The notes beneath the pieces are model-generated. The model saw nothing but the letters and a program-made list of their open reading frames with translations, searched no databases and was not told where the DNA came from. The position numbers and the translations under genes were made by a program. A DNA stretch of 45,704 nucleotides, counting the filler, from Anaerolineae bacterium (GTDB taxonomy: Bacteria; Chloroflexota; Anaerolineae; B4-G1; DUEL01), in the NCBI GenBank assembly GCA_041082215.1. It is 9 parts of 9 records of this genome, joined end to end, with 100 filler letters (N's around TTAATTAATTAA, not from the genome) between each part and the next. Parts side by side here need not be neighbours in the genome. Positions count along the whole stretch, not along the records: positions 35,307 to 37,124 come from JBDOIF010000131.1; 8 more parts are not named here. One strand, 5' to 3'. Below are positions 1 to 45,704 of this stretch, piece by piece. Position 1 is the stretch's first letter, and each line of letters starts with the position of its first letter.

Positions 1-1
1 G

Positions 2-1861
2 CCCATCGGTCATCACGATCATCACGTGGGCGGCACCAGGGCGGCCATAATGGCCGGACTGGGTGCTGAGCACCTGGATCCCCCGCAGCATACCATCAGC
101 AATGTTGGTAGCACCGCCAGCGTAGGTGGCGTCCAGCGCGGCGATGACGGTGTTGGTGATCACCTGGGATGTGCACTCCCCAGCCGGGCAGGACCCCGGA
201 TTCTGTGAGCAGCGACGGAGGCACTGAAGCTCGCTGGCGATCTGGGCACTGTCACTGTAGCGGACATAGCCGATCTGGTCGTAGCGGGGGTCCAGCATCC
301 CCACGAACCGCTTGGCCGCCTCGATCGCGGTCCGGATCGGCTGTTCGTCATCGTAGACATCGTCGTAGCGGCGGTCCGGATTGGGACCGTAATTGCAGTT
401 GGGTTCATAACTCCGGTAGCCGGTCTGCCCCGGATGGCCGGCGAAGCGGGCGTCGCAGGGATCGCATGCCCAGCGGGTCCGCCCGTTGGCCCAGCTATAC
501 ACCCCCCGGCCGCTGTTCTGCGTGAGGGGGGAGGGAGTAGAACTGGAGGAGTTGTTGGTGATCACGATCCGGTCCACCGCAAACTCCGCCCCCCCTGCCC
601 AGAGGTTCAGGGTATAGACCTGATTGTGATTCATAGGGATGCCGCTGCTGTTCAGCCGCCGCCAGCTCCAGCTACCGGAACTGGCCCCGTCGTACCCTGT
701 CCCCCGGGTGAAGCCGGAGGCATACCCCTGCAGCGCACCGTTGATCCCCCAGTAGATGCGGGTGTCCAACCCATCGGACCGTGACCATGTTGAGGGGGCC
801 TGCCCGCGCACCCAGATATAGTAGTAACCGTCGGCGAGGGGGGTGAAATCGTAATCAACGCGGGGGGCTTCAAAGGGGCCGCCCGGCACGTTTGAATTGC
901 ACCAGCCGCCGCTGGCGATGTCACTGTACATACAGGTGACGCCATAACCGGTGGAGTTGGGCACCTCAAAATCCGGGTAGGGCATGTGCATGATGTAGGC
1001 CCCCCGGGTATCCCTGGCCGTGGCCCCGTCGCCCGGCTCCCGCTGCAGGACCCAGTAGGTCTTATAGGGGGAGTACGCATAGCGGGCGTAGGAGGGGCTC
1101 ATGGCGGAATACTCCTCCGCCTCGATGAAGTAGTAATCATACCCACCGTACTGGTATCGTTGAGTGGCGCCGCAGTGGGCGGGCGGACCGTCGGCCGGCC
1201 CATCCCAGCGAAGCGGGTAGAGAACACCCCCTGGATAAGGGACGCCCGTCGCTGGCTCCCAGCATCCGTAGCAGAGGGTATCGAACTCCATCGAGCCGGA
1301 GCGGTCGAAGACGATGGCGATATCCAGGTTGTTGATGTTCTCAGCCGTGGCCGAGGCATAGGCGGGCAGGCTTCTGAAGCCGATGAACTGGAGGAAGATC
1401 ACCGGCACCCTTCGGGTGACCTCGATGCGGATCCGGTAGGCAGAGTTAACCTGCTGGTTCGGCGGCAGACTGGTATCACGGAACCGGGCCGTATTCACCT
1501 CAATGATGGTCAGGGCGTCGGCCTCGGTCGGCCCCGATACGTAGTTATCATTGATGACCAGGCGAGTGGTGTCGGTGTAGGCATCGTACCCGTTCTCCAG
1601 CAGGAACTCCAGCGCCCGCAATTGAGCGGCTTCCTCCAGAGGCAGCTCGGCTGCCGCAGCCAGCGCCGCCGCGTCCACCGCCCGGGTGATCCGCACCCGC
1701 TCGATGTAGTAAAGGCCCAGGTCAACCCCCAGACCGATCGCCGCCAGGAGGCCGAAGATGGCCAGAACGACGATGATCAGCGCCTGCCCTCGCTGCCGAC
1801 CGGAGACCGGGCCGGCACCAGAGCGTCCCTCTACGCCGGGGGGCTGTTCCACCTTTCTCAT
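2..1861 (-). CDS. TadG-like pseudopilin with vWA domain (3' end runs off the window; absent from the ORF track)
   Basis: Manual translation: ATG at 1861 after a GGAGG RBS; MRKVEQ...QRGQALIIVVLAIFGLLAAIGLGVDLG...AVDAAALAAA (Tad N-terminus); vWA MIDAS motif VFDRSGSM, then TNIADG and VMIVMTDG near position 2; no stop found in this frame. Confidence 0.9.
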   Translation of the reverse strand, partial: MRKVEQPPGVEGRSGAGPVSGRQRGQALIIVVLAIFGLLAAIGLGVDLGLYYIERVRITRAVDAAALAAAAELPLEEAAQLRALEFLLENGYDAYTDTTRLVINDNYVSGPTEADALTIIEVNTARFRDTSLPPNQQVNSAYRIRIEVTRRVPVIFLQFIGFRSLPAYASATAENINNLDIAIVFDRSGSMEFDTLCYGCWEPATGVPYPGGVLYPLRWDGPADGPPAHCGATQRYQYGGYDYYFIEAEEYSAMSPSYARYAYSPYKTYWVLQREPGDGATARDTRGAYIMHMPYPDFEVPNSTGYGVTCMYSDIASGGWCNSNVPGGPFEAPRVDYDFTPLADGYYYIWVRGQAPSTWSRSDGLDTRIYWGINGALQGYASGFTRGTGYDGASSGSWSWRRLNSSGIPMNHNQVYTLNLWAGGAEFAVDRIVITNNSSSSTPSPLTQNSGRGVYSWANGRTRWACDPCDARFAGHPGQTGYRSYEPNCNYGPNPDRRYDDVYDDEQPIRTAIEAAKRFVGMLDPRYDQIGYVRYSDSAQIASELQCLRRCSQNPGSCPAGECTSQVITNTVIAALDATYAGGATNIADGMLRGIQVLSTQSGHYGRPGAAHVMIVMTDG

Positions 1862-1901
1862 ATTCCACCTCCTGCACCCATTCCGCTCTCGGCGTCTGCC
1901 C

Positions 1902-2522
1902 TTACTCCCGTTGCCGGGCATCGGAGACCACCCGCATCGTGGACTGCGTATACATCACCCAGCGTGGCCCTATAGGGATAAAGTCGTACCGCCAGAGGGG
2001 GGTATGGGCGTAGAACACCTCCAGGATGATGATCTCGTTATCCAGTCGCTCGTACTCGTTCGCCTCTCGCAGATCGTTGATGTTGACCGTCACCGATGCG
2101 TTTCGATCCACCACCGCCTGCAGGTTCACCCGACTGTCGGTAGGAGCAATACGGCGCGTGTCCGTATAAGAGACGGTCCCTGTGACATAGAAAGTGGCCC
2201 CGAGGACCGTCCCGTCGTGGCGCATCGGGATATGGGTGATGATAATTCCCACATTGGGATCGTTGCCGGTAGCCCGCAGGAAGGGAACTGTCCCATCCTC
2301 TGTCTCAATCACTCCGCCGGCCACGAGAACGCGCCCGGCGATATCGGCGTCAGAGTAGCGGCCGCGTGCGGCGAAGCGGATTCCTTCCCGGTTGGCGGCC
2401 ATCACCACCAGATAATTTCGCATCGCAAAACCGACCTCCACGGTGGCGATGACCAGCAGCAACAGGATCGGGAGGATCAAAGCCAACTCCAACATACTCT
2501 GGCCCTTCTCTTTCCGCCCCAT
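1902..2522 (-). CDS. TadE-like pseudopilin
   Basis: MGRKEKGQSMLELALILPILLLLVIATVEVG...AANREGIRFAA; GGAGG RBS upstream of ATG 2522. Confidence 0.9.
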   Translation of the reverse strand: MGRKEKGQSMLELALILPILLLLVIATVEVGFAMRNYLVVMAANREGIRFAARGRYSDADIAGRVLVAGGVIETEDGTVPFLRATGNDPNVGIIITHIPMRHDGTVLGATFYVTGTVSYTDTRRIAPTDSRVNLQAVVDRNASVTVNINDLREANEYERLDNEIIILEVFYAHTPLWRYDFIPIGPRWVMYTQSTMRVVSDARQRE

Positions 2523-2539
2523 CCTACCTCCTTGCGCAG

Positions 2540-3145
2540 CTACTCCTGCACCTGTTCGCCTGTCATGCCGTCCAACTGCACACTCCACACCTGATCCCCG
2601 ATGATGCCGGTGATGGTCCAGACCGGCCGGTTCCCATCCGACGCCCGCAACTGGGCCAGCAGGTCCATCTCCCGGCCGCGGGCAGCGAAGGCGGAGCCGC
2701 CCGCCCCCCACCAGCTTTCCAGAGCAGCCGGGCTATCCACCCGCCATCTGCCCTCGTCGAAGGTAAGGAGCGGGTAGGGCACCCGGTCTTCCCGGAAAAG
2801 GCGGGCCTGCCCCCCCTCCACGAGCACCACCGCCATCTTCTGAGTGGCGGGCGAGTAGAACTGGAAGGTCCAGGCCACCGCCGTGGGCCACCGGCCGCGC
2901 TCCCGTCGCCAGTGGGCCGACACAATGGCAGGCCGGGCATCCTCCTGCCAGCCCTGAGCGGCCGCCTGGGCAGCCGAGAAGGCCTGCCGGGCGCTCACCC
3001 CTCCGGGCAATTCGCCCGGACGGGCCTCGACCTGCCCCGTCTCCCACCCCGCTCCTGAGCTGCGGAGGATCAACGCCACCAGCATCAGCGCCACAGCCAG
3101 AGCCAGGGCCACAATGACCACCCAGCGGCCCGTGCGCCTGTCCAT
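2540..3145 (-). CDS. Membrane-anchored hypothetical protein
   Basis: MDRRTGRWVVIVALALAVALMLVALIL N-terminal hydrophobic helix; start 4 nt from the stop of the upstream gene. Confidence 0.7.
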   Translation of the reverse strand: MDRRTGRWVVIVALALAVALMLVALILRSSGAGWETGQVEARPGELPGGVSARQAFSAAQAAAQGWQEDARPAIVSAHWRRERGRWPTAVAWTFQFYSPATQKMAVVLVEGGQARLFREDRVPYPLLTFDEGRWRVDSPAALESWWGAGGSAFAARGREMDLLAQLRASDGNRPVWTITGIIGDQVWSVQLDGMTGEQVQE

Positions 3146-3149
3146 CCAG

Positions 3150-4700
3150 CTAGCCTTCCCCACCCCCGCCGCCACTTCCTCCCACATAATTCCTGAACAC
3201 CACCGGCAGAAAAACGCGCGGGTAGTCCCCATACGCATTGCCGTCGTAATAGGTCTCCCAGTCCGCCCCTGCGGCCTGGGGGGAGTCCGTGCTGGACCAG
3301 ACATAGGCCAGATACGGGTAGGTGTCACTCACCGACGAACGGACCACCACAGGGCTGGCGGACTGGCCGTTGCGGTTCTGGGTGAGGGAGATAGGCTCCG
3401 ACCAGCTAATGCACTGAGATGTGTCGGCCGGCACACTCTCCGCCTCCCTGTAAAGGATGTCATAGTTCGGGTTGCTCTGGCTCCCATAGTTCACATGCCA
3501 GGCCACCGTCGGCTTCCCCTGCCCGTCCAGCGCGACCGAGGGGCGGAGGAACTGGCCGTATTCCCATATACTCTGGCTGTTCGTAGAGGTGTATACATAC
3601 ACCTGCCCCCGCTCTGTTCCCCCCACCTCACACCATATCGCACCGCCGACATCTATTGGCCAGCTGGAACCGTAGTCGCCGGAGCGGATGTAGGCCAGGG
3701 TGAACTGAAGGCACTGGATCTGGGAGGAGACCTCCTGGCACTCGTAGCCTATATCCCAGACGACATAGACCTGATCCCCACACGCGGCAACGTCCGGATC
3801 GAAGGGGGGGTAAGTGGTTCCCTGGTCGAAGAATTTCCGCAGCTCCCCCCACGTCCCCCCTTCTCCCAGAGTGCGGCGGCGGTAATAGATTCGATAGGAC
3901 TTGCCTCCCTGCACGGCCACCTCGGCCATCCATGTCACGTGGATGGCATCGCCGGACCAGGCGATCGCTGGCCGCCTGGCGTTCTGGTCGGGATCGGAGA
4001 CCCTCTCCTGGGGTTTTTTCTGTCCATCCTTGAACCAGGTGTAATAGAGAGAGCCGACATCGCCCCCGGCCGTTCGATCGAAGTAAGCGTAGACGAAGTG
4101 GGGGTTCCCCTCTCCATCGAGGGCGATGTCCACATCGGTAAGCCCCGGATCGGTCCCCAAACCCACAGCACGGGTGACCTCCTGGGGAGTCCCCAGCGCC
4201 TGGCCGAGCTGATAGGTCTGGTAATAGATGGTCTGGTAAGACGGGTTATCGCACGGCGACCACGTGACATAGGCCACGTAGGCGGTGGTACCGGTCATTG
4301 CCACGGCCGCACGGACCGCGCACTGCTCGGCGGAGCCAGCGAAGACCTGCACCCCAGAGCTCCAGCCGTTTCCCGTGCTCTCCGATGCCCACCGGAGGAA
4401 GACGGAGCCCCGCGCGCTCCCGCCGTCCTGGTACGCTTCCGGCCAGACCACCGCCACCCGGTCCCCATCCGGGCTGATCGCCACATCGGCGAAAGCGGAA
4501 GCTCGGCTTGACGAGGGGAAAGTGCGGCCTGGCCATGTAGAGAGATTGGTCGCTACATGCAGGAAGGAACGATGGGGCGCGGCCAGCGCCAGCAGGGCCG
4601 TCAGAGCGGAGAGGGCACCGGCGAAGACCGCCGCCATCAGCAACCGCCCCCTCTTCCCCTGGAATGGTCTGGTTATCCGTCTAACCCCCGCCTCTTCCAT
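3150..4700 (-). CDS. Secreted beta-propeller/BNR (sialidase-like) repeat protein with a C-terminal FLPVVFR motif
   Basis: Signal peptide; repeated 'PxIA..GD.IHVxW' blades; Asp-box-like RSGDYGSSW; C-terminal VFLPVVFRN. Confidence 0.75.
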   Translation of the reverse strand: MEEAGVRRITRPFQGKRGRLLMAAVFAGALSALTALLALAAPHRSFLHVATNLSTWPGRTFPSSSRASAFADVAISPDGDRVAVVWPEAYQDGGSARGSVFLRWASESTGNGWSSGVQVFAGSAEQCAVRAAVAMTGTTAYVAYVTWSPCDNPSYQTIYYQTYQLGQALGTPQEVTRAVGLGTDPGLTDVDIALDGEGNPHFVYAYFDRTAGGDVGSLYYTWFKDGQKKPQERVSDPDQNARRPAIAWSGDAIHVTWMAEVAVQGGKSYRIYYRRRTLGEGGTWGELRKFFDQGTTYPPFDPDVAACGDQVYVVWDIGYECQEVSSQIQCLQFTLAYIRSGDYGSSWPIDVGGAIWCEVGGTERGQVYVYTSTNSQSIWEYGQFLRPSVALDGQGKPTVAWHVNYGSQSNPNYDILYREAESVPADTSQCISWSEPISLTQNRNGQSASPVVVRSSVSDTYPYLAYVWSSTDSPQAAGADWETYYDGNAYGDYPRVFLPVVFRNYVGGSGGGGGEG

Positions 4701-4711
4701 ACCCCAAATCC

Positions 4712-7700
4712 TTAAAACCCTAGAAGCAGGAGGTCAACCTTGTAGTTCCGCTCGTCCGCCACAACCGTCACGGTCGAGGTGTCGGTGCGGAGCTCGCCTC
4801 CCACCCAGGCCTGTGCGTAGATGTAATATGTCCCTGGCGGCACGTTATAGAAGTGGTAGGTCCCGTCCTGAATAGAGCGGGTATACAGCACCTCGCCACC
4901 CCGGGTGTAGGCCCACACTTCCACCCCTACCAGTGGCTGCGGCACCCCACCCATAAGCGTCCGCACCAGGCCGCCAATGGAGGCCGTTCCCGGCTCATCA
5001 TCGGGGATCGGGCAGAACTTGCACACATTACATTCGAGCGCATCCAGATAGAAGAAAGTGCCGTAGAAATCCTGGTCGTGGGTGGCGTAGAAGTAGAGCT
5101 GGACGTTCTGCCCCGCAAGGGACGACATATCCAGGTTGCCGGTGAAGTCCACGTTGAAATACTGCCACTGCTCCATCGGCGCTCCCCCGTTCACGATAGG
5201 GACGCCGGTCACAAGGGGCTGTCCACTGCTGTCACGGACCTGGACGTAGAGGATGTCGTCGGCGTCCGGGCTGTTCGGGTAGCTACACGGAGCCAGGCTT
5301 CCTCCCACCGCGCGGAAGCCCTCGGCGATGAGGTGGGTGGTGCTGATCACATCGGTGGGGATCTGAACGGTCTGGTAGAGGTAGGGGGCGTAAGAGTTTT
5401 GCTGGCAGGGGTAGTCCCCCAGGGAGGCGTGGAGCCTCATCGAGAACGCCCCCTCGTATTGCAGGTAGCCCTGCCGCTGGTAGGCCCCGGGCCCTCCGGC
5501 TCGCCAGTAGGTGAAGACGGCCTGGGGGTTGCCCTCGAAGCTCCCGCTCTGGAGCAGTTGGGTACAGTCAATCAGTCCGGGGTAACAGCCCGACGGAGCC
5601 GGGGTCCCCCCCTGGGGCTGGCAGATCACGAACTCGTCCGCCTCGCTGATGTCGCTGCGGGTAGAGTCGTAGGTGGCGTGGGCGATCCCTACCAGGACCG
5701 CATCGCCCATCGCCACCGACATGCTGCCCTGGAAGATCCAGTCGTTCAGTCCGGGGTTCTGGGCGGTGGAATAGAAGTAGCCGAAGTTGCTACCGGAGCG
5801 GACGATACGCACCCAGACTGGCAGGGGGGCGGGGATATCGTTTTCGGTCCCCGGCAGCCGGTAAGTATCCCCCCCATCGGTCGCCCGATACGCGAACTGG
5901 AGGCGGCTGTGGTAGTTGGTATATACGATCATCACGTGGCGGCTATTGGCAGCGGTGCTGTTGCGCACCATCAGCCCCATTTTCGACCACTGATTGACAT
6001 CGGGGGCCTCATAGATTCGCAGTCGGGCGTCGAAATCTCCAGAAATGGATTGATAGACGAAGTAGAAGTTCTCATCGCTGCCGTTGCCCCAGAGCCGCTG
6101 CCCCCGCGCGTTGATCCGGAGGCGGCCGTTGCTCTCCGACACGCTGCCATAGACGTTGGGCGTGCCGATCTGGGCGGCCGTCCATTTGCTGGCCACCACG
6201 CCGTCGTTGAAGTCATCGCCGTACGGAGTGCTGCGGGCGGTGCATTCCACCTCCACAAGGAAGGGGCCGCTGATATTGTTGCCCTCGTCGGCCTCCTCGA
6301 TATACCCCGTCGTATCCACCTGGCCCCAGAGCGCATGTGTGCCGGGATCGAGCGTCAGGTAAGTAGTGATAATCCCGGTCCCATAAGAGGGGATGTCCAT
6401 CAGCCACTGCTTTTCATCCCCCATCTGTCCGGCAACCGGCGGTGGATTTTGCGGGTCCACATAGAGGTCCACATCGAAGTACTCTCCCTGCAGCGCCGTT
6501 GGCGAGAGGTTGGCCACCTCGATGGTGAACGTGATCTCGGTGTTGGAAGGGAGCCGATCCCCGAACTCTTCCGGATAGGAGATATTCAAAACGTGCAGGT
6601 CGGGCGGTACGGTTTCGACGAGGATATCCGCCGAATAAGCGACGAGGGTAGTCCCGTTCCCGCAGCTTCCCATGTCGGTATGGCTTTCCAGCCGATAGTA
6701 GCCATCGCTTCCCTGGGGGATCTCCACTTCCAGATCGGTCGCATCCCAGGTGTCGGTATTCACATAGATTCCTGAGCGCAGGACAGCCGAGGCGATCCCG
6801 CCAGAGCCGGAGGTGCGGCACCAGAGGAGCATATACGGATTCCGCGCCGGGGGATGGTCGTAGAGGCTTACCGCGATCGTATCCAGCGGGAGGACCGTGT
6901 GATCGGAGGCGACGATATAGGGGCCGGAGGCCAGCCATTCCTTATCTGCCGTATCATACGGCTCTCCCGAGTCCCGATAATCATCCCTGTCCAGGTCTAT
7001 CCACGCTGTCAGGTGGGCAGTGCCCGGTCGGTTGGCATAGATTGCAGGAATGGCCCGGCCGTTCTGATCGGTGGCGGCTTTTATGTACTGGGGAGAGACG
7101 CCGGAGTAATCATAGGCCCCGAAGTCGGTAGAGAAGCTCACCAGCACATTGGGCACCGGCTGGCCATTCTGGTTAGTGACCGTCACAGTGACGTTATGCC
7201 CTCGCTGGAGCGGCAACTGATTGGTGGCGTGGTCGAAGGCGATCCGCACCTGGTAGTTCACAGGGGTGGGAGAGGGGCTCGGGGAGCCCGGCTCCTGGCT
7301 CTCCGTGGGCACCGTTCCGCCAGGGGAGATGATGAAAGTGGGAGGAGGATTGAAGGTGGGGGGAGGGACGTTGCCGTAGCCGACCTGAACCCCTTCGTTG
7401 ATCATCTCCGCGTGGGCCTCGACGCGGATATATGGGGCGATGGCGCGGAAGAGTGGGTCTAGGATGATCACGTTGTGGACGACCTGGACCCGCACGGGCA
7501 GGCCGGGCAGGCCGGGGTGGTCCATCTGTTCCTGCTCGTCGAAGGCGGGGAACCCCCACACCCGCACGCCGAAGAAGCCAGGCTCGTTGAAATGGGCCTG
7601 AAAATCGGCCTCTGTCAGCCCGAGCGCATTCCTGTTGATACGCAGTCCAGCCGCTCGTTGCAGGGCGATCTCTTTGATGATCGCCACCCGTCGGGCGTTG

Positions 7701-8038
7701 TACTCGTCTGTGCCTTCCGTCGGATCGCAGTTATCCCCCGGCCCCAGGGGGTCATAGGGGTAGTAGATGAAGGGAGGGTTCGCATTAAGGTTTGTGCAGG
7801 TCCCTCCGCTCATCCTCTGGCCCTGGATCGGCTGGTAGGTGATAGCCCAGCGGACGGCTTCCCGGGCAGCGTGCTCCACGGCCAGGTACCCCTGGATGAC
7901 CATAGCCGCTTCGATGATGAGGAAAATGATCACGAGGAGGGCAGACAGGACCAGGGCGAACTCGACCATCGCCTGCCCCCACTGCCAGCGGCGCAGAGAC
8001 ACCCTCGGGCCTTCTTGCGAACCAGGGAACAGCCTCAT
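4712..8038 (-). CDS. Giant TadE-like pseudopilin/adhesin (TadE + Big_1 + CARDB + ConA-like + carboxypeptidase-regulatory-like domains)
   Basis: WGQAMVEFALVLSALLVIIFLIIE...HAAREAVRWA; VTVTVTNQNGQPVPNVLVSF (Ig-like); PDLHV...VDTTGYIEEADEGNN (CARDB); FYFVYQSISGDFD/WSKMGLMVR; DGTYHFYNVPPGTY; RBS GAGGAG before ATG 8038. Confidence 0.85.
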   Translation of the reverse strand: MRLFPGSQEGPRVSLRRWQWGQAMVEFALVLSALLVIIFLIIEAAMVIQGYLAVEHAAREAVRWAITYQPIQGQRMSGGTCTNLNANPPFIYYPYDPLGPGDNCDPTEGTDEYNARRVAIIKEIALQRAAGLRINRNALGLTEADFQAHFNEPGFFGVRVWGFPAFDEQEQMDHPGLPGLPVRVQVVHNVIILDPLFRAIAPYIRVEAHAEMINEGVQVGYGNVPPPTFNPPPTFIISPGGTVPTESQEPGSPSPSPTPVNYQVRIAFDHATNQLPLQRGHNVTVTVTNQNGQPVPNVLVSFSTDFGAYDYSGVSPQYIKAATDQNGRAIPAIYANRPGTAHLTAWIDLDRDDYRDSGEPYDTADKEWLASGPYIVASDHTVLPLDTIAVSLYDHPPARNPYMLLWCRTSGSGGIASAVLRSGIYVNTDTWDATDLEVEIPQGSDGYYRLESHTDMGSCGNGTTLVAYSADILVETVPPDLHVLNISYPEEFGDRLPSNTEITFTIEVANLSPTALQGEYFDVDLYVDPQNPPPVAGQMGDEKQWLMDIPSYGTGIITTYLTLDPGTHALWGQVDTTGYIEEADEGNNISGPFLVEVECTARSTPYGDDFNDGVVASKWTAAQIGTPNVYGSVSESNGRLRINARGQRLWGNGSDENFYFVYQSISGDFDARLRIYEAPDVNQWSKMGLMVRNSTAANSRHVMIVYTNYHSRLQFAYRATDGGDTYRLPGTENDIPAPLPVWVRIVRSGSNFGYFYSTAQNPGLNDWIFQGSMSVAMGDAVLVGIAHATYDSTRSDISEADEFVICQPQGGTPAPSGCYPGLIDCTQLLQSGSFEGNPQAVFTYWRAGGPGAYQRQGYLQYEGAFSMRLHASLGDYPCQQNSYAPYLYQTVQIPTDVISTTHLIAEGFRAVGGSLAPCSYPNSPDADDILYVQVRDSSGQPLVTGVPIVNGGAPMEQWQYFNVDFTGNLDMSSLAGQNVQLYFYATHDQDFYGTFFYLDALECNVCKFCPIPDDEPGTASIGGLVRTLMGGVPQPLVGVEVWAYTRGGEVLYTRSIQDGTYHFYNVPPGTYYIYAQAWVGGELRTDTSTVTVVADERNYKVDLLLLGF

Positions 8039-8119
8039 CACTTCCCTCCTCAGCAAAACACGTGCCCGGGTCTATGGCATCCCCTGGTCACCGGGCCTGA
8101 ACCAATTTTTTACAAGTAC

Positions 8120-8148
8120 ATTATACCAGTTGAATGGGGCACGTGCAA
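8120..8148 (-). promoter_or_regulatory. Sigma70-type promoter of the tad cluster
   Basis: Minus strand TTGCAC-N17-TATAAT, about 80 nt upstream of ATG 8038. Confidence 0.65.
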
Positions 8149-8232
8149 GAGTACCACAGTACCGCCCGTTGGGCCAGGATGTCCCTTTTCTAACCGAATT
8201 CTAACTTTTAGGGGTGGATGTCTCCACTGGCC

Positions 8233-8405
8233 GGGCGTATTTCAATTTCGGGGCGAGGGGTCCTCTCGCCCGCCGGTGGATCGCGAATCCCACGAATGGC
8301 CCGAATACCCCGAACACAAGGGATCCCTGCCCCATTCGCGCCATTCGTGTTTCCCCAGGTCCGGCCCGGGCCAGGGACATCTCGCCCCCAGACTGAAATA
8401 CACCT
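8233..8405. mobile_element. MITE-like element with imperfect terminal inverted repeats and an 8-bp target-site duplication
   Basis: Left end GGGCGTATTTCAATTTCGGGGCGAG, right end CTCGCCCCCAGACTGAAATACACCT; CACTGGCC on both flanks (8225-8232, 8406-8413). Confidence 0.75.
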
Positions 8406-8420
8406 CACTGGCCCTGGCTC

Positions 8421-8448
8421 TTGACAAACAGCCCCTTCCCGGTATAAT
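8421..8448 (+). promoter_or_regulatory. Sigma70 promoter of tRNA-Lys
   Basis: TTGACA-N16-TATAAT ending 10 nt before the tRNA. Confidence 0.85.
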
Positions 8449-8458
8449 ACCGGTAGCT

Positions 8459-8531
8459 GGCCCGCTAGCTCAACAGGTAGAGCAGGGGACTCTTAATCCC
8501 TTGGCTGCAGGTTCGAGTCCTGCGCGGGTCA
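8459..8531 (+). tRNA. tRNA-Lys (CTT)
   Basis: Acceptor stem GGCCCGC/GCGGGTC, D-arm TAGCTCAACAGGTAGAGC, anticodon loop CTCTTAA, T-arm GCAGGTTCGAGTCCTGC; followed by CCT, so CCA is not encoded. Confidence 0.95.
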
Positions 8532-8569
8532 CCTGATCTGCCCTCCAGTTGTAACGAGTTGACCGGGCG

Positions 8570-9049
8570 CTAAGGCGAAAACAAGGTGAGGGCCTTCTGG
8601 CCTATCCCGATGATCCCCACAACAACCCGCCCGATCGCCGCAATCCCCACACATTTGTAGCCCAGCGCGAGAACCCCAACAGTCAGGTATCCCACGGCAA
8701 AAACCGAGACAGATATCCCCCCCACCCCCACTACGCTCACAGAGAGCAAAGCCAAACCGGCTATGCTCACCGCTACCAGGCCTGTGGCTACCAGAGCAAC
8801 GGTAAACACCCCACACGCCACAAGGATCCCGAAAGCGAGGATTCCCGTGGCCCGGTTGCCGATCGCAACTATACCGCGGGCATGGCGCATCCTTCCGTTC
8901 GGGTTGTCAAATCCCAGGTTGATGGAAAGCAAAGGTAACCCAAGAAGCCTGCTCGGCGATTCATACTCATACGGCATGGACTCCAGCGCCTTGCAGAGAT
9001 GACGATAGAACTCCACAAACGGAGCCAGAGCCGAGCCGATCCTACCCAA
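8570..9049 (-). CDS. Gly-rich membrane protein (start uncertain)
   Basis: YEYESPSRLLGLPLLSI...ARGIVAIGNRATGILAFG followed by Gly/Ala-rich hydrophobic repeats. Confidence 0.7.
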   Translation of the reverse strand: MGRIGSALAPFVEFYRHLCKALESMPYEYESPSRLLGLPLLSINLGFDNPNGRMRHARGIVAIGNRATGILAFGILVACGVFTVALVATGLVAVSIAGLALLSVSVVGVGGISVSVFAVGYLTVGVLALGYKCVGIAAIGRVVVGIIGIGQKALTLFSP

Positions 9050-9161
9050 AACAGCCCGGTCGGGTTGCCAGACCTGAAGTCGCCTTTTCGACGGGAGCGC
9101 CTGAAGTTTCCATTTCTCTCCTTAAAATACTGTGCGGAGCCTTTACAACCCGTACCGGACT

Positions 9162-11159
9162 TCACCCCTGCTGGCGACGCGCCGTGCTGAGGACTGCCAG
9201 CGGGGTGAGCACCCCGCCGACCACCAGCGCCGCCCACACGTTCAGGTTGAAGACCAGCAGCGGGACGGGCATCCGGTTAAGACGGCCGATGAAATCCACG
9301 TACATTGTCGCCAGCGGCTCCAACTGGTCCCGCGCCACCCTCTCCAGAGTGTCATCGTCGTCAAACAGCCAGACCGGGCCGCTGATGAGGCTGATGACCC
9401 GATAGCCCGCCCGGGCAAACGGGCCGGCATCGGTCGGGACGCCCAGAGGTGTGCCGGTGGGAAAGAGCAGGGTCCGCACCATCCGGTAGTTGGCCACTGC
9501 GCCAGCATACAGCGAGACGACAACCGGGTTCTCGGCGACAAAAACCCCCCGCGGCTCCACCCTGCCCGTGGGCGGAAGGGGCGGGAGGTAGTCGTCGGCG
9601 ATGTGCTCGATGCAGATGTCGAAAAGCATCCGCGCCATCAGGTCCTCGCGGTGGGCCTCCATAAACGCCTGGTTGCTGGGCGCACCGACCATATGGGAAC
9701 CGGTAAAGGCAAAAACCATCGTGCGTGGCCGCTGGTCCTGCGGCACCTGGGCAAAATAGCGGGCCAGCGCCAGTACCATTCCCACTCCGCTGGAGTCCTC
9801 CACACCGCTGGCCCAGGGGGCGTCGTGGTGGGAGTGGACCATCAGGACCGTTTCGCTCCGCCCCGGAAGCACCCCATAAACGGTCGCCGTCTCCCCACCC
9901 TGGGGAAAGACCTGCGCCTGCAGCACGATCCGCGCCTCCACCGGACCGGCGGCCACCCTCTCCCGGATCCGCACACCGTCGTCTTCCATCACATACAGGC
10001 TGGGGATGGGACGCAGCACCCCATCGTAGGGAGCGTAGTAGGTGAAATCCCCCATGTCCGGGTAGTCGTGCAGGATGCCGATGATCCCCACCGCGCCGTG
10101 CGCCCGTGCCCGTTCGTAAACCTCGTGGTAGCGAAACATCCACCCGATCGGGTAGGGATGGGACCATCCGGAGGCGGTCTTCTCCGGATCGTAGGCTATG
10201 AACGAGAAGAGCTTCATCTGATCCCAGCCGATGTCCACCGGCAACAGGTCGGCCAGGACGATCTTCCCGGAAACGTCCGCAGCAGCGAAGTCGGCTTCGG
10301 TGCCCTCCCCCACGTCGGCAATCTCGGCGGTGACTCCCTCACCGCCGGTAGGGCCGGAGTAGGGGACGTAGAACGACTCCACCTCCCACGGCGCGTCGCC
10401 ATCCGGCTCGACCGTCAGGCCCCACTCCTCCGGTACCCAGTAGTCGAATCGGAACGGTTCGGAGCGCACATCGGCGAAGCCGAACTCCTTGAGCTTCCCC
10501 TCCAGGTAGCGGATCGCCGCCTGGTCGGCCTCGGAGCCGGTGCGACGGGCGCCCATATTGTAGAGATCGGCGATGTAGCCGAAGACCTCCTCTTCGGTGG
10601 GCAGCGGGGGGCCTGCTTGAGGGAGGGCGGGCAAGGGGCGGGAGGTCAGAAACGCCAGAAGGGGCAGAACGACCAGGGGGATCACCAGCAGGCCAGCAGT
10701 GGTCAGTGCCGGAACCCACCGCGGGAGACTGGCCATCCGACCCACGTTCAACCGATGGCCGACAACCCATAACAGTGCGCCGCCGACCAGAAAGACCAGC
10801 GCTGCCGCGGCAAAGCCCTTCCCCCCTGCGGCGATGGCCGGGAAGGCCAGCAATTGCACCAGCACGTGGACTCCCGACAGGGCCTGGAACAGCGTCTGCA
10901 GGCCGAACCATATCCCTGCGCTGACCCACAGGCGGCCGGCAAACGACAACCAGCTCGACTCGCGCCGGTACAGCCACCAGGCCAGCAGGAGAAGAAGCAT
11001 CGGAGGCAAAGCAGCATACCAGGCGGTGAAAACTGCCAGCCACAGATTGGATTTATCCAGAAGCAATGAGGAGACAAAGGGGAGCGCGGAGAACAGAAGA
11101 CTGAGAAAGAGAAACAACAGTATCTGCCCGATCGGTGAGCGGTTGCGTGAACGATCCAT
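9162..11159 (-). CDS. Membrane-anchored M28-family peptidase with PA domain
   Basis: N-terminal TM bundle; RRTGSEAD; PA domain DVSGKIVL/AHGAVGII; SHHDA and EDSSGV motifs; C-terminal TM; GGAGG RBS. Confidence 0.85.
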   Translation of the reverse strand: MDRSRNRSPIGQILLFLFLSLLFSALPFVSSLLLDKSNLWLAVFTAWYAALPPMLLLLLAWWLYRRESSWLSFAGRLWVSAGIWFGLQTLFQALSGVHVLVQLLAFPAIAAGGKGFAAAALVFLVGGALLWVVGHRLNVGRMASLPRWVPALTTAGLLVIPLVVLPLLAFLTSRPLPALPQAGPPLPTEEEVFGYIADLYNMGARRTGSEADQAAIRYLEGKLKEFGFADVRSEPFRFDYWVPEEWGLTVEPDGDAPWEVESFYVPYSGPTGGEGVTAEIADVGEGTEADFAAADVSGKIVLADLLPVDIGWDQMKLFSFIAYDPEKTASGWSHPYPIGWMFRYHEVYERARAHGAVGIIGILHDYPDMGDFTYYAPYDGVLRPIPSLYVMEDDGVRIRERVAAGPVEARIVLQAQVFPQGGETATVYGVLPGRSETVLMVHSHHDAPWASGVEDSSGVGMVLALARYFAQVPQDQRPRTMVFAFTGSHMVGAPSNQAFMEAHREDLMARMLFDICIEHIADDYLPPLPPTGRVEPRGVFVAENPVVVSLYAGAVANYRMVRTLLFPTGTPLGVPTDAGPFARAGYRVISLISGPVWLFDDDDTLERVARDQLEPLATMYVDFIGRLNRMPVPLLVFNLNVWAALVVGGVLTPLAVLSTARRQQG

Positions 11160-11311
11160 CGGCACCCTCCTTATGTTGAGCTTGCGCGGCTGACCCAGCT
11201 TAGCATATTTTACATAAGATGACAAGCCTGCTCCCGGAGTTCGGACGTGGGCTCGGACATAAACGTTCATCTCGCCCCCAGACCGAAATACACCCATCGG
11301 AGAGAGCCCCC

Positions 11312-11340
11312 TTGCCCCCCGCCGACTCCTCAGTTATAAT
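11312..11340 (+). promoter_or_regulatory. Sigma70-type promoter
   Basis: TTGCCC-N17-TATAAT upstream of the PA14 gene. Confidence 0.6.
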
Positions 11341-11404
11341 TCTCACTGCCCGACACTGCAGTCTTCCACTCAGCCCATACTCCGAACAGGTCTGGAGGGG
11401 AAAA

Positions 11405-13120
11405 ATGAAAGCTCTGGTCCGGTTCATCGGGATGGTGGTCATCCTCCTGGCCATACTGCTGCCGGCCGCGCCTGCTGCCTTCGCCGCTCCAGGCCCCTGG
11501 TGGGCCGACTACTTCCCCAACCCCAACCTGGAAGGCTCGCCCGCCCTTTCGCGGATGGACTCCGTCATCGGCTTCGATTGGGGCCTGGATAGCCCCGGCC
11601 CCGGCCTCCCCGCCGACAACTTCTCCGTCCGCTGGACCCGCGAGGAATGGTTCGCCGGCGGGACCTACCGTTTCCTCTACCGCTCCGACGACGGCATCCG
11701 CATTCGAGTCGGAAGCGACCTGGTCGTAGACGAATGGCACGAGCGTCAGGCCACCTGGGCCTGGGTAGATCGGTACATCCCCGAAGGGACCCATACCGTC
11801 ATCGTCGAGTACTACGAACATACAGGGGCGGCGGCTGTTCAGGTCGGCTGGGAGAAGGTCGCCGGCGGCGCGACATGGCGGGGAGAATACTACGCCAATC
11901 GGGACCTCCAGGGCAGCCCCTCGCTGACCCGCGACGATGGGGCGATTGACTTCGACTGGGGGACCGGCAGCCCCGATCCCGCCCTCCCGACCGACAACTT
12001 CTCCGTCCGCTGGACCCGGACCCTGGGCTTCACTGCCGGCACTTACCGCTTCCTGGCCAGTTGTGACGACGGCGTGCGCATTTATGTGGACGGGAACCTG
12101 GTCGTCAATGCGTGGCAGAAACAGAAACTCCCCAACACCCGTACCGGCGAGATCGCCCTGAGCGAAGGCCAGCACACGGTCACCGTGGAGTACTTCGAAG
12201 AGGGAGGTGAAGCCGCCGCCCACGTCTGGTGGGAGCGACGGGGCGCCGCTGCTGGATGGCAGGGGCTTTACTATGACAACCCCAACATGGTCGGTGGGCC
12301 GGCTCTGATCCGGGACGACCCGGAGATCAACTTCGACTGGGGTACCCGACCGCCGGTGGACTGGATGCCCGATGACAACTTCTCCATTCGCTGGACCCGT
12401 ACCGTCACCTTCGAGCCAGGGTATTACATCTTCAAGGTCGAATCCGACGACGGGATGCGCTTCTGGCTCGACGGCGCGCTGGTGATCAACAAATGGCACC
12501 CGATGCAGGGCGAACTCCACTATCTGGACGGAGTCTATCTAGAAGGGCCGCACACGCTGATGGTGGAGTACTTCGAGCAGAACGGGAACGCCCGCATCCA
12601 TTTCTGGTGGGAACCCAGCACCTCCGAGGGGGTCATGCCCCGCGCTGCAGACCCCACCCTCGACCCATGGGAGGCGGAGTTCTTTGCCAACCCCAACCTG
12701 GAAGGGACCCCGGCGCTGGTCAGAGTGGATACGGCACTGGACCACGACTGGGGCCTGGCCGCGCCCGCGCCCGGACTCCCCGCCGACGGCTTCAGCGCGC
12801 GCTGGACCCAGGCCCTCTCTTTCGACGCCGGAACCTATCGTTTCGTCACGACCACCGATGACGGGGTGCGCCTGTGGGTGGACGGCCGCCTGCTCATTGA
12901 CGCCTGGCAGCCGATGCGTTCCACCCGCTCCGCCACCGTCCGGCTCGAGGCGGGGGTCCACCAGATACGGATGGAATACTTCGAGCGCAGCGGCGCGGCT
13001 ATGGCCCGACTGATCTGGTATCGGGTCGCCCAGACCGCTCCCCAGCCCACCCCTCCCCGGCCAGCCCATCCATCGCCGCGCCACCCGGACCCCTCGCCCC
13101 GGGGGCCATCGCCTTACTGA
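11405..13120 (+). CDS. Secreted protein with four tandem PA14 domains
   Basis: Signal peptide, then four units of W..eYy.N..L.G.P...DFDWG...DNFSVRWT...DDG.R..VDG...H....EYFE; GGAGG RBS. Confidence 0.9.
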   Translation: MKALVRFIGMVVILLAILLPAAPAAFAAPGPWWADYFPNPNLEGSPALSRMDSVIGFDWGLDSPGPGLPADNFSVRWTREEWFAGGTYRFLYRSDDGIRIRVGSDLVVDEWHERQATWAWVDRYIPEGTHTVIVEYYEHTGAAAVQVGWEKVAGGATWRGEYYANRDLQGSPSLTRDDGAIDFDWGTGSPDPALPTDNFSVRWTRTLGFTAGTYRFLASCDDGVRIYVDGNLVVNAWQKQKLPNTRTGEIALSEGQHTVTVEYFEEGGEAAAHVWWERRGAAAGWQGLYYDNPNMVGGPALIRDDPEINFDWGTRPPVDWMPDDNFSIRWTRTVTFEPGYYIFKVESDDGMRFWLDGALVINKWHPMQGELHYLDGVYLEGPHTLMVEYFEQNGNARIHFWWEPSTSEGVMPRAADPTLDPWEAEFFANPNLEGTPALVRVDTALDHDWGLAAPAPGLPADGFSARWTQALSFDAGTYRFVTTTDDGVRLWVDGRLLIDAWQPMRSTRSATVRLEAGVHQIRMEYFERSGAAMARLIWYRVAQTAPQPTPPRPAHPSPRHPDPSPRGPSPY

Positions 13121-13134
13121 CAGGAGTTACGCAC

Positions 13135-14586
13135 TTATGGTGCTACCTCCTGCCACGTAGACGCTACGTCCCAGCCGACTGCCCGGATCACCCGGCCGTC
13201 CAGCCGGCGCACGTAGAAGGGGATGCCGATAGACTCGTAGGACTGCATCTGCCAGAGCGTGTTGAACCCCTGCTCAGGGGCGGTGGCCCAGCCCAGCCGG
13301 TCGCGCACACTGGCGTTGGTGCGCCAGAGCTTGCCAAAGCCCCGGATCGGTTGATACAGCCCCGCCGGAGGTACGATGGACGGGTCGCTTTCCGGCTCCG
13401 CCTCCGTCCAGGTATCGGGGTACTTCTCATAGCGGCCGTCGTTGTAGAGCACCAGGATGACCTTCGAGTAGACAGAGGTCCCGGCGTGTACCTCCTCAAG
13501 CCAGATCATCCGCCCGTTCTGGAAGGGTTCCTCAGCGGCCCAGGTAGCGCTGGCCTCGTATGCCGGGCAGGTCCGTTCGCTGGTGGGGAAGAAGTAGGCA
13601 TAGCGACAACTCCACGGCACCACTACTGTGGCCTGGACCTCATTGCCGATTGCGTCCCGGGCCACCAGCGTCATCGTGGGGTCGCGGTAGTAAGTGCCCG
13701 CGACGTCCACGGTCCGGGTGCCCTCACCGGGCGGCGTCGCCTCCCAGTAAATGGGGAAGCGCACCTGGGTCCCGCTCCAGATGCCCGCGTGAGTCGCGCC
13801 CGTCGTCCGCCAGTAGAACCGGATCCGCTTGCCCCCCGATGGCAGGTCCTGCACCACCTCCGCAGTGAAGGAGAGAATCGCCAGCCCCGAGGGCGGCGGG
13901 GGGGTGGGCGTCACACAGACCACGCCACAGCCGCCCGGACAGACTCCGGGGCAATAGAGCACCTGACCGGGCAGGCAGGCGGGCGGTGTGCAGAGCGGGT
14001 AGACGGTGATGGTGGGGGTGGGAGTGGGCGTGCCCGGGACCACGATCTGGACCCAGATGATGGAGCCAAAGCGGGTGCCGTCGGGGGCCTGGAACTGGTA
14101 GTTGGCCCGATACGTCCCCGGCGCGGCCGGCGCGGTGAGGCTCACGCTCACATCGGTCTGGGCGCCGGAGACCAGTGCGGGCACGTCCACCGCCCCCGGG
14201 CCGCCCATCGCCGCGCCCGACACGAAGACCAGCCGCGTTCCCACCGGCCAGTCGCATGTGCCGGAGTTGCGCACCCGCCAGGTCTTGACAAAGGGGGTGC
14301 CGGGGGCAAAGGGGGTGTCGTCGGGGACGGTCACGTCGGCCACCCAGCGGGCGCCCAGGGTGCAACCCGCCGCCGTCGTCGGCTCGAGGGGGGTGGCCTC
14401 TTCGGTGGACGGAGTTACCTCCGGCGGGGTCGGAGAGATCGGCGTGACGCCGGCCACCTCCACGGTAGCGGTCGTCTCCGGCGTCGGCGTGACGATGAGC
14501 CTCGCCGTTGGCTCGCAGGCCAGCGCAGCCAGAAGAAACAGGCCCCCTGCAACGGCAGGGATAAGGAAACGCTTATTCCCCAACAT
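13135..14586 (-). CDS. Lipoprotein with NBR1-Ig-like domain
   Basis: Lipobox LAC; DVTVPDDT.FAPG.PFVKTWRVRNSGTCDW; C-terminal PIRGFGKLW...RDRLGWA domain; AGGAGG RBS. Confidence 0.85.
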   Translation of the reverse strand: MLGNKRFLIPAVAGGLFLLAALACEPTARLIVTPTPETTATVEVAGVTPISPTPPEVTPSTEEATPLEPTTAAGCTLGARWVADVTVPDDTPFAPGTPFVKTWRVRNSGTCDWPVGTRLVFVSGAAMGGPGAVDVPALVSGAQTDVSVSLTAPAAPGTYRANYQFQAPDGTRFGSIIWVQIVVPGTPTPTPTITVYPLCTPPACLPGQVLYCPGVCPGGCGVVCVTPTPPPPSGLAILSFTAEVVQDLPSGGKRIRFYWRTTGATHAGIWSGTQVRFPIYWEATPPGEGTRTVDVAGTYYRDPTMTLVARDAIGNEVQATVVVPWSCRYAYFFPTSERTCPAYEASATWAAEEPFQNGRMIWLEEVHAGTSVYSKVILVLYNDGRYEKYPDTWTEAEPESDPSIVPPAGLYQPIRGFGKLWRTNASVRDRLGWATAPEQGFNTLWQMQSYESIGIPFYVRRLDGRVIRAVGWDVASTWQEVAP

Positions 14587-14689
14587 AGCCACTGCCTCCT
14601 TAATGTGATACGCAGAGGAATGGCGGCTTTGTCGGGCGCTGGTGCTCTGCAGTTTGTAAGAAGCGCTCAGATGAGCTACCCTGAAAGCA

Positions 14690-15469
14690 TCAGGGACCCG
14701 GAACAAATGTAGCCACGATTTGCAGCAATACAGGCCGCGTCGTTGACAGGTAGTCAGCGTAGCTCACACCCTCGACAGGGGCTGCCCCGTACTCTATCCG
14801 GGTGCCGTCGGGCAGTTGGAGCACCAGGGTCTCATTGTGACAGGGCAACTGGTCGCAGGGCACTTCCACCCCCATGAATTCGTACCCCGTGGCGGTGTAC
14901 ACGCCTCCTGCGATCACGAAGGTGTCCTGCTTCTCCACCATTGAGCCAGCGCCGACGCCGGTGCGCCCGCAGAGCGAATAGCGGAACCCCTGGTTGGCCG
15001 GGGCGGAGACGACGACATAGCCCGCTTCGTAATTGACGCCGACGCACAGCGCGTTGTCGTACATCGCCTGCAGTTCGGCCATGTACTGCTCAGGCGTCTT
15101 GCCGGGGGGCAACTCATCGGTGGGGAAGCCGTCCACGCCGGCCTCGGTGAGGGTCGCCTCCGGGGGATAGTAGAACCGGTAGCCGAACAGCGGGTTGGTG
15201 TAGAGCAGCCAGCCGCCGGGAACGGTCGGCTCGGCCGACGGGCCGGGCGTAGGGGCGATGGGCGATGCGGTCGGCGTTTCTCCGGCCAGCCCGCCGGGCG
15301 TTGGGGACAGGGTGGGGACGACGGGCGGCGGCGAGGTCGGCGTTTCTCCGGCCGGCCCGCTGGGGGGCGGCTCCGGCGTCAGGGTGGCGACAACCGTCGT
15401 CACCGGTCCACAGGCCAGACCTGCCAGCAGCAGGGCAGCAGATAGAAGGATCAGATGGTTTCGTTTCAT
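14690..15469 (-). CDS. Lipoprotein, hypothetical
   Basis: Lipobox LAC, Pro/Thr linker, GWLLYTNPLFGYRFYYP motif. Confidence 0.8.
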   Translation of the reverse strand: MKRNHLILLSAALLLAGLACGPVTTVVATLTPEPPPSGPAGETPTSPPPVVPTLSPTPGGLAGETPTASPIAPTPGPSAEPTVPGGWLLYTNPLFGYRFYYPPEATLTEAGVDGFPTDELPPGKTPEQYMAELQAMYDNALCVGVNYEAGYVVVSAPANQGFRYSLCGRTGVGAGSMVEKQDTFVIAGGVYTATGYEFMGVEVPCDQLPCHNETLVLQLPDGTRIEYGAAPVEGVSYADYLSTTRPVLLQIVATFVPGP

Positions 15470-15493
15470 TTGACAACTCGCAAGATCAAGAGC

Positions 15494-15526
15494 AGGTGGC
15501 AGTCACCTTTGAGGTGACTGCCACCT
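15494..15526. repeat. REP-like palindrome family A
   Basis: Perfect 15-bp stem AGGTGGCAGTCACCT-TTG-AGGTGACTGCCACCT; related copies at 38784-38816 and 40025-40039. Confidence 0.8.
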
Positions 15527-15531
15527 TCAGG

Positions 15532-16812
15532 TTATGGATACGTCAGGTTGATCGCCCCCTCGGCGCCCGGCGCGCTGAGGGCGGTCAGGGAGACGCGCCA
15601 GGTATCCCCAGCGGCAAAATCAGAGGCTGTTACATTGTAGGAGACGGAAAGGGGGCTGGGTCCATCTTTTCGGGCGTAGTAGCCCACCTGGCCAGGGCCG
15701 TTGATGATGAGCGCCATATTGGCCGGAGTGCCGCTCCAGTTCGCCTGAGCCTGGATGTTCCCTGCGCCCCGCAGGACCAGAAGGTTGACCGCTCTCCCAT
15801 AGCCGGGCTTCACCATGGTCTGCTCCGTGAAAGGCGAGACACTGGAACCGCTGGGATACGTGATGCGGACGGTCACATTGGCTTCCCCGGCCCCGAAACT
15901 GGCTACCGAGACCCACCAGGTATCCCCGGCAGCGAAATCCGCAGCGGTCACAGTGTAGGAGACCTCCAGCGGGCTGGGGCCATCGTGTCGCGCATAGTAG
16001 CCGGTTTGCCCGGGACCGTTGATGATGAGGGCCAGATTGCTCTGGCTGCCCGTCCATTCGGCCCGCACCCGAATCTCGCCTGGCCCGGTGAGGCGCAGGT
16101 AATAGATCGCGCGGTTATCCGCAACGGAGATGGGATGGCTCCAGTTCTGCGGCAACGGAGGCAGGATAATCGTAGGCACAATAATGGGAGTGAAGGCAAG
16201 GACAGGCGTGGGGGATGGGGCCGTTGTCGGCGCCTGCGTCGGCGCTTCGGTCGGAGGGGCTGTCGTGGCCGGGGCGGGCACCACAATCTGGACCCAGATG
16301 AGGGCGCCAAAGCGGGTGCCGTCGGGGGCCTGGAACTGGTAGTTGCCCCGGTACGTCCCTGGCGCGGCCGGCGCGGTGAGGCTCACGCTCACATCGGTCT
16401 GGGCGCCAGCGACCAGTGGCGGCACGTCCATAGCCGGAGGGCCGCCCATCGGGTCGCCGGAGATGAAGACCAGCTTCGTCCCTGGCTGCCAGTCGCAGGT
16501 GCCGGAGTTGCGCACCCGCCAGGTCTTGGCAAAGGGGGTGCCGGGGGCAAAGGGGGTGTCGTCGGGGACGGTCACGTCGGCCACCCAGCGGGCGCCCAGG
16601 GTGCAACCCGCCGCCGTCGTCGGCTCGGGGGGCGGCGTCTCCGTCGGCGGGGCGGGGGCAGTGGGGGACTGGATGGCCTCCGAGATGCCGGCGGCTGTCG
16701 CCTCCGGCGTCGGCGTGACGATGACGGTTGTCTGCAACGTACAGGTCAGCGTGGTCAGGAGCAGCAGAGCAATCGCCGCTGTGAGAATGGTACGGGTTTT
16801 GGGGGGGGTCAT
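15532..16812 (-). CDS. Lipoprotein with NBR1-Ig-like domain and two tandem C-terminal beta-sandwich repeats
   Basis: LTC lipobox-like motif; same NBR1-Ig motif as 13135-14586; two LALIINGPGQ.GYYAR.DGPSPL repeats; AGGAGG RBS. Confidence 0.85.
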   Translation of the reverse strand: MTPPKTRTILTAAIALLLLTTLTCTLQTTVIVTPTPEATAAGISEAIQSPTAPAPPTETPPPEPTTAAGCTLGARWVADVTVPDDTPFAPGTPFAKTWRVRNSGTCDWQPGTKLVFISGDPMGGPPAMDVPPLVAGAQTDVSVSLTAPAAPGTYRGNYQFQAPDGTRFGALIWVQIVVPAPATTAPPTEAPTQAPTTAPSPTPVLAFTPIIVPTIILPPLPQNWSHPISVADNRAIYYLRLTGPGEIRVRAEWTGSQSNLALIINGPGQTGYYARHDGPSPLEVSYTVTAADFAAGDTWWVSVASFGAGEANVTVRITYPSGSSVSPFTEQTMVKPGYGRAVNLLVLRGAGNIQAQANWSGTPANMALIINGPGQVGYYARKDGPSPLSVSYNVTASDFAAGDTWRVSLTALSAPGAEGAINLTYP

Positions 16813-16842
16813 ATCTCCTCCTTTCCACTGGATATATTTGAC

Positions 16843-16870
16843 AGTGTACCATCAGCTCTGAGTTTGTCAA
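16843..16870 (-). promoter_or_regulatory. Sigma70-type promoter of the lipoprotein cluster
   Basis: Minus strand TTGACA-N16-TACACT. Confidence 0.55.
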
Positions 16871-16952
16871 TAGGGGGGCAGTCCTCAGGGTGCATTTCAG
16901 TTTTTTGGAAGATGTGGTAACTGCAAATTGAAATGCCCCCAGACCAGGCCGG

Positions 16953-16981
16953 TTGCCCGCGGCACCGTTTTGGGCTATCAT
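16953..16981 (+). promoter_or_regulatory. Candidate promoter of the decarboxylase operon
   Basis: TTGCCC-N17-TATCAT. Confidence 0.45.
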
Positions 16982-17013
16982 AATATGGGACTTCACTCCG
17001 TAGAAGGAGGCCA

Positions 17014-18564
17014 ATGGACCAGCGAGAGCTGAACCAGGAGCTACTGCGTCGGCGGGAGGCGGTCCGCGCCGGGGGCGGCCCTGACGCCATCCAGCAACAA
17101 CACGCCAGGGGGAAACTGACCGCCCGCGAGCGGATCGGCCGGCTGCTCGACCCCGGCAGTTTTGAGGAAGTGGACCCTTACGTCACCCATCGTCACACCG
17201 CCTTCGGGCTGGACGAAAAGCGATTTCCCGGCGACAGCGTGGTGGCAGGGTTGGGCCGCATTGACGGCCGGAGGGTCGCCGTCGCCGCTCAGGACTTCAC
17301 CGTCATCGGCGGCTCCTTCTCCGAGGTCCACGCCCAGAAGGTGTGCAGGGTGCTCGACCTGGCTATCGGTTCCGGCACCCCCTTCATCGCCCTGAACGAC
17401 TCGGTGGGGGCCCGCATCCAGGAGGGGGTATGGAGCCTTTCTGGCTACAGCGAACTTTTCTGGCGGAACACCCAGGCCAGCGGCGTCATCCCCCAGATCA
17501 GCGTCATGCTCGGCCCGTGCGCCGGCGGTTCGGTCTACTCCCCCGGACTGACTGACTTCATCATCATGGCCGAGGGGATCAGCCATATGTTCATTACCGG
17601 GCCGGAGGTGATCAGGACGGTGACCGGGGAAGAGGTGGACTTCGAGACGCTGGGAGGGGCACAGACCCATGCCACAGTCAGCGGGGTGGCCCATTTCGTC
17701 GCCGCCAGTGAGGACGAGGCGTTCGCCATCACGCGGACGCTGCTCAGCTACCTTCCCTCCAACAACGCCGAGCCTCCGCCGCGCCTGGAGCCCACCGACG
17801 ATCCGGCCCGGGCCGACCCGGCGCTGGATACGCTGGTGCCTCCTGAGGGGCATCTTTCCTACGACATCCGCGAGGCGATCACCCGCATCTTCGACCTGGG
17901 TAGCTTCTTCGAGGTCCATGCCCGCTTTGCGCCCAACGCGGTGGTGGGCTTCGCCCGGCTCAACGGAGAGGTGGTGGGGGTGGTCGCCAACCAGCCCGCC
18001 TGCCTGGCCGGCGTGCTGGACATCAACGCTTCGGATAAGATCGCCCGCTTCGTCCGCTTCTGCGACGCCTTCAGCATTCCCCTGGTCACCTTTGTGGACT
18101 GCCCTGGCTTTATGCCCGGCACGGTGCAGGAACACGGCGGCATCATCCGCCATGGAGCCAAGATCGTCTACGCCTATTCGGAAGCGACCGTGCCCAAGGT
18201 CTGCATCGTCGTGCGGAAGGCATACGGCGGCGCCTACATTGTGATGAGCAGCAAGCACATCCGCACCGACCTGGTCTATGCCTGGCCGACGGCGGAGATC
18301 GCTGTGCTGGGCGCCGAAGGGGCGGTCAACATCCTCTATCGGAAGCAACTGGCAGAGGCAGAGGACCCCGAGGGGCTGAGGGCGCGGCTTATCGCCGAGT
18401 ACCGCGAGCAGTTTGGCAACCCTTACGTGGCGGCGGCCAGCGGGCACGTGGACGACGTGATCCTGCCCAGCGAGACGCGGGCGAAACTGGTGGCTGCGCT
18501 GGATTTCCTCCGGGATAAGCAGGCCACGACGCTCCCCAAAAAGCACGGGAATATGCCGGTGTAG
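17014..18564 (+). CDS. mmdA: Acyl-CoA carboxyltransferase subunit (methylmalonyl-CoA decarboxylase alpha-like)
   Basis: GKLTARERI, DSVGARIQEG, GPCAGGSVYSP, RKAYGGAYIVMSSKH, KKHGNMPV. Confidence 0.9.
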   Translation: MDQRELNQELLRRREAVRAGGGPDAIQQQHARGKLTARERIGRLLDPGSFEEVDPYVTHRHTAFGLDEKRFPGDSVVAGLGRIDGRRVAVAAQDFTVIGGSFSEVHAQKVCRVLDLAIGSGTPFIALNDSVGARIQEGVWSLSGYSELFWRNTQASGVIPQISVMLGPCAGGSVYSPGLTDFIIMAEGISHMFITGPEVIRTVTGEEVDFETLGGAQTHATVSGVAHFVAASEDEAFAITRTLLSYLPSNNAEPPPRLEPTDDPARADPALDTLVPPEGHLSYDIREAITRIFDLGSFFEVHARFAPNAVVGFARLNGEVVGVVANQPACLAGVLDINASDKIARFVRFCDAFSIPLVTFVDCPGFMPGTVQEHGGIIRHGAKIVYAYSEATVPKVCIVVRKAYGGAYIVMSSKHIRTDLVYAWPTAEIAVLGAEGAVNILYRKQLAEAEDPEGLRARLIAEYREQFGNPYVAAASGHVDDVILPSETRAKLVAALDFLRDKQATTLPKKHGNMPV

Positions 18565-18584
18565 CCGACGGCAGGAGATTAAGG

Positions 18585-18908
18585 ATGGATAACCCTCTGC
18601 TCCTCTCGTGGATCGTGGCCGGGGCCGGTCTGTTGCTCCTCTTCCTGGCCCTGGCCTTCCTTTATGGCCTGATGACCCTGATGACGGCGCTGGTCAGGGA
18701 CCGGCCGGGCGAAGAGAAAGGGGAGCAGGAGGCAAGAAGGCAGGAGGCGATGCTCCGCCGGGCGGCGGCGATCGGGGTGGCGCTGGCCCGCGCCGAACAG
18801 GAGACGGGCCTCATCCCCGCACCGGAAAAGGAGATCACCAGCCCCTGGTGGACTTTTCACCACCACCGCCAGCTCACTTCCAACCGACATACAGGGAGAA
18901 TTCGATGA
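18585..18908 (+). CDS. OadG/MmdD-like membrane subunit
   Basis: Single N-terminal TM helix, AAAIGVALA and SPW motifs, operon position. Confidence 0.75.
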   Translation: MDNPLLLSWIVAGAGLLLLFLALAFLYGLMTLMTALVRDRPGEEKGEQEARRQEAMLRRAAAIGVALARAEQETGLIPAPEKEITSPWWTFHHHRQLTSNRHTGRIR

Positions 18909-19327
18909 AGCGGTACCGGATTCGCTTTGAGGGCCAGACATTCGACGTCGCCGTGCTGGACAACCCCCGGCTGCAGCGGGTGCGCGTGGAGGTGAACGGG
19001 GAGATCTTCACAGTGGAGGTGGAGAACCTGCTTGCCGGGACGGAAGAGGTTGGGGTGGAGACGACCCCCCATACGTCCTCCCCGTCCGTCATCTCATCTC
19101 CCGTGCCCTCGGCCAGCCTGGTCACCGCGCCCCTGCCCGGCGTGGTCAAGGCCATCGCAGTACGGCCCGGCCAGCGGGTCCGGCCGGACGACGAGCTTCT
19201 CGTCATCGAGGCGATGAAGATGGACAACGTCATCCGCGCTCAACGGGAGGGCGTCATCGGGGCCATTCACGTGACCGAGGGCCGCCAGGTGGCCTACGGC
19301 GACCCCCTGCTGGAGTTCGCGGGCTGA
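18905..19327 (+). CDS. mmdC: Biotin carboxyl carrier subunit
   Basis: MKRYRIRFEG...VTAPLPGVV...IEAMKMDN; ATGA overlap with the previous gene. Confidence 0.9.
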   Translation: MKRYRIRFEGQTFDVAVLDNPRLQRVRVEVNGEIFTVEVENLLAGTEEVGVETTPHTSSPSVISSPVPSASLVTAPLPGVVKAIAVRPGQRVRPDDELLVIEAMKMDNVIRAQREGVIGAIHVTEGRQVAYGDPLLEFAG

Positions 19328-19337
19328 GGAGGCCGCC

Positions 19338-20486
19338 GTGGGCAGGATGGAGCTGAACGGGCTTCTGGGGGGGCTGCTGACTCTTACCTGGCAGCAGGGA
19401 GTGATGGTAGCCGTCGGTGGTCTGTTAATGTACCTGGCCATCGCCAGGAAGTACGAGCCGACCCTTCTTCTCCCCATCGGGTTTGGCTGCATCCTGGGCA
19501 ACCTGCCGGTCTCGGCCTACATGATGGGGCCGGAGGGGCTGTTCGGGGTGCTGAAGCGGGCCGGGATCGAGACGGAGCTGTTCCCTCTTCTGATCTTTCT
19601 GGGCGTGGGGGCGATGATGGACATGCGCCCCCTCCTCAGCCAGCCCATCTTTGTTCTGATGGGGGCGCTGGGCCATCTGGGGATCTTTGCCACGCTGGTT
19701 GTGGCGGTGTTGCTGGGCTTCAACCTGGCCGAGGCGACCGCCATCGGGGTTATCGGCGCCATTGACGGGCCGACGGTCATCTACGTAGGGGCGAAGCTGG
19801 AGCATCTCTTCGAGACGCCCGGACTGGCCGCGGCGGTCGCGGTGACCGCCTACTCCTATATGAGCCTGGTCCCCATCATCCAGCCGCCGTTGATGCGGCT
19901 CTTCACCACCCGTCAGGAGCGGGCTATCCGCATGGAATACACCCCCCGCCCGGTCTCCCGGACAGCCGTCCTGCTCTTTCCCCTTGTGGTGACGGCGCTG
20001 GCGGGCATCTTTCTGCCCCAGGCCGCTCCGCTCATCGCCACACTGATGCTGGGCAATCTGATGAAGGAGTCTGGCGTCGTAGAGGGGCTGAGTCGCACGG
20101 CGCAGGAGGCGATCACCAACACCGCCACCCTCTTTCTGGGATTGACCATCGGCTCGACCATGCAGGGGGCGGCGTTCCTGAACCTGGGCACGCTGAAGGT
20201 ATTGCTCCTGGGCCTGGTGGCCTTTGTCCTCGACACCGTTGGCGGCCTCCTGTTCGGGAAGCTGGTCTGCCTGCTTTCGGGGCGGCGGGTCAACCCGCTG
20301 GTTGGGGCTGCGGCCATCAGCGCCTTTCCGATGAGCGGGCGGCTGGCTCAGCAGGTCGCGCTGGAGGAAGACAACCAGAACTTCATCCTGATGCATGCGC
20401 TGGGGGCCAACACCGCCGGGCAGGTCGCGTCGGTCATTGCCGCTGGCGTACTGATGGCGCTGGTCTTCCCCCTTCTGGGACGCTGA
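19338..20486 (+). CDS. mmdB: Na+-transporting decarboxylase beta subunit (OadB/MmdB family)
   Basis: YEPTLLLPIGFG, FPLLIFLGVGAM, IGAIDGP, AYSYMSLVPIIQPP, HALGANTAG. Confidence 0.92.
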   Translation: MGRMELNGLLGGLLTLTWQQGVMVAVGGLLMYLAIARKYEPTLLLPIGFGCILGNLPVSAYMMGPEGLFGVLKRAGIETELFPLLIFLGVGAMMDMRPLLSQPIFVLMGALGHLGIFATLVVAVLLGFNLAEATAIGVIGAIDGPTVIYVGAKLEHLFETPGLAAAVAVTAYSYMSLVPIIQPPLMRLFTTRQERAIRMEYTPRPVSRTAVLLFPLVVTALAGIFLPQAAPLIATLMLGNLMKESGVVEGLSRTAQEAITNTATLFLGLTIGSTMQGAAFLNLGTLKVLLLGLVAFVLDTVGGLLFGKLVCLLSGRRVNPLVGAAAISAFPMSGRLAQQVALEEDNQNFILMHALGANTAGQVASVIAAGVLMALVFPLLGR

Positions 20487-20550
20487 GGCGGGGAGAGTCG
20501 GGGGCATGGCAGTCGTATCCGCATAGAGCGGGCGCGAACGGAGAGCAGAG

Positions 20551-20587
20551 AACTCCCGCAGGCAGCAAGGCCTGCGGGAGTTTTTTT
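20551..20587 (+). terminator. Intrinsic terminator after the decarboxylase operon (could also be a CRISPR-leader palindrome)
   Basis: AACTCCCGCAGGC-AGCAAG-GCCTGCGGGAGTT followed by a T run. Confidence 0.7.
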
Positions 20588-20820
20588 GGGATACGGACAG
20601 AAGATTGACATCCTGTTCGTCGGAATGCCGGTTTACGTGCAGTACGCGCTTAACTCACTGAACGACGACACCGTTTTGTCACAGGGCTCTTCCGCCATCG
20701 CCAGCCTGAGCTGACGTACATCGCCAGAGAGTCGCACTGGCTTTCTCCAGCCCGCAGACAGCCCCGTGCTCCCCAGGCCATCACAGTCGGTCCTGGAGGC
20801 ACACCTTTACGCCCTGGCCT

Positions 20821-21459
20821 GTCTTAATGCCCTTCCGGGCATTGGGGCGATTCAGACTGGCCTCAAGCCACTCCGCGGGCGATCTGTGGGCGGTCTTAAT
20901 GCCCTTCCGGGCATTGGGGCGATTCAGACTGACGTTGAACGCGAGCGCACTGGCCGGGCAGGGCGATGAGCTGGTCTTAATGCCCTTCCGGGCATTGGGG
21001 CGATTCAGACCCGGGACATCGGCGGGGTGTTATCGGGCTGTTTGGGATAGTCTTAATGCCCTTCCGGGCATTGGGGCGATTCAGACGTGAAAACACCAGC
21101 CCGTATTGCCGAATTGGACCGCCGTGTCTTAATGCCCTTCCGGGCATTGGGGCGATTCAGACCCTTCCTGCATGCTTTACTCCCTGCGCCGACTATCAGG
21201 GTCTTAATGCCCTTCCGGGCATTGGGGCGATTCAGACCTACCTGTGGCTATCAGGGCAAACAGTTCCACAGGAATTGTAGTCTTAATGCCCTTCCGGGCA
21301 TTGGGGCGATTCAGACGTTTGCCGCCGGGCGCTGGCGTGCGGTCAGGGGGGACGTCTTAATGCCCTTCCGGGCATTGGGGCGATTCAGACCTGGTGGAGT
21401 TGGGGGACGTGCGATTATGCCCACGATGGCGGGTCTTAATGCACTTCCGGGCATTGGGG
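20821..21459. CRISPR. CRISPR array: 8 complete repeats plus 1 truncated repeat, 8 spacers of 35-44 nt, cut by the contig end
   Basis: 37-nt repeat GTCTTAATGCCCTTCCGGGCATTGGGGCGATTCAGAC starting at 20821, 20893, 20974, 21050, 21126, 21201, 21280, 21354 and 21433 (last one variant and partial); internal hairpin AATGCCC-TTCC-GGGCATT; no cas genes in the window. Confidence 0.98.
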
Positions 21460-21559
21460 NNNNNNNNNNNNNNNNNNNNNNNNNNNNNNNNNNNNNNNNN
21501 NNNTTAATTAATTAANNNNNNNNNNNNNNNNNNNNNNNNNNNNNNNNNNNNNNNNNNNN
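21460..21559. other. Artificial contig linker (also at 29836, 33671, 35207, 37125, 40292, 42692, 44581; 100 nt each)
   Basis: N44-TTAATTAATTAA-N44, with stops in all six frames. Confidence 0.98.
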
Positions 21560-22875
21560 GTGGAGCAGGTCCCGCCGGACCGCCTCTTTCTGCCGGACCT
21601 CTTCCCAGAGCCGGGCGTTCTCTATGCCGATGCCCACCTGCCGCCCCACCGCCTCCAGCAACCCCAGGTCTTCCGGGCCGATCTCCCCCCGGCCCACCAC
21701 GCTGAGCACCCCGACGGGCTCCTCCTTGATCCGCAGCGGGACGATGGCGTGGCGGACCGGCGTCGCGCCGTTCCCCACGCAGAGCGGACAGGCCGGGCAG
21801 TCGGCCGAGGGCGCCGTATGGACGGTCGGTTGTCCCCTGGCGCGGGCGACCAGGCAGGCCACGCACTTCGGACACTCATACAGCGAGAGCGCGCGGGGCG
21901 AGCCCGCCCAGAAGGAAGCCCGAACCCGGCATTCGTTCCCCGGTCCCGTCAGGCAGACCCACCCCCCCTCCGCACCGAGGACGGAGGCCGTCTCCTTCAG
22001 CACATCCTCCAGGGCCCGCTCCATCTCGGTCGGACCGGCGAGGATGCGGGAGACCCGGTACAGGGTGGAGAGTTCCCGGTTCCGCCGAAGCAGGTCCTGG
22101 TTAAAGGCCTCCATCCCCCGCCGGGACTGCTCCAGCCGTTCCACCATCGCGTTGAACGCGTCCTGCAGGTGGCCGATTTCGTCATCGGCCCAGGGGGTCA
22201 CCCGCTGAGAAAGGTCGCCCTCCGCCACCCGCCGGGTCGCCTCCTCCAGCACCCGGACGGGCCGGGTGAGGAGCCACGTCAGCAGACTGCTGATCCCGAC
22301 TCCCAGCAGGGAGACCCCCAGCGTCGTCAGCAGGAGCCGCCGGGTGGCAGCGCCGACGGTCGCCTGCAGCCGTCGGTAGGACATTCCCACCCGTACCGTT
22401 CCGGCCTGACCCCCGAACACTGGCACCGCCACGTCCTGGATCAATCCCTCTTCCGTCTGGAAAATCTCCCGGCGGTACGGCTCCCCCGCGGCCACGCGAT
22501 TGGCCGTCAGCAGGTCCGGCGGGAACCCCGTCTCAAAAGAGTGGGCCAGGAGGTTCCCTGCGGGTCCACAACGAAGGCGTAGCGCACATCCTCGTTGTTC
22601 CGGACCGTCTCACGGGTCAGGATGTAGAGGCTGTAGAGGTTGTTGGTCAGAATGAGGTCAGTGCTGCGGAAAGCCAGGTCGCGGGCGACTGAGAGGGCCC
22701 GCTCTTCCAGTTCCCGCTCCAGGCTGTGGGCCAGCATTATCCGGGTCTGAGCCGTCAATCCCAGTCCGAGGACAGCAATCATCAGCAGAGGGATGCCCAT
22801 GATTTTCACCCGCAGGCTGACTCCGCTGATGAGCGGCCACAGACGTGCCCAGATTCGCCGGAGCCCCTCCGTCAC
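21560..22875 (-). CDS. Sensor histidine kinase N-terminal part (TM-extracellular-TM-HAMP-GAF), one frameshift, truncated by the contig end
   Basis: ORFs 22507-22875 and 21512-22495 join if one G is added at 22556-22558 (DPQG-NLLAHSFETGFPPDLL); HAMP DEIGHLQDAFNAM; GAF ...IGIENARLWEE. Confidence 0.8.
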
Positions 22876-23803
22876 TTCAGCCCTCCCACCGCCTCCAGGA
22901 CCTTCCGGGCCGAGTCGTAGAGGCGGTCGTCACCCGGCACGAACCGGTCCAATCCCAGCAGGGCAGGACTTCCCGGCCTTCACGGTTACGGTCCATCTCC
23001 AGAAGGACGGCACGCAGCCGGGCCCGCAGGTCTGGGTCCAGCCCTGGCGGCGCGACGACGGGCGGCGCGCCGAAGGGCTCCGACTCCCACAGGACGCGCG
23101 TCCGAGCCCGGTAGAAAGGGTCCTGCTCCAGCAGCGCCTGGTAGACCAGACTGTCCACCGCCGCACCGTCTACCCACCCCTCTGCCACCGCGCGGACGGA
23201 GTTGTCGTGGCTGTAGGTGAAAAGGGTGCGGGAGAAGAATCCTTCCGGTGTCTCGCCGCCCGACTGGAGGAGTGCCAGCGCAGCCATATAACCGGAGAGG
23301 GAGAGCGGGTCAGTGAAGGCAAAGACCCCCCCGCGCAGGTCTTCCCAGTGTTGGGCCGCGCTGCCAGACGGGACGATGAGGTAGGACTGGTAGGTGGTCT
23401 TCCCACCCACCTGGGGGATAGCCAGCAGGTCCATCCCGAACTCCTGCTGGCCCCGGACGTAGGCGCCGGTGCAGATGAAGGCCAGGTCCACCTGGTGGGT
23501 GCGGATCAGTTCGTTGGTCTCGGCGTAGGTGGCTCGCTGAACCAGTTCCACGGGCCGGCCCAGGTGGTCGGCGAGATAGGCCGCCAGGCGGTCGTAAGTG
23601 TGGAGCGTGCTCTGAGGGGAGAGGATGGCCGCGACGGCGACCCGCAGGGGAGGCGGACCGGTATGGGCCAGAAACGGTGTCGGAGACGGCCCCACGGCCT
23701 GCAGGCTGACCTGGCGGTAGGCCGGCCGGGCGCAGGCCGTCAGGAGCAGGACACCAATAACAGAGGCTACGAGGAGCCCAGAGACGGCTGAGCACAACCG
23801 CAT
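22872..23803 (-). CDS. PhnD/AioX-like oxyanion-binding lipoprotein, frameshift near the C-terminus
   Basis: Lipobox LTAC; VELVQRATYAE, VDLAFICTGAY, FAFTDPLSLSG, YSHDNSVRAV...DGAAVDSLVY; adding one base near 22964 restores LALLGLDRFVPGDDRLYD and a GTGA overlap with the kinase. Confidence 0.8.
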
Positions 23804-23963
23804 CTTTGTCGCCCGTGGCGCTGGGGACGGGATAAGGCGTGTGGGTTTCAATTATGATACCTCACTTTGCCCAGGCCAGCAACTCCTGAGGTTCAGACAC
23901 AATTTGGGACAAAGGTGTTTGTGCGAGCGTAACTCAGCCCAGCGGATGTGCCACGAACAAGTA

Positions 23964-25223
23964 TCACTGACCAGGCGGGTTCCACAGGTCGGTCATCACC
24001 TTCCAGTGTTCTTCGCTCAAGTACAAACTCGGCGTGATCCATAGATTGGGGACATCGCTGATCAGGGCGGCCTCCATGGCCTGCTGCAGCGCATCCGGCG
24101 AAATCACTTTCCCGCCCCGAGCCCATAGCCCGATGGAAATGATGATCCGCTCACGGCCGTACCTGCTCAGGTAGCGAGCGATCTCGGCTGTGTAAGTAGG
24201 CCGGTAGCCAGATAGCCCGAAGTAGTCCCAGACGATCAGCCGGTCCGCGTGCTCAAGCAACAGCCCGTAATTCTGTCCCTTGTTGGTGGCTTCCAGTTGG
24301 AGATGTCCCCAACTGACCTCCACATCCACCGACAATTTTTTGCCATGCCGGTGGACTGCCGCAGCGGCGCGTTCCAGAAAACGGCTGATTTCGTAGGAGC
24401 GCCACTTGCCAATGGACGGGTCGTCAATGTTGATCAGGCCGTTAGGGTGGTGGGGCCAATCGGACCGACCGGTATAGGCTTTGTAGGCTCTCAGGTCGTC
24501 CTCACCATAGCCTATCGTGTAATAGGACAACTCGGTAATAGAGATGGAGTTCACGGGGTAATTCGCGGCGATGTATTCCAGCATCGCTATCAGTTGACGT
24601 CCGAACTCGCCGTCCACCAGTTCCGTAGTGCTGACCAGGTCGGGGCTGGGCTGGCCCAGCCAGGAGATGGCCGCGGCTGAGGGATGCGCCGCGATGTAGC
24701 GCGGCGCGAACACGTCCACCACAGCATCTACCTGGGCCCATCGGCTGAACCGCGCCGCGTCCTCGGCCAGGAAATCTATGCCTGTGTCCCGAACGTCGCT
24801 GGACCAATTCTCCTCGTGCCCATCCCATTTGAAGTACGTCCAGTCCACCCGGCCGGCGCCCAGAGCCACCAGATTCACATTGGCCGCTTTCAGCCTCCGT
24901 TCCAGTTTTGCAATCTCCGCCCGGCTGCTGGCATAGTCGTTGAAGTCCACCCGCACTGCGCGCACCGGTTGGGGGATAGGAGTCGGTGTGGGTGTCATAG
25001 TGGGTGTCGGTGTGGGCGTGGGCGTCGTGGTCGGTGTCGGTGTAGAAGTAGGCAAGGGGGTTGGCGTCGGCGTGGGGGAAGGCATCGCTGTCCCTGCGGC
25101 GGATGGGCTGAGGGGAACAACTCCCGGCGAACCCGGTTGTATCCGGCAAGCAGAGAGCAGGAGCAGGAAGAGCACCAGAGTTCCTTGAAAGAGCAGAGAC
25201 CCAGTCCGATACTTCATCTCCAT
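23964..25223 (-). CDS. Lipoprotein with Thr-Pro linker and putative glycoside hydrolase (TIM-barrel-like) domain
   Basis: Lipobox LSAC; TPTPTP linker; aromatic-rich domain (ITELSYY, LIVWDYFG); family assignment is inference. Confidence 0.65.
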   Translation of the reverse strand: MEMKYRTGSLLFQGTLVLFLLLLSACRIQPGSPGVVPLSPSAAGTAMPSPTPTPTPLPTSTPTPTTTPTPTPTPTMTPTPTPIPQPVRAVRVDFNDYASSRAEIAKLERRLKAANVNLVALGAGRVDWTYFKWDGHEENWSSDVRDTGIDFLAEDAARFSRWAQVDAVVDVFAPRYIAAHPSAAAISWLGQPSPDLVSTTELVDGEFGRQLIAMLEYIAANYPVNSISITELSYYTIGYGEDDLRAYKAYTGRSDWPHHPNGLINIDDPSIGKWRSYEISRFLERAAAAVHRHGKKLSVDVEVSWGHLQLEATNKGQNYGLLLEHADRLIVWDYFGLSGYRPTYTAEIARYLSRYGRERIIISIGLWARGGKVISPDALQQAMEAALISDVPNLWITPSLYLSEEHWKVMTDLWNPPGQ

Positions 25224-26443
25224 TAACCCACCGGTCGGCTGGCCACGCCGGTTCGCTCCGCTTTGTGCCATCGGGCCCGGACACCCGTCAGTTCCAGAAT
25301 AATGGCCCACAGCATCACGACATCTATGAAGAGGGAATAGGGCACCCATAGCGGCACGACGTAGAGGTATTTCAGGTCGCTCCATGCCCGGTCCAGCGCG
25401 ATGGAGAACACCGATGCGAAGAGCGCCATTCCCAGGCCCGTCCAGGCAATGAGGCCGAGCAGGTCCAGCCGCACAGGGCTCTGGCCTATCAGGGCCAGAA
25501 TGGGCAGCAGGATGGCTGATAGGAGTTGCAGCAGGGGGATAATGACCATGGTGAGGAAGTTGAGCGGGAGATAGAAGCCGAAGAGACCATAGCGGGGGTT
25601 GAAGAACATGTCCCGATGCAGGCGCGCCGTCTGCAGGAGGCCGCGTGCCCAGCGCACGCGCTGCCTCCACAGGGCGCGGAGGGTGGATGGCACCTCCGCG
25701 TAGACCATCGCTCGGGGCTGAAATGCCACACGGTATCCGGCTTTGTGAACGCGCCAGGTCAGTTCCAGGTCTTCCCCAATGCAATCCTCCCGGAAGGGGC
25801 CAATCGAGGCCAGAACGCTGCGGCGAAACGCGCCGATGTTCCCGGATACAATCGGCAGGCAATCAATGGTCGCCAGCGCGCGGCGTACAAATCCGGAACC
25901 CACATGCGCCTGGATGTTAAGTAGGCGTGTCTGCAGGCGATTCAGGTTCACCGGCGCGTCGTTTCCGCATACAGCCCCTACCCGGGGGCTATCAAATCCC
26001 CGGAGCATTTCCGGGATGGTGCGCGGGGTGAAGATACCGTCGGCGTCCACAAAAAAGATAATCTCGCCCCTCGCCCGCACCAGACCGGCGTTCAACGCCG
26101 AGGCCTTCCCGCCGTTGGGTTTGCTGACCACTATCACTCCGGGGATCTTCTTGTAGCGCCGCATGATGTTGAGAGTGCGGTCCGTGGAACCATCATCCAC
26201 CAGAATGAGTTCCAGTCGCGGGTAGCGGGAGGCGAGGATAGATTCCACGCAGCGCCCGATGACCCTCTCCTCGTTGTATGCCGGTACAATAACGGACACC
26301 AGCGGGGGGGAGTGCCGGAAGACCGGTGGTCGGCGACGGCGAAACGCGTAGGCCAGGGCCAGTGGATAATATGCAAGGGTCAACAATCCTACGGCGAAGC
26401 AGGTAAAGCCGAGGACAAAGAAGAGGGTCAGCAGGGTGTTCAT
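25223..26443 (-). CDS. Processive GT2 glycosyltransferase (PgaC/IcaA-like)
   Basis: VPAYNEE, DDGSTD, NGGKASALN, VDAD, GEDLE, QRVRW; TM helices at both ends. Confidence 0.9.
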   Translation of the reverse strand: MNTLLTLFFVLGFTCFAVGLLTLAYYPLALAYAFRRRRPPVFRHSPPLVSVIVPAYNEERVIGRCVESILASRYPRLELILVDDGSTDRTLNIMRRYKKIPGVIVVSKPNGGKASALNAGLVRARGEIIFFVDADGIFTPRTIPEMLRGFDSPRVGAVCGNDAPVNLNRLQTRLLNIQAHVGSGFVRRALATIDCLPIVSGNIGAFRRSVLASIGPFREDCIGEDLELTWRVHKAGYRVAFQPRAMVYAEVPSTLRALWRQRVRWARGLLQTARLHRDMFFNPRYGLFGFYLPLNFLTMVIIPLLQLLSAILLPILALIGQSPVRLDLLGLIAWTGLGMALFASVFSIALDRAWSDLKYLYVVPLWVPYSLFIDVVMLWAIILELTGVRARWHKAERTGVASRPVG

Positions 26444-27306
26444 TGGGCCATCCCCCAATCGGCAAGGGCGGCGTCCAGGATTTCCGACGCGACAGCGATG
26501 TTTGCACCGAAGCGGGCATTAATTTCCAGCACCACCGGCTCCCCATCGGCGCGGCGACGAATGTCAATATCCAGGGGGCCGATCAGGCCCATCGCCCGGG
26601 CCGCGCGGACAGCCAGGTCGGCCACGTCGGGGACATCCACGCGTTGAACCTCCAGGGCATTGCCCACAATGCCGTCCTTGAGTTTCGTCTTTTCCAAAAC
26701 GATGACAACCGCTCCGCCCTCGCGCCCGATAAAGACGTTCGGAGCATAGTCGGTGCCGGGGATGAATTCCTGCAGGATATAGCGGTCATCCAGCGCGGCG
26801 ACCGAGGGCCACTCCGCCCTTTGCCAGACCCGCACCTCTCGCCCCCCACGGCCGACGCGCGGCTTGCTCAGGCAGGGCCAGCCCAGGAGTTGTTCCACAT
26901 CTTCGGGTGTCCGGACCTGCGAGGGGAGGCAGTAGCGCGGGACACCCACGTGGCGCGCGGCCAGCCACTCAGCTGTCAGGTACTTGTCGTTTGCCCGTGA
27001 CACAGCATCCGGGTGGCTAATCATCGCAGGAATTGGGCTGAACCGGCTCCAGCCAGCAGCAATCACGGGCAGTTCCTCCGACACGGTCGGGATCAGCAGG
27101 TCCACGTTTTCCTCCCCGGCCAGCCGGCTCAGTTCTTCCAGAAAGTGAGGGGCATTCGCCGCTGGGACCAGGTGGAATCGGATTCCGGCCAGGGAGACCG
27201 GGCGCATATCTATGCCAACGACGGTGTACCCGCGCCGCAGCAGGAGTTGGGCCACGTTCCGGCCCGCCGGACCTCCCACTCCTGTAACCATAATGGTCTG
27301 CATCAT
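26440..27306 (-). CDS. ATP-grasp ligase (CarB/PylC-like fold)
   Basis: VTGVGGPAG, DLLIPTVSEEL, NDKY, KPRVGRGGR, LQEFIPG, LEINARFG. Confidence 0.88.
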   Translation of the reverse strand: MMQTIMVTGVGGPAGRNVAQLLLRRGYTVVGIDMRPVSLAGIRFHLVPAANAPHFLEELSRLAGEENVDLLIPTVSEELPVIAAGWSRFSPIPAMISHPDAVSRANDKYLTAEWLAARHVGVPRYCLPSQVRTPEDVEQLLGWPCLSKPRVGRGGREVRVWQRAEWPSVAALDDRYILQEFIPGTDYAPNVFIGREGGAVVIVLEKTKLKDGIVGNALEVQRVDVPDVADLAVRAARAMGLIGPLDIDIRRRADGEPVVLEINARFGANIAVASEILDAALADWGMAQ

Positions 27307-28253
27307 ATGAACTCCAGTTGGAAGTTCGCCCGTACCACCTCAAACCCCTCCGCGTAGCGACAGCGAGCCTGGCCGCCGCGAAAGACGGCCTTTGCACGTA
27401 TCTGTTCTTCCTGCAGATAGGGCTTATCCCGCTGATCCCAGTGCTCCCTGATACTTTCCACTTTGACGTCAATATAATCGCCGATGTCCACAAAGAGGGT
27501 CGGGTGGAACTCGGGGGTTATGGAAGGGCTCTCGTAGCACAGAATGGACCGGGCGTTGCGAGCGGCCTGCAACGTGGCCTCATGCACGGCCCGGTGGTCC
27601 TGATGAAGATCATGGGAAGAATGGGTTATAACGATGTCCGGCTTGAATTCCCGGACCATCTGCTCAATGGCATATCTTATCTCAGCGCGGTATTCGTTGA
27701 GGCGTGTATCCGGGAAATCCAGCACCCGTACCTGCTCCATACCCAGGAACTCGGCGCTACTCCAAGCCTCCCTGAGCCGTACCTCTGCCCGGCCCCCTTT
27801 CTCACCGCGCGTCAGAATCAGCCCCCAGACCACGTGGCCGGAATCCAGGGCCCGGGCGAGAGTTGCACTGCACCCAATTTCAATATCATCCGGATGCGCA
27901 CCGATGGCCAGAATACGCCGGGGGTCGGCCTCATGCTGCTCTGCGACGATGCGCGCGCTGACCAGCGCGAGGATGATGACCGCCTGGCCGATAATACTTC
28001 CATACTCGGAGATAAGGTCCAGCCAGGGTAGTGGCCCCAGCAGGCCCCGAGCCAGCAGATAGACCACCGCCCCGAGGTTAATTCCCGCAAAGATGAGTCC
28101 GATGGTGACCGTCAGCCAGTACAGGATGGTGGCCCGCCGGACAACACGTCGGAGTCGGCGGCGGCGAAAGACCACATATAGGATCAGGGTGATGAAGGCC
28201 GCCGTGGCCGTCAGGTGTCCGATCAATTCTACGATAAGGATGGATCTCTCCAT
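27303..28253 (-). CDS. PIG-L/LmbE-family deacetylase with an N-terminal 3-TM domain
   Basis: GAHPDDIE, HQDH and YAEGF motifs; three hydrophobic segments at the N-terminus. Confidence 0.9.
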   Translation of the reverse strand: MERSILIVELIGHLTATAAFITLILYVVFRRRRLRRVVRRATILYWLTVTIGLIFAGINLGAVVYLLARGLLGPLPWLDLISEYGSIIGQAVIILALVSARIVAEQHEADPRRILAIGAHPDDIEIGCSATLARALDSGHVVWGLILTRGEKGGRAEVRLREAWSSAEFLGMEQVRVLDFPDTRLNEYRAEIRYAIEQMVREFKPDIVITHSSHDLHQDHRAVHEATLQAARNARSILCYESPSITPEFHPTLFVDIGDYIDVKVESIREHWDQRDKPYLQEEQIRAKAVFRGGQARCRYAEGFEVVRANFQLEFI

Positions 28254-28451
28254 TTCTTCACGTGCGAATATTGGGGTTGAATGGTCATCGCACCAGGTTA
28301 TAATACTTACTCTGGGCGAACTATCAAGCAGGTGGCCATTGGCCAGCGGTTTCTGGAAGATGGCGCGCGAATACCTACCCCGCTCACCAGAAAACGATAG
28401 GAGGGGTTACTCTCCCTGGGTGCCGAATAACGGCCGGTGAATGTTTTGCAA

Positions 28452-28661
28452 TTAGCGCGGCAGCACCACCGGGCAGATAGAAAGCCGCTCCCGCAACTTC
28501 TTCGGCAACCTCGGGTCCTCCAGAGAGACCCCCAGCCGGTCCGCCAGGAAACAGCAGAACCGCTGCTCCTCCAGGTCACCATTGGCGTCCTGGAAGCAGG
28601 TTTCCAGCGCCTCCACCGGTTTCCCCTGATTGGCCGCTGTGAAGATGGCGTCCGCTTTCAT
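28452..28661 (-). CDS. Small hypothetical protein (69 aa)
   Basis: [14 protein letters not shown]...[14 protein letters not shown] overlap with the cysE stop; GGAGG upstream. Confidence 0.6.
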
Positions 28662-29422
28662 CCTACACCTCCTCCCTGACCATTGGGTTCCTGCAGAAGA
28701 GAGGACAGAGGCTCCCCCTCTTCGGCACACACCCCTTCGCCCAGCAACCGTCGTTCCAGCCGTGCGACTCGCTCCTCCAGTTCCAGGTAGCGGTGGCTGA
28801 CCTCTTCCAGCGCCCCCGCCACCGGGTCGGTGATGCGGTTGTGTTCCAGCGCCGTCTCCGGGCGGGCGCCGTTGCCCAGCCGGGCCACGTGCGCCGGCAC
28901 CCCCACCACCGTTGCATACGCCGGCACCGACCGCACCACCACTGACCCCGCGCCGATGCGCGCGTGCTCCCCCACGGTGATGGGCCCCAGCAGAATGGCC
29001 CCCGCGCCGATGACCACCCCGTTGCAGACCGTGGGGTGTCGCTTCGTCTTCTGGCGGCTGGTCCCGCCCAGCACCACTCCCTGATAGAGAATCACGTCGT
29101 CTCCGACCTCCGCCGTCTCGCCGATGACGACGCCCATCCCGTGGTCAATGAAGACCCGCCGACCGATGCGGGCGCCGGGGTGAATCTCCACCCCGGTCAG
29201 CGCCCGGTTCAGGTGGGAGACCAGGCGGGCCAGCAGGTGGCGGCGCTTCCGCCACAGGAAATGGGCCACCCGGTGGAGCCACAGTGCTTGCACCCCCGGA
29301 TAGCAAAGGATAACCTCCCAGGCCGACCGGGCGGCCGGGTCGTTCTCCAGCGCGGCTTTGATGTCTTCCCGAAAGCGTTCTACCGCACGACGAATTCCCT
29401 CAGGCACCCACATACCTGGCAT
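28658..29422 (-). CDS. cysE: Serine O-acetyltransferase (start 29422 or 29413)
   Basis: [47 protein letters not shown]. Confidence 0.95.
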
Positions 29423-29835
29423 AGACTCCTTTCGCTTCTGCCTCGTTCGCTGCGCCTCTCACCAGGGTTCGGCCATCGGCGAAGACAGTGATCTCGTAGG
29501 GCTCGGTCCGGAACCGGAGCAGGTACTCGTTCCGGAACACCTCCCCGACCCGCCGAAGGCGCTCCGCCAGGCGCTCCAGCGGGATGGGGCCATCCCCGCG
29601 CGGGGTAATCTGAAAGGCGTTCTCCCCGCAGAGTTCGGCCACGCGGTCGGCCTCCCGCGCGGTCAGGAAGTCAAACCGGCCTTCGTCACAGGCCGGGCAG
29701 CGGCGCTCCCCCTTGTGGAGCGAGAAGACCTCCCAGAGCCCTTCCCAGACGTCCACGAAAATCAGCGGCGGGTCGGGCTCTGCCTGCCCGGTGAGGACCT
29801 TCAGCGCCTGGACGACCTCCAGCGAGGCGACGACG
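29400..29835 (-). CDS. ThiF/MoeB-family adenylyltransferase, C-terminal fragment
   Basis: ...[44 protein letters not shown]. Confidence 0.85.
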
Positions 29836-29935
29836 NNNNNNNNNNNNNNNNNNNNNNNNNNNNNNNNNNNNNNNNNNNNTTAATTAATTAANNNNNNNNN
29901 NNNNNNNNNNNNNNNNNNNNNNNNNNNNNNNNNNN

Positions 29936-30445
29936 GACGGAGGGAACAGCGGGGACAGCATCCGGGCAAGGGCTGATGCCCAGAAGGATGCACAGCAGGC
30001 GGCTGGTGACGTCCCGCACATCCGCCGCGCGGGCCCGGAGGTATTCACTGTGTACTGCCTCCAGCATGTGCACGTAGAGGCCGGAGGCATCGCTCAGGGC
30101 AGCTTCGGCGTTGACCCCCTGCTCTTCCAGCGCGGCCCGGACCCGGGTCAGCAGTTCGGGGTCTTCCAGCATGAGCATCTGGGCCTGGAAGATGGCGGCA
30201 GCGTCGTTGCCCAGGTCTTTTTCGGCCTGAAGAGCCATCTCCGCCAGTTGGGACCGGGCGGTCTCCACGGCGTTCTGGAATCGCCGCCATTCTGCGCCGG
30301 AGTCCTCCACCGGGTGGCGGTCAAACCGGAGGTCAGTCCGGCGAAACTGGAAGGCCGGGCCAATGGCGATGCCACCCGACGCGGCGACGCCGCGCAGGGT
30401 CTGGCCGGAGGGTCCGTTGTTGGTTGAGTGGTTCACTGTCATCAT
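29936..30445 (-). CDS. ptsI: PTS enzyme I, N-terminal fragment
   Basis: LRGVAASGGIAIGPA, AAIFQAQMLMLEDPEL, YLRARAADVRDV; truncated by the contig end. Confidence 0.85.
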
Positions 30446-30455
30446 CTGCGGGGCG

Positions 30456-30497
30456 GCGAAAACCCGCCCGCCTCTATCAGGGCGGGCGGGTTTTCGC
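30456..30497. repeat. Perfect 17-bp hairpin (terminator or REP)
   Basis: GCGAAAACCCGCCCGCC ... GGCGGGCGGGTTTTCGC. Confidence 0.6.
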
Positions 30498-30525
30498 GTA
30501 TGTCGGTTGATTACCAGCCGAATTA

Positions 30526-32319
30526 CCCATGGTTCGCTCAAATTTAGACCAGTTTTGAGAATTGAGGTAAACTCCTGGTATGAGCGAGAGACCAACAGTG
30601 ACAAACGAACGAGTGGATGACATCCCTCTGCTGCTGGCCCAGATGGAGCGGATGGGAGTACCGTCTCTGCTGGACGAGTTCTTCCCCACCCACGGCAACT
30701 GGCAAGGACTCAGCCTGGGGTGGACGGCCACCGTCTGGTTGGCCCATATCCTCTCGGAGGGCGACCACCGCTTGAACCACGTCCAATCCTGGGCGGAGAG
30801 GCGTCTGGAGACGCTGATGCGCTGCACCGGCCAGGCGGTGCGCGCCCTGGACTTCAGCGATGACCGCCTGGCGGATGTGTTGAGCGCTCTCAGCCAGGAT
30901 ACTGCCTGGGACGGCTTTGAGGCGGCGCTGAATGGGCACCTGCTGCGGGTGTACGACCTGAACCCCCGACAGGTGCGGCTGGATAGCACCACCGCCAGCG
31001 GCTATGGGGCGGTGACCCCTGAGGGGTTGTTCCAGTTCGGACACAGCAAAGACCATCGCCCGGACTTGCCCCAGGTGAAGGTCATGCTCTCCACCCTGGA
31101 CCCGCTGGGTCTGCCCCTGGCGACGACCGTGCTGCCCGGACAACGGGCCGATGACCCACTGTACATCCCGGCCATCACCCAGGTGCGAGAGGGGCTGGGG
31201 CGGCGGGGATTGTTGTATATCGGGGACTGCAAGATGGGAGCATTGGAAACCCGCGCCTTCACTCAGGCTGGCGGCGACTTCTACCTGTGCCCCCTGTCGG
31301 AAATCCAGCTGCCGCCGGACGGGCTGGAAGCGTATTTGACCCCGGTCTGGACGGGGGAACAGCAGCTGACCTCCGTCTATCGGGAAAAGGAGAACGGCGA
31401 ACCGGAAAAGATCGCCGAAGGGTACGAACGGCTGGAGGTGTTGACGGCGGTGGTGGATGGCCAGACGGTCACCTGGACGGAACGGCGGCTGGTGCTGCGG
31501 TCGCTGAAGGCAGCGCAAGCCGCAGAAGAAGCGTTGCGAACCCGGCTGGCGAAGGCCCAAAAGGCGCTCGCCGCTCTGAATGAGAGAGGCCGGGGGAAGA
31601 GACGGTTTTCGGAGGTGGAGTCTCTGCAGCAGGCGGCAGAAGCGGTGGTAGAGCAGCACCAGGTCCAGGGGCTGTTGCGCTTGAGTTACGAGGAAGAAAT
31701 CCAGGAGCGAACCGGGCGGCGCTATGGGGGACAGCCAGCGACGGTCCGGCAGGAGCGGACCGCCCGGGTGACAGTGGCTGTGGATGAGGAGGCGCTGGAG
31801 AAAGCCATCCGCCGGTTGGGATGGCGGGTGTATGCCACCAATGCCCTGGCGGAGCGGCTTTCCCTGGAGCAAGCGGTGCTGGCGTACCGGGGTCAGTATA
31901 TCATTGACCGGGGCATGAGGCGTCTGAAGGGCCGGCCGCTCTCGCTGACCCCCTTGTATCTGCAACGGGATGACCGGATTACAGGCCTGATCCGGTTGCT
32001 GGCCATTGGCCTGCGGGTGCTGACCCTGGTGGAGTTTGTGGTCCGCCGCCGCCTGGCTGCGGAAGGGGGGAAACTGCGCGGTCTGTATGCCGGGAATCCC
32101 CAACGGGAGACGGCGCGGCCGACAGCGGAGCGCCTCCTGGGAGCCTTCCAGGAGATCACCCTGACGGTCATTCAGGAGCCTCATCAAACCCATCGTCATC
32201 TTACCCCGCTTTCCGAGGTACAACAGCGCATCCTGGCATTGTTGGGCTTCTCTACAGACATCTACACCAGGCTCTGCGCCGATTCCACCAAACCGCCTTA
32301 AAAATGAGCGAACCATGGG
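30526..32319 (+). mobile_element. IS1634-family insertion sequence
   Basis: Terminal IRs CCCATGGTTCGCTCA / TGAGCGAACCATGGG; no 5-6 bp TSD seen. Confidence 0.88.
30580..32301 (+). CDS. IS1634-family DDE transposase
   Basis: ERVDDIPLL, RLDSTT, FGHSKDHRPDLPQ, YIGDCKM, YRGQYIIDRG. Confidence 0.9.
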   Translation: MSERPTVTNERVDDIPLLLAQMERMGVPSLLDEFFPTHGNWQGLSLGWTATVWLAHILSEGDHRLNHVQSWAERRLETLMRCTGQAVRALDFSDDRLADVLSALSQDTAWDGFEAALNGHLLRVYDLNPRQVRLDSTTASGYGAVTPEGLFQFGHSKDHRPDLPQVKVMLSTLDPLGLPLATTVLPGQRADDPLYIPAITQVREGLGRRGLLYIGDCKMGALETRAFTQAGGDFYLCPLSEIQLPPDGLEAYLTPVWTGEQQLTSVYREKENGEPEKIAEGYERLEVLTAVVDGQTVTWTERRLVLRSLKAAQAAEEALRTRLAKAQKALAALNERGRGKRRFSEVESLQQAAEAVVEQHQVQGLLRLSYEEEIQERTGRRYGGQPATVRQERTARVTVAVDEEALEKAIRRLGWRVYATNALAERLSLEQAVLAYRGQYIIDRGMRRLKGRPLSLTPLYLQRDDRITGLIRLLAIGLRVLTLVEFVVRRRLAAEGGKLRGLYAGNPQRETARPTAERLLGAFQEITLTVIQEPHQTHRHLTPLSEVQQRILALLGFSTDIYTRLCADSTKPP

Positions 32320-33519
32320 TATCAATGCTCTAATATTTTGTGGTAGAATGGGTGTTAAACGCTATAGGGGGATAAGCCATGGAGCGACCACAGGGGAAAC
32401 AAGGCTTGAGGGCCTATCTGAAAGGCATCCCGGATCCTCGTCGCCGCCAGGGGCGCATCTATCCTCTGGAGGCCGTATTGACGATGCTCATTCTGGCTGC
32501 GGTGAACGGGCAAAAGAGCCTGCGCGGGATGTGGAAGTGGGCTCAGGAGCACTGGCAGCAAATCCGCTCGGAGGTGGGCACGGGGTGGCTGCTCCATCCC
32601 CCCGAATACGGGACCTTGTGGTGAATATTGGTTCTTCTCCCGCTGACCGAATTAGAGAGAGCAACGAAGCAGTGGGCAGAAGAGGAGGGAGGACGCATTA
32701 TCAGTATAGACGGGAAAACGCTTCGGGGGAGCAAACGGGATGCGGGTTTTGCGGCTCTCCAGGTTGTGGTAGCGGCCGCCCAGGGGGTTCGGCTCGTTTT
32801 GAGCCGGGAAGGGGTGGAGGAAGGGGAAGTCACTCAGGCCGCCTTGCGGCTGTTGCAAGGGATGTCCCTGGAAGGGAAGGTCGTTACTCTGGATGCCGGA
32901 CTGAACCAACGGGAAGTGGCCCGGGAGGTTGTGGAAAAAGGGGGGCCTATTTAGGGGTGGTGAAAGAGAATCACGGAGAGGTTCTGGAGGCTCTGGTAGA
33001 GGGGTTGGAAGCGGAGAGGGGGGAGTCCCCGCCGGACTGGAAGGAATGGGATCGGCGACACGGGCGGTTAGAAGTTCGGGAGTACTGGTGGGTGAAAGCG
33101 GATCCGGAGATGCGGACCTATTTGGAGCGGGAATATGGCTGGCCTGCGGTGTGCTGGTACGGACAGGTGCGCCGTCGGCGGACGCCTCTCCATCGGAGCG
33201 AGTGGAGCACAGAGGAGGTTGTCGTGGTGTATGGCACCCGGCGAGGGCCAGAACCCACGCCGCGGCAGCTCAGCCGCTGGACGCGAGGCCACTGGGAGAT
33301 AGAGAATTGCGTCTTTTGGGTGCTGGATGTGACCTATCAGGAGGATCAAAACCCCGCTCGGAAGATTGCCCGGCCGCTCCACGCTTTTCGGTGTGCGGCG
33401 ATCAATTTGATTCGCCTGCAGGGCTTCCCCTACGTGCCGGATGGTCAAAGAGCAGCATCGGCCCGCCCCGACCGAGGCCTGGCCTGGCTCGGTATGCGTT
33501 AGAGAATTGATAAGCCCTG
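32320..33519 (+). mobile_element. ISAs1-family element with a truncated left end
   Basis: Right IR TTAGAGAATTGATAAGCCCTG; left remnant TATCAATGCTCTAA lacks the first 7 nt (CAGGGCT). Confidence 0.8.
32379..33502 (+). pseudogene. ISAs1 (H-repeat) transposase with a nonsense codon and a frameshift
   Basis: IPDPRRRQGRIYPL, IDGKTLRGS, VTLDA, RGHWEIENCVFWVLDVTYQED; TGA at 32622-32624; -1 shift at A5G6 (32935-32945). Confidence 0.85.
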
Positions 33520-33588
33520 GATGGAACGCGCCAACTTCCCATTCCCCCTTTTATCGGGTATAATGAAACGAAGTTCGGAGGGTGGGCT

Positions 33589-33670
33589 ATGGAGGATGCC
33601 CTTTTTGAGCAATTCGTCGCCGAGGCGCTGGAGGGGTTACCGGAGGTCTTCCGGAGCCGCCTGGAGAATG
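33589..33670 (+). CDS. Zincin-like metallopeptidase family protein, N-terminal fragment
   Basis: MEDALFEQFVAEALEGLPEVFRSRLEN; GGAGG RBS and TATAAT upstream; only 27 codons are visible. Confidence 0.6.
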
Positions 33671-33770
33671 NNNNNNNNNNNNNNNNNNNNNNNNNNNNNN
33701 NNNNNNNNNNNNNNTTAATTAATTAANNNNNNNNNNNNNNNNNNNNNNNNNNNNNNNNNNNNNNNNNNNN

Positions 33771-33890
33771 CCCCCAAATCCCCCTCATCATCCCCTCCCC
33801 TCGCCCGTTTGCGGGAGAGGGGAGGGGCCGGGGAGGAGTGAGGGTCTCCCGCACAGCGGCAACGGGGAGGGGGCAGGGGGGAGGGGCATT
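33771..33890. repeat. C/G-run REP-like palindromes (family B-related)
   Basis: CCCCTCCCCTCGCCCG-TTTG-CGGGAGAGGGGAGGGG...GTGAGGG. Confidence 0.6.
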
Positions 33891-33951
33891 CTGAAAGCAT
33901 TTTCTGCTAACCGCACAGGTAGAATTTTTGTAATCCTTCAGGAGGTTTCCC

Positions 33952-34356
33952 ATGGCCCAACATCTGGTCCGAGACATCTACCACAAAGGCGTCATCTTCT
34001 GCAAGCCCGACACTCCCCTCCAGGAAGTGGTGCGGGTGATGGCCGATACCGACATCCACGCCATCATCGTTGCCGAGGGAGAGGGAACCCAGCCCCTGGG
34101 GGTCGTCTCTCACACCGACGCCATCGCTCACTATGGGGAGGACCTGAGCCGGATTCGCGCGGCCGATGTCATGACCCGGGGCGTCGTCACCATCTCCAAA
34201 GAGGCACCGGTGGCCGAGGCGGCGAAGAAGATGCTGGAGAGCCGGATTCACCGTCTCCTGGTCGTGGACGAGGACGGCACCCCTCTGGGCATCCTTTCCA
34301 CGACCGACATCATCCGCGATATGCGCGGCTCCAAATGGGTCTGGTACATGGGATGA
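33952..34356 (+). CDS. CBS-domain pair protein
   Basis: [10 protein letters not shown]...[20 protein letters not shown]...IHRLLVVD...GILSTTDI. Confidence 0.9.
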
Positions 34357-34360
34357 GCCG

Positions 34361-35206
34361 ATGCCCGAGGAAATTATCACCATAGAACGGCATATCCTGG
34401 AGCAGGAGCGGGCCTACCCGGAGGCGACCGGCGTCTTCACCAGCCTCCTCTATGATATCGCGCTGGCGGCCAAAATCATCGCCCGCGAGACCTCCCGCGC
34501 TGGCCTGGTCCAGATTCTCGGCCTGGCAGGCAAGACCAACGTCCAGGGCGAAGCGCAGATGAAACTGGACGTTTTCGCCAACCAGACCATCATCCGCATG
34601 AACTCCTACACGGGCCGGCTGGCGGTGATGGCCTCCGAGGAAGAGCCGGACATCATCCCCATCCCCGAGGGCTACCCCACAGGCCGGTATGTCCTGGTCT
34701 TTGACCCTCTGGATGGGTCCTCCAATATTGACGTGAACGCCAGTATCGGCACAATTTTTGGCATTTACCGCCGCCGCACTCCCGCCGGTCCGGGGACGGT
34801 AGAGGATTGTCTCCAGCCGGGACGGGACCTGGCAGCAGCTGGCTATATCATCTACGGCTCCAGTACAATGATGGTCTACACGACAGGCAACGGGGTGCAC
34901 GGTTTCACCCTGGACCCGGGCGTGGGAGAGTTTCTGCTTTCCCATCCGAACATTCACATCCCGGCAGAGCCCAAGTACTACAGCGTCAACCAGGGCAATG
35001 AGAAGTACTGGAGTGAGGGTGTGCGGCGGTTTACCCGCTGGCTGCAGGGGATGGACGAGGAGAATCCCCGCAAGCCGCTCTCCGGCCGCTACATTGGCTC
35101 GCTGGTTGCCGACTTTCACCGCAACCTGCTGGAAGGCGGGGTCTTTTACTATCCTCAGGACTACAAAGACCCCAGCAAGCCTAAGGGGAAATTGCGTCTC
35201 CTCTAC
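34361..35206 (+). CDS. fbp: Fructose-1,6-bisphosphatase class I (3' truncated)
   Basis: [52 protein letters not shown]. Confidence 0.95.
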
Positions 35207-35339
35207 NNNNNNNNNNNNNNNNNNNNNNNNNNNNNNNNNNNNNNNNNNNNTTAATTAATTAANNNNNNNNNNNNNNNNNNNNNNNNNNNNNNNNNNNNNN
35301 NNNNNNGGCGGGCGGCGAAGCCGCCCGCCCAAAAATCCC

Positions 35340-35399
35340 TTTCTTCACCCCCCTCTCCCCAGAGCGGAGCGATGGGGAGAGGGGGGCAAAGGGGGTGAG
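35340..35399. repeat. REP-like palindrome family B, interrupted by the IS110 insertion
   Basis: CCCCCCTCTCCCCAGAGCGGAGCGATGGGGAGAGGGGGGCAAAGGGGGTGAG, continuing as GGGCAAC at 36979; a similar copy lies at 41567-41618 (reverse). Confidence 0.75.
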
Positions 35400-35415
35400 A
35401 TACTATGTAGCAGAG

Positions 35416-35444
35416 TTGCTTAAGGGGGTCGCTTCGGGTAAGAT
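35416..35444 (+). promoter_or_regulatory. Candidate transposase promoter overlapping the left subterminal IR
   Basis: TTGCTT-N17-TAAGAT. Confidence 0.45.
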
Positions 35445-35496
35445 TCTGGTGAAAGACCTGCTATCCCGTTTTCAGATCAGGAAGGAGGTATTTGCG

Positions 35497-36615
35497 ATGA
35501 ACGAAGCGACCCCACAACCCACCCTGTATCTCGCTTTTGAACTGGGCGACCAGAAGTGGCGCCTCGGCTTCACCGTCGGGCTGGGACAACGACCCCGCGA
35601 GCGCATCATCCGCGCGGGAGACCTCTCCGCCCTCCAGCAGGAAATCGCCCGCGCCCGCCAGCGCTTCGGCCTCCCCGAGGATGCCCGTGTTCTCAGTTGC
35701 TACGAAGCCGGACGCGACGGCTTCTGGCTCCACCGCTACCTCCTGGCTCACGGTGTCCAGAACCTGGTGGTGGACTCGGCCAGCATTGAGGTCAAGCGCA
35801 AGGCCCGTCGGGCGAAAACTGACCACCTGGATGTGGTCAAGCTCCTGACCATGCTCATCCGCTTTGACCACGGGGAGAAAAAGGTCTGGAGCGTGGTGCG
35901 GGTGCCCGACGACCCGGTAGAAGACCGACGCCACCTCCACCGCCAGTTGCAGACCCTCAAGGAGGACCGGACTCGCTACCTCAACCGCATCCAGGGGCTC
36001 CTGGCCGGACAGGGGATTCGCCTCCGGATGGGGGCCGACTTTCTGGAGCGGTTGGGCCAGGTGCGGCGCTGGGACGGCTCTCCCCTGCCGGACGGGTTGC
36101 GCCGCCGACTGGAGATAGAGTACGCTGGCCTTCAGTTTGTGGAAGGGCAAATCCGCTATCTGGAGGCCCAGCGCCGCCATCTCCTCCGCACTTCGGACGA
36201 CCCGGATGTCCAGAAGGTGCGGAAGTTGCTCCAGTTGCGGAGCATCGGAGAGAACATTGCCTGGCCGCTGGTGGTGGAGTGCTTTGGCTGGCGGGAGTTC
36301 CGCAACCGCCGGGAGGTGGGAGGGCTGGTCGGGCTGGTGCCGCTGCCCTACCAGAGCGGCCAGGAGCGCCGAGATCAGGGCATCAGCAAGGCCGGGAATC
36401 CTTCCCTGCGGGCGCTGGCCATTGAACTGGCCTGGCTCTGGTTGCGGTATCAGCCCCAGAGCGAGTTGAGCCAGTGGTATCAGCGGCGATTCGGGAAGGG
36501 GAGCAAACGGCAGCGCAAAATCGGGATTGTGGCGCTGGCCCGGAGGTTGCTGATTGCCTTGTGGCGGTATCTGGAGTTTGGGGAGATTCCCGCCGGAGCG
36601 CAGTTGAAGGCGTAG
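35497..36615 (+). CDS. IS110-family recombinase/transposase
   Basis: LYLAFELG, CYEAG, KTDHLD (RuvC-like, first D replaced by E); GLVPLPYQSG, GISKAGN, IVALARRL; AGGAGGT RBS. Confidence 0.93.
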   Translation: MNEATPQPTLYLAFELGDQKWRLGFTVGLGQRPRERIIRAGDLSALQQEIARARQRFGLPEDARVLSCYEAGRDGFWLHRYLLAHGVQNLVVDSASIEVKRKARRAKTDHLDVVKLLTMLIRFDHGEKKVWSVVRVPDDPVEDRRHLHRQLQTLKEDRTRYLNRIQGLLAGQGIRLRMGADFLERLGQVRRWDGSPLPDGLRRRLEIEYAGLQFVEGQIRYLEAQRRHLLRTSDDPDVQKVRKLLQLRSIGENIAWPLVVECFGWREFRNRREVGGLVGLVPLPYQSGQERRDQGISKAGNPSLRALAIELAWLWLRYQPQSELSQWYQRRFGKGSKRQRKIGIVALARRLLIALWRYLEFGEIPAGAQLKA

Positions 36616-36619
36616 ACAA

Positions 36620-36900
36620 AGAGACTTTCCCCTCCCTTCGGGGTCGGGCCTCCTCCGGGAGGCCGGGGGGAGCGTGCCGGTTTTGCCCTGGGTTTTCCCG
36701 AAAGGGACCGCGGGTGAGAGGGAGCCGCTCCCCAGGTGCATACTCCCTGGACGCATCCGGTATGAGGTGTCTGGCCCAGGTGGGTCAGCACGGATAGAAG
36801 GCGGTGGAGGGCTGATTGGCCCGACGGGGAGGGTCCCCGGCTTGGTGGAGGGGGTTGCCCCGACAGGGGAAGGTTCGCTTCCGTCTGCGCTCGGTTTTTA
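36620..36900 (+). ncRNA. Predicted bridge/seekRNA in the 3' non-coding region (ends approximate)
   Basis: Target loop TTGCCC(36683-88)-hairpin-GGGTGAG(36712-18); donor loop GTAT(36760-63)-hairpin-ATAGAAG(36794-800); the segments match the flanks and the element ends. Confidence 0.7.
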
Positions 36901-37224
36901 AAGAAAAGAGCGACCCGAAGGGTCGGTAGAGGCCGCGCGTCTATTCACCAGAGCTTGACAAAAGCGACCTCATAGAAGGGGCAACAGAGCCGTTGCCAAA
37001 AGTGTTACCAATCATGAACGATCCCTGCAGAAAACCGTCAGAATCTCTGCGCCCTCCGCGTTCTCTGCGGTGAATTCCAGCTAACCGCACAGGCGAAAAG
37101 CCTGCGCATGTAAGCCGGGAAAGCNNNNNNNNNNNNNNNNNNNNNNNNNNNNNNNNNNNNNNNNNNNNTTAATTAATTAANNNNNNNNNNNNNNNNNNNN
37201 NNNNNNNNNNNNNNNNNNNNNNNN

Positions 37225-37567
37225 CCGTTGGCCGGCGGCGGGTCTCATAACTCGGCTCGATCTCGTCCCGCCGCTCCCAGGTGCGGTTGACCAGTTTGAT
37301 CAGCCCCTCCACCTCCCGGATCGCCGCCTCCCGGTCCTCGACGTTGCTGACGGCGATCTGATTGGGCTGGAAAGTGATGTAATGGCCGGCCTTCCGCCAC
37401 TGAATGGAGGGCACCTCCGGCCGGTAGACCGCGCCGCGCAGGGTGGCGTTCAGGTACGGGAAGACTTCCCGGATGTCGTTGGGCAGGTGAGCGATGGCGC
37501 TGAAACGCTCCGCCCCCGGCTCACAGGGCGGCGTGAAGACTTCCAGATCGTATTTGTCAATCACCAT
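37225..37567 (-). CDS. Putative Fe-S-binding protein (COG4871-like), C-terminus missing
   Basis: TPPCEPGAERFSAIAHL..DIREVFPYLNA, LVNRTWERRDEIEP; family recalled from memory, not searched. Confidence 0.7.
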
Positions 37568-37770
37568 GGGAGCCTTCCTCTCACTTCAGCGATGCCCGCA
37601 CCGGGCACGTCAATGAGGACCTTTCAGCCGCCCTCCAGTGCCTGCTGGGCCGGCTTTTTAAGGTGCTGGTCCAGGAACGCCAGCGCGCCCCCGGCGTCCC
37701 GGTCCAGAATGATGCGGCACAGGTCCACCAGTTCCTCGTCGGTCAGGATAATCGTCAGCCCTTTTTTCAT
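37561..37770 (-). CDS. Small protein, candidate selenoprotein (48 aa if UGA is a stop; 69 aa with Sec49)
   Basis: MKKGLTIILTDEELVDLCRIILDRDAGGALAFLDQHLKKPAQQALEGG-UGA(37624-37626)-KVLIDVPGAGIAEVRGRLPW*; SECIS-like hairpin downstream; absent from the ORF track. Confidence 0.6.
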
Positions 37771-37820
37771 CGTTACAAAGTCCTGGGTGGCTGAAGGACA
37801 GGCCTCCAGCCCCCCAACTC

Positions 37821-38741
37821 CTACCAGATGCGAATCCCGAAGTAGCCCAGGATGAACTTGAGGGCGACGTACAGGAAGTAGAGGCCGAAGATAAACTTGA
37901 GGGTGTGGGGCTTAAAGCGCTTGATGATAGCCGCGCCGACCTGGGCGCCGATGATGGTGCCGCCGCCCAGCAGTCCCCCGGCCACCAGCGCCACAAACCC
38001 CTGGGCCAGTTTGATCAGCCCGCCCACCAGGGCCAGCGGGACCATCACCGCCAGCGAGGTGCCCATGGTGATGTAGACGGGCGCGGAGAAGAGGTAGATG
38101 AGGCCGGGTACCAGCGCGTAGCCGCCGCCCAGCCCGGCCAGGCCGGTGGCGATGCCGACGACGAAGCCGAAGACGGCCATCCCCCAGCCGCTGCCGGGAA
38201 TCTCATTACCCTCCTTCTTTGCCGGCCCCTTGCCGGTGAAGCCCTGGATGCCCTCCCAGATCATCCGTATGGCGGGCCAGAGGAAGAGCACGCCCAGGAC
38301 CAGCCCCAGGAGCGCCTGGTGTGCGGCCAGGAAGGTGAAGAGCCAGGAGCCCAGCAGCACACCCAGGACGCCCCCGCCGCCCAGCCAGAGGGCCGCACGC
38401 CGGTCCAGGTTGCGCCGCACCAGATGCCCCCACGCCCCCGAAGTGGCGGTGAAGATGACGGCGAAGAGGGTGGTGCCCACCGCCAGCGAGGCCGGGAAGC
38501 CCATCCAGAAGTGGATGATGGGCAGCATCACACTGCAGCCGCCGGTGCCGATGAGGCCCCCCAGCAGCCCGGCGAAGAAGCCCACCACCAGCAGGAGAAT
38601 CCCCCGCCCGACCCCGATGGGCGGCTGTCCTTCTGCCGTCTGTCCGGCCAGCGCCGCCCAGATGACGACCGCTGCAACGATGACCAGCAACACCAGTGTG
38701 ACGATTTGGGTCCGATACCACGGCGCCTTTTCTGCAGCCAT
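37821..38741 (-). CDS. TauE/SafE (TSUP) family transporter
   Basis: GLLGGLIGTGGCSVMLP, AVGTTL, GLAGLGGGYALVP, MGTSL. Confidence 0.88.
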   Translation of the reverse strand: MAAEKAPWYRTQIVTLVLLVIVAAVVIWAALAGQTAEGQPPIGVGRGILLLVVGFFAGLLGGLIGTGGCSVMLPIIHFWMGFPASLAVGTTLFAVIFTATSGAWGHLVRRNLDRRAALWLGGGGVLGVLLGSWLFTFLAAHQALLGLVLGVLFLWPAIRMIWEGIQGFTGKGPAKKEGNEIPGSGWGMAVFGFVVGIATGLAGLGGGYALVPGLIYLFSAPVYITMGTSLAVMVPLALVGGLIKLAQGFVALVAGGLLGGGTIIGAQVGAAIIKRFKPHTLKFIFGLYFLYVALKFILGYFGIRIW

Positions 38742-38783
38742 TGCTCTAACCTCCTTTGCGGAACATTCCTACCCACGAGCGGA

Positions 38784-38816
38784 AGATGACAATCACCTTT
38801 GAGGTGACTGTCACCT
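38784..38816. repeat. REP-like palindrome family A
   Basis: AGATGACAATCACCT-TTG-AGGTGACTGTCACCT. Confidence 0.75.
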
Positions 38817-38820
38817 CATC

Positions 38821-39933
<1,113 letters not shown>

Positions 39934-40033
39934 TGCAGAGTACCTCCTGTTGAGATTGAGTAGGATATGGACATTCCAGATGTCCGACGTACGACGCACG
40001 GATGGGAGCCGTAGCGGGTCATACAGGTGACAG

Positions 40034-40291
40034 TCACCTTATCTTTATTCCTCCGGCGCCGTCCAGCGCCTCCCGCAGCCAGGCCACCACTTCCTCCACC
40101 TTCGGGATGCGCCCGGCGCAGACCAGTTTCTCGTTGACCACCAAGCCCGGTGTGAAGAGGATCGGGTATCTGGTAATCTCCGCGTAGTCGGTAACGTGCT
40201 GGATGGTCGCTTCCAGGTCCGGTATCTCCTCGGCCAGGACCTCCAGCGCGGCGACGGCCTGCTGCTCCACCCAGTTACAGGCCTCGCAGCC
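40034..40291 (-). CDS. Small redox-active disulfide (thioredoxin-like, MTH895-type) protein, 5' truncated
   Basis: GCEAC (CxxC), [25 protein letters not shown]. Confidence 0.85.
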
Positions 40292-40392
40292 NNNNNNNNN
40301 NNNNNNNNNNNNNNNNNNNNNNNNNNNNNNNNNNNTTAATTAATTAANNNNNNNNNNNNNNNNNNNNNNNNNNNNNNNNNNNNNNNNNNNNA

Positions 40393-40524
40393 AGCCGCCA
40401 GCGGGCGCGGGAAGAGACCCTTTCGGGCCAGCCGGTCCGCTGGGACGCCGCCGTGGTCATCGCGACCTGGCTGCTGGTACTGGCGCTGGTCGCGGCCATC
40501 CTCTGGAGGGTTCTGGCAAAGTGA
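40393..40524 (+). CDS. C-terminal fragment of a membrane protein
   Basis: ...VRWDAAVVIATWLLVLALVAAILWRVLAK*, GTGA overlap with the next gene. Confidence 0.5.
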   Translation, partial: SRQRAREETLSGQPVRWDAAVVIATWLLVLALVAAILWRVLAK

Positions 40525-41486
40525 CGGAACACGTAACACACGACACACCCTACGCCGTAGAGGCCAGCGGCCTCACCAAAAAATTCGGCGACTTCACCGC
40601 CGTGGACGGCGTCTCGTTTCGCATCCGGCGCGGTGAGATTTTCGGCTTCCTGGGGCCCAATGGTGCCGGAAAGACCACAACTATCCGCATGCTCCTGGGG
40701 CTCCTGCGCCCCACGTCCGGCACCGCCACCGTCCTGGGATACGACATCGTCCGGCAGGCGGAGGAAATCCGCCAGCGCGTCGGCTATATGTCCCAGCGGT
40801 TCAGCCTCTACCAGGACCTGACCGTCTCCGAAAATCTGGAATTCTACGGCCGGACCTACGGGGTCCGGGGGGAACGGTTGCGGGAGCGCAAAGAATTCGT
40901 CATCCGCATGGCGGGGCTGGAGGGGCGGGAGCGGGAACTGACCCGCAACCTTTCCGGCGGCTGGAAACAGCGGCTGGCGCTGGGCGCGGCCATCCTCCAT
41001 GAGCCCCAGATGCTCTTTCTGGACGAGCCGACAGCGGGGGTGGACCCCATCTCCCGTCGCGCCTTCTGGGACCTGCTTTACGAACTGGCGGCAGGCGGGA
41101 CGACCATCTTTGTCACCACCCACTACATGGACGAGGCGGAGCACTGCCACACCCTGGCCTTCATCTACGGGGGCCGTATCATCGCCCAGGGCTCACCCGA
41201 AGAGATCAAGCGTACCCAGATGCGGGGACAGGTCCTGGAAGTGGATTGCTCCGACCCGGAGCGGGCTGTCCTGCTCCTGCGGCAGGCCGGGCAGTTTGAC
41301 GAGGTGGCGCTCTACGGCTCGCTGATTCACGTCATCACCCAGGACGTGGAGGCTCACCGGCAGGGAATCCTTGAACAGCTGAGCCAGGCCGGAATCGCTG
41401 TCCACTCGGTGGATTGGATTGTCCCGTCGCTGGAGGATGTGTTCATCTCGCGCGTGCGCACCGTAGCGCAAGATTATGAACTTTGA
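40521..41486 (+). CDS. ABC-2 type transporter ATP-binding protein
   Basis: GPNGAGKTT, LSGGWKQR, LFLDEP, TTHYMDEAE, PSLEDVF. Confidence 0.93.
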   Translation: MTEHVTHDTPYAVEASGLTKKFGDFTAVDGVSFRIRRGEIFGFLGPNGAGKTTTIRMLLGLLRPTSGTATVLGYDIVRQAEEIRQRVGYMSQRFSLYQDLTVSENLEFYGRTYGVRGERLRERKEFVIRMAGLEGRERELTRNLSGGWKQRLALGAAILHEPQMLFLDEPTAGVDPISRRAFWDLLYELAAGGTTIFVTTHYMDEAEHCHTLAFIYGGRIIAQGSPEEIKRTQMRGQVLEVDCSDPERAVLLLRQAGQFDEVALYGSLIHVITQDVEAHRQGILEQLSQAGIAVHSVDWIVPSLEDVFISRVRTVAQDYEL

Positions 41487-41566
41487 AAAATTAATCCGCA
41501 CACAATGGCATAGAACAATGGAGATGGTTCACAGTTGGTGACACTTTCTGCATCGGCACCTGCCTG

Positions 41567-41618
41567 CTGCCCCTCTCCCCCCTGCCCCCCTCTCCCCCTC
41601 GCTTCGCTCTGGGGAGAG
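41567..41618 (-). repeat. REP-like palindrome family B with its left arm cut by IS110 copy 2
   Basis: Minus strand CTCTCCCCAGAGCGAAGCGAGGGGGAGAGGGGGGCAGGGGGGAGAGGGGCAG. Confidence 0.7.
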
Positions 41619-42691
41619 ATTTGCGGTGAAAAGTCAAGAGGGGGTATGAGGCTGTCAGCGCACCTTTGGGCTAACTGGCACTGAATCAGGACAATAATTC
41701 CCCCTCCCTCGCCAAAAACCATTTCGGCGAGGTGATATGGAGCATCCGTTGAAGCCCGGCGCTGCCTGGCCCTTAGGCCGACACCGGAGAAAAGACCTCC
41801 ACCTCCTCTGCCAACAGCACGGCCTGGGGCATGGCGTACGCAATGTTCTTCGCCAGCAGGGTGTGCACCAGGCGGACCAGTTTCCGTCCGGTCAAAACGA
41901 GGGCCCGCTTGTGCTTATGCCGGGGGGTCTCCCGGTACTTGCGCCAGTAGTAGGCCCGATACTCCGGGTTGTGCTGGCGCAGACAGTTCGCCCCCTGGGT
42001 GAAATAGTAACGCAGATAGGGATTGCCGCCCGACACCAGGCGGGTATCTTCCGCCTCAAAAGTGCCCGATTGAGAGCGTTTCCAGACCAGACCCGCATAG
42101 GCTGCCAACTGCGGGTGATCTGGAAAACGCCCAATGTCGCCGATTTCGGCCAGAATCCCGGCGCTGATCACCGGCCCCAGCCCGGAGACGGTCCGGAGGG
42201 GATTGGGCACATCCGCTATCTGGCGGGCGATCTCCCGGTCCAGCCGCTGGAGCAACCGCTCCAGAAACTGGATATGGTCCCGCATCACCGCCAGGCTGAA
42301 GGTCACCGCCTCATCCAGTTCCGGCGCCACCGGATAGGAGCGGCGGAGGGCCTCCTGGACCCGGCGGGCGGTGGCTTCGGGGTCGTCAAAGGCGTGGCGA
42401 CCCCGGCGGGCAATCAGGTCAGCCAGGGCCGTCAGCGACATCTGGGCCAAGTCGTCTGCCGTAAACTCGGTCAGCAAGGCCATGCTGGTAGCACCCAGGG
42501 GGTCGCGGGTGGGTTGAACCTGTTGCTAGGCACTCAGTTTGAGAAACAGATAGGCCAGGAAGCGGACCTTCTCTCGGGCCAGGTCGTGGACGAGGTGGTA
42601 GCGGTAGCGAGTCAGCCGCCGGAGCGCCTGCCAGAAGTCATCGGGAACCGAAGCGGCGGGGAGGTGGCCGAAGCGCAGGCGTTCGGCGATG
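41617..42691 (-). mobile_element. Second IS110-family element, right part only
   Basis: Transposase C-terminus plus right end CTTGACTTTTCACCGCAAATCT abutting the REP. Confidence 0.75.
41773..42691 (-). pseudogene. IS110 transposase fragment with an in-frame TAG
   Basis: IAERLRFG, LRRLTRYR, TAG at 42526-42528, GLGPVISAGILAEIGD, YAGL...SQSG, GNPYLRYY, TGRKLVR. Confidence 0.85.
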
Positions 42692-42791
42692 NNNNNNNNN
42701 NNNNNNNNNNNNNNNNNNNNNNNNNNNNNNNNNNNTTAATTAATTAANNNNNNNNNNNNNNNNNNNNNNNNNNNNNNNNNNNNNNNNNNNN

Positions 42792-43783
42792 TTCGACCGA
42801 TACCAGCCGTTGTTGCCCATTGTCCCCACAGGCATCGCTGTCGTCGCTGGCGGGGTCAGGTCCTGGGCGGCGCTCTGCGTCGGCCCCCAGTTCCCCACCG
42901 TCCCGCTCCCATCCCGTGCCCGGATGCGGTAATACCAGGTCCCATCGCCCAGGTTGGTGAAGGTGGTGCTCCCGCCCCCGACCCAGCCGCTGTCCCGCAC
43001 ATCCTGGCTGAAGGCCGTATCCCGCGCCGCCTGGACCTGGTATTGCAGCCCGGCGACGGTCGTCCAGGTGACCGTCCGGCTCGACCCGCCGGCGCAGGCC
43101 GGGCCGATGTTCAGCGCGGGAGGGGCGGGGGCCAGCGTCGCCTCCAGCCAGTACTGGACCCCGATGGGGTTGCAGTTGGGGGTGCATACGTTGTCGTTGG
43201 AGACCGCCACTGCCAGCAGGTTGTCCCCCGGATGGACCAGCGACGGCGACAGGTCAAAAGTCGTGCTCCCCCCTTCGTGCTCTGCGATGACCAGCGTGCC
43301 GTTGATGAACCACTGGGAGTCGTTGTCGGAGAAGACCCACAGCCGCAGGGCGGTGGGTTCGTAGCCGTCGGGGACGGTGAACCAGCGCCGGTGCAGGTCG
43401 GTCACCCCGCTGGGGAGGCTGTCGTCGGCCCGCGCCGCGTGGTTGCCGATGGCGGGGATGGGGCGGTAGAAGGAGCCGCCCCACGTCGGCTCCCAGGCCA
43501 CAAACGTCAGGTCGGGCCACCACGAATCGTCGTAGCCGGGCGTCTGCCAGCCTGTGTATGGGCCGGAAGGAACGTAGGGAAAAAACGGACAGTTGGAGGA
43601 TGAAACGCAGCCCCTGTAGGCGTCGTAGTTGACCCGCTGCCACCGCCCGGAGCCGGTGCGCCAGCCGTCGCCGCCCGGGGAGCGGACAAGCCGTGTCCAC
43701 CCCGGCGTCTGCGCGTTCGGTCGCAGCGGGAAGAGGAGCAGGGCCATCAGAAGGACCAGCAGGAAGGCCGAAATCCGTCTCAA
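42792..43783 (-). CDS. Secreted modular protein (galactose-binding-like + FN3-like + Ig-like), truncated
   Basis: TTG start overlapping the upstream TGA; WQTPGYDDSWW, FSDND..WFING, PGDNLLAVAV, DGTWYYRIRARD, DLTPPATT..GNNGWY. Confidence 0.75.
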
Positions 43784-44541
43784 CTTCCGCCTCCTACCAC
43801 CAGGTGCAGAAACGACACGGGATAGCAGGGGTCCCAATCATCCCAGTCATCGGTCCAGAGCAAATCGAATGAAGCGTAGATGTCCGGCGCTCCATACGGC
43901 AGTTCGGTGACCTCATCCCCGCGCAGGAGTATCGCCAGCCGGTCCGGGACGGGCTGTCCCACCAGGCCGGGCAGCGGTATCCAGACCTGAAGGTTGCCGG
44001 GGGTCCACTGGGAGGTGTCGTAGGTCCCCAGGGGCGGCTCCTCCCAGCAGCTCCAGTGGCTCTTCCTGACGGGCAGGGGGCAGTTGTCCCGGTAGACCTG
44101 GAGCAGGAAGTCGGCGGTGATGGCCACATAGCTGTACGTCCCCAGCTCCAGCGTTGCCGAGAGAATCTCCCCCTGGGGAGCGCCGGACAGGTTGAACAGG
44201 ATGACCGGGCGGCTGATACGGTAAAGCTTTCCCGGCTTGAGAGGACCGTTCATCGTGCCAACGCCGCGGTCATATCGCCACCAGGTGAGATTGTTCCCGC
44301 TGAGGGCTTCCTGGAGGCTGTACCCTGCCCCCACGATCCAGTGTCCCTCGACGGCGGGAGCGGTGAAGGAGATGGGCAGGCTGTACCGGTTTGCCACGAG
44401 CGGCAGGTAGGCGGTGTACACGTCCGTGGCGTCCCGGACCGGCGCGGCCAGGGCCGGACGGGTCTCGCCCGACGGCAGCAGAAGCACAACCAGGGCCAGA
44501 AGGAGCAGAGCGCCGATGGCAGCAGCAGTTATACCTCGCAT
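43780..44541 (-). CDS. Secreted hypothetical protein with an N-terminal YLPLV motif
   Basis: Signal peptide; YTAYLPLVAN; ILFNLS...ILSATLEL (DNRLRE-like). Confidence 0.75.
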   Translation of the reverse strand: MRGITAAAIGALLLLALVVLLLPSGETRPALAAPVRDATDVYTAYLPLVANRYSLPISFTAPAVEGHWIVGAGYSLQEALSGNNLTWWRYDRGVGTMNGPLKPGKLYRISRPVILFNLSGAPQGEILSATLELGTYSYVAITADFLLQVYRDNCPLPVRKSHWSCWEEPPLGTYDTSQWTPGNLQVWIPLPGLVGQPVPDRLAILLRGDEVTELPYGAPDIYASFDLLWTDDWDDWDPCYPVSFLHLVVGGGS

Positions 44542-44680
44542 CCTTTCACCTCTCTACGGCAATCTCCCGCCCGTCCAGGTNNNNNNNNNNNNNNNNNNNN
44601 NNNNNNNNNNNNNNNNNNNNNNNNTTAATTAATTAANNNNNNNNNNNNNNNNNNNNNNNNNNNNNNNNNNNNNNNNNNNN

Positions 44681-45134
<454 letters not shown>

Positions 45135-45214
45135 TAAGGTTTACCGCAGAGGGCGCGGAGAGCGCAGAGGATGGAGAGCGACATCCTCTGCGCTCTTGGG
45201 CTCGTTTCACACGA

Positions 45215-45704
45215 GCGCTATCTCTTTGAGCCACCTTCCCAATCTTCCCTCGCTTTGAGGGGCAGGCAGATCCGGAACCCGGCCCTGAAGGGCCGGGCTG
45301 GGGTTACGAAGCCCGCTGCGTGGGCTGCTGGCCCTCACCCCCAGCCCCTCTCCCACTGGCGCGGGAGAGGGGAGGGTAGAGCTACGCTTTGCGGCATTGC
45401 ACCACGATTAACGGTTGTACTCAAACATGTTCGGTCTGCACCTCCCCCCGCTGGGGGAAGGCAGAATATATGTGATCCGGAACCCGGCCCTGAAAGGTCG
45501 GGCTGGGGTTACGAAGGCCGCTGCGCGGGCTGATGGGGCCCCCCCCCAGCCCCCCGCCCCCGGGGGGGGTGGGGCAAGGGGGGGGGGGCATCAGCCCACG
45601 CAGCGGGCTTCGTAACCCCAGCCCGGCCCTTCAGGGCCGGGTTCCGGATCTGCCTGCCCCTCAAAGCGAGGGAAGATTGGGAAGGTGGCTCAAAGAGATA
45701 GCGC
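45215..45704. repeat. 113-bp inverted repeat enclosing REP-like units
   Basis: 45215-45327 is the reverse complement of 45592-45704; the unit GATCCGGAACCCGGCCCTGAA...GGGCTG also occurs as a direct repeat at 45269 and 45474. Confidence 0.85.

Follow-up and report, generated by a model that had tools for sequence, protein, structure and literature searches.

A hot-spring IS110-family insertion sequence with a probable two-loop bridge RNA encoded downstream of its recombinase gene

Introduction

The bridge-RNA mechanism has been known since 2024, and RNA-guided bridge recombinases are under development as genome-editing tools. Most of this knowledge was gained with IS621, ISCro4 and a small number of proteobacterial IS1111 elements. 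IS621 is said to target the REP sequence, an observation credited to Choi and colleagues in 2003, and ISEc11 reportedly carries a junction promoter (Pjunc).

The RNAs of IS621 and ISCro4 are described as having two internal loops, for target and donor, with two arms per loop reading opposite strands; the 2-nt core (CT) is repeated in both loops and followed by handshake positions, and the RNA is encoded in the left end (PMC11208160; PMC11208158). The IS1111 group (ISEc11, ISPa11, ISKpn4, ISPst6) has a long non-coding region downstream of the recombinase gene, and each element or group picks its own site (PMC11187229). According to the published account of its seekRNAs, the match to the top strand is placed on the 5' side of that to the bottom strand, and the main species are 82-96 nt long (Siddiquee et al., 2024, PMC11187229). 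A long right end holding the RNA and a short left end are given as the mark of IS1111 elements (PMC11208160; PMC11187229), and bridge RNAs were predicted in the right ends of 93% of those in ISfinder (Durrant et al., 2024, PMC11208160). Here we describe an element of a Chloroflexota genome which combines features of both systems.

Element structure and boundaries

The window, that is, the whole 45.7-kb stretch of DNA analysed, consists of contigs strung together through N44-TTAATTAATTAA-N44 linkers, and the contig hosting the element is only 1818 bp long (35307-37124). The IS110-family insertion sequence occupies positions 35400-36978 of the plus strand, as do all features below unless marked otherwise, and comprises 1579 bp including the right-hand copy of the AG core. 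Its boundaries are set by the family-wide conserved termini, AT(A/G/C)CTATG on the left and CATAGAAG on the right, and by contigs of the empty site. The original prediction had placed it at 35393-36985; that span contains the element together with 7 nt of flank on each side, and all the motifs listed with it were found in place.

The element consists of a 97-nt left end, a gene for a 372 aa recombinase and a 363-nt right end. The left end (35400-35496) opens with ATAC, the right donor half, and carries the terminal inverted repeat CTATG (35403-35407), two inner inverted-repeat partners (GGTCGCTT, 35427-35434, and TCTGGTGAA, 35445-35453) and a ribosome-binding site AAGGAGG (35482-35488). Their counterparts in the right terminus (36944-36978) are TTCACCAGA (36944-36952), AAGCGACC (36962-36969) and the terminal CATAG (36971-36975). 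The right end plus core, ATAGA-AG, is found at 36972-36978, with the AG core itself at 36977-36978, and an invariant TTGACA (36955-36960) may be the -35 box of a junction promoter.

Just 5 bp make up the terminal repeat, which reads CATAG/CTATG in 91/110 loci; the compensated form TATAG/CTATA occurs in 3/3. The inner repeats, 8 and 9 bp long, differ in their distance from the left and the right end of the element. Family-wide, the longest word common to both ends averages 6.66 nt against 5.46 after permutation (200 permutations, maximum 5.74). The IS1111 group is described as having subterminal inverted repeats of 7-17 bp.

Recombinase

The recombinase gene (35497-36615) codes for a protein with a RuvC-like domain, a coiled coil and a Tnp domain. 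It scores 30.9 bits with PF01548 (cutoff 29) and 52.3 with PF02371 (cutoff 21.3) in Pfam, and 184 bits with NF033542 of NCBIfam (cutoff 140). The RuvC-like domain contains E15, E70, D109 and D112, while Ser287 lies in the motif YQSGQ of the Tnp domain. In the hhalign alignment to IS5075, which covers residues 69-357 only at 26% identity, E70, D109 and D112 correspond to E, D and D, and Ser287-Gly is aligned with Thr-Gly. Ser287 is also aligned with the serine region YESGSS of IS621. E15 lies at the end of strand 1 in the AlphaFold model (pLDDT 80.2), and the same position is occupied by E in 75 and by D in 8 of 83 related loci. The E-E-D-D catalytic set that had been proposed is thus supported, its first residue being E where the IS1111 group has D. 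Judged by its sequence, the protein belongs to the IS110 family, with a DEDD-type RuvC-like domain and a PF02371 Tnp domain with Ser-Gly.

The model also has the fold of bridge recombinases. The best Foldseek matches are ISCro4 (9t56) and IS621 (8wt9, 8wt6), with E values of 4e-11 to 7e-10 and TM scores of 0.50-0.61; the matches extend over about 365-370 columns, i.e. the full length, and the top one has an E value of 4e-11 and TM scores of 0.54/0.61. Sequence alignment to IS621 and ISCro4 covers only the C-terminal domain. Relatives with 89% and 84% identity are known as proteins, and a metagenome scan found no DNA copy closer than 76% protein identity. The hosts of the relatives are mainly Chloroflexota, Acidobacteriota and Gemmatimonadota MAGs, whereas those of the IS1111 group are Proteobacteria.

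Target-binding loop

The predicted target-binding loop (36667-36733) is closed by a basal stem, 36667-36674 with 36726-36733. TTGCCC within its 5' arm (36680-36689) is located at 36683-36688 and is the reverse complement of the right target half GGGCAA (36979-36984). An apical hairpin (36690-36709) separates it from the 3' arm GGGTG+AG (36712-36718), which is identical to the left target half with its core copy at 35393-35399. In this element the match between guides and flanks is therefore complete, 7/7 on the left and 6/6 on the right. Shuffling the 356-nt region 3' of the stop codon (mononucleotide shuffles) reproduced this arrangement in 146/200,000 cases and that of the second unit in 102/200,000; the two together never appeared (0/200,000).

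Guide and flank vary together across the family, as expected if the region encodes a bridge RNA; this was the check suggested with the original prediction, and its outcome is favourable. In the genome set, the 3' arm matches the 5 nt left of the AG core at 4.07/5 positions (1.56 when permuted, n=45 distinct guides), and the reverse complement of the 5' arm matches the right flank at 5.02/8 (2.30 when permuted, n=50); for both arms the observed match was reached in 0/20,000 permutations. The metagenome loci, which are a set independent of the genome loci, gave 4.10 against 1.55 for the left arm (n=29) and 4.64 against 2.58 for the right (n=42), again with 0/20,000 each. Positions beyond the guides (-10 to -8, +9 and +10) match at the background level in the genome set. 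A single locus can illustrate this: in L084, whose protein is 76% identical, GGGTGAG is kept, the right arm differs and the right flank is altered correspondingly. Guides and targets of the family can thus be considered reprogrammable in the sense of natural variation, the form in which this proposed property is seen here.

A Paraburkholderia plasmid relative (L160, 53% identity) was tried as a multi-copy test and rejected, as the plasmid collection holds a single full copy; its right arm matches the flank at 8/9 positions, the left arm weakly.

TTGCCC (36683) precedes GGGTGAG (36712), and every aligned locus keeps to this order. This agrees with the short-guide-first order suggested originally and with the order described for IS1111 seekRNAs (PMC11187229); the arm order given for IS621 and ISCro4 is the opposite (PMC11208160; PMC11208158).

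Donor-binding loop and handshake positions

Covariation of arms with element ends, together with a handshake position, points to a donor-binding loop at 36750-36806. Its 5' arm contains GTAT (36760-36763), the complement of the left end ATAC. The apical hairpin (36767-36791) shows many compensatory changes, and the 3' arm ATAGA+AG (36794-36800) equals the right end plus core.

A different explanation is that loop 1 alone acts, as a short seekRNA selecting the target, with unit 2 serving as a conserved scaffold or as a segment that binds protein; its match to the ends would then merely follow from the conservation of both. The length of the main seekRNA species (82-96 nt, PMC11187229) would suit it. 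The ends and unit 2 are also nearly invariant (ATAGAAG in 53/60 loci of the genome set), so most of the match is uninformative: the 7-mer of the donor 3' arm equals that of the right end in 56/60 genome and 57/62 metagenome loci, 113/122 in total. Moreover, position 3 of the left end is mismatched in about a quarter of loci, mostly where the arm predicts G and the end has A (9/47 and 12/68). However, unit 2 does vary with the ends. The variant ATAGGAG is mirrored by the same change of the end in 3/3 genome and 8/9 metagenome loci (11/12 in total), and position 3 of the left end matches the 5' arm well above permutation, in 34/47 loci (17.4 permuted) and 52/68, 86/115 in total. The base after the core of unit 2 equals the first flank base on the right, a position outside the element, in 46/52 loci (23.1 permuted) and 58/61 (40.5 permuted), 104/113 in total. 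This is hard to explain without a donor loop meeting the target. We therefore consider the single-loop explanation improbable and take unit 2 to be, as originally proposed, the donor guide: it tracks the element ends, compensated variants included.

In the element itself the base after the core of unit 2 is G (36801) and matches the first base of the right flank. In loop 1, A (36719) follows the core and matches the first base of the left end; at the second base, G stands against T in the left end. A match at +1 is thus seen in both loops of the element, the +2 position of loop 1 being mismatched. Across the family, positions +1/+2 of the target arm are AT where the left end starts with AT, and AA accompanies AAAC in 3/3 loci. 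The positions after the core consequently appear to match partner DNA in the manner of handshake guides.

Target site, empty allele and other insertions

The allele without the element, ...GGGTG-AG-GGGCAAC, was found in one contig in each of two hot-spring DNA runs, which may include the sample of the window and so are not independent of it. These contigs join 35385 to 36977, skip 1591 bases and continue through the right flank; between the joined points they have eleven other letters, ending in GGGTG, followed by AG-GGGCAAC. The empty target GGGTG-AG-GGGCAA had been proposed from the occupied site and is here observed directly, with the right target half directly after AG. Insertion is site-specific: the 2-nt AG core is present on both sides and there is no longer duplication. 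One X2 contig shows a 209-nt skip, from 36576 to 36786.

Other copies were expected to sit in GGGTGAG|GGGCAA. On the left this holds: three other left flanks in sequencing-run contigs all have GGGGTGAG joined before |ATAC of the left end. The two other right flanks, GGCACC and GGCAGG, share the initial GG and then continue with CA, departing from GGGCAA at +3.

The target is situated at the shoulder of a palindromic repeat. A REP-like palindrome with the core CCCCTCTCCCC-N12-GGGGAGAGGGG occupies 35343-35391 in the left flank; its arms (35343-35361 and 35373-35391) form a 19-nt inverted repeat with 89% complementarity. Two related units in the window, both on the minus strand (41567-41618 and 45328-45372), are unoccupied and have the near-targets GGGAGAG|GGGCAG and GGGTGAG|GGCCAG. 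In run contigs, GGGAGAGGGG precedes one other insertion site, and other GC hairpins precede two more. The proposal of a REP target can thus be upheld in part: a palindrome adjoins the target and two more units are present in a window that covers part of one genome. Within this window no match to the exact empty target with fewer than two mismatches was found, and the six approximate matches are at chance level (2.85 expected). Two of these six adjoin REP-like units. Two 16-nt matches to the left flank, at 14302 and 16543, were considered as REP units and discarded, as they lie within a repeated coding segment.

The copy could also be a dead relic of a bridge-RNA element, immobile now. It is the single copy in the window, and the circle junction, which would read ATAGA-AG-ATAC when put together from the element ends, was absent from the sequencing-run contigs, which drop rare forms. 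Against this, the reading frame is open and every residue invariant across 39 sequences is retained, the guides match the flanks at 7/7 and 6/6 positions, the locus occurs in both occupied and empty form, and the same hot-spring communities contain further insertion sites. A relic seems to us marginally less probable even than a single acting loop. The element is very probably an intact, recently mobile IS110-family insertion sequence with an IS1111-like layout and a two-loop bridge RNA at its 3' side.

Conservation of the 3' region

In 72/78 genome and 73/80 metagenome loci, nhmmer places the conserved 3' core directly 3' of the stop codon. Double changes are seen at 8/12 pairs predicted by RNAalifold, and G-U pairs are common. 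In the HMM alignment, pairing is seen in 24-31/33 rows for the basal stem of loop 1 and in 17-29/33 for that of the donor loop, with one candidate pair in 1/33. Compensatory changes thus support three of the predicted stems, the two apical ones and the basal one of loop 1, while support for the putative basal stem of the donor loop is poor. An Rfam search with E values up to 10 gave nothing on the 3' region and only chance miRNA-like matches on the flank hairpin.

Contigs of RNA libraries cover both the gene and the 3' region, though such libraries can hold DNA, and, the sequencing runs having been examined as contigs, no transcript end, strand or abundance can be read from them. A sigma-70-like promoter was not found in the integrated contig. 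That the conserved 3' region works as DNA (folded single strands, recombinase-binding sites) and not as a transcript, which this lack of a promoter and of transcript ends might suggest, is hardly credible, given that the stems pass through G-U intermediates on the plus strand (UG 4-6, GU 6 at several pairs) that would read C-A if the other strand were the folded one, that the recombinase is a relative of bridge recombinases solved with RNA and, as a weak point, that RNA-library contigs cover the region.

Discussion

We infer that the right end of the element codes for a bridge RNA (seekRNA) some 140 nt long, in which there are two internal loops. In loop 1, base pairing of the 5' arm would involve the right target half, GGGCAA(.A), on the top strand. 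The 3' arm carries the left target half and core (GGGTG-AG) and hence would pair with the bottom strand. Loop 2 would act likewise on the excised circle, where the ends are joined: GTAT would pair with ATAC, and ATAGA-AG matches the right end plus core. Just past the core, each 3' arm has one or two bases, A(T) in loop 1 and G in loop 2, that would match partner DNA, and these handshake guides may stabilise what is formed when the top strands are exchanged. Cleavage and strand exchange by the E-E-D-D/Ser recombinase would take place at the AG core, so that the circle is inserted between GGGTG-AG and GGGCAA, leaving AG on either side. Across the circle junction, the distance from TTGACA would be 17 nt to GATACT or 19 nt to TACTAT; such a junction promoter could drive the recombinase gene and the RNA downstream.

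In its layout, the element appears to conform to the IS1111 group, with a long right end likely to hold the RNA and the presumed top-strand match placed 5'. The covariance models and guide/flank covariation behind the ISfinder predictions for IS1111 (PMC11208160) are the same type of inference as ours and led to the same conclusion. By sequence the recombinase nevertheless seems to fall outside this group, whose transposases have 330-350 aa, against 372 aa here, and are related over their full length, whereas the relation to IS5075 is confined to residues 69-357. With IS621 and ISCro4 as described (PMC11208160; PMC11208158), the element shares the two loops for target and donor, the two arms per loop reading opposite strands, the core repeated in both loops and the handshake positions; it differs from them in encoding the RNA in its right end, in the AG core and in a left guide of 5+2 nt. 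The fold is common over the full length. The target on the side of a palindrome may also have its counterpart in the REP target reported for IS621. ISPpu9 of Pseudomonas putida is another IS110-family element found in REP sequences with a small-RNA gene downstream of its transposase gene; its host and sequence family differ, and it is set beside our element by description only (PMC12288879).

It is conceivable, though we hold it somewhat doubtful, that the element and several hundred relatives form a separate deep clade of the IS110 family, neither classical IS110 nor IS1111. Traits of this clade would be the 3' two-loop RNA, the E-first tetrad, the 5-bp terminal repeat with displaced inner repeats, the AG core, the 5+2-nt left guide and the single-base handshake. 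On this reading the copy described here, given its origin in hot-spring communities, might also prove to be a bridge recombinase that is heat-tolerant by nature.

As the mechanism is already known, the value of this finding lies in added diversity and a ready test set, not in a new principle. It adds an intact hot-spring element with the less-studied 3'-encoded RNA, and with it a family of more than 140 loci with naturally varied guides, amounting to more than 100 natural guide/target pairs. The family delimits the positions that may be programmed (on the left 5 nt and the AG core, on the right some 6-8 nt, and a single handshake base), marks the fixed positions of the scaffold and indicates that the first catalytic Asp can be Glu.

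Element boundaries and insertion sites

The window joins nine contigs through N44-TTAATTAATTAA-N44 linkers (21460-21559, 29836-29935, 33671-33770, 35207-35306, 37125-37224, 40292-40391, 42692-42791 and 44581-44680), therefore genes adjoining across a spacer are not genomic neighbours. The insertion sequence lies on the contig at 35307-37124 (1818 bp). Its left flank ends in GGGTG-AG (35393-35399), the element starts with ATACTATG at 35400 and runs up to CATAGA-AG, ending at 36978, and the right flank starts with GGGCAA at 36979. Downstream of the recombinase stop codon (36615), the target-binding loop of the predicted bridge RNA (loop 1) contains TTGCCC (36683-36688), a hairpin (36690-36709) and GGGTGAG (36712-36718), and the donor-binding loop (loop 2) contains GTAT (36760-36763), a hairpin (36767-36791) and ATAGAAG (36794-36800). 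Every motif named in the original prediction was found where it had been placed. When the 356-nt region was shuffled 200,000 times, 146 shuffles contained the first arrangement, 102 the second and none the two at once.

Twenty sequencing runs from nine studies, nearly all labelled hot-spring metagenomes, carry the stretch or part of it. They were available as contigs, and two DNA and two RNA-library runs were compared with the IS contig. In each DNA run (the source of the window may be among these runs), one contig passes from 35385 to 36977 and lacks the 1591 bases between, with eleven other letters at the joint, ending in GGGTG; it continues with AG-GGGCAAC and on to 37124 with few differences. 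These contigs are the same locus without the element and with a slightly different left flank, and they confirm where the element begins and ends and that the target has a single AG. In three contigs the sequence before 35392 differs and in each case runs into GGGGTGAG followed by ATAC; one of these sites lies after GGGAGAGGGG and two after other GC-rich hairpins. Two contigs have other sequence after 36980, so that their right flanks start with GG, then CA. One contig of the RNA run X9 passes from a related left flank directly into GGGCAGCAAGG and is another empty near-target. RNA-library contigs span the gene and the 3' region (e.g., 35659-36980), which reflects presence in the library and not transcription. 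No circle junction was seen in the contigs of the two DNA and two RNA-library runs.

The left flank contains a palindrome with 19-nt arms. Two units of the same CCCCTCTCCC...GGGAGAGGGG family lie on the minus strand at 41567-41618 and 45328-45372, followed by the unoccupied near-targets GGGAGAG-GGGCAG and GGGTGAG-GGCCAG, respectively. Therefore, within the 45.7-kb window, the target is on the 3' shoulder of a palindromic repeat that occurs as dispersed units. This partly supports the proposal that the element targets a REP palindrome; as seen in this window, the repeat is REP-like.

Other repeats were noticed as well. A second short repeat in the right flank (37043-37075), on either side of which many contigs break, has a summed depth of about 1950 in the sequencing run X2 vs about 225 across the IS. 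On another contig of the window, 45143-45169 (minus strand) is a 27-nt copy with 89% identity, and this is possibly another REP-like family. The near-identical stretches 14289-14330 and 16528-16570 (...GGTCTTG(A/G)CAAAGGGGGTGCCGGGGGCAAAGGGGGTGTCGTCGGGGACGG...) seem to be a coding segment that recurs in paralogous genes. The 16 nt that they have in common with the IS left flank were put down to chance of composition.

Recombinase

The gene starts with the ATG at 35497, just downstream of AAGGAGG. The listed start, GTG at 35395, was rejected because 39 aligned homologues start at the Met of 35497. The 372-aa product matches Pfam PF01548 and PF02371 as well as NCBIfam NF033542 'IS110 family RNA-guided transposase' (184 bits vs the cutoff of 140). 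Sequence alignment to IS621 and ISCro4 covered the C-terminal domain only, where YQSGQ falls on the serine region YESGSS. In a profile comparison with IS5075, a classical member of the IS1111 group taken from a plasmid record, residues 69-357 aligned at 26% identity, and E70, D109, D112 and S287-G came to lie on the IS5075 E, D, D and T-G. In the AlphaFold model (pLDDT 80.2), strands and helices follow the order of the RNase H/RuvC fold, with E15 at the end of strand 1 and E70 at the end of strand 4; among PDB structures the model comes closest to the bridge recombinases of ISCro4 and IS621 (E 4e-11 to 7e-10 over about 365-370 columns). E15 is invariant across the 39-sequence alignment, and among the 83 related loci with a readable motif this position is E in 75 and D in 8. 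The E-E-D-D catalytic set proposed originally is well supported by the IS5075 alignment, the model and the residues of the relatives: E70, D109 and D112 come from the alignment, while E15, by its position in the model and the D/E exchange, would be equivalent to the first Asp.

Conserved 3' region

More than 8000 database relatives of the protein were found, the closest being 89%, 84% and 76% identical, and many carry Chloroflexi or Anaerolineae labels. Two sets of loci were assembled: a genome set of 78 loci from species-representative genomes (53-73% identity) of Chloroflexota, Acidobacteriota, Gemmatimonadota and other phyla, and a metagenome set of 80 further loci (54-76% identity).

An nhmmer search with the window's 3' region alone matched 34 loci immediately 3' of their stop codons. 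The iterated core profile found the core in 72/78 genome loci (at least three of the other six being truncated inside the gene or just past it) and in 73/80 metagenome loci. The scaffold reads CCCG, about 10 variable nt, GGGT, hairpin, ACCG, 5 variable nt, AG and ATGGGGC; then, after a spacer hairpin, GCGAAT, CAG(Y)AT, 3 nt, GGTG, hairpin, CACGG, ATAGAAG and G, T or C. RNAalifold, run on 51 of 57 distinct sequences (the six without the spacer hairpin were excluded), predicted both apical stems, with 8 of 12 pairs kept via two-sided changes. G-U intermediates are frequent in the predicted stems, which argues for the 3' region acting as a sense-strand RNA. The basal stems were assessed on 33 distinct, full-length rows aligned by HMM: at loop 1 (GAGC./.GCTC) pairing is kept in 24-31 of the 33, and no convincing support was found for a basal stem at loop 2. 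Judged by sequence, the 3' region is a conserved, structured unit.

A subgroup lacking the inter-loop spacer hairpin (L045, L047, L049, L052, L054, L070, L074 and others) has AAGG in place of ATGG after the target core, and left ends beginning with AAAC, AGAC or ACAC. Two related loci have a second bridge-RNA core about 2.5 kb upstream of the fetched element's own (L024:1075-1210 and L020:2-86), which could come from another IS copy nearby or be an RNA gene standing alone.

Guides of loop 1 and the flanks

Element ends were defined by the conserved termini without using the guides: the left end of the family is AT(A/G/C)CTATG, and at the right end about 12 nt separate TTGACA from CATAGAAG. With one row per distinct guide in the genome set, the 3' arm of loop 1 matched the 5 nt left of the AG core at 4.07/5 positions (1.56 when permuted, n=45), and the reverse complement of the 5' arm matched the first 8 nt of the right flank at 5.02/8 (2.30 when permuted, n=50); none of 20,000 permutations reached either value. 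Match rates were 0.69, 0.69, 0.91, 0.82 and 0.96 at positions -7 to -3 and 0.74, 0.86, 0.68, 0.66, 0.68, 0.48, 0.48 and 0.38 at +1 to +8, with background levels at flank positions beyond the guides. The identical fixed procedure gave 4.10 vs 1.55 permuted for the left arm (n=29) and 4.64 vs 2.58 for the right arm (n=42) in the metagenome set, again with 0/20,000. Loop 1 guides track the element's flanks, so the covariation on which the original reading could be checked is present in both sets.

In this element the guides match 7/7 on the left (GGGTG+AG) and 6/6 on the right. Among the relatives with DNA available, L084 is the closest. It keeps the left guide GGGTGAG and sits 3' of GAGGGGTGAG; its right arm differs and its right flank changes along with the arm. 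One target, (C)CGTTAG-GC(G/A)GC, is common to many different relatives (L002, L003, L011, L020, L022-L024, L032, L033, L079-L085, L100 and L111-L143, among others), which suggests a widespread conserved or repeated host sequence favoured by the clade.

Loop 2 and the element ends

Loop 2 tracks the element ends. The 7-mer of its 3' arm equals the right-end 7-mer in 56/60 genome and 57/62 metagenome loci, and the ATAGGAG variant occurs in arm and end alike (3/3 and 8/9, respectively). Left-end position 3 (A, G or C) agrees with the reverse complement of the 5' arm in 34/47 loci (17.4 when permuted) and in 52/68 of the metagenome set. The commonest mismatch is an arm predicting G where the end has A (9 + 12 loci). 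The donor-loop 5' arm thus predicts ATGC where the integrated left end is ATAC in 21/115 loci, a recurrent, one-directional departure.

The donor-arm base after the core equals the first right-flank base in 46/52 genome loci (23.1 when permuted, 0/20,000) and 58/61 metagenome loci (40.5 when permuted). The target arm after the core is AT where left ends begin with AT and AA in 3/3 elements beginning with AAAC. In this element G36801 equals G36979 and A36719 equals A35400, while G36720 mismatches T35401. These positions mirror the handshake guides described for IS621 (PMC11208158).

The 5-bp terminal inverted repeat CATAG/CTATG is present in 91/110 loci, and its variant TATAG/CTATA is compensated in 3/3. 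Inside it, two pairs of inverted repeats (8 and 9 bp, 35427-35453 and 36944-36969) lie at unequal distances from the termini: GGTCGCTT (35427) with AAGCGACC (36962), and TCTGGTGAA (35445) with TTCACCAGA (36944). Their role could be to bind the recombinase or to bring the ends of a full-length transcript together by pairing. Family-wide, the longest word common to an element's two ends averages 6.66 vs 5.46 when shuffled (maximum 5.74 in 200 permutations).

TTGACA (36955-36960) is invariant among close relatives. After circle formation, a candidate junction promoter would combine it with GATACT at 17 nt or TACTAT at 19 nt; no match to a sigma-70-like promoter was found on the integrated contig. 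A hairpin, CGACCC-GAA-GGGTCG (36911-36925), followed by a T-rich run on the minus strand, is kept in the five closest relatives and resembles a terminator for antisense transcription entering from the right flank; no other such site lies on the contig, a count not above chance expectation.

Classification and significance

Family matches and fold place the element in the IS110 family. Its mode of action is very probably that of the bridge RNA and seekRNA systems described in 2024; the observation behind the original prediction is real, and the mechanism proposed there is, with high confidence, the best-supported one. The long right end with the RNA and the top-strand match coming first are as in the IS1111 group (PMC11187229 and PMC11208160); Durrant et al. 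(PMC11208160) predicted bridge RNAs at the right end in 93% of ISfinder IS1111 elements. However, IS1111 elements have subterminal repeats of 7-17 bp, whereas here a 5-bp terminal repeat is accompanied by displaced 8-9-bp repeats, and their transposases have 330-350 aa with full-length relatedness, whereas this one has 372 aa and an unaligned N-terminus. In these two respects the element does not fit the group cleanly. Placed by its features, it is classed here as belonging to the IS110 family and having a layout like that of IS1111.

The principle was known before this element. Its interest lies in being a representative from a thermal habitat, in the large number of natural guide/target pairs, which map out the positions that are programmable, and in the E-first catalytic set.
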